Below, in pieces: positions 1 through 64,000 of a stretch of DNA of 64,000 bases. The notes below the pieces were generated by a model. That model saw nothing but the letters and a program-made list of their open reading frames with translations, was not told where the DNA came from and ran no database searches. The DNA is from Carcharhinus longimanus (taxonomy: Eukaryota), in NCBI GenBank assembly GCA_030264375.1, contig JASCQW010000162.1, forward strand, positions 82,346,877 to 82,410,876. The letters are read 5' to 3'. The stretch's first letter is position 1. Each line of letters opens with the position of its first letter. A program made the position numbers and the translations under genes.

Positions 1-485
1 ACTAAAATCCATGTATACAACATCAACTGCTCTACCTTCATCTATACACTTAGTTACCTCAAAGAATTAAATCAAATTGGTGAGGCAAGACTTGCCCTTC
101 ATGATTCCGTGCTAACTATCCCAGATTGAGCTGCATCTTTCCAAATGGTCATAAATCCTGTCCCTCAGTACCTTTTCTATTAATTTAGCGATCGCCGAAG
201 TAAGACTAATCGGCCTATAATTACCAGGGTCATTCCTATTTTCTTGAACAGAGAAACAACATTCACCACTCTCCAGTCCTCTGGCACTACCCCTGTGGAC
301 AGTGAGAACCCAAAGATCAAAGCTAAAAGCTCTGTGCACTCATCCCTTGCCTCCCCGAAGAATCCTAGAATATATCCTATCTGGCCCAGGGGACTTAGCG
401 ACCCTCAGGTTTCTCAAAACTGCTAATATATCTTCCCTCAGAACATCTACTTCAGCCTATATCTCTCACTCATCCTCAAAAACAT
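1..485 (-). mobile_element. CR1-clade LINE ORF2 (RT) fragment, cut by window edge
   Basis: Minus translation NRNDPGNYRPISLTSAIAKLIEKVLRDRIYDHLE and AVDVVYMDFS at the window start; typical CR1 RT motifs. Confidence 0.9.
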
Positions 486-967
486 GTGTTTGAGATTTGG
501 AGATTTTTGTCTTAATTATAAATGGGTCCTTAAATGAATGTATCTCCTATTTAAGAGCCCTATTTGATGTAATATCCTATTCATAACATCCATAATATCC
601 CATTCCTGGTCACAAGAGTGCTGGGGACTTTGAAGTCGCAAAACATGCTGTGCAAACACCCGCCTGAACAAAGGGTGGTAAGACCAGCACCAAATGTCCC
701 AGGTCCCCTCAGCCAAGTTGCTGTAGAACCAAGACCGCTGGGTGGAGCTATGCTCACCAAAGCTCTGGTTCATTGGAGCACTGGGGGAGATGAAGTGTTA
801 AAATGGATTATGGAGCAGCAGAACAAGTGTACGTTGCTGAATTGTTTGGTCAGCCTTTACTCATTTACAAATCAGCATCTTGGTATTTGTGGTGCAAAGG
901 GAGTTATCACTTGGGTTGGCCCAACTCCATTTCTGACTCAACCAGGTTGCCAAGTGGTCAAACATGT

Positions 968-1100
968 TGGTTCTGATGAAAGGTCATGGACCTGAAATGT
1001 TGATCCCCATTTCCCTCACTGCAGATGCTGCTTGACCTGGTGAGTGTTTCCAGCACTTTGCTTTTTATTTCCGATTTGACTTTCATTTGCAGCATTTGAC
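968..1100 (+). mobile_element. Penelope-type terminal repeat fragment with degenerate hammerhead
   Basis: CTGATGA-A-AGGTC-ATG-GACCT-GAAA followed by ...gcagatgctgcttgacctggtgagtgtttccagcac, a Penelope-like repeat seen in sharks. Confidence 0.65.
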
Positions 1101-2449
1101 CTTTGCCCCATTAATGACCTCTTTTTAATGCGGTGAGGCCTTGACCTTTTTGGGACCGACCATCCAGCAGTCAGGTCGAAGGCCCTGCAGTTAAAAGTTG
1201 TGTATTCGGAATGAAGGAACAGCAATTTAATTAACACATTTCCAAGCAAAGTGCCTGAAGACTATGGAGTGTGTCTGTTTTAAATTGGGATTCAGTTGGA
1301 AACCTGTCAGAATTTACTGTTCTAATTTATGAACTCTCTGGATCTGTGTTGCAATCTATTCCCCCCCACCCTGTAACCATTTATCATGAGCTTGTGGGGT
1401 GCTGTGTGTGAAACACATTTGAGAATTTGAAGTTCCTCTCATCATAGATCAATGTCTCTACTTAATGGATTTGGATACTTTTCTGAATAATTTTCATCAT
1501 TTCAACACCCATATCATAATATCCTTTTATCACTCATTTCTCCAACTGTCTCAGAGACTGAGGGAATTAGAGAAGCCAGCTGATTAAACTCTGAAATAAT
1601 GTCTATTTATCTCTCAATTGCACTCACTGTCTGTCTCATTTCCTGTTATCCTCACTCCCTCTCCATTAACAACATATGTATTCCTTTTCCAAAAGAAAAT
1701 TGTAAGTTAGTTTTTCCTGTTACTTCTCTGATTTGTATTTCTCCCTCCCCTGCCCTCTAGCCTCACTAGCACATGGCAACCATTCTGGGATCCATCAGTG
1801 TTACTGAATACCAGTCACTCAAATGTCTTACTTGATGTTTGGTAATATCGTATTTTTCACACTTTTTTGAAGTGCCTGTTGCTCAGACAGGTTAAGGCAA
1901 TAAGGAGGGATCATAATAAACTGTGAAAGTCCGATGTACTAAAATTGGCTTTTGTGCCTCTAAACTGAGGAGGAGGAAAGCAGTTGTGGAGTTGCCAGCC
2001 GCCTTCACTATTCATGAGATGAGGACGTGACCAGTTTCGTTTGTGATATCTTTCACAATGCAACAAGCTGTTGGCATTCCTTGCCAAAGCAGCTTGGGCA
2101 AAATACCAGGAGCTCCCAGTGCACGTGGAACTGTCTGCCAGCAAAAAGAGTCAGTGGCTTTGGGCAAAAGCTAACTGAAGGGAAGAGCAGTTGCCTTCTG
2201 CTTGACTCCAGAGCCCAAACCAGGAATTGGCTGTATGGGATTTTAGTAATGAACCACACATTAACTTACAAATCATGCATATAATAGTGAGCCTTACAGT
2301 GAGGTGCAGCACTGCTATAGCAGAGAACAAGGCCATTCGGCCCAATGATTATTCCAGCTGTTTGCCAGAGCACTCGGAAGCTCATCTTGCAGTCCTGTTC
2401 TCCACTGGTAGTCAAGTGTCCTTTTTGATTACTTAGTTTGAACTACGTG

Positions 2450-3080
2450 TCAGCTTAATTCAGGTAGTAGCATTCTTGTTTCCTGCAAGCAGAGGCAGTA
2501 GGTTTAAACCCTATTTGAGTATGGGAATATAGGCCAATACTTGGATGTAGCAATTGCAGAATGTTATATTAACATCTTTTAGTTGAAATCTTAAGCTAAG
2601 TTCATGCCTGTTTTCCAATTGAGTGTGAAATATACCACACCACTATTGGAAGGTGGTCAGAGAGTTTGCTCAGACCAACATTTATTGCTTGACTAATGTT
2701 CTCATGTCTAGTGCTTCATTTATAAGCTGTTTGTGAAGTGTTATGTGCAAACTAGCTATTATCACTCCAAAACCTTTTAAAGGATGAGGTCAAGTCTCAG
2801 GCTGGCTCAGCTGGTTACACTCTGCTTCTGATTCCACATTAGAGACCTGAACCTCCACACCTAAGCTGATATTGCAGTGCAGTTAGAGTGCACAATAATT
2901 AGCCTTAGATTCATATCACTAAAACTGCTTGTTATCACATTGCAGGAGGTAATTGCGTAGGAAAGACAGTAGCCATTTTGTCCACAATGAGGGTGACTGC
3001 ACTTTATGAAGTAGTTCCATGGATGGGAAAGTATTTTGGGGTGATCAGAAATGGTGAAAGGCACTAGCTAAACGCAAAAT
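2450..3080 (+). mobile_element. Two decayed DeuSINE (SacSINE1-like) copies in tandem
   Basis: Degenerate tRNA-like heads near 2450 and 2800; body resembles the copy at 5390; 3' end ...gtgaaaggcactagctaaacgcaa. Confidence 0.55.
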
Positions 3081-3169
3081 CCTATGTCCCAAAAAAAAAC
3101 AAGCTCAGTAGCTCTTTACCTTCAAAGGATGTATAAGGATGTTTTTTAAAAAAAAAGTCATTTGTCCTA

Positions 3170-3720
3170 CCTGATGACCTTTGCTCACAATTCCCATTGT
3201 GTGGTGAGCTTCTAACTGATCGGAGATTTACCCCTGTGCCAGAACAGAAGATAATATCCTCTTCAAATGGAGCAGGTACTAGGTTGATGGTGATTGACTT
3301 TTAAGGCATTCTTTATTTCACCATTTCATCCTCAAATAGTAAAGATAAAGGTACATGACAGCAAAGATCGATCCACTGATACTATTATCTCCCATGACCC
3401 TTGACCCCCAGTTTTCACTGGCCTCCTTGTCCTACGTAAGCTGGAAACGTTTCCTGGGTTGTGTACTTTGTTCTCTGGTACGCCTCCCTCACTTCTTAGT
3501 GTGTGGGGTTAGCTAATGCATATTAACAGGCCATCCCATCCAATCATAAGGGGAACACAATTGAAATCCTGTTCACTTCTAGGCTGGAACTCTATCTCCT
3601 CACCTGCCAAGGAAGCAGCACGGGTGAGGGTCAAACAAAAATGTCTGACCTCTGGGAATCTCTGGTCATGCCCAGGCAAGGCCATAAGATCAAGAACCTT
3701 GACTTCTCTCACCTAATTGT
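3170..3720 (-). mobile_element. Possible solo LTR
   Basis: Minus strand reads ATTGG box, GA-rich stretch, then AATAAA and a U5-like tail; termini not resolved. Confidence 0.25.
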
Positions 3721-4099
3721 GCCATGTAAAATCAATGGTAACATGCATGCAGCATGTTTACCCACTAGAAAAGATGCGTCACTGACATCTTCCCGGTCTT
3801 CTGAAAAGTCATCAATACTGGGTAGAATTTTCCAGTCCCACTCAGTCGATGGGCATTTTGTTGGTCTGTCAGTCTCACCCATGACAATTCCTATGGTGGG
3901 TGGGACTCGAGTCCCTCTTGTTCACTATGTTCCCCTCTCCTCAGATGCAGCCTCATCAGTTTTCCAGCTGTGTCCTTTAATTCAGGCATTTGGCATCGAC
4001 AATGTTTTACTTCTCTGCCTTTCCCGTTAAACAGACGGGAGAGTCAAGTGTGAGTACACATCCTATTTGTAGTACACGTGAGGAAATCTGTATTCTGGC

Positions 4100-5015
4100 A
4101 ATCACTTGGTGTGTTTTTGGGGCAAGGACTGCAAACTGCCAGCATACTCGGGGTTCTGGCAGAGCATGCATAGTGGGGGATGGGCCACTCGTTCTCAGTC
4201 TCTAGTTTCCTTTAATGGGACCTGGAGAAATGGTGAGACTATGGGACTGGATGTGCAGTGTGAAAACAAGTCCACATGACAAGGTTAGTCTAGGCTGCCA
4301 AAGTGGTAGCAGTAGGACTGCAAGGCCGGTGGGCAGTTGTTTCTGGGTGCTGGGGCTCAGAAGCTCGAGAGCTGTAGCTTTCATTAGTTTAGTGCAGCCA
4401 AGGAGCAACGTCAGCTCTGAAGCTGAAGAGATACTTGCTCAGTATCCACAAGGAGTAATGATCATCTCTGTGAAGCTGGAATCTGGGGCAAAAAGCCTGT
4501 GAGCAGTGGTGTCCAGCCCAGTGTAATTAGAGGTGGGATTTTGCTGGTAATTAAATGCTGGGGTTCAGCCTTATAAATTCAGTGGGATGCAGTCTTGGAT
4601 GTAGGGATGAAGCAACTGGGATGTGAGGTGTTGTTAGGGCAGTCTGTTGGCATAGCTGTTAAAGGGAAATTGGAATCCGCATCTTTTGAGAGCAGTTGAA
4701 ATCCCTTAAGCAAATGGAGTTTAAAGGATTTTTGTGACTCTGTGATCACTAATGTCTGGGTGGGTTGCTCAAGTGGATCTGTCTTGGTTGTGTCTGCCAT
4801 TTAAATGTGCTGTTTGATGGGTTTGATTAAAGTTTCTGTTAATTCATCTTTGCCTCAGAACATAAAGCGTTGATGACTGCTTTGTTAACTCTGGTATAAT
4901 AAGACTACTTCCTGTTTGGAATCTTATGGCTTTAATCTTTTTGTGAACACCTGGGATTTCAAGCTTTTCTTATCTCCTTTTGAAGAAAAAATACTGATCC
5001 TTAACTGGGTTGAAA
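4100..5015 (+). mobile_element. Probable decayed LTR remnant
   Basis: G/T-rich LTR-like composition with an AT-rich 3' part; no coding motifs; termini not resolved. Confidence 0.3.
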
Positions 5016-5389
5016 TGCATGTGACTGAGGGGACTGTGAAAGGGAGGGCTCTATTACTTATCTAACTGCAGACATGCCAGAGGCAGCAGTGCACAGCACT
5101 AATGNNNNNNNNNNNNNNNNNNNNNNNNNNNNNNNNNNNNNNNNNNNNNNNNNNNNNNNNNNNNNNNNNNNNNNNNNNNNNNNNNNNNNNNNNNNNNNNN
5201 NNNNACATGTGACCAACATCTCCAGTGCCCCTACAGTGAGATTTTTGTTTCTCTAATATTACTCATGTTTCTTGATGGAGGCATTTGTAGTGCCAAATAA
5301 GCCTGAAATGGGCTCAAATTTTTATCCCAATATGTGCATGTACTAATCCAAGCTTTCTGGACCAGTTCCTCTGAAAGATGTCAAATGGG

Positions 5390-5780
5390 AGCATTCTCAC
5401 CTCCGACCCAGAAGGTTGTACTTAGTCCGGGGATTTGAGCACAGAATCTAGGCTAATACAATGTACGACAGAGGGAGTGCTGCCTTGACGAAAGTGCCAC
5501 GTTTCTGATGAGATTTTAATCTAGATGTTTCTGTCCTCTTGGATTGATGTGGAAGTTTCCATGGTACTATGTTGAAGAGCACAAGAGTTGGCCCTGGTGT
5601 CCTGGCCAATATTTATCCATTAACCAACATCACTAAAACTGATCAGGATCATTGTGACAATGTTTGCTTCATGAGTGCAATTTGGCTGCTGTGTTTCCTA
5701 TATTACAACAGTAACTACACCTCAAAAAATACTTTATTGTCTGTAAGGCACTTTGAGACATCTCCGGATCATGCAAGATT
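5390..5780 (+). mobile_element. DeuSINE (SacSINE1-like)
   Basis: Deu-domain-like gagggagtgctgc...ccatggtactatgttgaagagc...ggtgtcctggccaatatttatcc...ttggctgctgtgtttcctatattacaacag and tail ctgtaaggcactttgagac. Confidence 0.75.
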
Positions 5781-5959
5781 TCTGGGAATGAAGAATCTTG
5801 CTAGTTTTCTCACAAAGCTGCACCTTCATCCTTTGGGAAAAGCTGGATTTGGAGTTGGTATCTTAAATTGGTGAAGTGGCTCCTGTTTTGATCTAATGAC
5901 ACTTTTGCACATTGCTTATTTCAGATTGTCCCTCTCTCCAGAGAGTGAGCCCCATGACC

Positions 5960-6245
5960 CATTCTCTCATTGAAGTAATTGCAAAAGGGCGAGGGGTGAT
6001 ATAGGGGAAAACATTTTATTGAAACAAAATGTTACAATTCAAAGTGCACTACAGCAAACAAGTTAGTGGATGCACATTCATTAGTAACCTTCAAAAGTGA
6101 ATTAGATAATACTTGAGAAAAAAATTGCAATGATATGGTGAAGTTGGGGTGGGAGTGGGACTAATTGGATTCCTCTCGGAAGAAGTGAGTGCAGACTCTG
6201 GATTGAATGATGGCTGTTTGTGCCATACTATGCTCTGACTCTACT
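5960..6245 (+). mobile_element. Old CR1 3' end
   Basis: ttcaaaagtgaattagataatacttg...gggactaattggat...gaatgatggctgtttgtgccatactatgctctgactct, a CR1 3'UTR pattern. Confidence 0.6.
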
Positions 6246-6643
6246 GATGCCAGTCTCCGGGATACTCAGCCCTTCTATATCGTGTGGAGAGGGGGTTACC
6301 TATTCCTGGCACGCCTGGATTCTCAGCTGTCCATATTGATCAATCCAATGGCAAGTTCAATTGTCTATTTTTCCAGTTCCATGGTGATGAGTAGTGAGAG
6401 AACTGGCAATCTGTTTAAGTTGAACTGTGCAACTATAGTGGAGAAGGTGGGGCATGTGATCCATTTATTATGTAGTGTAAAAACATTTTGAAGCTGGTGA
6501 ACTCTGTTCACACTAATTATCAAATCTGTTTGCTTGTCAGCATTTTGGCTTGTACAAACAGCAACTGCAGAATGTAAATGAGTGAAATTTTAAGATCCTT
6601 AAGCAATCCAGACCAGAACATCCCAGGTTTGATACTTAGTCCC

Positions 6644-6927
6644 AGTGAAAACGCCGTTGTTTAAGAAGGGTGCCAAGCAAAAGGCGGGGAATTATAGGCC
6701 GGTTAGTTTAACGTCTGTGGTAGGTAAAATGTTAGAATCCGTCATTAAGGAGNNNNNNNNNNNNNNNNNNNNNNNNNNNNNNNNNNNNNNNNNNNNNNNN
6801 NNNNNNNNNNNNNNNNNNNNNNNNNNNNNNNNNNNNNNNNNNNNNNNNNNNNTTGAATGGTGGGGCAGGCTCGAAGGGCCAGATGGCCTACTCCTGCTCC
6901 TATTTCTTATGTTCTTATGTTCTTATG
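6644..6927 (+). mobile_element. Young CR1 insertion spanning an N-gap
   Basis: TPLFKKGAKQKAGNYRPVSLTSVVGKMLES before the gap; 3' end gaatggtggggcaggctcgaagggccagatggcctactcctgctcct plus short ttcttatg repeats after it. Confidence 0.9.
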
Positions 6928-8599
6928 AAGCTAATCTCAGTCAAGGAACACTACAATTCACTTGTCTGCAGTACAAAGTTGGGGGAGGAGCAGAGTGTGT
7001 TCTGGCTGCTTGTTGGTGACATCTCCTGAGAAGTATGTACATTGTACAAGTTTTCTTCTCTTGAGGCAGTGGGTGGGGAATTTGGTTTTGGCATTCAGGA
7101 GAATGGGCTAAGGAGCTGTGCTTCTAACGATTTTAATAATTTGTGGATTTTAGTGATCTATTTAGTGGCGTCAAAGGCATCTTGGGATGTTTATCATTGT
7201 GTGATCAGTTTGCAAGAGATTGTATATTGAAAATTTCTGGATCTTTATTGGAAATAACATTGGTTGCAGTGGGTATGCAGAATAAGTACACTGAGTTAAT
7301 GGTTTTCTAATTCAAGGTGCAATGCCCACTTTGGCTTGTAGATGTCTCATGGGTCTGTTCACATGTTTAGTCTGGAGAGGGGGGAAATCATACTATGTTG
7401 AGTTGTTATCTCCATCAGGCACTCAAGACAAGGCGATCTGAAGGCAATTCAGGTTTCTGTAATTTGATGTCCGTCATTGGTAATTCTTCAGGTTGCAACT
7501 TCAACCTCTGCAGACAGTGGACTTAGCCCCTCAATCATTTCCATTGCTTCATTCTGAGATTGTACTGGAAGGATGATTCAATATTAAAGCAGTCTACTTT
7601 TACATTTGTTTAGACTTTTTTCAGACCCTTTTGAGCTTTAGCTCATTGAAGCCAATATCACTTTAGCATCGAATCAAGCTGCCCAGCCCAGGCACAGCAC
7701 AAGTCAGCTGCGATCTAAACCTCCTTCCATTGCGTACCTCACCAGGGTGATCTTTTCTGACTGCCACGACTGTTTGTTTAAGTGAGATTGCAAGCCAGAG
7801 CTGATTTTTTTGGACAGTTTTGGTTTGTTTTAATTCCTATTTAACTGGATCAGCAGTTTCTTCCATGGACCACTGAATCATTCCTTTGCCTCTGTTGTGC
7901 AATCAAGCAAGTCTATACGAGAGAAACAAAGGATTTGGGATAATGAAGCAACCTTATCAGGTCTAATGCATTGTTGCTTTGTAAACGGATGTCGCATTGA
8001 GTGAATGAGGTGAGTTGCCATTAAATCTGTTTTTGTATTTAGTGGCAGTGTTTGAGGGAGATATGTGGCTTAGACACCAGGAGAATTCCCTGCTCTGAGT
8101 AGTGCCATGGCACATTTTCTATCCAACTGAACCGGGGGGTGGGGGCACTCCCTTAGCACTGTTGTTGAGATGTCAGCCTGTATTATATTCATAAATCTCT
8201 CATATTGGGTATTAATCATCACCATCTGATTACAGGTGAGAGGGTCCTCAGTTGAACTAGTGCTAGATTAGGCTCCCTCTGGGAGTATCCCTGTTGACAA
8301 TCAGCCATGGATGAAATTTTAAAATGAAAAAGTGACACAATGCACAAATTATTTGGATCTGTATGTTCCACGGATTGCTTATTGATTATTCTCACCACGC
8401 TCTCCATTTTATGCTCTAAATTCTGTTACAATCTAAAATCCATAGCTCTTTCCCAAAACATAACTCTTTAATCTATCCTGTGCAAATTGTATTCAATTAA
8501 ATTTCAGGAGGATAAGAAATTGAGCACATTTTTTTTTATCCGTCGTGCCAGTCTTCATGTGTGAACCCAGTGACCAGACAGGGACAAATGTTTAAACTA

Positions 8600-9092
8600 T
8601 CACATTGTCTTTGTGGAGTTTGCACGTTCTCCCTGTGTCTGTGTGGGTTTCCTCCCACAGTCCAAAAGACGTGCTGGTTAGATGGATTGGCCATTCTAAA
8701 TTCTCCCTCAGTNNNNNNNNNNNNNNNNNNNNNNNNNNNNNNNNNNNNNNNNNNNNNNNNNNNNNNNNNNNNNNNNNNNNNNNNNNNNNNNNNNNNNNNN
8801 NNNNNNNNNNNNTTCATGTGTGAACCCAGTGACCAGACAGGGACAAATGTTTAAACTATCACAGTGTCTTTGTGGAGTTTGCACGTTCTCCCTGTGTCTG
8901 TGTGGGTTTCCTCCCACAGTCCAAAAATGTGCGGGTTAGGTTGATTGGCCATGCTAAATTGCCCCTTAGTATCCCAGGATGTGTAGGTTAATGGTGTTAG
9001 AGTATATTTGTGGGGTTAGGGCCTGGGATGGGATTGTTGTTGGTGCAGACTTGATGGGCCAAATAGCCTCCTGCACTGTAGGATTTCTATGA
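8600..9092 (+). mobile_element. HE1/V-SINE-like SINE, partly duplicated across an N-gap
   Basis: gtggagtttgcacgttctccctgtgtctgtgtgggtttcctcc...gattggccatgctaaattgcccc...ctgcactgtaggatttctatg. Confidence 0.85.
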
Positions 9093-9429
9093 TCTGGAAT
9101 GAGAGTATATGTATACGAATCATGAGCAGGGTAGGTTGCATTAATGGTTAACATGGCATACAAAAACCGAGACCACCTTATAAACAAGAGGCTTAAAGTA
9201 CAACAGCAAGGAGGTTACGATAAACTTTAAAACATTTAGTTTGGCCTCAATTCATAAAATCGCTACTATGCAGATGGAGGCCATTTGGCTTATTGTCTTC
9301 ACCGATCCTCTGAAAGAGCACTCTACCTGCGCTCACTCCCCCCCGGCTCTATCCTGCATTGATCATGGCCAATCCACCCAAGCTGCATATTTCTGGAAGA
9401 CTTTGGAGTATTGTCTAATTTTGGGCTCC

Positions 9430-9845
9430 CACTCCAGCTCTTACACCCCTTCAATCCCTTTAGCCACAAAGATCACATCCAGCTCCCTTTTGAACATATC
9501 TAACAAACTGGCCCCAACCGCTTTCTGTGATAGAGAATTCCACAGGTTCAGAACTCCGAGTGAAGAAGTTCTTTCTCATCTCAGCCCTCAATGGCTTACC
9601 GTTATTCTTCGACCGTGACTGCTAATTCTGGACTTCCCCAATGTCGGGAACATCCTTCCCACATGGTCTGTCCAATCCCATCATGATTTTGTACGTTGCC
9701 ATGAGATCCCCTTGCAACAAACCCAGTTGATCCAGTCTCTCTCATGTCAGTTCTGCTTTCCTGAAAATCATTCTGGTGAACCTTTTGCTGGACTCTCTCA
9801 ATAGCAAGAATGCCCTTCCTCTGACTAGGAGACCAAAACTCTTCA
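9430..9845 (-). mobile_element. CR1 3' ORF2 fragment
   Basis: Minus translation FWSPSQRKGILAIERVQQK, equivalent to CR1 FWSP..RKD...LERVQRR. Confidence 0.8.
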
Positions 9846-10038
9846 GACACCTAAGGGGCAATTTAGCATGGCCAACCCACCTAACCTGCACATCTTTTGG
9901 ACTGTGGGAGGAAACTGGAGGAAACCCACACAGACACAGGGAGAACATGCAAACTCCACGCAGTCACCCAAGGCAGAATCGAACCTGGATTGCTGACATT
10001 GAGAGGCAGCAGAGCTAACCACTGTGCACCATGCAGCC
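9846..10038 (-). mobile_element. HE1/V-SINE-like SINE, 5' part
   Basis: Minus strand gives A-box-like gtgcacagtggttagc and B-box ggttcgattc, then the V-type body. Confidence 0.85.
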
Positions 10039-10971
10039 ATTGTTAATCATCATTGTATAATCATTGTTAAACTCTATAATTTAGTAAAAGACCAGTTTTA
10101 CAGATTGTGACACTACCCTCCCTATTTCTCCGCTCTTGAAGCCTGTTTGCTATGCACCCTGAGGATGATGGGAAGCAAAGCCCATTCTTGACTACATACC
10201 ATCTGTGATGGGGCTGCTATGGACTAACTAGGCAGGGTGGCGGTATGGAAGTAAGATGATGAGACTGTAGCCCATTGGTAGCAGAGGCCACATGAGGGAC
10301 CCTCTGTCTTTAAGAACTGGGTGAGAATTATAATTAATACACAGGGTCCTCCTTAGCTATTTGGCCCTGCTGTGACTGGAAATGCATCCCAGCTTAAATT
10401 TAACCGATAAATCCCTGCTGCTGTTTGTATTTTTTTAAATTCTGTTGTTCAAAATCAAATCATGAATTGTGATCAACTTTGTTTCTTATTTTTGCTACTT
10501 TTTAAAAAAAAATGCTTGGCTGTGGAGTCTGGGCAAAGCAACTGACCTGCTTTAAATGACAATTGTGTACCAACAGATGGTTACTAATCATGTTTCTTAA
10601 CAATTTGGCACCATGTCCTGTCCCATTGTTGGCATATTTGGCATGACTGAAAGCAGAAAAAACATATTTTTGTACTATTCCGAGGAAGAGTTTAAACACC
10701 AGGAGATCCATTAACACCTGAGCTGGCTGGGGTGTGCAATCAAGGTCTTGACTGCCTGAATGAATGCTTTAGATGTATGTTAAAGGCCTCATGTTGGTAC
10801 TTGAGTGAAGAGATCATTTACCATGTCTTAGTCAATGTTCCTTCCTCAGCACTAACATTGCGACACATGTCCTTGACGGATGGAGTACCCACTCCTCCAC
10901 TCAGTATCAGCTACCAGCCTGACTGAATAGGAACCAACCAGCAATATGGTGTTTTTGTGTATCCTGGAAGA

Positions 10972-11237
10972 ACCATAGGATCCTTACAGTGCATTGAGTC
11001 TGCACCAACTCTCAACAAGCATCCTACCCAGACCTTCCCCTCCGCCTTATCCCCTTAACCCCGCATATTTACCATGGCTAATGCACCTAACCTTTGGACT
11101 GAGAGAGAAAACCTGAGCACCCGGAGGAAACACACGCAGACGCGGAGAATGTGCAAACTCTTGCACAGATAGTGACCCGCAGCCAGAATGGAACCTAGTT
11201 CCCTGACACAGGCAGCAGTTCTCATCACTGTGCCACC
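10972..11237 (-). mobile_element. HE1-like SINE
   Basis: Tail cataggatccttacagtgca; body gagcacccggaggaaacacacgcagac; head cactgtgccacc. Confidence 0.8.
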
Positions 11238-12804
11238 GAGAGAAGACTAGCTGCTTCTCTAGTCTCCTTAGTAAATGAGCTTGGGTGGTTGCCATTCTGG
11301 ATATCCTCTTTTCCCACGGATAGGTCCTGAGTTGTAGGGTTGCTTAAATTTTCCACAGGGCCTACGATTCAAATATAATAAGGCCGAGCCCTCAAAATGG
11401 ATGCAACCTCCCACTGGAACAATAAAAACTAATCTTGCTCCATCCTCTACTTCAGACATTATCTATTTTCTTTTTAAACATATCATCGATGCCTGTCCTT
11501 TGCGTTCCATGCTCTAATCCTTCCGTTGAAGGAAATCTACCTGAAGCTTTCCACAAACCCCAATTTTAAATTGATGAGCCCTTCGTCATTGATTCTCCAA
11601 CCAAAAGGAATTATTTACCCAATCAAAACCCATTATAATTTTAATACTCCCCCCGCCCCCCAAAATCTCCTTTTGCATCTTGCCTGTATTAGCTGGGGAG
11701 GGGGGAGAAAAAGAGCTCCACTTCTGGTCTGTCAATTGTGGTGGGTGCTGAAGGTGGCAACCCTTCAAGGAAGAGAGGGTGAGAGAGAGAAATGTGTATC
11801 ACTTGAGTGGGAGAAAGTGGGTGACAGTGGATGCTGGATAAAGCCTTCTCTGAACACAAGATTAGCCATCAGAGAGCAAAAATGTAAACCATCTCTAATT
11901 ATGTGATGGACCCTTTAAAAGGCATTTTCCCTTTTAGTTGCCCATGAAGCGTTTGGCTGGAGTGTGGGTTGGGTGTTAAATTGCTTAATTTAAATTGTTG
12001 CTGGGTGATTTTAAATTCACAACTTAAACAGTCTTTTTTACTTGGAGAAAAGTGAATTTATTTTGCTTTATTACTCTAGAAGTTAATAAAGATAAAGCTG
12101 CTAACACAAACATATGGTTTAGTTACAAATGAAAATTCAGCTATACTTATAAAAATTGGGCCAGTTTAGTTTGCATTTGGTACAGGTGTGATATTTTTGA
12201 AGTTGTGATATGGCATTGTCTGTGAGGTAAGTTTTCAGATTGTAGTTTTCGGTTTCTCTCTGCAGTTATGATGGCTCCCACTGTTAAATTCCTGGAGGCC
12301 ACTTTAACAGGTGAGCTTAAATGGAATCCAGGTTTGCAAAAAAGATTATGCAACTTTGAACTAGGGTTGTTCTGCTCCATATTATAGCTGGTGGAATATT
12401 GAGTATAGCTTAAGTCATGCCAAGTTCGTAAGCCATTGTAACTTATTTTCAGAGCCAAATGGGTTTCACTGTATCCAGGAAAACAAACAATCCCTGAACA
12501 TTTTTTAAACAAAAAAACCCCTGATATCCAATGTAATAGAAAGGAATTTAACTTGCTCATCTTGAAGCAGTCATCTCACTCTTATTCGAAGCTATTTTTC
12601 GTTTATTAGTTTTTCTTTGAAGTTGTTCATCTACTACATGTTTTGCACATCCCCTAGTTTGATCTCATTGCAGTGCATTAAATGGCCACCAAATAGTCTT
12701 GTAAAACACCACTAACTCAGCATATATGAAGTGGTTGAAGATGTTCCTGATGAAAGTGTTGAGGTGCTGTATAAATAGGACTCTTTTCCACTGCTTGAGA
12801 GTGG

Positions 12805-13103
12805 AAGTACGGTGACAGTGGTTAGCACTGTTGCCTCGCAACGCCAGGGACCCAGGTTCGATTCCCCAATTGGGTCACTGTCTGTGCAGGGTCTGCATAT
12901 TCTCCCTGTGTCTGCATGAGTTTCCTTTGGGTGCTCCAGTTTCCTCCCACAGTCCGAAAGACGTGCTGGTTAGGAGCACCAACCATGCTAAATTTTCCTT
13001 TGGTGTCCCCGACAGGTGCTGGAGTGCAATGACTAGGGAATTTTCACAGTAACTTAATTGTAGTGTTTACGTAAGCCTACTCATGACACTAATAAATAAA
13101 CTT
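12805..13103 (+). mobile_element. V-SINE-like SINE with alternative ('B') tail
   Basis: Head ggtgacagtggttagcactg...ggttcgattcc; tail ttttcacagtaactt...gtaagcctactcatgacactaataaataaac. Confidence 0.85.
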
Positions 13104-14374
13104 AGTCTGCTGGAATGTTTTCACTTAAAGGGTTGTAGGATTGTGAAATAAATTTACTGAGGAAGGTTATTAAAATTAGTTGTAGACTTAAATCTTCAAG
13201 ATTTCAGACTGCAGTCATGAGCTGAAGTCCCAGAAGACACCTGCTATTAACAGTACTTTAGATGTACCGGGATCACATTGTCTGCAGTGACTCAAGAAGG
13301 GAGCTTGCTACCACCACCTTGAGGACCATTAGCAGTGGGCAATAAATGCTGGTCCAGCCAACGATGCCCACTTCTCTTGAATGATTTGATGGCTTGGTCT
13401 CACAAGGCTGACAGTCACTCTGAAGCTTTAAGCTAATGCGATGGGAATGCCTGACTTAAGAACTTCCCAGCCAGGCCCCATCATCTTGTGCAAACAGTCT
13501 TGCTGTAAGTCAGAGGCAGATCACAACTGACTGCACCACCCCAAGAGGGTAATCTGGACTCCAGACCAGGGTTGACCATTGGCTTATTTGGGATCCAAGA
13601 TAACATGCAGCCATTCCACCACTGGGTTAACAGTGGGAATGTGCCAGACAGGTTATGGATTTTCAGCCCTGGTGTTAAGTCGGAGAATTTGTAAAATGTT
13701 TTTATTCTTTCACAGCCTGTGTGGGGTTGGCTGGACTAGTATTTGTTGCCCATCCCTAATGCCCTTAAGATGGTGAGTTTTAATTTCCCATTTTGCATAA
13801 ATGAAGTTTATGGATGAGTTTTTGAGTACATTCAGTTCAACTGTAAAAGTATTTCTAATAAATATATACAATGAAACTTATCATTCCAATTGAACTACAA
13901 TGGAGAGAACTTGAAACCTCAGAAGTGGTGCAAGATGGTCACAATATTTTGAAGTCTCAAAGCTGCCCACTGGGAGTTGGGCACACCAAGCCTCATGCCT
14001 GGAGTTTGTTCGGCCATTTATAACGAGACAGCATGCCTCAATGTGTCATCCAGTTTTAAACTTGGCTCACCAGTAAACTCAGCAACCAAAGAAAAGAGGA
14101 CTATGTTGTGGAACAGAGAAATGTCTTTCCAGCTCTACTTGTGAGCTGAGAGGAGCAGGATTCCTCCCCAACCAAAGCTGCTTTCATCTTTTTGTGAAGA
14201 GTCATGTTTGATTCAAAGCATTACTTTGTTGTTCTTTCCACATGCTTCCAGCATTCTCTGTTTTTATTTCCAATTTCCAACATCCAAAGCATTTTACTTT
14301 TAAGCTGCTTATCTCCCTTGCCTCCGCATCCTGGATCAACTCAATCTCCTCAAACAAAGTGCTAATTCATTAAG

Positions 14375-14575
14375 AGTTATATTATTGTAGTTTTGTTTTT
14401 GTTTATAATTATTAGAAGTTACTGGTAATTCAATTTCTATTTATGTTAACTACATTCTTAAATAAACTTTGTTTGATAAAAGCTCCCAAGTGGGTCTGAA
14501 GTGAAACATCTCATGTTTATCCTAGCCAAATTCAAGATACAAAACTTGTGATCCAGGCATGCTGCATGGAACTTT
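14375..14575 (+). mobile_element. LTR-like 3' fragment, same family as 47940-48150
   Basis: Shared ttcttaaataaactttg...aaagctccc...aagtgaaacatc...cctagccaa...tgatcca. Confidence 0.5.
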
Positions 14576-15140
14576 GATTTGATTTATTATTGTCACGTGT
14601 ATTAGCAAACAGCGAAAAGTATTCTTTCTTGCACACTATACAGACAAATCATACTGTTCATAGAGAAGGAAACGAGAGCGCAGAGTGTAGTGTTACAGTC
14701 ATAGCTGGGGTGTAAAGAAACTTAGTGTGAGGTAGGTCCGTTCAAAAGTCTGATGGCAGCAGGGAAAAAGTTGTTCTTGAGTCAGTTGGTGAGTGACCTC
14801 GGACTTTTGTATCTATCTTCTGACGGAAGAAGGTGTAAGAGAATTTCTGGGATTTGTGGATCCTTAATTATGCTGGCTGCTTTGCTGAGGTAGTGGGAAG
14901 TGTAGGCAGAGTCAATGGATGGGAAGCTGGTTTGCGTGATGGATTAGGCTACGTTTGCAACCTTTTGTAGTTCCTTGTGGTTTTGGGCAGAGCAGGCACC
15001 ATACCAAGCTGTGAACTACCAAATAAATAATGCTTTTTATGGTGCATTGGTAATAGTTGGTGAGCATTTTGGCTGACGTGCCAAATTTCTTAGTCTTCTG
15101 AGAAAGTAGAGGCATTGGTGGGCTTTCTTAACTATAGTGT
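14575..15140 (-). mobile_element. Rex1/Babar-clade LINE 3' fragment
   Basis: KKFGTSAKMLTNYYQCTIKSI; 3' end tttgatttgatttattattgtcac. Confidence 0.8.
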
Positions 15141-15323
15141 TACATGCATGTTGAGGCCTGGAGCTGTGAACAATGATGCTCAAGGTTCCAATTTCATATC
15201 ATTGCAAGGTGGTTGATCGGGAATCCCTCTCTGCCACTGATGTGCTCTGGAAGGATTTCCCAGATTTCTCTATTTCTCTATTCAACCACATTTAAAAAGC
15301 CAGCAAGTGCTGGGGTGGGACTC

Positions 15324-15386
15324 TCTGCCTTTCTCTGATCAGAACCTTGCACACACCTGACGAAGGAACATCATTTCCAAAAGCAC
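15324..15386 (+). mobile_element. 63-bp Penelope-derived insert with decayed hammerhead
   Basis: CAC-CTGACGA-AGGAACATCATTTCC-AAAA-GCAC, flanked by GTGGGACTC at 15315-15323 and 15387-15395. Confidence 0.65.
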
Positions 15387-15918
15387 GTGGGACTCGAACC
15401 CAGAGCTTCTAGCTCAGAGGCAGGGACACTGCCCACTCTGCCACAAGACCTCCTCATTAAATCATTATGGATCAGCAAACAATCAAAAGCCTGAACGGGT
15501 GGAGGCACTTGCTAGAATAAATTTATACAATGTTCTTAATGTTTTTCAGGCAGTGAATGTTGTGAGAGGTCTCTGCTTTCTGCTGCAGGTATTCTTTGCA
15601 ACTTCCCCAGTCAGATGACCAACTGGTGGCCCAGTAACTCAGAATTATCCTAAAAATGTAGACACTAGAAAACTGGCCTTTCCATTGTATATTAACATCA
15701 AATTAATCAAACAGAGTATGTGGTACAGTATAAAACAGTCACAACATTCCAAAAGTCATAATCATTGCTGTAATGTAGGGGGCAGTTTGAAAATAATTCC
15801 TTAGTAATTAATGTTTTCCTTACATCTGAACAGGAAACTCTTGTCCCTCCCTGTTCCTGCTCCCTTGGCATTTATCTTAATTTCGCTAAGTCTGGAGATA
15901 CTCTGTTTATTTGCTTAG

Positions 15919-15930
15919 GCCGTTGAAAGA
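15919..15930 (+). CDS. Candidate 12-nt microexon of an unknown host gene
   Basis: ctctgtttatttgcttag|GCCGTTGAAAGA|gtaagt; perfect donor, TGC just upstream of the AG, frame-preserving length. Confidence 0.25.
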
Positions 15931-16059
15931 GTAAGTTTTTGGTGTGTCGTATTTAATCGTGGAAGAAAACATCTTCCCACATTCCTCAAAGACTTGGGTT
16001 CAAAATTGCCTTGCTTCAGTTCTCATGTACAAGAATGATGATTTGCTACCAGCCCACAC

Positions 16060-16352
16060 ACAGCACAGTGGTTAGTACTAATGCTTCACAGCGCCAGGAA
16101 CCTGGGTCCGATTCCAGTCTTGGGTCACTGTCTGTGCAGTGTTTGCAAGTTCCCCGTGTCTGCATGGATTTCCTCCGGGTGCTCCAGTTTCCTCCCACAT
16201 TCTGAAAGAGGTGCTGGTTAGGTGCATTGGCCATGCTAAATTCTCCCTCTGTGTACCCGAACAGGGGTCAGAGTGTGGCGTCAAGGGGATTTTCACAGTA
16301 ACTCCATTGCAGCATTAATGTAAGCCTTATTTGTGACAAATAAATAAACTTT
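16060..16352 (+). mobile_element. V-SINE-like SINE, B tail
   Basis: cagcacagtggttagtact...; tail ggggattttcacagtaactccattgcagcattaatgtaagccttatttgtgacaaataaataaacttt. Confidence 0.85.
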
Positions 16353-16450
16353 AAAAGATTGTGAGGTGATGCTATTGAAAGAGACAAGATCCTGAGGGGT
16401 CTGATGGGGTGGAGACTGACAGGATGTTTACCCTTGTGGGAGAGACTAGA

Positions 16451-16579
16451 TGTGGGTATGCCGGCGTTGGACTGGCGTAAACACAGTAAAAAGTCTGACA
16501 ACACCAGGTTTTAGTCCAACCTATTTATTTGATAATATTCTCACAAGCTTTCGGGTTAGACCCTTCGTCAGGTGAATGG
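16451..16579 (-). mobile_element. Penelope pLTR mini-element with 9-bp TSD
   Basis: GAGACTAGA at 16442-16450 and 16580-16588; internal acaacaccaggttttagtccaac matches pLTR copies near 32633 and 50390. Confidence 0.8.
16541..16575 (-). ncRNA. Minimal type I hammerhead ribozyme motif, core intact
   Basis: Minus strand TCAC-CTGACGA-A-GGGT-CTA-ACCC-GAAA-GC-TT-GTGA: stem I TCAC/GTGA, stem II GGGT/ACCC, palindromic AAGCTT stem III. Confidence 0.75.
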
Positions 16580-17301
16580 GAGACTAGAACCAGGGGACAA
16601 CAATTTAAAAACAAAAAGCTCCCATTGAGTTCAGAGATGAGAAGAAGTAAATAATTTCTCAGAGTGTTGTGAATATCTGGAACTTTCTTCCCTGGGAGCA
16701 GTGCAGGTGGGGACAGTGAATATTATTAAGGCAGAGATAGATAGATCCTTTAACTAACAAGGAGATGAAAGGTTATGGGGCGGGTGTTGAGTTACAATCA
16801 GATCAGCCATGATCTTATTGAATGGTGGAACAGGCTCGAGGGGCCAAGTGGCCGACTCCTGCTTCTAATTTGTATGTTCGTGGGTAAGATTCGCCATGTA
16901 TGAGCTGACGGGCAGTGATCAGGCATGGCCAGTGGGAGTGCCACTCACTGTCTGTTTCTGCTGACGGATTTCCAGGGGAAGAGCCCGTCCCCAGAGTCTG
17001 AATCACTTTGGGAATCGGCATAAACATTCCACAGACTAGGAAAATCTGCCTTTCCGAACAGGATGGATAGGAATCTGGAAGGGTTTTATTTTTACGTTTC
17101 ATTGCTTCAAACTGATCCAAACTGGCATGGTGACCTCTGAACTCTCATTCTCTGGATTACTCCATTGGTTATACACACACTAGACCCTCAGATTGATCCA
17201 GTTCTTTTCTCTCTCTATTGTAAGGATTCGCCCGCTATCTCTCGGTGACTCTTCCCTGAAAGGATAGTTGATTTTCCCAATGACTGCACTGTGTTCAGAG
17301 A

Positions 17302-17320
17302 TGGCCACTAGGGGGGTCGT
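17302..17320 (+). promoter_or_regulatory. CTCF-like motif
   Basis: TGGCCACTAGGGGGGTCG versus consensus TGGCCACYAGRKGGCRS; mismatch at the conserved C. Confidence 0.3.
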
Positions 17321-17394
17321 GAGTATTAGCAATGATCAGAAACTAACTTCCTGTGTTGCAGCACGGTACCAGACCAAACTGGGACTGTCTGTCA

Positions 17395-17750
17395 CAGGTA
17401 GTGTGGCACCTTAGCTGAGTGGTCAAATTTCCATTCTCTCATGGTCTCGGTTACACGTTTGACATTCAGGGACACGAGCACAGACCCCAGCGTTAATGCT
17501 GTGTTGTTGGAGGGTGCTGTGTGTGTCAGTCCTTACTGTAGGAGCTTGTCTGTCCTCTCCGCTGGACAATCCCATGCCCCAACCATGCAATCCGTCAATC
17601 ACCACCACTAAAACCTGGACATTAATTATCACATTGTTGTTAATGGGATCTTGCCATGCACTAATGTGTTGCCCTATTTCCGGCACCACAGTAGTGGCGA
17701 TTCTTCAAAAGTAGCTCTTCGATACAAAGCTCTTTGGAATGTTCTGAGGT
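17395..17750 (+). mobile_element. DeuSINE-like copy
   Basis: ggagggtgctg...cattaattatcacattgttgttaatgggatcttgc...ttcaaaagtagctc...aaagctctttggaatgttctgagg. Confidence 0.6.
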
Positions 17751-17826
17751 TCACGACACACGACAGCGCAGAGTCGCTGAACAGAGACTGATAGCCAAGT
17801 TCCGCACACATGAGGACGGTCTCAAC
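17750..17826 (+). mobile_element. Penelope ORF C-terminal fragment abutting a gap
   Basis: HDTRQRRVAEQRLIAKFRTHEDGLN, nearly the same peptide as on the minus strand near 32900-33030. Confidence 0.75.
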
Positions 17827-17925
17827 NNNNNNNNNNNNNNNNNNNNNNNNNNNNNNNNNNNNNNNNNNNNNNNNNNNNNNNNNNNNNNNNNNNNNNNNNN
17901 NNNNNNNNNNNNNNNNNNNNNNNNN

Positions 17926-18500
17926 NAGCAGGAGCCCATACCAAGCTGTGATACAACCAGAAAGAATGCTCTCTATGGTGCATCTGTAAAAGTTGGTGAG
18001 AGTTGTAGCTGATATGCCAAGTTTCCTTAGTCTTCTGAGAAAGTAGACGCATTGGTGGGCTTTCTTAACTATAGTGTTGGCATGGGGGGGACCAGGACAG
18101 GTTGTTGGTGATCTGGACACCTAAACACTTGAAGCTTTTGACCCTTTCTGCTTCGCCACCAGTGATTGTAGACAGGAGTATGTTCTCCACTATGCTTCCT
18201 GAAGTCGATGACAATCTCCTTCATGTTGATGACATTGAGGGAGAACTTATTGTCATTACCACCAGTTCACCAGATTCTCTATCTCATTCCCGTATTCTGT
18301 CTCCTCATTGTTTGAAATCTGAGCCAGTACGGTAGTGTCATTGGCAAATTTGAAAATCAAGTTGGAGGGGAATTTGACCACACAGTCATGGGTGTATAAG
18401 GAGTACAATAATGGGCTGAGAACACAGCCTTGTGGGGCACCGGTACTGAGGATGATTTGTGGGGTGGTGGTGTTGTCTATTCTTACTGATTGTGGTCTGT
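17926..18500 (-). mobile_element. Rex1/Babar-clade LINE RT fragment
   Basis: IVKKAHQCVYFLRRLRKLGISATTLTNFYRCTIESILSGCITAWYG; upstream TGAPQGCVLSPLLYSLYTHDC. Confidence 0.9.
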
Positions 18501-18829
18501 GGAACTTTGGTGTTTCTGACCTGAATCATAACAGGTGCCTCTGGAGTATTCCCTGCCTGACAGGAAGCTAAATCTATCAATCCAGATGACATCTGGGCTG
18601 TGAACTTGCAGGGGTTACAAAGCGCACCCAGTGGAATTAAAACTGCATAGGGTAAGGTAATATCCAACTTCTGGAATCTCGGATGCAATTTCAACCCTTG
18701 TTTTAAAAATCTTACCCTGGTCAATCGAGACTGGGGCCAATATTTCTGTTAGGTTATTACTATGCCTACAGGGATTGTCTCCAGTATGATTACTTTCCAC
18801 TTGAGCTGCAAGCCTATAACTATGCATAC

Positions 18830-19210
18830 AAATTAGTCTCAGGAGTAGACTGTTCAGCCCCTTGAGCCTACTGTGCTATCCAATGATCTGATTATGACCT
18901 CAATTCCACATTCCTGCCTGTCTTTCACCCAATCCTACTTGGTATCTACCTACTACTTCATTTAAAAAAAAATGTTCAGTGATCCTGCGTCTAATGCCTT
19001 TTGAGGAAGAGATCCAAAAACTCACGACCCACCTGAGAAGACAATTCTTCTTGTCTCTTATTTTTAAAGAGTAATCTGGTAATTTTAAATTATCCAACAA
19101 GAGGAAATATGCTTTCAACATCCACTTCAAGACCCTTTGCTTCAGTCAAGCAGCCTCTACTCTTCTAAAATCCAGCGAATATAGCCCTAGTCTATTTACC
19201 TTTCCATTAA
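18830..19210 (-). mobile_element. CR1 3' end
   Basis: caggagtagactgttcagccccttgagcc...ctcaattccacattcc; ORF fragment LRWVVSFWISS. Confidence 0.7.
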
Positions 19211-19232
19211 CTGATTTTGGTAGAAAATAGAT

Positions 19233-19580
19233 GACATGGTGGTACAGTGGTTAGCACTGCAGCTTCAGTGCCAGGGACCCAGGTTCAATTCCTGCCTCGG
19301 GTCACTGTCTGTGTGGAGTTTTACATTTTCCCTGTGTCTCTGTGGGTTTCCTTCGGGTACTTTGGTTTCCCCCGCAGTCCAAAAATGTGCAGGTTAGGTG
19401 GTTTGGCCATGCTAAATTATCCCTTGGTATTTTAAGATGTGTAGATTAAGGTGATTAGTGAGGTAAGTGCATGGGATGAGAGAATGGGGTAGGCTTGTGT
19501 AAGATGCTCTATTGGAGAGTTGATGCAGACTCAATGGGCTGTATGGCTGCCTTCTGCACTGTAGGGGTTCTATGATTTTA
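19233..19580 (+). mobile_element. Full-length HE1-like SINE
   Basis: A and B boxes (ggtacagtggttagc; ggttcaattcc), V-type body, CR1-type tail cttctgcactgtaggggttctatgatt. Confidence 0.9.
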
Positions 19581-21004
19581 TGAATGTTTGACATTTTTAT
19601 ATTGACTTTCTCCCACTATTTTAAGAGGGAGACTGAATCATTTACATGGACTTAAATAACAAATGTGTTCACTATTTGAGATTCCAATATTATTAGAATT
19701 AGATACATCAAGCCTCTTATGTCTCCATTCTGGCTTGAATTCTGGTCATCTAAGTGAGAAACCCTTAATCTAGATATTTATTGGTTGGCTTTTTGCTGTC
19801 TAAGAAACGAAATGACTGCACTAAAACGTGCTGTGTTATGAACAATCCCTTCAGCTGTTTTGAACTAAATTAATTTGTATTCCAGTGCTTCCTGTCCATG
19901 CCAACTTCATTTCATATTCTCTGCAGGCAGAAGTAAGTGCTGTAAAAAGATGAAAACTAAATTCTTCTAACATGCATCGATGAGCAGGGCTTATTGTATT
20001 ACCAAAAAAAAAATCCCAATATGCTGCTCAAAGCATGCCATGTTCACCCATTGCTAGCTTACTGAAAATTAAACTGGATTGATCTTATTGTTTTCTGAAA
20101 GGTTTTAATGTGGTACCTAAATTAGTTCCCTTGATTCCCTGAGACTCCATTGGGAATTTATGGGATGGGAGCTTGTTATGAGTTGTCCCCTCCATGGATG
20201 GTGCATTAGGGTGCCATGTGCATGAAGGAAATATATCACAATGGATCCTAGCAGCACTGGGTGCAAGGAGTCTATATATATTTCTGGGTTGCCATTTCCT
20301 GAATGGCAGTGAGTAAAGGCAGACTGTAGTTTGCCTGCATGCTGGGGTCCTATCAGGGTGAAATCTGCCATGGCTGCTGTTGTGCAGTCTGTGCAACAAT
20401 CTTGCTGTTGGGTCCCAGATGTGCTGCACATTTGAATCACTGTGCAACCTCCAGCTGTGCAGCTTTAATGAAGCCAATGGCTTGCTGCATGGACAAGCCA
20501 GTGAGTTGGTGGAGCTAAAGTGCAGGGCAGTGTTTCAGGCGATGAGCTGGGACTGTCAGCCAGGCAACATTCAAGTTAAAGCTTAAGAATAAGCTGTAAT
20601 GGATAAAAGTTAATTGGGTTCAAGTAATCTGAGCCATGAGCAGCTCACTGCAATTATCTGATCAGCCTGAATCTGGCTTTGTGCTCCACATCAGGATTTG
20701 CTATTAATGTAATGCCACAGATGAAATTGCAGTGCTCCTACAATTCCAATATACAGTGGTAGCGTGTATGTAACAAAGTGCAATTCAGTGTGTAGATCAC
20801 CACCACCACTCCTCCCCAAAGTATAAAGCAATATAGAAGTGCAATAAGTGCACTTTGCATTAGTCATTTCAAAGAAACATTATGAACTGTTGAACTGTAA
20901 AGGATCATGTTGTGAATGGGCCTCGTGTGTGTCGTGTCACCCCTCACCCAAGAGGTGAATGGTTGACCAAATGCTCTTAATAATGAACACTATCACAACA
21001 TGAA

Positions 21005-21190
21005 GGAAAGACATGCATTTCTAGTACCTTGCGTGACCTCGAAGTCCCAAAGTGCTGTAAGCCGCTGAAGTGCTTTTGAAGTGTAGTCACTTCCATAACA
21101 TAGGAAACTGAAGAACAGCCAACTTGTACAAGGCAAACTCTCTCATTCTGTAATGTGATAATGACCAGGTTTTTTTTTTGTGATATTGAC
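21005..21190 (-). mobile_element. DeuSINE 3' fragment
   Basis: gaaagacatgcattt...gtcccaaagtgctgtaagcc...gaagtgtagtcact...aatgtgataatgaccag. Confidence 0.65.
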
Positions 21191-21639
21191 TCTGCTTGTG
21201 TAATGTTTATAACTGATATATTTAAAATGAAGTTCCAAAAGCTTGTTTTAAGGGTAATTCCCCTGCTGGGAAAATGTTTGGCAAATCATTTCCATTGGAA
21301 GGGAGAGAGGAGCCATGAACCATTCTTGCATATCTTCACAAGTTCGGTAATCCATATTAAGTATTTGGCAATGAACAAAGCACTTCTTTCTTGGCACTCT
21401 TTCAGTAAAAGGCTGCCCATTTAAAAATGACACTGTTGGAGAAAAATCCCATTGATGTATATGGCTAGAATTAGAAGGCTTCGGAACCTTTCTCCCAGAT
21501 ATCTTGATTAAAATGAGCAGCGTACATTGATCATTTGCTGTAAAGTCAGAACTTGCCTTTGATTTTTACACTTGGCCATTTCATAACTTTTGAATAAGAT
21601 TCCCAATCTTCACTCTTGGCACAGTGCCTTACCAACTGG

Positions 21640-22150
21640 TTTGGAGTCATGTGTAAACCAGGCCTGGTAAGGATGGGCAGCGCAGTGGTTAGCACTGTTA
21701 CCTCTCAGCACCTGGGACCTTGGTTTGATTACTGGCTTGGGTCACTGTGTCTGTGTGGAGTCTGCATGTTCTCCCCATGTTTATGTGGATTTCCTCCCAC
21801 AGTCCAAAAGGCATGCTGGTTAGGTGCCAGGCTAAATATTCCCTCAGTGTACCCAAACAGATGCTGAGTGTAGCGGCTAAGGAATTTTCACAGTAACTTT
21901 GTAGCAGTGTTGATGTAAGCCTACTTGTGACACTAATTCTTAAACTTTAAAACTTAAAGGACAGTAGTGAACCAAATGGGTTTTTATAACAATGATTCAT
22001 CGTCATTATTAGACTTTGAATTCCGAATTTAAAAAAAATTCAATTCAATTTCACCATCTGCCATGGTGGGATTCAAACCCAGGTCCCTAGAGGATTGTCC
22101 CAAGTCTCTGGATTACTAGTGCAGTGAAAATTCCGTTTGTCATTGCCTCC
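21640..22150 (-). mobile_element. tRNA-headed SINE with long variable arm, split by a B-tail V-SINE at 21676-21955 (+)
   Basis: Head ctgccatggtgggattcaaacccaggtccctagagg...ctctggattactagtgcagtg at about 22058-22150; body continues at 21640-21675. Confidence 0.8.
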
Positions 22151-23581
22151 CAAATCATAACGTGGTATCTGAAATGGGATGCTATTTCAATTCTCTTCGC
22201 CAAGTCCCAGTGATATTCAGCACCAATATCCTTCCACTTGATGGCTGGGACAAAATGCTTTAGGCTCCCAACTTGAGCATAATCCTACTTGATGGAGAAT
22301 GGATTCCAATGATTTCTTCATAGGTTGGTGAGTTGTGTGCTGAACAGCACGCCTGTAATGGATCATTGAAATCTACAAACAAGTGAGAAGGTACAACAAC
22401 ATTGCAAATGTGGTGATGATAGCAGTGACTTAAACTCCATTCCTCTGTTATTACGTGACATTCTGGAGACTTATTTTAAAACAAGGTTGAACTTTTTTTG
22501 AAGCTGGAATTGAATGTATTTACCTAATCAGCGTAATTTTCACTGCTTCCTTTGGAGAAATATGAACCACTCATTGAAATTTAAAACAAAAACACCTTAA
22601 TCATCATTTTCCAAACCTTGGATCTATTTGGAAATCGATATACTTAACCCCATATGAACCTAATCAGGGTTATTGAAGAAAACAACATATGTTGAAGTTT
22701 TTTGTCTTGCACCCATCAGGACAAATGCAAGAATGCCAGATTTCAAGGGGAACAGCTGTTTCCACTGCACAAGATAAGGGTGCTGATTGGTTAGCAAGTT
22801 TTTTTCTGATTTGTGAAGGCACTTGCTGTATGATTTTGTTTAATTCAAAGGAAATGAGCATTACCTTTTTATCTACACGTGTATGAATTTATGTAGCTTG
22901 TAGCAAGCTTAGGTGAGTTACATTGTGAACCTGACTGATTGGACTTAAGTAATTCTCAGCGTACTGTGCCTACGATACAAATGAGTAACATGGGTATGAG
23001 TTTTGGTGCTGGGGCAAAATCAGGAAAATAGGCCCCAGTGACTGATGGATTGTGTCAAATAGCACATGTCTCTGGCTACTCGCAATTGGAAGAGTGCTGG
23101 CTGTACTCAGCCAGCCTGTGCTGGCAAAACTCCAAAGCACAATGTCTAATAATCGATGTGATTCTCTGGACAACATTTGCTGGACAATTCCAAGTGTGCT
23201 AAGGATTACATTAGCAATCAATTTCAGATTCAATTGGGCAAGCTCTCATTGTGACTCATTTACAGTTGCACGATGCTGCATCTATTTATACACTGCTGTC
23301 TTCCGCAGGCAAAAGGGACTTGTCTAGGCATTGTTTAATTCAATGAAAAGAATAGGAAATAATAGTTTGGGGTGCATTCTCCATGGCAATGCCATGACCA
23401 GTTGGAGTCAACTTGCCAAGTAATCAGCACACTCTTTCACATAGTATATATTGTTTTTCTCTGAAATTTGGCATTTTTGCCTTTGTCCCGATTGCAAATA
23501 AAAAAGATTCAATGGTATGTCTCTTTCTCAGTAATGCTCCAAGTGCTGTACTGCTATCTGATCACCTAATCAGTTTTTGAA

Positions 23582-26500
23582 ATTCATTTATGGGATGTGG
23601 GTGTCACTGGCTTGGTCGGCATTTATTGCCCATCTCTAATCTTCAGAAGATGGTGGTAAGCTGCCTCCTTAAACCACTGCAATCCCTGACACCCATAGTG
23701 CTGTCAGGGAGGGAGTTCCAGGATTTTTGATCCAGCAATCGTGAAGGGGCAATGATATATTTCCGAGTCCAGATGATGAATGACTTGAAGGGAACCTCTG
23801 CTCTTGTTCTTCTAGATGGTAGTGGTGGTCATGGGTTTGGAAGATGCAGTTTAAGGAGTCTTGATGAGTTCCTGCAGGGCATCTTGTAGATGGTACACAC
23901 TGCTGCCCTGGTGGTGAACAGAGTGAATGTTTGTGGAATGGGTAACCATCAAGCAGATTGCTTTGTCCTGGATGGATGTTGAGTTTCTCCAGTGTTGTTG
24001 GAGCTGCACTCATCCAGGCAAATGAAGAGTGTTCCACTGCCATCCTGACCTGTGCCTTGTAGATGGTAGACGTATGTTGGGGAACTGGGAGGTGTCACCT
24101 GCCGTAGGATTCCTACTGCTCTGGTAGCCGCAGTATTTATATTGCTAGTTCAGTTTCTGATCAATGGTAACCTTCAGGATGTTGGCTTGTGGTCTCAGCG
24201 ATGATGATGGCGCTCGAGTGTCAAGGGACGATAGCTAAATTCTCTTATTGGAAATTGTTTTATATGTTAACAATTGGGACTTGGATATGGGGCACAATTG
24301 GAAAATATGCAAATGACACAAATTGTCTGTGTAGTGGATAGTGTCCGAGATAGTGGAATGGGCAGGAAAGTGCAGATAAAGTTTAACTCTAAGTGTGAGG
24401 TAATGAATTTAGGGAGTCAAATTGTAAAAAGGAATACACAACAAATGGGAATATGCTGAGAAAAGCAGATGAAGTTAGACATCTTGGTGTGCAAATACAA
24501 TAGTTCCCAAAGATAGCAGTGCAGATATGGTTGTAAAGATAGCTTACCGAATGCTCTCCTTTGGTAGATGTATAAAATACAAAAGTAGAGATATAATGAT
24601 GAAACTACATGAGACACCGAGGCCACAACATGTAGTTCTGGTTACCATGTTACAGACGGATGTAATTGCTCTGGAGTGCAGAGACAATTTGCTAGAATTT
24701 TGCCGGGGATGGAGAATTGTAGTCATGAGAGAATGGAGAGTTGGAGTTGTTTTCCTTGGAACAGAGAAGGCTGAGGGGTGACATAATTGAGGTCAACAAA
24801 ATTGTGAGGGGTAGAGAGTGAGTAGAAGGAACTTGTTCCCTTGGCAAAGTGTTTGAAAGCCAGGGGATCAAGTGGCAGAAGGATTAGAGGGGACATGAGG
24901 AAAGATATCTCCAAAGATGTGTGGGATAAGTTAATTGGTCATGCTAAATTTTTCCCTTGGTGTACCTGAACAGGTGCTGGAGTGTGGTGACTAGGGGATT
25001 TTCACAGTAACTTCATTGCAGTGTTAATGTAAGCCTTACTTGTGACNNNNNNNNNNNNNNNNNNNNNNNNNNNNNNNNNNNNNNNNNNNNNNNNNNNNNN
25101 NNNNNNNNNNNNNNNNNNNNNNNNNNNNNNNNNNNNNNNNNNNNNNTTAATGTAAGCCTACTTGTGACATTAATAAAATAACAAAAGCTTTTTTTAGGCA
25201 GAGGAGGTGGGTATCTGGAATTCACTACCTGAGTTGCTGGAGGCATACACCCTAAACTTGTTTAAATAGTATCTGGATCTGAACCTTGAATGCTGTAAGT
25301 TGCCGGGCTATGGGCCAAGTGGAGAAAGATGAAATTAGAAAGGGCAGATGGGTGTCTTCAGGTCAGCATGGACAAGATGGGCCAAATAGCTGCCTCCTAT
25401 GTTGTATCATTTCTATTGTCTATGGTTCTATGGAAATAGATATCGCTTGGCATTTCTATGGCACAAATGTTATTTTTCACTTGTCAGGCCAAGCCTGGAT
25501 ATTATCCAGGTCTTGCTGCATTTAGACATGGACTGCTCCAGTGTCTGAGCAGTCATGAATGACGCTGAACACTGCAGTCATCAGTGAGTATCCACTTCTG
25601 GCCTTGTGATGGAAGAGAGGTCATTGATGAAGCAGCTGAAGATGGTTGTGCCGAGGTCAATACCCTGAGAAACACCTGCAGTGGTGTCTGGAGCTGAGTT
25701 GATTGACCTCCAGTCACCACAACCATCTTCCTTTGTGCCAGGTATTACTCCAACCAGAGGAGGATTTCCCCCTGACTCTCAGACTTCAGTTTAGCTAGTG
25801 TTCCTTAAGGCCACCACACTTGGTCAAATGCTGCCTTAATGTTGAAGGTAGTCACTCTCACCTCACTTCAAGCATTCAGCTCCTTTGTCCATGTTTAAAC
25901 CAAGGGTGTACCGAAGCCAAGAGTTGAGTGATGCTTGCAGAACCCACTAAGCATCCCTGAGTAAGTTATTGCTGCTTGATAGCATGGTTGATTGTGTTTT
26001 ACTAATGATCGCGTGTAGACTGATAGAATGGTAATTGGCCAGGTTGGATTTGTCTCTTGTGTACAGGACATACCTGGGAAATTGTTCTTGTTATTGGGTA
26101 GATGCCAGTGTTGTAGCTGAACTGGAGCAGCTAGGAATGCGGCAAGTTCTATAGCACAAGTTTTCAGTACTACTACTGGAATATTGTCAGGGCCCACAGC
26201 TTTTGCATTGTCTAGTCCTGTCAGCCATTTGTTGACATCATGTGGAATAAATTGAATTGGCTGAAGACTGACATCTGTGATGCTGAGGAGGCGGCGGCTG
26301 AGATGGACATCCACGTGGCACTCCTGGCTGAAGATCATTCTGAATGCTTCAGCCTTTTGCATTGACATGTTGGATTCAGCCATTGGGGATATTTGTGGAA
26401 CCATCTCCTCCAGTGTAGTGTTTAATTGTCCACCACCATTCATGATGTGTGTGGCAGGATTGCAGAGCTTGGATGTGATTCACTAGTTGTGGGAGCATTT

Positions 26501-27826
26501 GACTCGATCACTGGTTGCCTTTGCTGTTGATATACAGATAGTCCTGTGTTTATAGCTTCACCAAGTAGATACCTAATTTTTAGGTACACCTGGTGTTGCC
26601 CCTGGTATGTCCTTCTGTAGTCTTGAACTATGGCTGATCCCTTGGCTTGGTGGTAATGATAGTTGGGGGGACGGGGGGAATGATATTACAGGCCATGAGA
26701 TGATTGTGCTGGAGTACAATTCTGTTGCTGATGGCCCACAGCACCCCATGGATGCCCAGAGAATTGCTAGATCCATCTGAAATCTATCCTATTTAGCACT
26801 GTGCTCATGCCAAACAACACGATTGACAATATTGTCAATGTGAAGATGGGACTTTGACTCCCGCAAAGGTTGTGTTGTTCACTCCTACTGATACTGTCAA
26901 CAACAGATCCATCTGCAGCAGGCAGGTTGGTGAGGGTGAGGTTAAGTATGTTTTCCTGTCTTGGCTCCCTGACCACCTGTCATAGACTCAGTTTAGCAGC
27001 TATGTCCTTTAGGATCCGGTCAACTTCGTCTGTGGTGGTGCTACCGAACCACTCATGGTAATGGGCATTAAAATCTCCCACCCGGACTACATTATATGCC
27101 CTTGCCATCCTGAGTGCTTCCTTCAAGTGGTATTCAACACTGGGGAGTATTGATTCATCAGCTCAGATGGGGGGGAGGGAGGGTATGTGCTAATCAGCAA
27201 TATGCTTCCATGCTCGCATTTGACCTGGTTACATAAGATTTTATGGGGTCCAGAGTCAGTGTTTGGGACTCTAAAGGCAACCTCCTCTGGACTGTCTCCC
27301 ATTGTGTTACCACCTCTGGTGGCTCTGTCCTGCTGTTGGAACAGGACATACCCACAAATGTTGTTGATGGTGTCTGGGACATTATCTGTCAGGTATGATT
27401 TGAGGGTATGACTGTTGCTTGACCAATCTCCCAATTTTGGCACAAGTCCCCAGATGTTAGTAAGGAGGACTTTTCGGGGTCAGTAGGGCTGGGATTGCAG
27501 TTGTCATTTCTATGTGCCAAGGTCAAAGCTGGGTGGTCTGTCCAGTTTCATTCCTTTTTGTTTGTTTATAGCGATTGAATACAACTGCATGGCTTGCTAG
27601 ACCATTTCAAAGAGCAGTTAAGTGTTAACCAAATTACTTTGGGTCTGGAGTCACATGTAGGCCAGACTGGGTAAGAATGGCAGATTTCCTTCTGTAAAGG
27701 ATATTAGTGAACCAGATGTGATTTCTTGACAATCACACTAGCTTCATGGTCATCGTTAGAGGTCATTTGATAGACTGTTAATTCCAGGTTTTTTTAATTC
27801 AGTTTAAATTCCACCATCTCCTATGA
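23582..27826 (-). mobile_element. Near full-length decayed APE-RT non-LTR retrotransposon (CR1/L2-group-like, no visible ORF1) with nested CR1 and SINE
   Basis: APE start VLLTNIWGLVPKLG (about 27465), SYLTDNVPD, QDRATRGGNT, RQENILNLTLTNLP...SISRSE; RT KAVGPDNIPVVVLKTCAIELAA and GVSQGIDLGTTIFSCFINDL; 3' tail gggcaataaatgc...cccacatccca. Confidence 0.9.
24256..25430 (+). mobile_element. CR1 3' half nested in the LINE above and split by a B-tail SINE (24915-25180)
   Basis: FNSKCEVMNLG, YKSRDIMMKLH, CR1 3'UTR; TGGAAAT duplicated at 24249-24255 and 25431-25437. Confidence 0.8.
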
Positions 27827-28604
27827 CAGTTAACTATTTAAACTGAGCTCAGTTATTGGCAATAGTTTATTCTTGAAACCTTGATCTAAATATGCCAGTT
27901 GGGGTGGGGATGTTGGTGCGGGGCAAACGCAGTGATCCTGACGAGCCATTGCTTAAGTTATCCTAAAAGACTTGGACGATCAAGGTTGTCTTTTGTTTTA
28001 ATATCTTTTATTTAATATCATTCAGTGTGCAATGAAGCCAGGAAAGTACAATGCCCATAAGAAAGATTTAGCACTGAGGTATTGATTTGAGAGAAGGAAA
28101 AGTGCNNNNNNNNNNNNNNNNNNNNNNNNNNNNNNNNNNNNNNNNNNNNNNNNNNNNNNNNNNNNNNNNNNNNNNNNNNNNNNNNNNNNNNNNNNNNNNN
28201 NNNNNNNNNNNNNNNNNNNNNNNNNNNNNNNNNNNNNNNNNNNNNNNNNNNNNNNNNNNNNNNNNNNNNNNNNNNNNNNNNNNNNNNNNNNNNNNNNNNN
28301 NNNNNNNNNNNNNNNNNNNNNNNNNNNNNNNNNNNNNNNNNNNNNNNNNNNNNNNNNNNNNNNNNNNNNNNNNNNNNNNNNNNNNNNNNNNNNNNNNNNN
28401 NNNNNNNNNNNNNNNNNNNNNNNNNNNNNNNNNNNNNNNNNNNNNNNNNNNNNNNNNNNNNNNNNNNNNNNNNNNNNNNNNNNNNNNNNNNNNNNNNNNC
28501 CTTGCTGCTGCCGCCATCACACCTGGATTATCTCTTCATAAAAGGAATGACCTTGCATTGAGGTAGGGTCACTTGGATCCCAGCCACCTGCAGATGATAG
28601 GGCT

Positions 28605-28925
28605 GCACGGTGGCACAGTGGTTAGCACTGCTGCTTCACAGCTGCAGGAACCTGGGTTCAATTCCCGACTCGGGTCACTGTCTGTGTGGAGTTTGCACGC
28701 TCTCCTCGTCTGTGTGGGTTTCCTCCCACAGTCCAAAGATGTGCGGGTTAGGTTGATTGGCCATGCTAAAATTGCCCTGTAGTGTCCTGGGATGTTAGGT
28801 TAGAGGGATTACTGGGTCAAATATGTAGGGATATGGGGGTAGAGCCTGGGTGGGATTGTGGTCGGTGCAGACTCGATGGTCTGAAGGACCTCCTTCTGCA
28901 CTGTAGGATTCTATGGGGTTCTATA
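28605..28925 (+). mobile_element. Full-length HE1-like SINE
   Basis: cacggtggcacagtggttagcactgctgc...ggttcaattcc...ctgcactgtaggattctatg. Confidence 0.9.
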
Positions 28926-30314
28926 GTTCACTAGACCATTTACCGACAGGAAATATCAAAACTTGTGTCCTCGTAAGTATCCTTTTAAACTGGGGTCGTT
29001 GAATCTTAACTGATTTTTCTCCTCATTCCTTCTCCTCCTAACTAATTCACCTTCCTGTGCTTCCCTAAACTAGTATTGGTTTCCTGCTCGTTATGAGCTG
29101 TACAATGTTAAATTGTGGCATTATCAAATGTTAAATTGTGATGTTATCATCTGAGTGGGAAGTACACAGGGCATGGTTGAATATCTTTGGCTATTCAAGA
29201 ACAATTGGACCTTTAAGATATGCAAAGATATGAACTGCAATTGTATGTTGGTTGAATCTAGCTTGACCCATGCCTTGTTTTGCACAAGACAAATCCTGCT
29301 TGAACTTGTTTGTATCTGGAAGTTGGAACAGTGTGATAATCTGTTCGTACCATGTAAAGTTACCTAGGTTTCAGCTTGACTTGGTTGTGCTCCTGCCTAG
29401 AACTTGAAACTTTCAAGCCTTGTTCAGTTACCCAAACACTTTGTCTAGGCCAGAATTCCAGTGTGGTACTGAAATGTGCTGAAGCTGCCAAGAAAACAGA
29501 TTTCCCCGCTCGGTCATTTATTCTCTTGCTGTCCAATGCAAAAGAATTGCAGAATGGGTGTTGCATTTGCCTACCTTTTTTCCAATTATTCATTCTTGGG
29601 ATGTATATTGTTGGCAAGACGGGTATTTATTTCTCATCCCTAGTTGCCCTTGAAAATGCAGTTGTCGAGGTTGTATGTTCAATAGGTTTCATTGAATTTT
29701 GAGGCTAATTTAGTTGAACATTAATGTGTTTGTTGATGATACACATGTAATTTTATCCAGATCAAAAGGGGGCTAACGGAATTTTCTAGTCAGCAGATCT
29801 TCAGTGGCTGCAACACAGCTAAAATAAGGAGGTGGCATCCTGGCTGTAAATTGGGAGCCCAGAATCAGAGCTTTATAGAACAAAAAGAAGTGCTTCAACC
29901 CATCTTGTCTGCACTGGCCATGAAGCACCTATCTATTCTAATCCTATTTTCCAGCATTTGCTCCAGAGCCTTTAAGCATTCCTCCCACCTGCAGCTGATT
30001 TAGAAATGTTGTCATGTGCAAAGATAGCCCCTTCCGTCTGACTTCTATGAATATTTTTAATTTACAAGGTTTTAAATGTGCCAAGAGAGAGCCTCCATTT
30101 TGAGCAACCTTCCTCCCCTCTCTGACTGCATCTCCTCTAGTGCCGGAGGTCCTTCTGTTGGCCCTCCAGCCTCTGGAACCAGCCTCCCATCCTTGATTGA
30201 AAATGAACCCTCCCTATGGTGATTACTTGGCCTTTAATTCAAAAATTGGGATGTGCATGTGGTGCTCAAGCCCTGTGGTATCTGGATCCCGCTCAGAGCA
30301 CAGCAAAAATGCAG

Positions 30315-30632
30315 CCGACAGTTCAAATCCCAAGACAGCAGGTGGGGAAACTGGTTCATTTTAAAATAAATCTAGAATAAAAAGCTAGCATTAGTAATCC
30401 ATGAAAACTAATGGTCGTGAAAACTCTTCTGGTTCACTGATGTCCCTTTAGCTAAGGAACCCTATCTTCCTTATCTGAACCAGTCTGCATGCAACTTCTG
30501 ATGCACGGCAATGTGTCCTCTGGAATGCAGTAACCGCTAAGTTGTGTTCACCACTGCCTTGGAAACAATTAGGAATGAGCAATAAATGGTGACCTTGCCA
30601 GCATGGTTACACATGGCAAATGAACAAAATAT
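30315..30632 (+). mobile_element. Short bipartite derivative: B box, LINE 5' region and LINE 3' tail
   Basis: gttcaaatccc...tctggttcactgatgtcccttta... joined to caattaggaatgagcaataaatggtgaccttgccagc. Confidence 0.7.
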
Positions 30633-30688
30633 GAATGGCTACTTGTGACTCTGAAATGTCTTAAGTATTTCTTCATTAAAGACTCTAT

Positions 30689-30885
30689 GGCTGGGATTTT
30701 CCAGCTCCTCTTACTGGTGGAATCACTGTCCTGCTGAAGCTGACATCCCCTTCCTGCAGTAGGTTCCTCAGTGGCATGGCTGGTGGGCAGCACAAATGGC
30801 CACTGACTTCAGGATCCAGTCGGTCAATGGTGAGCTATCTCCGCCAAGTGCAAACCCACCGCTGCAGCGCCTGAAAACCTCAGCC
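30689..30885. mobile_element. MITE with imperfect TIRs (Harbinger-like)
   Basis: Left GGCTGGGATTTTCCAG; right CTGAAAACCTCAGCC (reverse complement GGCTGAGGTTTTCAG); similar end near 3821. Confidence 0.6.
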
Positions 30886-32632
30886 TTTGTTTACTTAAAA
30901 TTTTTCATTCATTCTTAGAGTTACAAAGCTAATGCGCAGTGTACCAGGTGGACCCAAATCCATTTCCTTGCTCCAAAAACCAAATATAAATTGAATCGAA
31001 TTCATGGTCCTCACAAAGACCCATAAGGTCCAAGCTGACAAGATGACGCATTGCACCCCATCTTGGGCTTGATCTCGGTTAAAAGGCTAAGAAGTGATGG
31101 TTTCATCCTTGCCAGGCCATTGCTAATGCAAATTTTTGAAAGCGTATTTTGCTTTTGCTAATTAAACAAGATTTTCTTCCAGTTTACTCTATGGAATAGT
31201 TTATTATTCCAATCAGGTTTGAGTTCATTTTAACTTCAGACTGATTGAAGACACTGTAGAAAATCAAATATAGCACTTGTTGATTCGTTTGAAAGTAATA
31301 ACTGTGGTGAATGTTAATTTCAATAAGTATGGACAATCCTTTCTGTAATGTCGATAATGAAAAGGTTCCTGCAGCTGAATGCCTGTTACAGTGTGTTAAC
31401 TGTGTACTTGAGACTTTTGAAATGGACCAAATGTGAGCTGCAGTGAAAAAATTAATTAAACATCATCTGGGTTTATGATATCAGCTTCTAAATGCTTGGA
31501 GATTGCAAAGAGTACACAGGATTTACTGCAGTGTATGAGGAAATTGTCATCTTACTGACACAGGAAGTAAATCGAGTCAAGTCCCACAAGGAAATGAGAG
31601 CAAGTGACATGATGTCCAATTAATTGTTCATTGTTAATTCTGATCCAGCGTTTGAGACATTACTGAGTTCCATGAAACTCAGTAGGAAGAATCTGTTGAT
31701 CCTCTTGAGGGATTAGCAAACAGACACAATGAAACCCGCAGTAGAAAGCATTTGAAAATTGCCTGTGTTACACTTGCTTAGCAGATTCAATCAAGATCAA
31801 GCTTTTGCCTCAGTTGGATAAATCTTTCATTCTTGCACAGTTTCCACAGTGTGCCTTATGATTAGAGAAATAACATGTAATAGAGGACTAAAAGAAAAAA
31901 TTATTTTTTCTTTGCTCACTACCTGCCTATGGCTGTGCCCTACCTGTAGCCTTCTCTCATTTTCCTCCCCTGTCTTCCTTTCAGTCTCCTTTCCCTTTCT
32001 CTCCTTTTTAAAAGCAGGTTGATGTATTGTTTATCCCCTACCTTCCTTGTAATCTGGATTGCACTCTGCTATTAAATGGCAATTGCCTTGGGCTTTCAAA
32101 GTCAAAAAATGAATGGACTTTGGCCAGTCACAGTGAGTTTCTAATAGGTGTTAACTTGGAGAAAAATCCTGCGAGGCTTGCCCAACTATTGTATGGGAGA
32201 CTCAGAGTGACATTCTAAGTTAAAATCTGAATTATTTAAAGTAATGAAGAGATTTGGCACAGTAGATCAGTGGAAGATGATAGATAAATGTGCACGAGGC
32301 ATGATTACCTTTTATAGTGGATAAAGATTTTTAATAAAGTTAGCATATTTGGTATGGTGTTACTGTAATTACATCTGTGACTTGTAAATGATTTCTTTTG
32401 GACTTGCTGATATCACCTGATTTCTTTCCTTCTGAATCCCAAAGATGGATTCAGTAGCAGTGACTGGAGCAACTTTTCATGTAGAAATTTGGCATTGGCA
32501 CAAAGTCACAAACCTGACTTGAACAAAACCGCATGCGAGCACATCTGACAAGCTGAGTTTCCTGGTCAGCCAGCACTGCCATGATCACTGACCTAGGGTG
32601 ATTCCCAGTCCAGCAATGCCTTGATTTTAAAA

Positions 32633-33160
32633 CCAGGCTAAAGTCCAACAGATTTATTTGGTGGCATGAGCTTTTGGAGTGCTGCCCCTTTTTCAGGTGA
32701 GTGGAGAGTTGGGTTGACAAACAGAGCATATGTAGACACAATCAATTTACAAGATAATGGTTGGAATGTGAGTCTCAACAGGTAATCAAGTCTTGCACAG
32801 ACCATGCGAGTGGAGAGAGGGTTAAATACAGGTTAAAGAGGTGTGAATTGTCTTGAACCAGGACAGGTAGTGAGATTTTGTAAGTCATGGGGGTTACAGA
32901 TAGTGTGACATGAACCCAAGATCCCGGTTGAGGCCGTCTTCATGTGCGGAACTTGGCTATCAGTTTCTGCTCAGCGATTCTGTGTTGTTGTGTGTCTTGA
33001 AGGCCGCCTTGGAGAACCCTTACCTGAAGATCAGAGGCCGAATGCCCTCGACTGTTGAAGGACTTTTAACCTGGTATCGTGAAATAAACCTGTTGGACTT
33101 TAACCTGGTGTTGAGACATTTTACTGTGCCCACCTCAGTGTAACACCGGCATCTCCACAT
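32633..33160 (-). mobile_element. Penelope-like element 3' part with inverted pLTR and 13-bp TSD, inserted in an L2 3' fragment
   Basis: Minus LQVRVLQGGLQDTQQHRIAEQKLIAKFRTHEDGLNRDLGFMSHYL*; pLTR in opposite orientations near 32633 and 33085; CTTGATTTTAAAA at 32620-32632 and 33161-33173. Confidence 0.85.
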
Positions 33161-33510
33161 CTTGATTTTAAAATTCTCAGCCTTCTGTTCAATTCCTTCC
33201 ATGAACTTGTCTGTTCTGAATTTCTGTAACCTCTATCACCACCTTGAGATCACTGCACACTTCCAGTTCTGTCCTGTTGCTCTGATTTTCTTCTCTTCAA
33301 TAATGGCCATGACTTCAGCTGATTTGGCCCCAAGCTCTGGAATTTCCTTTTTTTATTTTATAACTTTTTTTACGTTCTCCTTTTTAATAAACAATCTCAT
33401 TGATTGCTTAAGATTTTGGCCATCTCACCTAATGTTTCTTGTAGTTTGGTGTCAAATTCTGTATGGCACCATGGGGTGTTTCACATATAGGTGCTATATA
33501 AATGCAAATG
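33161..33510 (+). mobile_element. L2-like LINE 3' fragment
   Basis: cttgattttaaaattctcagcc...aagctctggaatttcc...aggtgctatataaatgcaa. Confidence 0.6.
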
Positions 33511-33659
33511 ACCAGGATATCCTAATGGGTGAGATAAATTTCTGTCCTTCTAGAGACAGTGTAACCAAACTTGGAACCTGGTTGTTTGTATTTATACTTA
33601 TTGCCAGTGGTATCAGCAACTGGGGACAAGAGGTTAAAGCCTCAGTAATAGGGAGTCTT

Positions 33660-34150
33660 GATCATAGAATCTTAAAGTGCAGAAAGCCATTTGGCCCATT
33701 ACATATGCACCAACCACAATCCCATCTAGGTCCTATCCCCATTACCCCACACTAAGGGGCAATTTAGCATGGCTAATCCACCTAACCAGTACATCTTTGG
33801 ACTGTGGAGGGGAAACCAGAGCACCTGGAGGAAATACATAAGACACGAGGAGAACATGTAAACGCCACACACAGTGACCTGAGCCAGGAATCAAACCTGG
33901 ATCCCTGGCGTTGAGGCAGCAGTGCTAACCACTGTGCCACCATGCCGCCCATATCCTTACAAAGTTGAAATTCATAAAATGATAGAATCCCTACTGTGTT
34001 GAAGGAGGCCATTTAGCCCATCAAGTCTGCACAACTCTGACAGAGCATCCAGTCAATCCCAGTTACCATGCATGTTTACCCAGCAAATCCCCCTAACCTA
34101 CACATTTTGGCACATCTTGGCACACTTTAACATGATCAATTCACATCTTT
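33660..34150 (-). mobile_element. Two HE1-like SINE copies
   Basis: catagaatc tails near 33663 and 33981; head gtgctaaccactgtgccacc near 33922. Confidence 0.8.
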
Positions 34151-34989
34151 GGAAGTTGGGGCAGATTGTTGAATAATGTAGTGGAAACTATTTTCTGCAT
34201 GTATGTTCTCTTTGGCTGTGCGATGAAAGTTTCTTTGTTCAAATATGCTTCATTTTGAGTGAGAACTTCAACGTTTGGGTGGATTGTTTAGTGAATACTA
34301 TGAATAATGTATTATCTGTGTAAAGAGTTTGACCATGATCTGGAATAGCTGGAAATTCCTTTGGCTGGAGAGATGCTAAACTACAGCATTGTTGAATGAT
34401 GGAACTGATGTTTAAGCTGAGGAAACATAAACACACTGAAAAATTTCAAAAGAAATGTAAACTGCTGCGAGAAAAGGTGAAAACGATGTGTTTCGGGAAG
34501 TAAAGCACTTGAATCAGAGGTGTACATAATCAGCATAAAAATTGGCATTATTCCTTCCATTTGTCTGCAAACAGCAGATAAGTGAAGGGAGGTAGAGGAG
34601 CAACATTAATAATATAACCTCTATCGATAAAGCAGAAATGACAGATGTCAGAAACCATTTTTGGTTTAAAAGTTTGATTGAATCTTACTGCTTATTGACT
34701 GCTATTTAGCCAGAAAATGTATGTGTGCGCAAAGAATAATTTGCTAATCATAAGATACTTCAGGGTTAGCCTTTACTCATAGGTTCAAAATCAACAATGA
34801 AAGCAGAAATGGTTTAACAGAGGTAAACAATCAATAAACTTGGTTATGGGGGTATTGCAAAGAATAGGACTATCTGGATTGCTCTACGGTGGCCAGTATA
34901 GTCTTGATTAGCCAAATGGCTTCTTCCTGTGCAATAATGACTCTGACTAAACTAGTAGGTGGTTCTGAGCAGCAAGGTGTAATCAGGCT

Positions 34990-35340
34990 TTCTACACAGG
35001 AGAAGGTTATTCAAGCCTGCTCTGCCACTTGATATGATCATGGGTGATCAGATACTTTTGCGCACACACTATCCACGTAACCTTTTTACGTTGTTGATCA
35101 GAAATCTATCAATCTCTGCTTTAAACTTTCTCAATGACTGAGCTTCCACAGCACTCTGGACAGAGATTTCCAAAAGTTTCTACTGTAAAGAAATTTCTCC
35201 CCACCTTAGTCCTTAGTTTGAAATTGTGCTGCCTGGTTCTAGACTCTTCAGCCAAGGGAAAAATCTTGCCTGCATCTACCCTATCTATTCCTTTTGAAGT
35301 ATTTTGTAGCTTTGGATGATATCATCCCTCGTTCCTCGAA
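34990..35340 (-). mobile_element. CR1 3' end
   Basis: caagcctgctctgcca...aatctatcaatctctg...cctggttctagactc. Confidence 0.7.
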
Positions 35341-35344
35341 AGAG

Positions 35345-36530
35345 ACTATTGGGAACTCCTGGGAATACTGGATTGCAGAAGAACCTAGAAGCAAATGAAA
35401 CCAGGGTTCTAGGTTACCACTATTTAGCTGTAAGGCCAAAGGGAATTGAGTTTGGCAGTTTCTGTTGAACCCTTGGTGGACACTAATGCACAGTATTACC
35501 CTTGGTACTAAGTTGGCATTCTTAGCCAGGGAAACTACAGGATTGGTGGTTTAAAAAGAAATGTGGGAAAATGAAGCCTTAGTGTAACTATGTGATCCCT
35601 CTTGAGGCTGTACTTGATGAACCCATGTTGCTGGGGTTATAACTGAGCGCTGGGTGAAAGTGAGTTTCATTCCCCAAAACTAACTGCACATGCCTGGCCA
35701 TTCACAATACTCTCACACACCACAATTGTGAAGGTAAAGGTGCAAACTGACGAAAGATAATATCTTGGTGCAGTGAGGAGACTTGTGAAAAGAATCGAAC
35801 AACAATTGCAAATAAGGTTGAGCTTTTAGAAAAGTGTTTGAATGCCTTTTGAGCAAAGGAAGGAAACTAGCAAGAGCAGGTTCACCGGGCTGAGAGGGGG
35901 TCAGGAATATCCCAGTGGACAAACAGAACGCTTTTTTTAAACAAACCTGAAAAGCATCGAAACATGAATGCTGGAATTGCATAAGAATCCATTGAGAATT
36001 GTGTGAGAAGAGATGAGAGGAAATTATTAAGCCATATGTCAATTGTAGCTAAAGGAAGCCAAGTAAATTTCCCAATCTGCAAAGTGAGCTAACTGCCATA
36101 GCTCCTTTTTATTGGGGAGAAGCTGAGTGCCCATATTATGGGCAACCAGGAAATTGGGAGTGTTAAATCAATGGTTTGCCAGCTTAAATGAACAAGGACA
36201 TTGAGCAAGTCCTTCCCACTCGAGTGGGAAGTACGCTCGATAGAAATTCCAGTGTACTTGTGGCATGCTTTGCCAAAGAGCAGATGCAATGGGCCAAATT
36301 CCAGTGTGTTCCCAGCATTTCCTAATAATTGTTCTGACAACCATGAGCAGGGTGTACCTGATTATCCAATAGGTTCTGTAAGTGGGTGCAGCTTCCCACA
36401 AGGGTAGATGACATTGGGAACTTATCCCTGACAAAAAGTCACTTGGACCAATGGGATACATTATCATTCTATTAGAATTATGGTAATATTATGATGTGAC
36501 CATTGTGTTATCCAATAAAATTGAGATTGT
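35345..36530 (+). mobile_element. Possible highly decayed Gypsy-like gag/pro remnant
   Basis: KHECWNCIRIH*ELC (degenerate zinc knuckle) near 35960; later SV-INGLPA-like and VPDYPIG-like protease context; many stops. Confidence 0.3.
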
Positions 36531-36714
36531 AACAGGAAATACTGACTATTTCACATTCATAAATATTTTTACAAATTCCCACTGTTGGAAGTCATTAATT
36601 GGTCCAGGTCTGATGTAAACGTAACATGGTTGCATACTGCTGTGTACCAATGCTCAGTTAAGTTTCAGATGGTAAAACTAGTCTATTGTTCGACAGGATG
36701 GGGATGTTGCTAGT

Positions 36715-37045
36715 TAGACTAGCGTTTATGTTGCCCTTGACAATGGTGCCATGATCTACAGAGGTGTAGGTACACCCATAGTGTTGTTGGGGAGGGGATA
36801 GTGAAGGAACTGCAATATACTTGCAAGTCAGGAATCGTGTGGTATAGAGGGGAACCTGCAGATGGTGGTGTTCCTAAGCATCTGCTGCCCTTGTCTTTTT
36901 AAATGGTAGCAATCTAAGGAAGGTGCTGTCTAAGGAGCCTTGGTAGGTTGTTGCAGTGCATCTTGTAGATGGTATGCATTACTGCCATTGGTGGTGGTGA
37001 AGGGAGTGAATTTCGAATGGGGTGCCAATCAAAGCGGGCTGCTTA
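36715..37045 (-). mobile_element. 3' fragment of the 23582-27826 LINE family
   Basis: ggggaacctgcagatggtggtgttcc...gcagtgcatcttgtagatggta...ggggtgccaatcaaagcgggctgc. Confidence 0.75.
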
Positions 37046-37422
37046 GTTCAGTGTTTATACAAATACAAGCACATGTTGATTAGGAGTAGTAGCCCTGATG
37101 ATTCCTCAACCCCTACCAAGAACATCAGGGACTGATCCTCCTTTGTACCACAGCTGATTAGATCTTTTGGTAGAGTTATTGCTTGTTAAGGGAATGGCGT
37201 GTGCCATGACAAATTAGTTAGTGTACAATATTTCAATTAGAATGTCAGCTAGCAACATAACACTTTCAACAACAAAGTTGTGACAACAGTTTGAGTAAGA
37301 AAATAGGCAACATCAGGACTACAAAGGCAACAGCAGAAAATGATAGTCTCTCTCACACACTGGAGACCCAGTGTTCTTAATGTTTATATCCTTTTTTGAA
37401 TAATTAACCACTGTATACCTAC

Positions 37423-37512
37423 TCTCTGATATTTTCCACATAAGTAGCGATATAAGGTTTTCTGTACAAGATGCCAGCAACGGGCTTCCAGTTTCATCAG
37501 CTGATGATAAAG
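37423..37512 (-). CDS. Candidate 90-nt internal exon, unknown gene (LYHQLMKLEARCWHLVQKTLYRYLCGKYQR)
   Basis: Minus strand atcatgtttacag|CTTTAT...CAGAGA|gtaggt; open in phase 0; non-repeat sequence; product not recognised. Confidence 0.3.
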
Positions 37513-37662
37513 CTGTAAACATGATTATTAAGAGCATGTTTTTATTTTTCTGCATACTATACAGTGGATGGTATTCATCAATGTGCAAATTCATAATTCA
37601 GATTGGCAGCTCACACTAATGCCAGTGTAATCTTGTATTCCTCATAGCATGACTGTTTGACT

Positions 37663-37980
37663 GGGTGGTATGGTGGTTAGCACTGCTGCCTCACCGCATC
37701 AGGGACCCAGGTTCGATTCCGGCCTCTGGTCACTGTCTGCGTGAAGTTTGCACATTCTCCTCGTTTGCGTGTGCTTCTTCTGGGTGCTCCGGTTTTCTCC
37801 CACTGTCCAAAGATGTGTGGGTTAGGTGGATTGGCCATGCTAAATTCCCCTTTGGTATGAGAGGGGTTAGTGGGATAAATACATGGACATGCAGGGATAG
37901 GATAGGGCCTGGGTGGGATCGTTGTTGGTGCAGATTCTGAGCTGAATGGCTGCCTCCTCCACTGTAGGGGATTCTATGAC
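37663..37980 (+). mobile_element. Full-length HE1-like SINE
   Basis: A and B boxes, V-type body, tail ccactgtaggggattctatg. Confidence 0.9.
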
Positions 37981-40677
37981 TGCTGCTCTCCACCCCTACT
38001 CAGGAAGAATGATAGTTACACTCGTGTCTCATAACAGGAATAAGCAGCATGGGCAACCCTCAAGCGTGTTGCTCATAAAATGAACAAACAAATGTCCCTA
38101 TTAAATTGAGATGCCAAATTAAACAAAGCCCCAACAAAAGCAAACCAAATTCTATAAAGTACATAATTTATAGTTTATTACACTGTTATCAGTATCTGTA
38201 AGACAGTTGGTCTCTGTGGTAACCATCAGATACAGAAGGCCTTGATTGTATGGCTGGACACTGCATGCTACCTCTCCAAGGCCTGGATGCAGATAATCTT
38301 TCTTTGGAACATTTGCAGCAGATCAAATGAAGGCCTTCATCCTATGCAAGTACCCAATTTGAAAGGCACGCCCGTCTTTTGTGTAGGGTGCTGTCACACT
38401 GATGTTGACTGTTGCAGTTCTATGGATAATAGCAGCTTGCAAGGCTAGAAAAATGTTTACATATTGTAATGTTGCAAAGGACTGGTGATAGGGATGATGC
38501 AGTATACTAAGTTCGGTAGCTCACACAGTTGTCCAAATACCAAAAATGAATGTTTATTTCAACGTCTTCAGATGATCAGCGAAAACAAATGAAATAAACA
38601 GCTAGCTCTTATTTGAGCCTAACTTTACACACAATGTATCCCTATTTAAGCCTGGATGGCTAATCCATCTTCCAGGGAAAACTCAACACAGTATACAATA
38701 GCAACAATCCTTCAGAAAGGAAAGGCAGAGGCAAGATCAAAACATGGACGAAGGAGGTCAGAGGACCAGAGCATTCTCATACAGACCCAAATTTAATCCA
38801 AATCAGGATTTTCGTACAGTCGAAAGTCAGCACCAAATGTGGTTAACAACAGCAAATTCTTCACTCTCCAAGGCAGCCTCTTCACATTCATGAATTTGGC
38901 TTCTGCATTTATTTAGCAGGGCTTCGAGATCTGCTTATATAGTCTAGCAAGATTACAGAGCTGATCCTCATTGCGCTGATTCTAACTAGGAGATTTCCAT
39001 CAGTTTGCCATGTGATTTCTGGGTTGGCCAACTTGGGTGGGGGGAACTTTGTCAAGAAACTGGAGAACATCATGAGAAAAGTACCATCCTTCCAACTCTC
39101 AGCCCCTGATGACACCACAATACTCACTTGCTCCTAATTATGCATGGGCTGCCTTTCAATTAGGTGATCTTAGAGAAAATTAATCTGATCTCGGAAGGTG
39201 ATGACTGATTTTTAGGCTTTTGAGAAATGTTTGCCATTCAATTCAACATGCAAGCTTGTGTTTCGATATGTCACTTCTTATTTTATGATAATGGCACCAT
39301 CCGCTATTAAGGATGAGAGATCATAGACTGTCTATAAACGCATCTTGATATACAAATTGCAATGATATTCACTTCAGATTATACACATTGAACCTGCATT
39401 ACTGGTACAAGCAACAAATCCTTTTGGTTCGAAAACTGTCAATACACCTCAGATGTAACAGCAATGACCAGTTATGTCAGAGTTTATCATTTTAAAACAT
39501 TTTGAATTCAGTCTTCATTGATATTTTTCTCTTTCTCAATACTCTTAGTCTTGCATTTTCTGGGCAGGTAGCCAATGCTCAAACCATTGCCAAATCTGCT
39601 CAGAAGGCTGTTTGGAAATGCATGAGAATGGCCCAGGTTGGCAGTCCTGCTGGTTTTTGTTTTTCTTTGCACCTGCTTCCTGTAGAAAGATATTGCACCT
39701 CCAACGTGGTGAAGATTTACAAACGCTGTATCATTAAACCAAGGATTTACAGGTCAAATCTGTATCCTATCCTCATTATAACACGAGCTTGCTGGCCGAC
39801 CCCCATCGTGTTACAGCACCTTGCCACCCATCAGCCTGCCCTACCAATGTCACCAATTCCAGCAGCTCATCCCAACGTCCAGAGAACTGCCAGGAAACTC
39901 AGGATAAATTGTGTCGGTCAGAAGGATAAGATGGGCAACTTTTCAATAACTTCCCATTCTTCAATTCCTGCAGTGCAGCAGATAAAATATTACTATCCAA
40001 ACGCTGCACTTGGAAATTATTGATACATTTCTGCAGCTTAGTCATAAATTTTTACAACTTCTGAGGAAACCTGGCACGCTGCTCTCCACTGGAACAGATG
40101 CAATGAAGCGAGTGACTTATCAGTTCCTGGGGTGATGGCAGTCCTGCTGTCCACATTACCTGAGATCTAACATTATCTTTTCAAACACTGCCGCTGAAAG
40201 TTAATTTAATAGTGTTCAGAGAATGCTAGTTTACATATTGACTCAGATTTCTGAATTATTTTGGCAGCCTTGGAGAATTTATCTTGCACGCTGCTTGATT
40301 TTGAGCTGACAAAAGCAAAAGACAATAATTGAAGACATGACTTTTTTTTTCTTATATGCCAGACTTTTTCCTGATATGCCAGGTTGACAGAAAGGGGCTA
40401 AAGCTCTTTCAGTCACTCACACTTAATGTTAGACATCACGGTCAGCTGTGGGAGTACAGTGTGCAGGCAGTACAATGGTCTAAACACTGGGGTATGGAGG
40501 AACATGTCAGAGATGTACATGTTCAGAACGTAAACAAGCAGGATTGTGTTCAGCTGCATTGCCACCTGGGGTTAAGTGGTGGGCTGGTGTTTGCTGTCAA
40601 AGTTTACACCATAATATGGGAGAGAACTGGAGGGAATCCTTTTTCAATGAATGGAAGTACGTCTTGCTTTTAAACGA

Positions 40678-40935
40678 TACCATAGAATCATAAAATGGCT
40701 ACAGTTCAGAGGGAGGCCATTCGGCCCATTGGGTCAGCACCAACTCTCCGAAAGAGCATCATACCCAGGTCCCCTCCTCCATCCTAACACTGGAACCCTG
40801 TGCATTTGTCACGGTTAATCCACCTCACCTATACATCTTTGGACCGAGAGGAAACTGGAGCACCCAGAGGAAACCGACGTAGACTCGGAGAATGTGCTAA
40901 CTCCACACAGTCACCAAAGGCCGGAATTGAATTCA
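40678..40935 (-). mobile_element. HE1-like SINE
   Basis: catagaatca tail; gaggaaactggagcacccagaggaaacc body. Confidence 0.8.
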
Positions 40936-41054
40936 TGACTTTGGGACATCCTAAAGCTCTTTATTATTTTGGAGTGTTGTTTTGTAGCAAATGCAGGAGC
41001 TAATTTAAGTCCCACGAATGATAATGAGAAAATGGTCACTAGTCTTCCATTGAA

Positions 41055-41630
41055 GGTAAGAAATAAGCAGTTGGAGTAGAAAGTTCAGCCTCTAGAGCCT
41101 GCACTTCCATTAAATATGTTCGTGGCTGACTTTTAGCCTCAACTCTACTTTCCCAGCTGCTCTCCATATCTCTTGATTCCCTGAGAGATCAAAAATCTGT
41201 TGATCTCCATTTCAAATATACAGTGCACTGTGGTTGAAAATTCCAAAGATCCATAACCTTTTGAATATTTTGGCCCTAAAATAACCAGTCCCTTATCCTG
41301 AGACAGTGCCTTGTTCCAGATTTTGTACCCAGGGAAGAAAGGTTTATGTCAAGGCCCTTTAGAATCTCGGGTGTTTTACTGAATTATTTTATTAACTTGA
41401 GTGTGTGGATCCAATTTACTCAGTGTCTTATCATAAGCCAGCCCTCTCATTCTGGGACCAATCTAATTATTGCTCCTAGGCAAGTATATCCTCCTTCAAT
41501 ATGGAGACCAAAACTCTGCACAGGACTTCAGACGTGGTCCCTCTGAAGCTTTAGACAATTGTAGAAAAATGTCCTCATTTTTGTATTCTGATCTCCTTGC
41601 AATGAAGATCAACATATCCTTTACCTTTTG
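41055..41630 (-). mobile_element. CR1 3' fragment inside a DeuSINE (pieces at 40935-41045 and 41630-41850)
   Basis: ggagaccaaaactctgcacaggacttcagacgtggtc encodes the CR1 PRL..C.(Q)FWSP region on the minus strand. Confidence 0.7.
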
Positions 41631-43249
41631 TTGGTTAAAGGATTAACTTTGGCCCATATATTAGTGAATGCCCCAGTTTGTTCTCAAAATAGGGCTGCTT
41701 ACGCTTACCAAAGAGGGTGGATGGAACCTTAACATCTCATCTGAAAAAAAAACACCATCTGCAACTTGTAGTACTCCCTAATGCTGCATTGACTGTTGGC
41801 CCAGATCTTGTGCTCAAGTCCCTGTTGTGGAAATTTGACCCAGAGGGCAAGTGATTTGCTGCATTGGGAAGGGGAATTGGAGAAGGAATTGCTTTTAAAA
41901 GAGAACCCATTTACCTCTCTCTCCTGGGCAATTTGAGGTATTTGACTGCTGGACTAATAAGTAAGTACTTTAACATGCAACACTTGAAGTGAAATGATTT
42001 CTTCCTCAATTAAAATTTCCATTTGTCAAATATTAGAACCCACTTGAGATCTTGCATCAAGAAAACATAAAGTATTGGAATTAAGTAAGTTCTTTTATAG
42101 TTCACTGTAAAGTCAACTCTTTGTCGGAGGTGATTTTGTGTGACCTTGACACACAGGATTTGCATTTTATACTTGGAGCTGTAATCACAGCTTTTATGGA
42201 AGAGTGGACAAGTGTATACCTGTCTGAATTATGGAGAATGGGCAGAAAAAGTGGCCTGAGTGTTATATTCCAACATGTCTAAGATTTGGATTCATACTTA
42301 GACATTCCTCACAGGACGCCCACTAAGGATGGTCTGAAGGTCTGCCCTGTTAGCAATGTGGTGATCTGGTCACTTGTGGAACAATGGTGTTCTTGTCAAA
42401 TTTAATTGGGTGGAGCATTTTGTATTTTTTCTTTTGTTCATGTTTCCATTTGAAACAAAGTATGGAAGCAGTGCCTCATTTTGTTAACCATACTGCTTTG
42501 GTTGATATAACTGGATTTAGTTAACTCGTTGTTTCCACAAAAACATTGATTNNNNNNNNNNNNNNNNNNNNNNNNNNNNNNNNNNNNNNNNNNNNNNNNN
42601 NNNNNNNNNNNNNNNNNNNNNNNNNNNNNNNNNNNNNNNNNNNNNNNNNNNCGTCCATCTGCCCCCCCTCTTCTCCTCCGCCCCCCTCTTCTCCTCCACC
42701 CCCCCACCCCCCACTCTTGATCACCCCCTCTCCTGTGCCAGTTGCTCACTTGTCACAGTCTCTCCAGTTCTCTGAAACAGGAAAGAGCCTGAAGCAATGC
42801 TCTTATTTACCAAAGTAACGACAGCCCCTTTGTAAGCCATCACCTAATTGTTCATTGTGGTGGCCATGTTGCTGAGCTGATTAAACTGCTGACAAACATC
42901 ATGCACAGTTTAATGAAAGGGCTACAATTGTGTTGATCTCCCTTTTCTTGGGGAAACGTATGGTGCATACACAAATTAAAATGGAAGTCGTAAACTTTGA
43001 AGCAACTGCCAGTGCAGCACTTGTTTTGATGTGGATTCAGAGCTGCAGAAATTGTCTGGCGGCATGAACAGATGGGTTTTTATAGTACAAAGGTTCAGTC
43101 AGCAGTAATGTACTATAAATGCTGTATTATAGACTTCAAATAATGTGAATGGAATGCATCAACCTTGTTTTTATATTTAATCCCAACACTTGTCCCTTTT
43201 CACTAATTGTAGGTATTTGACCCCAGGCCAGTTTGTTTCTGCAATGAAG

Positions 43250-43690
43250 GAATCATGGAACCAAGGGATGGTACAGCACAGGAGGAGGCTATTTGGCCTC
43301 TTGGGCCTACGTTGAGCCTTTGAAAGTGTTATCCATTTTGTCCTAGTCCCTTGTCCTTTCGTGGCAAACCTGTAAATTTTTTCCCCTTCAATAGTTAGTT
43401 GATTCTCTTTTGAGATATACTATGGAATGTTTCCAGCAATCTTTCAGGTGATGCATTTGGGATTGTGCCAACTCGCTGAATAAAAAAAAAAAATTCTCCT
43501 CACGCCACCTCTGGTTCTTCTGACATGTTAAATCTAGGTCCTCTGCTTGGCAGCCCTGCCTCTGGAAACAGTTGCTCCTTGTCTATTCTATCATACTGAT
43601 TTTGAATGCCCTTCCTGTTCTGAGGAGAAAAATTCCATCTTCTCTAATCTCTCCATGCGACTGAAGTTCCTCATTGTTGGTACCATCCTA
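43250..43690 (-). mobile_element. Old CR1 3' end
   Basis: aatcatggaa...gtacagcacaggaggaggctatttggcc...ttctctaatctctcca. Confidence 0.65.
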
Positions 43691-44865
43691 GCCTGTGTGC
43701 AGACCAGTTAGCCTAACATCAGTATTGGGAAAATGCTAGAGACTATTGTAAAGGATGCAATAACAGGACAGTTGCAAAATGTTAATGGGGTTAGAGTTGA
43801 CATGGATTTATGAAAGGGAAATTGGTTAATTCTGCTGGAGTTTCTTGTGAGCATAATGAGCAAAATAGATAAAGGTGAGAAGGTGGATGTAGTGTATTTG
43901 GATTTTCAGAAAGCTTTGATGTTCTACACCTGGGATTAGGGATAATATATTGGTGTGGACTAAGAATTGGTTAGCAGACAGGAAACAGTGGGAATGAATA
44001 GGTATTTTTCAAAGGGGCAGGCAGTGACTAGTGGGGTCCTGCAGGGATCAGTGCTTGGGTCCCAGCTATTCATGGTATGCATCAATGATTTGGATGAGGG
44101 AACCAAATGTAGTATTTCCAAGATTGCTGATGGTCTGAAACTTGATGGGAATGCAAACGGTGAGAAGGATGTTAAGAGACTACGAAGTGATTTGGGCAAG
44201 TTGATTGAATAAGCAAATACATGGCAATATGATATGGATAAGTGTGAAGTTATCCACTTTAGATGGAGAAAAAGAATGGCAGATTATTATTTAAATTGTG
44301 ATAGATTGGGAAATGTTGACATACATGGATGTCCAAGTACATCAGTCACTCAAAGCAAGCATACACATGCAGCAAGTAAGCAATCAAGAAGGTAATGCTC
44401 TTCATTGGGAGAGGACGTCAGCGCAGAAGCAAGGATGTCTTACTACACCTGTACAGGACCATGGTGAGACTACACCTTAAGCATTGTAGCAGTTTTAGTT
44501 TCCTTTCCCAAGAGAGGATATTATTGCCATAGAGGTAGTGCAGCAAAGGTTCCTGGGATAGCAGGATTGTCGATGAGGAGAGATTGGGTTGACTTGGCCT
44601 GTTTTCACTGGAATTTAAAAGAATGAGAAGGGATCTCATTGAAATGTATTGAATTGAGTTGGACATATTGGATGCAAGAATGTTTCCTCCTAGCTGGGGA
44701 ATCTAAACAAGAGGTCATAGTCTTAGGACACAGGGCTGGCCAGTTATCCAGCCGACTATTGGGCAATGCATTTAGGATTGTGCCAACTTGCTGCATTAAA
44801 ACACTTCTCCTCGAGATACCCCTGATTCTTTTGCCAATTACATTAAATCCAGGTCCTCTACTTGC

Positions 44866-45175
44866 CAGCACCAAAGTGGCACAGTGGTTAGTATTGCTAC
44901 CTCTCAGTGCCAGGGACCTGGGATTGATTCTGGCCTTGGCTGACTGTCTGTGTGGAATTTGGACATTCTCCCCATGTCTCTGGGTTTCCTCTGGGTCTCT
45001 GATTTTGTCCTGTAGTCCAAAGATGTGCAGGTTAGTTTGATTGGCCATGGGAATTTGGGGGAATTGCCAGAGTAAATTCATGAGGTTATGGGGATAGGGT
45101 TCAGGTGGGAATGTTGCTGTTGGATCGATGGGCTGAATGACCTCCTTCTGTACTTGGGGATTATGATTTCATGAT
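44866..45175 (+). mobile_element. HE1-like SINE
   Basis: gtggcacagtggttagtattgc...tccaaagatgtgcaggttag...ccttctgtacttggggattatgattt. Confidence 0.85.
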
Positions 45176-45329
45176 TTAGGATTGAGATGAGGCAAAAGAT
45201 CACAAAGGATAGTGAACCTGTGGAATTCTCTACCACCGAAGATTGTTGAGGCTAAATCATGGGATATATTTAAGAAGGAAATAGACTACTAAACTCTAAA
45301 TGTGCCAAGGGGAATGGTGTTGAGATAGA

Positions 45330-46335
45330 GACTGTGATTCTCTGGCTCTGTGCGCTCATGTGCAGATTACTCTGGGGGTCACACGGGGATAGAGAATTGC
45401 ATGGGATGGGCCACAGCATGTTTAACACCAGGGAGAACCCCCTTTGGAATTGTCCAAGCCCTGTACCCTGAAATAATCTGGTTCCCTCTAACATAAAAAA
45501 AAAAGCTTAGTTCGGAGCCGGATTCTCCCAGTTCCTGCAATTTACTGACCCTTGAACACAGCAGGAACCTGGCACAAATTGCCACTGGTCTCCACAAGAC
45601 CAGTTGTGCTTGCTGCTCCAGGATGCTAAGAGGCCACTAAACCCCAGGGTGATCTGGGTAGTGCTGTGGCATTGCACCCCAGTGGTGCTAAGGGGCAGAA
45701 CTTGAAGGGAGTTCCTAAGAACCTGAAGGCCTTGGACTAGCCCACTGTCAGGTTTTGCTCAGTTGGGGAGGCCTTTATGCTGGAGAGGACAGATGTGGGG
45801 AGGGGAAGGGCATTGGCAGCCTGCTGGCAAGGATGGATTGGTGGGGGCTGGGTCACACTCATACCTGCATGGTGTATGGGGTGGGGTGATCCAGGCATTT
45901 TAGATGGGGGTGAGTTTGCTCCTCTGGGACCAAGGGTGAGGAGTATCCCTCGTCAGTGGGAGAGGGGGACTTTCAACTTAACTCTGAGAACAGGACGCCC
46001 TTTGAAACAGGGGTCTGTTTCGCCAGTGTCGTTAGGTTCCCACTCCAAAAAAAAATTCTAAGTGTGGAGGAGAGAGGGATATGGGTCAAATGCAGGCAAT
46101 TGGAATTAACTTAATAGTACAAACTATATAGCAGCAGAGACAAATTGGGCCGCAGGGTCTATTTCCATGCTCTAAACCTCAATGACTCTAATTCAGTGAA
46201 AATTTTCCCAGGATTCGAAAAAAAAACTTAATTGAGTTGAATTGTGAACTGAATCACACTGACCCTCCTAGTGGGAATGTCACCAGTCTTCCCACTGGGG
46301 GCAATACTTTGAAATTTTCTGGGAGAATTATGCCC
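45330..46335. mobile_element. ~1-kb non-autonomous DNA transposon (PIF/Harbinger-like)
   Basis: Imperfect TIRs GACTGTGATTCTC and GAGAATTATGCCC; AGA duplicated at 45327-45329 and 46336-46338; removal restores CR1 gagatagaggatcagcc. Confidence 0.65.
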
Positions 46336-46539
46336 AGAGGATCAGCCATAGTCATGTTGTGTGGTAGTGCTGACTCAAAGGGTCAAATGACCTACTCCTG
46401 TTTTCCATGTTTCTGAAGCATCCTTTCCAAAGAATTGGGTGTAATATTATAACCGACTGTTAACCAATGCTTTTTAATGGTTAAGCACATCTTTCTTGCT
46501 TTTGTACTTGCGTGCCTGACTTAGAGTGTAAAATACCTT

Positions 46540-47200
46540 GTGATGACATTGGGTGTGAATCCTGATGCCATCCTGCACTCTCACAATATTTTGGTCAGCG
46601 GGCGCAGGCATGGCTATGCACCACGGCTGCTGTCAGTTATGAACCATTTGAAGGGTTGATCTGCCCTATTTTTTACATTGTCTGTGCAATTTTTTTTTTG
46701 TTGCCCACTCTGCCTGTCCAATAACCTATTGTGAATGGGAAGGGGCAGCTGAATCTGAAGGTCCTGGTAGTTCAAGTTGAACCATATCATCCTGCTTTGA
46801 AACAGGGGTCTGCAGTGCTGTATCAAGCAATAAGATGCCATTGAAGTCTTTTCTACATCCAACCGCATAGTCATCCACTGGCATCTCACATGGCCTCCTG
46901 GCTTGGCGTTTAACCTGGACACCGTCAGATTCAGGGTGCCCTTCCAACCCCCTGGCATCTGGTTGCTCTGCACCCCTCTCTGGGACTTGCTTTCAGGCAG
47001 AATGCTGCAGTACCTTTTCTGGCCACTGCAGTGCTGTGTCTAGAGGGGCAGAACTGTCAGCCAGACAGATGGGCTGACAGCTCTCTCGGTTCTCCAAGGA
47101 AGAACTTCTCTCCAAGGTTGGATGGAAGTCCTGCTTTCTGCTGCCTGTTAAATGGAAGTGGCATTTTGAGAGCTGGTGGGAGCGTGTTACGCACCAACCC
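46540..47200 (-). mobile_element. Decayed RTE-like LINE fragment
   Basis: RQSGQQKKNCTDNVK resembles RTE R.RGRQKK.W.DN.K. Confidence 0.45.
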
Positions 47201-47555
47201 TCAGGATAATGAGTGCTTTTGCCTATGTTTATAATGCTAAAAGCCCCATATCTTTTTTTTAACAGCTTTTTCAACTTGTACCTTCATACACTCGTATACA
47301 CGTGTCCCAGGTCTCTTGGTTCCTACACCCACTCTGAAATTGTATCATCTAGTTTACATTGCCTCTGCTAATTCTTTCTACCAAACGCACCTGCTATATA
47401 TCTACACATTTTACCAGTCTGTTTACGCTTGAAGTCAGTTACTATCCTCCTCACTTTACTATGTTTCCAAGTTTCATTTGCAAGTTTTGGAATTAAGCCC
47501 AGTATATCCAAGTCCAGGTCATTAATATATGTCAAAAAGAGTTATGATTCCAATT
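47200..47555 (-). mobile_element. CR1 RT fragment
   Basis: Minus strand ttgacatatattaatgacctggacttgg...caaaacttgcaaatgaaacttgg, the YINDLD/KFADD region. Confidence 0.6.
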
Positions 47556-47870
47556 CCTTCGGCAGTCCCTTGGGATTGAGGATAAATTGCTTCCACTCCA
47601 ATCTGATGGGTTGTGGGATGCCTGATAAGTCCAGTGCATGATCTGTGGAATCTGCTGCTTGTGGGACAGGTGATGCTGTGAAGGTTGGAAAGTTTGAGTG
47701 CCCTTTCTAATGCCTCCACTTTGTCTTGACACGTTCCCAACAGTGTCTCAATGAAACTCTTTAATTTGGTTGATCACAAGCCAAGGACATCTGAGTTGGT
47801 GGGGATGTTTGATTGACGTCAAAAATGTTTTGAGGATATCCTTTACTTGTCTACTTGGGAAGCATCAGGA
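47555..47870 (-). mobile_element. RTE-clade LINE 3' end
   Basis: TCPTSSRFHRSCTGLIRHPTTH (degenerate C2H2 tail) and 3' end cttcggcagtcccttgggattgaggat. Confidence 0.7.
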
Positions 47871-48619
47871 GATTCCCAAGAAAAGCTTTTGTGTCAGGGA
47901 TTTTGTGTCAGACTTAAGACACATCCTAACTAAGTTGAAGTGGTTTTGAGTGATATCATGGTTTGTTTTTCTTGTTTGTAATTGATAAAAGTTATTGTTT
48001 TTTGTTAACATTATTCTTAAATAAACTTTGATTAAAGCTCCCTAGTCGGTCACTTGAATCGTACCTAAAGTGAAACATCATGTGCTTACCTAGCCAAGTT
48101 CAAATTGCAAAACCTATGATCCAAGGGGACTTCACTTGAATTATAACAAGTTGGACACCACTGGGACAGAAAGTGGCAAAAGAGCAGAGTTTGAGAATTC
48201 AACAGTGCATGTGGGAGGTAGTCACTACATCGCTAACCAGTAAATCGCCAGGAGATTCATGTACAGTTTTTCTTGGATCTGCAGGATGAGGTGCCCTCTG
48301 GTTTAAATATCTTATGAGCACTGCCAGATGGAGTATTGAGTGTTGTTGATTTAGTTTTTACAAATGTCTACTTCATGTTGATGTATTTTCAGACTGATCA
48401 TGAGGGCAATAATCCCGTGCAATTATATCCCATTTTGTAGGCTGTAATCACCTGTAATGACGTGGAAGCAGATATTCCAACAGCAGAAAGGCACACCAGC
48501 AGTTGAGTGAGGAAGAGGTGCCTAGATCAGCAGTATGACACAGGCTAATGAAAATCACTGCAGTTTTCTTTTTAAATATGTTGGCACACAGTTGAAATCT
48601 TTCCCCATGGAGGTTTTAA

Positions 48620-49055
48620 TCATAAGACATAGGAGCAGAATTAGGCCACTTGGCCCATTAAGTCTGCTCCACTATTCAATCATGGTTTTTTTTTTCCTTT
48701 TCCCCATAACTCCTGATTTCCTTATCAATCAAGAATCTATCTGTCTTAAAGATGTTTTAATGACCTGGCCTCCACAGCCTTCCATGGCAGAATTCCACAG
48801 ATGCACCACTCTCTAACTGAAGAAATTCCTCCTCATCTCTGTTTTAAAGGATCGTCCCTTTAGCCTGAGGTTGTGCCCTCTGGTTCTAGCTTTTCCTACG
48901 AGTGGAAACATCCTCTCACATCCACTCTATCCAGGCCTCGCAGTATTCTATAAGTTTCAATAAGATCCCCACTCATCTTTCTGAATGCCAATGAGTACAG
49001 ACCCAGAGTCCTCAAACATTCCTCATATGACAAGCTCTTCATTCCAGGGATCAGT
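48620..49055 (-). mobile_element. CR1 3' end
   Basis: LIPGMKSLSYEECLRTLGLYSLAFRKMSGDLIETYRILRGLDRVD. Confidence 0.9.
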
Positions 49056-49311
49056 TCTGGCCTCCAGGGCACCTCCATTTTCATCACTCTTGTTATTAGT
49101 GGCTGTGTCCTCAGCTGCCTGAATGGCCCTTATCTCGAGAACTCCCTCCCCAAACCTCTCCTCTCCGCCTCTCTCTCACTCTCCTGGTTTATGATACGTC
49201 TGAAGATCAAACTTTTGGGCAATCATAACAGCCAGAGTCAAATCACTTCTGTACAGCCTTGGAGCATGCCACTATGTGCAAAGTGCCGCACTACTGTTAT
49301 GTTATAGATTA

Positions 49312-49658
49312 GATCATTGAATTCCGACAGTGTAGGAGAGACCATTTGACCCATCGAGTCTGCACCGACTCTCTGACAGAGTATCTTACCCAGCCCGCCT
49401 CATCCCTCTAAACCTGACACACTTACCATGGCTAATACACCTAACCAACACTTCTTGGGACACTAAGAACCAATTTAGCACGGCCAATCCACCTAACCAG
49501 CATGTCTTTTGGGCTGTGTGAGAAAATCGGAGCACCTGGAGGAAACCCATGGGGACATGGGGAGAACATGCAGTCTCCGCACAGATGGTCACCTGAGGCC
49601 GGAATCGAATCCGGGTCCCTGGCACTGTGAGTCAGCAGTGCCAACCACTATGCCACCA
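49312..49658 (-). mobile_element. HE1-like SINE with duplicated internal unit
   Basis: Two successive ...aat(a/c)cacctaacc units; head gtgccaaccactatgccacc. Confidence 0.85.
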
Positions 49659-50039
49659 AGGAGTAAAACTGGATGCCAACATTTAATGCTCAAAGTCAAG
49701 AATTGCCTCTTTCCCAGACTCCACTTGGAGAGAATTTCAACAGTGTCCACCAGAAAATAATCTTTACCTTTTCAGGCTATTGTTTTGCAGTCAGGGAACT
49801 CCTCACAAGCTTGTCTTCGGTGTTGGCTCTGCATAAATAAATTGTTTAGAAGTTCAGCAACTACTTTTAGTCCTCTTGCAGGTTTTAAATGCAGGAGTGG
49901 AGTTTCTCATCAATTCTCCACAAGGAGTGTAATTTGATAGCTGTAAGTTCTGTTCTGGTTCTGGAGTCTGGGACAATGAACCCCATTCAGACATAAAGTT
50001 GCTCCAAACCTTTCTGCTCACTCGGATCAAGTGTCTATT

Positions 50040-50688
50040 GGCTCAACCATGTCGAATGAGGCTAGGAATGTTGCAGCGAGTGACCCACCTCCTGACTCCC
50101 CAGAGCCTGTCCGCCATCGACAAGGCACAAGTCAGGAGTGTGATGGAATACTCCCCACTTGTGTAGATGGGTGTAGCTCTGATACTCAAGAAGCCCAACC
50201 CCATTCAGCACAAAGCAGCCCACTTGATTGGCACCACATCTACAAACATCCAGTCTCCACCACTGACACTCAGTAACAGCAGTGTGTACCATCTACAAGA
50301 TGCACTGCAGCAATTCACCAAAGATCCTTCGTCAGCCCCTTCCAAACCCATGACCATTTCCATTCAGAAGGACAAATAAGAAGTCTCACAACACCAGGTT
50401 AAAGTCCAATAGGTTTATCTGGAATCACGAGATTCCGGAGCACGGCTCCTTCATCAGGCGAGCGGAGAGCGGGGTTTCACAAACACAGCATATATGTGTC
50501 GTTGTCTATACTGTGCCCACCTCGGTCCAACTCCACATCACAGAAGGACAAGGGTGGCAGATACATGGGAAAGAACCACCTGCAGGTTTCACTCCGAGCT
50601 ACTCACCATCCTGACTTGGAAATACATCATCGGTTCCTTCACAGGCCCTGTGTCAAAATCCTGGAATTCTCTCGTGAATGGCATTGGG
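50040..50688 (+). mobile_element. 3' fragment of the APE-RT LINE family, interrupted by a Penelope piece (50376-50540)
   Basis: IQHKAAHLIGT...VYHLQDALQQ; CAGAAGGACAA at 50365-50375 and 50541-50551 flanks inverted pLTR pieces. Confidence 0.8.
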
Positions 50689-51256
50689 TGGCACAGTGGG
50701 TTAGCACTGCTGCCCTCACAGCGCCAGGGACCCGGGTTCGATTCTCAGCCTTGGGGGTCACTGTCTGTGCAGAGTCTAAAGTTTATTAACGTGTATTATT
50801 TATTATTCACAAGGCTCACATTTAACACTGCAATGAAGTTACTCTGAAATTCCTCTCGTCGCCACAGTCCGGTGTCTGTTCGGGTCAATCCACCCTAACC
50901 AGCACGTCTTTCAGACGGTGGGAGGAAACCAAAGCACCCGGAGGAAACGCACACAGACTGTGATCCAAGCTGGGAATCGAACCCAGGTCCCTGGCACTGT
51001 GAAGCAGTGCTGCTAACCGCTGTGTAACCGTGTCGACAGTCTGCATGTTCTCCCCGTGTCTGCGTGGGTTTCCTCCCGGTGCTCCAGTTTCCTCCCACAG
51101 TCTGAAAGACGTGCTGGTTAGGGTGCACTGCCTGTGCTAAATTCTCCCTCAGTGCAACCCGAACAGGCATGGAGTGTGGCAACTAGGGGATTTTCACAGT
51201 AACTTCACTGCGGTGTTAATGTAAGCCTACTTGTGACACTAATAAATAAACTTTCA
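50688..51256. mobile_element. B-tail SINE (+) with a second B-tail SINE inserted antisense (50778-51037)
   Basis: Head at 50688-50777; body resumes at 51038 with AGTCT duplicated. Confidence 0.85.
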
Positions 51257-51329
51257 CTGTATTCCCGGGACAAACAGCCTAACACCACGTTGCACTGGTA
51301 TACTCCAGTTCTTAATGTGTGGCTCAGAC

Positions 51330-51680
51330 ACAAATAACAAAGGGAGGAATTGGAGAACCATCATCGTCACTCGGGAAAACGTACTGAGTCAACTATTGGG
51401 ATTGAAGGCAGACAAGTCCCCAGGGCCTGATGGCCAACATCCTGGCATCTTCACGGGAATGGTGTTGGGGACAGCGGATCCATTGTTGACAACATTCCGA
51501 AATTCCCTGGATGTGGGAATGGTTCCAGTGGGTTAGAAAAATGTGAACATAGCGCCCTGATTCAAGGAGGGAGGCAGGTAAGATGTAGCAAGCTGTCGGC
51601 CTATTGGGTCTGTTGTGGGGACATTGATCAACTCCACTGTAAAAGAAGTAATAATAACAGGACATTTACAAAGTCTCAAT
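51330..51680 (+). mobile_element. CR1 RT N-terminal fragment
   Basis: ENVLSQLLGLKADKSPGPDGQHPGI. Confidence 0.8.
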
Positions 51681-51944
51681 TCTGGAAAGTTAAGTTGTTC
51701 ATAGTAATGGTGATGGGGGAACCATCGACAGTGTCCATAAGAACTCGACTGGTTCACTCGAGGGAGGGAAATCTGCCATGCTTACTCGGTCTGACCTGCA
51801 GATGGTTACACACACACACCCACACACACCCCACCCTGGATGACTCTGAAATGGCCCCACAGGCCACATCATTGTAACCAACAACTATTCACACCTTGAT
51901 GGAGAGAGCTTGACTGATTGCTGCTCCCCACTCCCCTCCTGCAC

Positions 51945-52380
51945 TCATAACTCAAGACTGCAAGGAACGACAGAAGGTTGTCAATGTCGCGCAGTCCATC
52001 ACGCAAACCATCCTCCCATCCATTGACCCTGTCTACACTTCCCGCTGCCTCGGGGAAAAGCAGCCGGCATAATCAAGGACCCCACTTACGTCGGACATTC
52101 TCTCTTTCACCTACTTCCTTCGGGAAAAAGATACAAAAGTCTGAGTTCACGTACCAACCAATTCAAGAACAGCTTCTTCCCTGCTGCTGTCAGACTTTTC
52201 AATGGACCTACCTTGCACTAAGTTGATCTTTCTCTACACCCTAGCTGTGACTGTAACATTACATTCTGCACCCTCTCCTTTCCTTCTTTGTGATCAGTAT
52301 GCTTTGTCTGCATAGCAAGCAAAAAAACACACTTTTCACCATATGTTAATACACGTGACAAAATAAATCACGTCAAATTA
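51945..52380 (+). mobile_element. Rex1/Babar 3' end
   Basis: ctcaagactgcaaggaacgacagaaggttgtcaatg...aagaacagcttcttccctgctgctgtcagac...gtgacaaaataaatca. Confidence 0.8.
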
Positions 52381-52414
52381 ACACTGATCTTTGCGGTCTC
52401 TTCAGTCACCAGCC

Positions 52415-52572
52415 TGGACATTCTTGGACACTAAGGGGCAATTTAATGTGGCTAATCCATCTAACTTTTACATCTTTGGACACAAAGTGGCAATTTAGCA
52501 TAGTCAATCTCCCTAACCTGCACATCTTTGGACACAAAGGGGCAATTTAGCACGGCCAATCTCCCTAACCTA
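52415..52572 (-). repeat. About three tandem 52-bp SINE-derived units
   Basis: ttggacac-aaggggcaatttagc...aatc-c-ctaacct-cacatct repeated three times. Confidence 0.85.
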
Positions 52573-52829
52573 CTGTGTCTACACTTGCACGTTCCTCCTG
52601 GTGTGCCCAGTTTATTGGGAAATGTCCAGTTTATTGGGCTCTTTACCTTTTAAACCGGTACCATCCTGCACAGAGATCATCATCACACATCATCGAGCTG
52701 CTGGAACACTCAGTCTCTCGGCAATCTGTGCTTCTCCAGGTATCGTTCAGGACGGTGTGATTGACACACAAGTCAGTGACTGAGAGACAGAGGCATGTTT
52801 AATGTTAATGTAAAGTATAGTTCATGCTA

Positions 52830-53435
52830 AACATAGAAACACAGAAACTAGAAGCAGGAGGCCATTCGGCCCTTTCAACCTGACCCACCATTCATTTTGA
52901 TTACGGCTGATCATCAAATTCAATATCCTGATTCTTCCTCCTTCCCCCCACCGTATCTCTCGATCCCTTTAGCCCCAAGAAGAATATCTAATTTCTTCTC
53001 AAAATCACACAGCAGTTCAGCCTCAACTACTTTCTGTGGGGGTGAATTCCACACATTCACCACCCTCTGGGTGAAGAAATTTCTCTTCACCTCAGTCCGA
53101 AAAGGTGTACCCCTCATCCTTAAACTGTGACCCCCGAGTTCTGGGCTCCTCCCACCATCGAGAACATTCTTTCTGAATCTACCCTGTTAGAAGTATATAA
53201 GTTTCTACGAGATCCTCTCTCACTTTCTAAACTCCTGTGATTTTATTCCTAATCGACTTAGTCTCTCCTCATATGACAGACCTGCCATCCCAGGAATCAG
53301 CCTGGAAAACCTTCGCTGTGCTCCCTCTGTAACAAGGAACATCCTTCCTCAGATAAGGACACCAAAACTGCACACAATACTCCAGGTCTGTCCTCACCAA
53401 CACCCTGTACAATTGGAGTAAAACATCCCCATTCA
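52830..53435 (-). mobile_element. CR1 3' end
   Basis: LLQLYRVLVRTDLEYCVQFWCPYLRKD; FRTEVKRNFFTQRVVNVWNSPPQKVVEA. Confidence 0.9.
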
Positions 53436-53445
53436 ATGAAGATAA

Positions 53446-53985
53446 AAAGATTTGTAGGTTAAGTGGATTAGCCATGCTAAATTGCCCCTTAGTGTCCAAA
53501 GATGTGCAGGTTGGGTGGATTGGCCATGATAAATTGCCCCTTAGTGTCCAAAGATGTGCAGGTTGGGTGGATTGGCCATGCTAAATTGTCCCTTAGTATC
53601 CAACGATGTGCTGGTTAGGTGGATTAGCCATGCTAAATTGCCCTTTAGTGTTCAAAGATGTGCAGATTAGGTGGATTGGCCGTGCTAAATTTAATTTATT
53701 TGATTTGATTTATTATTGTCACATGTATTCACATAGTGAAAAGTTATGTTTCTTATCCAACAAAGTGCTGGTTAGGTGGATTGGCCATGCTAAGTTGTCC
53801 CTTAGTGTTGAAAGATATGAAGGTTAGGTGCATTAGCTATGCTAAATTACTGCTAACTGTCCAAACATGTGCAGACTAAGTGGATTGGCCATGATAAATT
53901 GTCCCTTAGTGTCCAAAGATGTGATAATGTGGATTGGCCATGCTAAATTGTCCCTTAGTGACCAAAGATGTGCAGGTTAGGGGGA
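53446..53985 (+). repeat. Tandem array of about 9.5 x 52-bp HE1 internal units
   Basis: Unit aaagatgtgcaggttaggtggattggccatgctaaattgccccttagtgtcc; interrupted at about 53691-53755 by a Rex1-type 3' tail. Confidence 0.9.
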
Positions 53986-53987
53986 TT

Positions 53988-54239
53988 CATAGAATCATAG
54001 AACCCCACCGTGCAGAAAGAGGCCCTTCGGCCCATCGAGTCTGCACCTACCAGAATCCCATCCAGGCCCTACCCCTATATCCCTACACATTTTACCCGCT
54101 AATCCCTCTAACCTAAGCATCCCAGGACAGTAAGGGGCAATTTTTTAGCATGGCCAATCAAGCTAACCCACACATCTTTGGACTGTGGGAGGAAACCGGA
54201 GCACCCGGAGGAAACCCATGCAGACACGAGGAGAATGTG
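53988..54239 (-). mobile_element. Young HE1-like SINE abutting a gap
   Basis: catagaatcatagaacc tail; ggactgtgggaggaaaccggagcacccggaggaaaccc. Confidence 0.9.
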
Positions 54240-54759
54240 NNNNNNNNNNNNNNNNNNNNNNNNNNNNNNNNNNNNNNNNNNNNNNNNNNNNNNNNNNNNN
54301 NNNNNNNNNNNNNNNNNNNNNNNNNNNNNNNNNNNNNNNTTCTAAACTCTGAGTACAGACCCAGAGTCCTCAAACATTCCTCATACGATCAGAGAACCTT
54401 CTAAATATGGCCTGACTCCTTTTAATGATAAGAATACTTTCTGCAGTGAGTTATTATCTGGAAAGTACAACCTGAAAAAATGGTGAAAGCAAATGCAGTA
54501 TTAACTTCAAAAGGGCATATAGCCAGAACAGGCCTCCAACTTTGCTGTGTCAGGACCAGGAAATTATGTCAATGCCAGGGTCCTGGCATACGAGTTTCTG
54601 GCAAAGTATAATCTGCATGTCCTGATTTTAGCTTATTATAATTCAGGTCAGAAATTCCCAAGTGTTTAATGAAGTCTGCCTGGGATCATAAATTTTGCAC
54701 TTTGAATTTGGTTAGTGTGAGCATGAGAAATTTCATTTTGGGTACAACTCCAACCAGTG

Positions 54760-55408
54760 GAGAGTTCCCCTTTTGATTCCAATTGATTCCTATTTAGCTA
54801 AGGCTCATTGATGCCATACTTGGTCAAATGCTGCATTGATGTCAAGGGCCATCACTCTTACCTCTGGAATTTAGCTCTTGTGAACCAAGGCTGTAATGAG
54901 ATCAGGAGCTGAGTGGCTCTGGTGGAATTCAAACTGACTAGCTCCAGGTTATTGCAAAGCAGGTGCCACGTGATCACTTAACTAATAATCGAGAGAATTA
55001 GATTTCTCCTACTTTGTGTATAGGGCACTTCTCTTCATTGCTGGGCAGATTTGGCTAAAGGCACCACAAGTTCTGGAGCACAAGTCTTCAGTGTTATTGC
55101 TGGAATATTGTCAAGGCCCATAGCTTTGGCGTTATCCTGTGCTTTCAGCCGTTTCTTGCCATCGTTGCATTAAATTGACTGAAGACTGGCAACTATGATG
55201 CTGGGGACCACTGAACGAAGCCAAAATTGATGGATTTCATTCTAATGAAGGACATTAATGAAGCAGATGGGTTTTGTGATGATGCTTTCATGGTCATCAC
55301 AAGACTTTTAATTTGCCATAGCAGGATTCAAACCCAGGTCCCCAGAGCATTACCCTGGGTCTCTGGATTACTAGTCCAGTAACAAAGCCGCTATGCCACC
55401 ACCTTGCC
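54760..55408 (-). mobile_element. Internally deleted APE-RT LINE copy carrying the tRNA-like head
   Basis: RT pieces matching 25770-26290 (ttggtcaaatgctgc; gctggaatattgtcaaggccc) run into the 5' body at about 55235-55312 and the tRNA head at 55313-55408. Confidence 0.8.
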
Positions 55409-58400
55409 ATGAGTTTTTAAAAACACTTTTAGGAATAATTTGCAATGATTGCTTTCCTGTATGAAGTTTTCTGTGTTAATTGTAGTAAACCTCACATCAA
55501 CATTGCTACATTCTTCTAACTTCACTAAATTGTCATCCACGACTTTGTATTCAAATCTGTGGAGTTGAATGTGTTCTTTTCTCTATAATTCATTGCCCCC
55601 CACTGCTCCCCTTCAATCGTTTCAAACTCTGCTCCATCCTGGAAAGAAGAAGCCTGAACACTAGACAGCCAGACTATAAAAAATTGTTTTTTTTTCAGAA
55701 TGAGACTCGCTTGTCAATGTTTAAAAAATATATGACCTATTTTGATGCATTACACACCTAAAAATAAATACGGCCCCATCTGTTTAAATGGGTTTGTGAT
55801 CTGCTTTGGAGGATGAATCTTGCTGCTAACATTTCTGCAAAGTTGACAACTCCATTAAGAGGCGATAGGAGCAGATGTGTGTTAGAAAATAAGGTAGCAC
55901 TTGGCTTTCTTTCTCCAAACACTAATTTTAATCAATGATTTGAGATTGTGTTCCTTTTTCTTGTAATTGGATGGGACTAAAAGTGCAGGAAATGTTCGCT
56001 GTGCACCTAACATATAAACAAATACAATAAGTAAGACCAGGAATCTCTCTTTAAACATGTGCAAGAGCAAAACTAAGCTAAATATTTGAATGCTTTTCTT
56101 TTCCAAGTGATTATAGGACCTGTGCAGCAGGTTGCTGGCTTGAATAGTGATCCCACATTCTCTGCATTCATTTGGGTGAGAGTAGGACCTCTTTCTGACT
56201 GGGTCTTATATGAGGAGAGAGCTGTTAAAGTTGATCAGGACCACAGTGGATTCCTGGATTTGTCAATTGGCTAATGGGACTGAAGAGAAAAATCTGGATT
56301 TTTCACTGTCAGGATGACTCAGTAGCCCTTTAATAATGGCGTGCTGTTCCAGATTCTGGATTCCCAACCCCACTTCTAGGCTGTATCATTTTTCTGGCAT
56401 GCTTCTTAAAGGATGCAGACTGGTTCTAGTCAAAAGTCCACAGCTGGCCAGCTCCGTTGCAGAGATGAACATTTCCTACTCCAATTGTAATGGAGTTGGG
56501 CCAGGTCTGTAAAGAGTTGTTTCACAATCCCTTGAGAGGAACCATGAACCCTAAAAGGTGAGCTGGTAAAGGTCATAGAATCGTCCAGTGCAGAAGGAGA
56601 TGATTTGGCCCACTGAGTCTGCACTGGTTGTCATCCTCTTGCTACCTCCATGCCAAATTCTACCCCCCACCACCCCCCCCCACCCCATGTATTAAGCCCT
56701 GCCCACCATCACATGGCCCCTCGTGTTTCCAGTCGCACATTATGGTACTCCCATACCCATTGATCCACGGTTCACTTTATAGACAGCAGGATGTGCTTTT
56801 TAAAAAAAGCTTTAAAAGGTTCATCATAACGAGCTATTTTTTTTCACTTGAAAGCCACTACCAGTGTCAATCATCCAGAAAGTATCAATAACAAAAACCA
56901 CAAACCCTTCAAACCACTTGATCTTGTGTATAGTAGAATGAACAGTGGTGTCGGGCAACGTGAAGCCAATGTAGAACTGCAATCACAGATGAATGGGACT
57001 AGGTGCAGAAAAAATTATGGGCTTAAGAGTTTTCACTCTGAAACCCAACCCATCCAAGGGTTTGAAACCAAGTTGAATTTTGTTAGTCTCACAGCTCCTT
57101 TGAAGATTATTCCATGGTTTCCCCATGACTTTGCACCCAATGTTCCAGTTGGGCAGCTGTACCACAGGAAATATGGCAATATGAAACCCTTTCACAATCC
57201 AGGGCCAGGGTGATTTTGCTCAAAAAGGCCATGTGTCCTGGAAGTTTCAGAATGGTGCTTGGCTCCTGTTCTGGGACAGATGGGGCAGCCTGGCGAACAG
57301 ACTTTGTATTCTCCATATGTTGAGTGAAACAGGAAGCATTTCCCATCAACCTGCAAGACCAACTCCAACTGTGGTCGTGTTGGGGGAAACAAGGTAGACA
57401 GAAGTCTCCCCTCTACTCTGCAGGAGGTGTAGGAGGAGGAGCGCCCTTGTCTGATAAGATTAAACAGCTCTTGGGGCTGTGCATTGCGAGGATCCCAAAG
57501 TGAGAAGCAACAACGAGGGTTCCTCACAACCCAAAGCGTAACTGGCCTTTCTGTCTTTAAGCTATGAACTGAAAGTTTACACATCCAGCTGTCTGGATGA
57601 TAACTGTGAAGCTAGATTTTCCACACAGTCCCCAGTCTTGCCCTTCAATCTCTCTAATCCACAGAAAAACTCTCATCCAGGTATTCTGTCTTTCACTGAA
57701 CCTTTAGAAAGATGGCACTATACAGCAAGGAACAAGGGAAGATATGTCTGTCTTGAACTCCTCAGTACAGATGTTCAAAACCGATGGCGTTCAGGGATTG
57801 GTTACGCCCTGTGTGGGTAAGATCCAAGAATGATTAAGGGTGATGTCAACTCTCATGGACAAAATCCCTATTGAACTGTTTCCAAATGCAATGCTCGACG
57901 ATTACCCCAGAGAGGCCTAAAGTTCCATATTTAATAAGCATCACACGGGTGTATCCTTTACACAGTTTCAATGTTCCTTTAATGATGTTCATCCTATCAA
58001 TATCTGGATAATCCTTGAAATTTATACCATTGGAATATCTGCAATAAGGGCAGACCCCATACCTGATTTATAATTATAGATTGAGTCACTTTATTGCCTA
58101 TATCTTCAGAATGCAAGAGAATTGATCAGATTTTCCTTGCTATATTTTCACTTTTCAAGCTAGCCAATTCAAAAATGGCCATTCTGACTTAATATATCAA
58201 GCCTTGCGTGTTCTCATAATGTAACGGGCACGACCGTAGTCATGGTGTGCAGCTGAAAACTATCAATTATATCATTTGTTATTCCAGTCCATATTTAAAA
58301 CACATTAAATATATTTTTTAAAATGACAATGCCATTTAACTTTAGCAATGTTGGGAGAAATAGTTAATTTAGTTAATTTTTGGAAAATGTTTCAAATGTT

Positions 58401-59508
58401 ATTGGATTTGCAAGAATCAAATAAAAGTGGACAATCAAGGAATATAGCCACGAAATAAAAAGACTGCGGGAAATACTAAACAGGTCTGACAGCAGCTGTG
58501 GGGAGAGAAACAGTGGGGCAAGAACATTGTAGCAAGTAGGTAAATATCCTTCAAATAGAGTAATTTGCAATCACGCTTGAGTGTCATCTATTTGTTTTTG
58601 TATGCTAAGATGTGGTTACAGGTCTTCAGTTTCTGCTCGTTGGTTTTTGGAGCAAACCACATCTTTTATTTAAGTTGATATGGAAGTTAGAGTACCAAAC
58701 TTTCTGTTCACTTTTTTAATAAGTGCCAGGAACACTTGCTGTTTGGGATCAATGCTGTAATTCCTCTGCAGGTTTTCCTATGGTTCATTGGAAGAATTCT
58801 CGTCTGTCCAACACCAAGACGTTCTTATTCTGTTCTTTCCCTTTTTTCCTCGAAGATGCTACCACTTCTCAGATCTTTGTTTAAAAAAAAGATGGCCAGT
58901 ATAACAGTGGGGCAAGTTGCACATGCACGGCAAAGGCAGACTTCTAATTTTGCAGGCCTTTGTGATGGTACAAAAATTAGACAGGATCCTTTGGGCACAA
59001 GGACGCAAATGGGTAAACTTGATTTTTTTGTAACATTCTATGGAACTGAAATCCAATCGTAGGAAGTGGAAATAGCAGTACACTATACAGTTCCTTAAGC
59101 ACTTCCTAAGATCTTTTATTCTTCAGTTTGGGGCACAATTCCTTAGAAAATTAAAGGTGTTTTTTTTCAAGTTTCTTTCAGTAACTCATCAGGTTATACC
59201 CAGGTGGTAAATTAGCACAGCAATTTAAAAATGCTTGTTTTATGATGAACCCATTTTCAACTGTATACACCAAATGTTATCACTCTGAAAAAACTTCCTT
59301 GATATATTTAAATAAAACAGGAGCTAGATTTAAAATAAATACCTATTTTAAAATGCTGCCTGGGTTTGGGTTGGTAGTAGATTTTGTGTTCAGCCAGAAA
59401 GTGAGTCTGAGCAGGGACTTGGATGGGGAGGGCATGTACTTTTTCGAACTGTGCCAGGTTTTCTCTGCAATTGCATTCAAAACGGAAAACTCGACCTCAC
59501 AGTCTCTC

Positions 59509-60335
59509 AATCCTTTTGATTAGTGGGGAGTAATTGAACTGTACAGACCAGGAGGCAATCACGTTTCATTCTTGCTCCCTGGTGAGTTAACTAGTCTCCC
59601 CTGGAGTGACAGTAAGAGGCATTACTATTGGCTTCAGCTGCCACTCCTGAATGGCCATTGATTACTTTTGGAAGCGTATACGCGCAGTATTGGATAAGGA
59701 GAGGATCAGGATCTGCTGTAATACAGACTAACAGCACTCACTATCTACAAGAAAGTCAAGTAAGAAGTTGCATTTATATAGCATTTTTCACCACTTCTGC
59801 CCCCCCCACAAACTCTTTTATAACCAGTGAGGTGAAATTGACTGCCCTTCGCATCAATGCCATATTTCACCAAGTGTGGCATCAAAGAGCTCTTGCAAAA
59901 CTAGTCAATGGGAACTGGGGGGAGAAAACTCCCAGCTGGCTCGCGTCATACTGAGCACAAAGATGGTTGTGTTGGATGGAGATCAATCATCTCAGCCATA
60001 GGATATCACCGTAGGAGTTCAAGTAGTGTCCTAGACCTAACCATCTTCAGCTGCTTCAATAAATGCTGGAGTAGCCAACAATATCTACATCCCTTGAATG
60101 AATAGAAAATATAATTACTGAAGGAAACACAATAGCTAATTGTCCCAGAAACAGCAATTAACTGGCTGACCAGATCATTGTTATTTTGGGGATTCATTAA
60201 AGGATAAATATTATGTATAGCACATGACTGTCTGAATAATACTGTGGGATTGTTCATGTTTTAATCCTTTTGATTAGTGGGGAGTAATTGAACTATACAG
60301 ACCAGGAAGCAATCCCATTCCATTCTTGCTCCCTG
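59509..60335 (+). repeat. 73-bp direct repeat pair (59509-59581 and 60263-60335)
   Basis: aatccttttgattagtggggagtaattgaact-tacagaccagga-gcaatc...cattcttgctccctg present twice with a few substitutions. Confidence 0.85.
59880..60103 (+). mobile_element. LINE RT piece fused directly to the family's 3' tail
   Basis: gtgtcctagacctaaccatcttcagctgcttCAATaaatgctgg...acatcccttgaatgaat. Confidence 0.65.
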
Positions 60336-61655
60336 ATAAATTGAAGGTATAGACAGTGCTTGGATTAACAAGTCAACCTAAGCAGTCACATGGTAGAACA
60401 GACATTTTTGTTCCCTTTTTAATCAATGCTGGCCGCAGAATGTAAGAGACAGTAGAAGCAGAAAGGGCGGTAACACAGTGATGTGAATCATGGCCCCTGG
60501 TGCTTTGCCTGTTTCCAAGTCCCTTATCTATCTTCACTCCTCCATTATTCCTGTTTTTATATAGGTTTATCAAAACCTCTTGGATTTTGTATTCTTGACT
60601 CTTTGTTTATAAAGCCCATCGAAAGTTCAGCTTTCTGTTTTCTTTACAACCATGTCAGACAATTGCACACAATTTGGTCATGTATTATGCAACCAACTCG
60701 ACTTTGAACCTCAGCCTTTTGTGATATCTGGACACTAACATCCAAAAGACTTGAACCTCAAGCACCACAAACAACAATCCCCTGTATAAATGAGAATATC
60801 TTGAGGGTGATCACCCATTACAGATTTTCAGGGACTGTCCTACAATTTAGCTTTTTGTCCTGTCTCACAGGTCAGGTATTCTCAGAGTGGAATTTGGCCT
60901 TTGTGTCTTTTTGCATGTAGTAATTTGGTGGTTTGAGTTCAGGGTTGTGCAGTGGGTAATCAGCCCTCACGTGCCTTTCTATTAATGATTTATACTTTTT
61001 AATCTACTTGCTAATGAACAGCAAATTGCTTAGGATTCAGAAATGGAGTAAGTGGTTGAAGTGAAGTGAAATTGTAATTGAAGGTATGGGACACATTACT
61101 CTAAAAATTCATTCTTTGCCAAATCTCTGTCGCCTAATTTTGAGCTTGTATCAATACCAATAATACTGATCTGGAAGGCAGAATTTGCGTTAAGTATTGG
61201 TGTTGCTGAGAGCTGGTGAGGAACCTTCTTTTTCCTGTTCTGCTTCAAGCATGAAATTCAAATCAATCTTCAGGGTCTGCATGCATCAAACTGCAGCCCA
61301 GCTCACATGCAGACAGTGCTCCCTTGCATGTACTCAATCAGCAAGCCATTATGTGGCTTTGAAGACAGCTCAATAAAAGAACAAGCTGTATCCTTGGAGA
61401 TGTTGTTGTACTACTCCAGATGTTCACTATCAAAAAACAATTTGATATTGGAAATGTGCCATCAGTGGCTAGAATATACAATTCCTGCTGTCTGCAACAC
61501 CTGGTAAGATAACGAAAATGCTGAGCCCTGTGTCTGATGCAGTTCTGAACTTGGCTGACTTTGGCTCCCTTAGAAAACAATGGCAAACTCAACGCCTACT
61601 TATTAGGTTTGTGACGTCTTGCAGGAAAGGGAGGAAATCAGTTGGCATATCCTAC

Positions 61656-61715
61656 CTGTGCTGGTTCTTTGGCTGAGCTATCCTCGCTCTTCCGTTCCTC
61701 CTTTTGCCCTCTTAG
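61656..61715 (-). CDS. Candidate 60-nt exon, unknown gene (LRGQKEERKSEDSSAKEPAQ)
   Basis: Minus strand ctttcacttcactttgtttgaaaag|CTAAGA...GCACAG|gtagga; purine-rich; only phase 0 is open. Confidence 0.3.
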
Positions 61716-62664
61716 CTTTTCAAACAAAGTGAAGTGAAAGACATTCCCCACCCTCGCCAAAAGTGACAAGCTAGGACTTGATGGCCTCACCATGGTGGGG
61801 AGATGAGGAGTCAGCCAAAGGTCCATTGACTTTGAGCGAGACTGGGCAATTCAGAGGTGGGTAGGGCTGATCAAGCCTACCCACAGTCTCCACTTGAACA
61901 CTTCTTCTGTCAGTTCCTTAAGGAGGCCAGTTAATCGACTGAATAGTTTCTACAAGTTACGTTTTGTTAGAGACTTACAAAGTCACCATGAACTTGACCA
62001 TTGAATTGTCTTTAGCAGTAGCCCCCAAGCCTGCAGAACATTTGCAGAAAAGTGTTTAGCTTTGGTGGTTGGGTGTTTAACTGGCATCGTATCCATCTAT
62101 ATTGATATGACCAGGAAAGGACAAACCCCTCTTAAATGTGGGAGTGATAATCTTTGTTGGATGTGTGCTGGGAGAGTTCATCACACAACCTTCTCATTCT
62201 GCTGCCTATATTGTTTGGGTCATCTCCCAATTTTAAAATTCGTGGTTTGTCAGCCTTTTATTTTCCCCAGCCCCAATATTTTTACTAATAAAAATGAGGA
62301 AAGAAAACAGAACAAAAGCCACGGTATTTATATTTGAAGCCCCAATGTATTTGCTGCTGTACCATAACCTGAAAAATTTATACTTTAAAAAAATAATAAC
62401 ATTTGGGAACAACAGCTTGAAAAGAAGGATCATTGATAAATAACATGAATCCACAGGCAAGTCTTTTAGTTATGCATCATGAATCAACATGGCATGGACC
62501 GTTGTGAGTGTTAAGATGCAAGACACTAGAATGAATATGGGTCCTGCATTGAACAATTGCAGGAAAATGCACTCGAATAGCAGATCATAAACACACAAAT
62601 ATATTGCATGTCATGATGCCTTTTTCACTTCAGAAGCGTCTCTCTTGCAGCTGGAGCAAAAGTT

Positions 62665-62918
62665 AGTTGCAAGTAGGCTTACGTTAACACTACAATAAAA
62701 TTGCTGTGAAAATCCCCGAGTCACCACACTCCAGTGCCTGTTCGGGTAAACGGAGGGAGAATTTACCAACGTACCTAACCAGCACGTCTTTCGAACTGTG
62801 GGAGGAAACCAGAGCACCCGGAGGAAAGCCACGCAGGCACACAATGTAGAGTCACCCAAGCCGAGAATTGAAAGTGGTTTCTGGTGTTGAGGCAGCAGTG
62901 CTTGCCGCAGTGCCACCC
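62665..62918 (-). mobile_element. B-tail V-SINE-like SINE
   Basis: caagtaggcttacgttaacac...gtgaaaatcccc...gaggcagcagtgc. Confidence 0.85.
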
Positions 62919-63747
62919 AACATCTGCCAACATTGCTGGTTCATTATTTACTTATGGCACTTCTACAATTTTAAGTCACTGCATTATAATAATCTATTTT
63001 TTCTGCTCCTTCAACTCTCTCTGGAGTTGTTAAAATGTTCATCTCTCAATTGCGTGGCAGTAATTCTCTCCATGGCTTCATGTTCTCATCATTTTTTAAT
63101 TCAATTATGGGAAATGGGCATTACAAACAGTCTGCATTTAGTGTCCCCCTGTATCTGCCCTTCAGAGAGCAGGGATGAACCAGCTCCCTGATCTACTGCA
63201 ATCTGTGTTGGGTTGGGTAACCCATTATGCAGTTAGGAGGGAGTTCCAGGATTTTGCCTCAGCAGCGATAAAGGATGACGGTGTTTCTATGAGCTCTGCT
63301 CCAGGAGGTAGATTGTAGGTTTTGAAGATGATGGTGGCTGAGTGCTGATCAAGTAGATTGTCTGATCTTGGCTGGCGTTGAACTGTCATCTTCCAGCTCA
63401 ACCACCAACAGAAATCTTTCATTCCTCTGACTCTCACATCTTGCGCTTGATTCCCACTTTAATCCACGTTGGTGACTGTGTCTCCAGATATCTAAACTCC
63501 ATGCTTTGAAATCCTCTCCCTACTTACCTCCATCAACTTTCATTTTAAATCCCACGCCCTTGCCAAACGTCTGGGAACGATTTTGATTTTTCCTTGGCTT
63601 GGAAATCAGTTTATTTTTCCTTTGCATCTTTTTGACCTTGCTTGTAAAGGGTTGTCTCAATGTTTGCTGTTGTAATGTTACAAAAATTCAGTTACTTCCT
63701 TTGGCGTTTAGTAATTTGCTGTGAAATGAGAGTTCTGCTTTCAAAAG

Positions 63748-64000
63748 GCAGCAGTGTAGTGGTATAGTAACAGGACATGTAATCCACAGGCCCAGGATAA
63801 AGCTCTGGGGACCAAGGGTTGAATCCCACCAGATAGTGAAATTTGAATTCAATAAGGATCTGAAATTTAAAGGCTAACAGCATCTGTGAAACCATTGACG
63901 ATTTGTTGTAAAGCCCTATCTGGTTCACTACTATCATTTTAGGGAAATAAATCTGCCACCTTTAGCTGATCAGGCATGTATGTGACTCCAGGCCCACAGC
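63748..64000 (+). mobile_element. tRNA-headed SINE/LINE 5' end, cut by window edge
   Basis: ggcagcagtgtagtggtat...taatccacaggcccaggataaagctctggggaccaagggttgaatccc, then a body matching 27620-27826 (minus). Confidence 0.8.

Follow-up and report, generated by a model that had tools for sequence, protein, structure and literature searches.

The locus considered here raises the question of whether a protein-coding retrotransposon can be a product of Pol III, since a SINE-type, tRNA-like promoter at the start of a coding element suggests that the element may be made by this polymerase. The stretch analysed (the window) comprises 64,000 nt of Carcharhinus longimanus contig JASCQW010000162.1. The long copy within it (Table 1) is a decayed member of the elasmobranch Zenon LINE (CR1 group), as judged by nucleotide identity to consensuses placed in the Zenon clade in PMC13343379; its leader is identical to ScyCan_Zenon-1 at 122 of 139 nt over 27718-27580 (88%, hand count). 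A Vingi or RTE identity was rejected, since the leader matched the Zenon consensuses instead, and Deu-SINE/SacSINE1 was dropped as the identity of the body, because the SacSINE1 tail is of the L2 type (common to L2-2_CM), while the present tail is that of Zenon. The body itself presumably differs from the Deu domain.

The sequence-only reading had taken 23582-27826 as one LINE. The APE-RT element stood, but its RT is interrupted by a CR1 fragment, which is flanked by TGGAAAT on both sides, contains another SINE (24910-25182, minus) and a 100-N gap, and ends in a TTCTAT-type repeat, unlike the Zenon tail; as this insertion lies inside the 4.2-kb span, the Zenon element measures 3,070 nt net. 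Numerous stops and frameshifts in its translation show that the copy is dead; at 3.07 kb net and with APE-RT remnants, the whole element is not a short, non-coding SINE. In the seven aligned copies, the tail is followed by short A-runs, i.e., poly-A and no microsatellite. The APE N-terminal motif KVLLTNIWGLVPKLG begins at 27473, 354 nt into the copy, whose 5′ terminus is at 27827, which agrees with the earlier estimate of about 360 bp without room for ORF1. A profile made from three head-bearing copies (63745-64000, plus; 22158-21955, minus; 55412-55240, minus) matches 27827-27638 (nhmmer, E 6.8e-22) from model position 93, just behind the head; the proposal that this body directly follows a tRNA-like head in the three copies was thus borne out. 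A search for a head remnant upstream of 27827 gave no significant alignment (best P 0.47; range 0.47-0.89), so the long copy is 5′-truncated by ~80-90 nt, ending short of the head as had been noticed from the letters. The word AACTG(A) is possibly repeated at both ends of the long copy, and is too short to trust.

Table 1. Zenon-related features of the window, with their coordinates and strands.
Feature	Coordinates	Strand	Remarks
Long Zenon copy	23575-27827	minus	3,070 nt net, insertion excluded
5′ leader, the "body" common to short SINE-like copies	27474-27827	minus	nhmmer; head absent, 5′-truncated
Upstream AUG (MKLD/MKPD...)	27549-27551	minus	out of frame with APE in the family
APE endonuclease region	26850-27473	minus	stops and frameshifts
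Linker and reverse transcriptase region	25436-26850	minus	broken; tblastn with P0010 and P0012, and translation
CR1 3′ fragment	24256-25435	plus	later insertion, foreign to the Zenon element
ORF C-terminal part	23661-24255	minus	broken; matches 50063-50375 (E 7e-44) and 37047-36772
3′ tail, common to short copies	23575-23660	minus	AATAAA and short A-run; alignment of seven window copies
Copy A: head and body	63747-64000	plus	profile match; reaches the window end
Copy B: decayed head and body	21955-22150	minus	split by another SINE
Copy C: head, 170 nt of body, RT piece and last 16 nt of tail, with a deletion on either side of the RT piece	54728-55407	minus	
Head of copy C	55315-55408	minus	A box, anticodon arm with AGT (Thr) loop, extra hairpin, B box
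Copy D: short SINE-like form	30318-30630	plus	profile E 4.7e-13; B-box remnant, body joined straight to Zenon tail
Copy E: decayed body only	51703-51817	plus	
Copy F: RT piece and tail	59826-60108	plus	joined via internal deletion, short common word at the junction
Copy G: 3′ ORF fragment	50063-50675	plus	two pieces, 50063-50375 and 50540-50675
Copy H: 3′ fragment with tail	63092-63290	minus	
Copy I: 3′ fragment with tail	36690-37047	minus	

The head is best seen in copy C, where the A box lies at 55398-55388 and the B box at 55334-55324; the B-box word recurs at 22079-22069 and, with one mismatch, at 63816-63826. Copy B probably resumes at 21676-21638. The copy C head is identical to the start of CarCar_Zenon-1 at 68 of 75 nt (91%, hand count). 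Its likeness to a tRNA lies in the layout and not in the score: ARAGORN reported no tRNA genes, an Rfam search over the whole window gave no match, and the head alone hit the long-arm tRNA-Sec model at only 12.5 bits (E 4.7), with the cloverleaf layout and the AGT anticodon loop visible. The head of copy C folds with a z-score of -2.2, and heads A and B fold no better than shuffles. The spacing from A to B box, 64 nt against 44 nt in the other SINE of the window, counts against a Pol III reading. Across all five species with consensuses, both boxes are retained, more faithfully than any other part of the head, although the spacer between them varies.

In copy C, at 55408-54741, the head, body and RT pieces are contiguous, as had been proposed for 54760-55408, and the RT pieces match 26289-25741 (E 1e-29); the copy runs from head to tail inside a 6-bp repeat, CTCATG (55413-55408 and 54727-54722), although a 6-mer repeat has a 6.6% chance of arising at random. 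Of random windows, 0.1% match the tail of the long copy better than the short tail of copy C does, and 4.7% and 26% do so for two other tails.

The published consensuses show that the head is not confined to such remnants. All seven elasmobranch Zenon consensuses in the PMC13343379 supplement (2.9-3.3 kb; five species, CarCar, RhiTyp, ScyCan, SquAca and HypSab) open with the tRNA-like head (with its A and B boxes and Thr anticodon loop), followed by the body and APE, and all seven terminate exactly at the first bases of the head, with species-specific head variants; a head was found at the start of none of the three hagfish and coelacanth Zenon consensuses. The consensuses were seeded from RT hits, extended outward and manually inspected (PMC13343379), and the longest genomic insertions in three species are as long as the consensus (3299 vs 3288, 3299 vs 3293 and 3322 vs 3314). 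A search for four B-box words in the first 400 nt of 1,003 consensuses gave three matches, all elasmobranch Zenons. The idea that the autonomous element itself starts with a tRNA head is upheld by these seven consensuses together with copy C, and neither the consensuses nor the window contain long copies extending into a different UTR or an ORF1. The supposed peculiarity of the ORF1-less architecture held only in part: APE begins ~380-430 nt from the consensus start, with no ORF1, but ORF1 absence is the rule for the Zenon lineage and therefore adds no surprise. The novelty is the tRNA head on an autonomous LINE, not the absence of ORF1. This head stands in the published consensuses unremarked in the main text of PMC13343379, where the words "tRNA", "promoter" and "polymerase" are absent and the lone "SINE" is in a reference. 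Zenon makes up 0.7-6.8% of six elasmobranch genomes (PMC13343379), a share that probably includes short forms. Intact ORFs are nearly absent (0/2313, 1/1419 and 3/612), so the family may be extinct.

The domain order and the remnants seen in the long copy (translation, tblastn) place APE and RT in one frame. The APE region has relatives in P0001 (E 4e-15) and P0002 (E 3e-13); P0002 matches Pfam Exo_endo_phos at E 0.0014, below the curated cut-off, Atlas PF03372 clusters score 0.95, and P0010 and P0012 match RVT_1 at E 5e-4 and 7e-4, also below the curated Pfam cut-offs. Pfam searches with three window ORF pieces of the long copy gave no APE or RT match, searches with two window pieces found no full-length proteins, and a PDB search with P0021 gave no match. 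Hand translation of the starts of the HypSab, CarCar and RhiTyp consensuses indicates the frame layout of the family, in which APE apparently has no AUG in its own frame; the upstream AUG is in frame with APE in the long copy only via a 1-nt indel near 27515. The gene models of P0001, P0008, P0015 and P0017 contain body translation ahead of APE. No significant read-through of the head was found in 30 homologous proteins, a head-like stretch in P0008 being not significant; 90 head comparisons gave five weak matches to head B or C (P 0.01-0.02), none of them plausible and all taken as chance.

Runs of at least four T (T4) stop Pol III. The sequence-only reading had suggested checking the sense strand for such runs, and they proved modestly scarce: the long copy contains one in 3,070 nt, against 6.6 (mononucleotide) or 4.2 (dinucleotide) expected (P 0.015 and 0.03), and across all 5,973 nt there are six against 14.4 and 12.3 (P 0.01 and 0.02), in copies that are ~25% diverged and not independent. 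No deficit was observed in neighbouring CR1 (17 in 3,358 nt) or Rex1 (4 in 945 nt) sequences. The extension of T3 to T4 occurs in 2/32 cases in the coding and tail parts vs 21/69 in controls (Fisher P 0.005); with the T2-to-T3 rate of the element itself as the yardstick, P rises to 0.06-0.09, and G4 runs, too, fall somewhat short of expectation (10 vs 14.6). By eye, a T4 run occurs in the first 400 nt of 0/7 elasmobranch consensuses vs 3/3 other Zenons. The deficit is specific to the Zenon element and strand; the test is modest and its outcome borderline.

Among known systems, the elasmobranch Zenon consensuses belong to the same family as the long copy, with a single APE-RT frame, no ORF1, an A-rich tail and a length of ~3.3 kb (PMC13343379); the hagfish and coelacanth Zenons, unlike them, start without the head. 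Persaeus, an internally deleted lepidopteran Zenon derivative, is short and has Zenon 5′ and 3′ ends, like copy D (PMC6740152); it has no tRNA, 5S or 7S homology and no Pol III promoter (PMC6740152), which implies that the 5′ end of its parent Zenon is not tRNA-like. The RTE/Vingi bipartite SINEs Bov-tA, CoeSINE4, SINE2_Gav and ERE4B similarly consist of a tRNA head, a piece of LINE 5′ UTR and a LINE 3′ tail (PMC5786205), but there the head sits on a non-coding derivative and the autonomous partner has none, whereas in the elasmobranch Zenon the coding element bears the head. SINE middles were found to come from RTE and Vingi only (PMC5786205); the present clade is CR1-Zenon. The Thr-like head agrees with that of MetaSINE (tRNA-Thr-like head and 66-bp Meta domain); two body words gave no matches in the one supplement file searched, an exact-word search being insensitive. 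Motif searches of paper texts and SINE-paper supplements found no description of the body. The ancient amniote repeat MER131 is presumably similar in sequence to the Zenon body and tail. MER131 is listed as an unclassified SINE with a poly-A end (PMC5753468).

We consider the best reading to be that of an autonomous LINE that depends on Pol III for its transcription and on a non-canonical mode of translation, with a probability of roughly 0.6. At the sequence level, the elasmobranch Zenon is a single-ORF (APE-RT) autonomous retrotransposon of ~3.3 kb starting with a tRNA-Thr-like head, whose A and B boxes would function as an internal promoter for Pol III; every full-length insertion would then bring its own promoter in the manner of a SINE. 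The observed T4 deficit would reflect avoidance of terminators on the sense strand, which would let Pol III read all 3.3 kb and stop at a T-run in the flank. A translated Pol III RNA of 3.3 kb lies far beyond the usual range. The uncapped RNA would be translated without an in-frame AUG, perhaps by non-AUG or internal initiation, or by frameshift from a short upstream frame; R2 is a precedent for the translation of uncapped LINE RNA. R2, R1 and R4 do not rely on a Pol II promoter of their own, being co-transcribed with rRNA genes and freed by a ribozyme; they are site-specific and use the transcription of the host locus, whereas Zenon is dispersed and would carry its own Pol III promoter. The protein would bind the 3′ tail, and insertion would proceed by target-primed reverse transcription, as established for the class. 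The short head-body-tail copies, which have both ends in common with the LINE, may be internal-deletion derivatives of it or represent an older SINE that gave the LINE its 5′ end. We regard as evenly poised the fuller proposition, in which a 3.3-kb coding retrotransposon, transcribed end to end by Pol III from its tRNA-derived internal promoter, translated as an uncapped RNA that has no in-frame AUG and kept across sharks and rays, would be a LINE that took a SINE head, reversing the usual borrowing, and would likely be the partner of an ancient vertebrate SINE body.

A possible, though clearly less probable, explanation is that the head is a genuine part of the LINE and not its promoter, the transcript being made by Pol II from a body promoter or by host read-through, and the tRNA-like fold being a captured relic or acting in the RNA as a guide for cleavage to a precise 5′ end (like R2/RTE ribozymes), a stabiliser or a translation element. 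In favour of this, the stems of the head keep their pairing across species (by hand reading, the extra hairpin has changed on both sides between dogfish and white shark), the tail contains AATAAA, and the T-run evidence is borderline; Pol II is held to transcribe autonomous LINEs, several clades of which have their 5′ ends trimmed by a ribozyme (PMC5786205). However, it is the A and B boxes that are kept best, the stingray consensus having lost the extra hairpin, folding of the long copy's body does not surpass that of shuffles (z -0.77), and only this element, on this strand, shows the T4 deficit.

Extension tools can fuse repeats that have a common segment, and an ordinary, abundant bipartite SINE whose body is also that of the LINE 5′ UTR could have lent its head to the LINE consensuses as an artefact of automated extension, with copy C a template-switch chimera. 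The one long copy in the window has no head, short head-body-tail forms such as copy D exist, the repeat around copy C alone could be fortuitous, RTE and Vingi have known bipartite SINEs, and Zenon sheds bipartite derivatives (PMC6740152). We nevertheless think this improbable: seven manually inspected consensuses from five genomes all end at the same point with their own head variants, the top insertions cover the entire consensus, copy C retains its head and its tail end and lies within a repeat, and T4 avoidance in the ORF would have no reason in a Pol II LINE. Transcription of the LINE by Pol III is the reading that we favour; even if Pol II were responsible, a tRNA-headed autonomous LINE appears to be unremarked in the literature searched.

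By the working rule, Pol II transcribes LINEs, which make protein, and Pol III transcribes SINEs, which cannot (PMC5786205); a SINE-headed coding family at up to 6.8% of shark genomes would break this split. If the proposed reading is true, the family would provide a natural long coding Pol III RNA, with testable predictions of B-box dependence, T4 avoidance and cap-independent initiation, and a SINE body would serve a CR1-group LINE as its 5′ leader, a case that would bear on the origin of conserved SINE bodies.

Judged by its matches to published consensuses, the retroelement is an elasmobranch Zenon LINE: in the consensus starts, hand counts gave 122/139 identical nt between the body of the long copy (the leader between the tRNA-like head and APE) and dogfish ScyCan_Zenon-1, and 68/75 between the head of copy C and white shark CarCar_Zenon-1. 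The accessible part of the 2026 paper PMC13343379 describes Zenon LINEs from coelacanth, hagfish and five elasmobranch species; every one of them lacks ORF1 and carries a poly-A tail. It also states that the elasmobranch ones are absent from every repeat repository. The sequence-only reading had stressed the lack of ORF1; ORF1 is indeed missing, but this is ordinary for Zenon. In the first 400 characters of the 10 Zenon consensuses of Table S2 of that paper, all seven elasmobranch entries (2,886–3,314 nt) begin with the head, followed by the body and the pre-APE region; none of the three others has such a start.

The window is repeat-rich (41.9% GC, 1,094 N), and Zenon-derived sequence accounts for ~5,973 nt (9%). 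The long copy lies on the minus strand; its APE N-terminal motif begins at 27473, 354 nt from the 5' end, as close behind it as had been claimed. A profile built from the three head-bearing copies matches 27827–27638 (E 6.8e-22), entering the model at position 93, and alignment of the DNA upstream of 27827 revealed no significant head remnant, which bears out that this copy lacks a head; the same profile also matches copy D (30322–30508) and copy E. The earlier account of the element was correct, except that a CR1 insertion lies within its span and the net length is 3,070 nt; the tail at the element's 3' end has an AATAAA and a short run of A. The nesting gives the age order Zenon copy, CR1 fragment, other SINE.

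Features of the window, with positions and strands
Feature	Position	Strand	Remarks
Zenon long copy	27827 to near 23575	minus	
Zenon copy A	63747–64000	plus	head-bearing
Zenon copy B	21955–22150	minus	head-bearing
Zenon copy C	54728–55407	minus	head-bearing
Zenon copy D	30318–30630	plus	
Zenon copy E	51703–51817	plus	
Zenon copy F	59826–60108	plus	
CR1 3' fragment	24256–25435		interrupts RT of long copy; TGGAAAT either side; carries another SINE and an N gap
Canonical CR1 fragments	1–450, 6640–6752, 9390–9850, 43690–44700, 53010–53450		family separate from Zenon
Two LINE 3' fragments, presumably Rex1/Babar-type	17927–18300, 14580–15150	minus	T-run controls
73-bp direct repeat	59509–59581 / 60263–60335		93% identical; brackets copy F
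Array of ~52-bp units	53446–53987		units derive from the 3' portion of the SINE common in the window
Inverted partial copy of the array	52409–52573		~1 kb off
Near-identical sequence either side of 100-N gaps	8554–8712/8813–8970, 25012–25046/25147–25182		probably assembly overlap
Stretch that may resemble a Deu-domain SINE with L2-type tail (SacSINE1-like)	~5548–5874	plus	

Copy C opens with the head and 170 nt of body, continues with an RT piece that matches 26289–25741, and closes with 16 nt resembling the extreme end of the tail; the adjoining head, body and RT pieces noticed earlier are thus real. The 16-nt end scores against the long copy's tail at a level equalled by 0.1% of random windows, and against two other tails at levels equalled by 4.7% and 26%; CTCATG flanks the copy on both sides (chance 6.6%). 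Copy C is best explained as a single insertion, running from head to tail, that has undergone two internal deletions; template switching could also have produced it as a chimera. Internal deletion appears common in the family, since RT is joined straight to the tail in copy F and body straight to the tail in copy D. Large internal deletions in copies C (55243, 54742) and F (60057) have short shared words at their junctions and seem frequent; they also occur in the homologous proteins P0010, P0012, P0021 and P0026, where gene-model splicing is an alternative cause.

Taken together, copy C and the 7/7 elasmobranch consensuses make it very probable that the head-body-APE-RT architecture truly belongs to the LINE, as the sequence-only reading had proposed. 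That the head was placed there by consensus fusion and chimeras is quite improbable. The consensuses were, according to the accessible text of PMC13343379, built outward from RT seeds, underwent inspection and had the 5' end extended again, and the longest insertions in Table S3, as we read its column, measure 3299, 3299 and 3322 nt against consensuses of 3288, 3293 and 3314 nt; the remaining four are 3220 (3283), 2870 (2886), 3240 (3096) and 4347 (3244) nt. Four B-box words gave 3 hits in the first 400 nt of 1,003 table consensuses, all in elasmobranch Zenons, and therefore that pipeline does not put tRNA heads on consensuses in general; other LINEs are an imperfect control, sharing no 5' body with a SINE. 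A phmmer search with the APE piece found 16 proteins and a profile search 29 (30 distinct), mostly gene models on decayed copies. In P0001 and P0008 the body is translated ahead of APE, with scores above all 200 shuffles, and P0015 and P0017 begin at the end of the body; gene models may be spliced and show the order of parts, not exact distance. Significant read-through of the head was found in none of the 30. The one ray protein, P0028, is an NCBI SLC25A44-like isoform whose N-terminus matches the Zenon APE; this is a piece of Zenon, either exonised or wrongly annotated.

The head comprises an A box, D-arm, anticodon arm (7-nt loop centred on AGT, Thr), extra hairpin and B box, with an A-to-B distance of 64 nt (44 in the window's other SINE). 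Its tRNA model scores were not significant, and the layout points to a tRNA origin. Hand reading of the consensus starts indicates that the extra hairpin nearly duplicates the anticodon arm in dogfish, keeps its pairing through changes on both sides between dogfish and white shark, and is deleted in stingray, where both boxes are kept.

The best reading is a Pol III-driven autonomous LINE (probability about 0.6), in which the A and B boxes would drive transcription of the coding element; Pol III use is a likely hypothesis. Pol III transcripts end at runs of four or more T. The sense strand of the long copy has one such run in 3,070 nt against 6.6 and 4.2 expected (P 0.015, 0.03), and all 13 Zenon segments have 6 in 5,973 nt (expected 14.4, 12.3); control CR1 segments have 17 in 3,358 nt (12.6, 16.5) and Rex1-type ones 4 in 945 nt (2.9, 3.0). 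T3-to-T4 extension is 2/32 in the APE-RT-tail parts versus 21/69 in controls (P 0.005), but P is only 0.06–0.09 when the T2-to-T3 rate of the element itself serves as reference, and a slight shortage is seen in G4 runs too. By eye, T4 occurs in 0/7 elasmobranch consensus starts, which are close kin, and in 3/3 other Zenon starts. The scarcity of sense-strand T-runs, which the sequence-only reading had named as something to check for Pol III, is borderline by the internal comparison and leans, inconclusively, in the predicted direction. A head that is real but works at the RNA level or is a relic, with the LINE transcribed by Pol II, is a less likely, doubtful alternative.

In the visible consensus starts of white shark, whale shark and stingray, of which only the stingray text extends to the APE motif, hand translation showed the APE frame opening after a stop without an AUG; a conserved upstream AUG (MKPD..) is one base out of frame. 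In agreement with the AUG-less frame, gene models that draw on upstream sequence join the APE frame at varied points (P0001, P0015, P0017, P0019, P0020, P0021, P0024) or come from the third frame (P0018, P0029). A frameshift, or initiation at an internal or non-AUG site, would fit, as uncapped RNA would need; the available text of PMC3894237 discusses such routes for non-LTR elements. Intact ORFs in the part of Table S3 covering six of the seven elasmobranch Zenons number 0/2313, 1/1419, 3/612, 1/294, 0/396 and 0/59; the family is therefore old and perhaps inactive.

The family is known; its 5' architecture is real, surprising and unremarked in the literature covered. In the accessible text of PMC5786205, the middles of bipartite SINEs come only from RTE and Vingi, unlike the Zenon clade here, and autonomous LINEs are taken as Pol II-transcribed. 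Within the available portions, PMC6740152 describes a lepidopteran Zenon derivative without tRNA homology or Pol III promoter, in contrast to the tRNA-like elasmobranch head; PMC11481361 describes bivalve SINEs sharing Zenon tails only, and PMC4758252 the reverse case, SINEs with a LINE-derived 5' end. A tRNA-headed autonomous LINE is not described in the accessible parts of PMC5499810, PMC4824008, PMC4758252, PMC7245038, PMC5753468 and bioRxiv 10.1101/150482, nor reported in the literature listings; a description outside that set, in Repbase or Dfam, in a subscription journal or in a bioRxiv supplement, may exist.

The shared 5' part may have either of two origins: the LINE captured the 5' half of an older SINE, or the short form is a deletion derivative of the LINE. 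By eye, the copy D linker looks nearer to the dogfish consensus start than to the others, which suggests that the short forms are old. The body (27580–27720) and tail (23575–23660) may resemble the amniote conserved repeat MER131, a likeness that would favour capture and, if true, would tie that amniote repeat to a Zenon partner.
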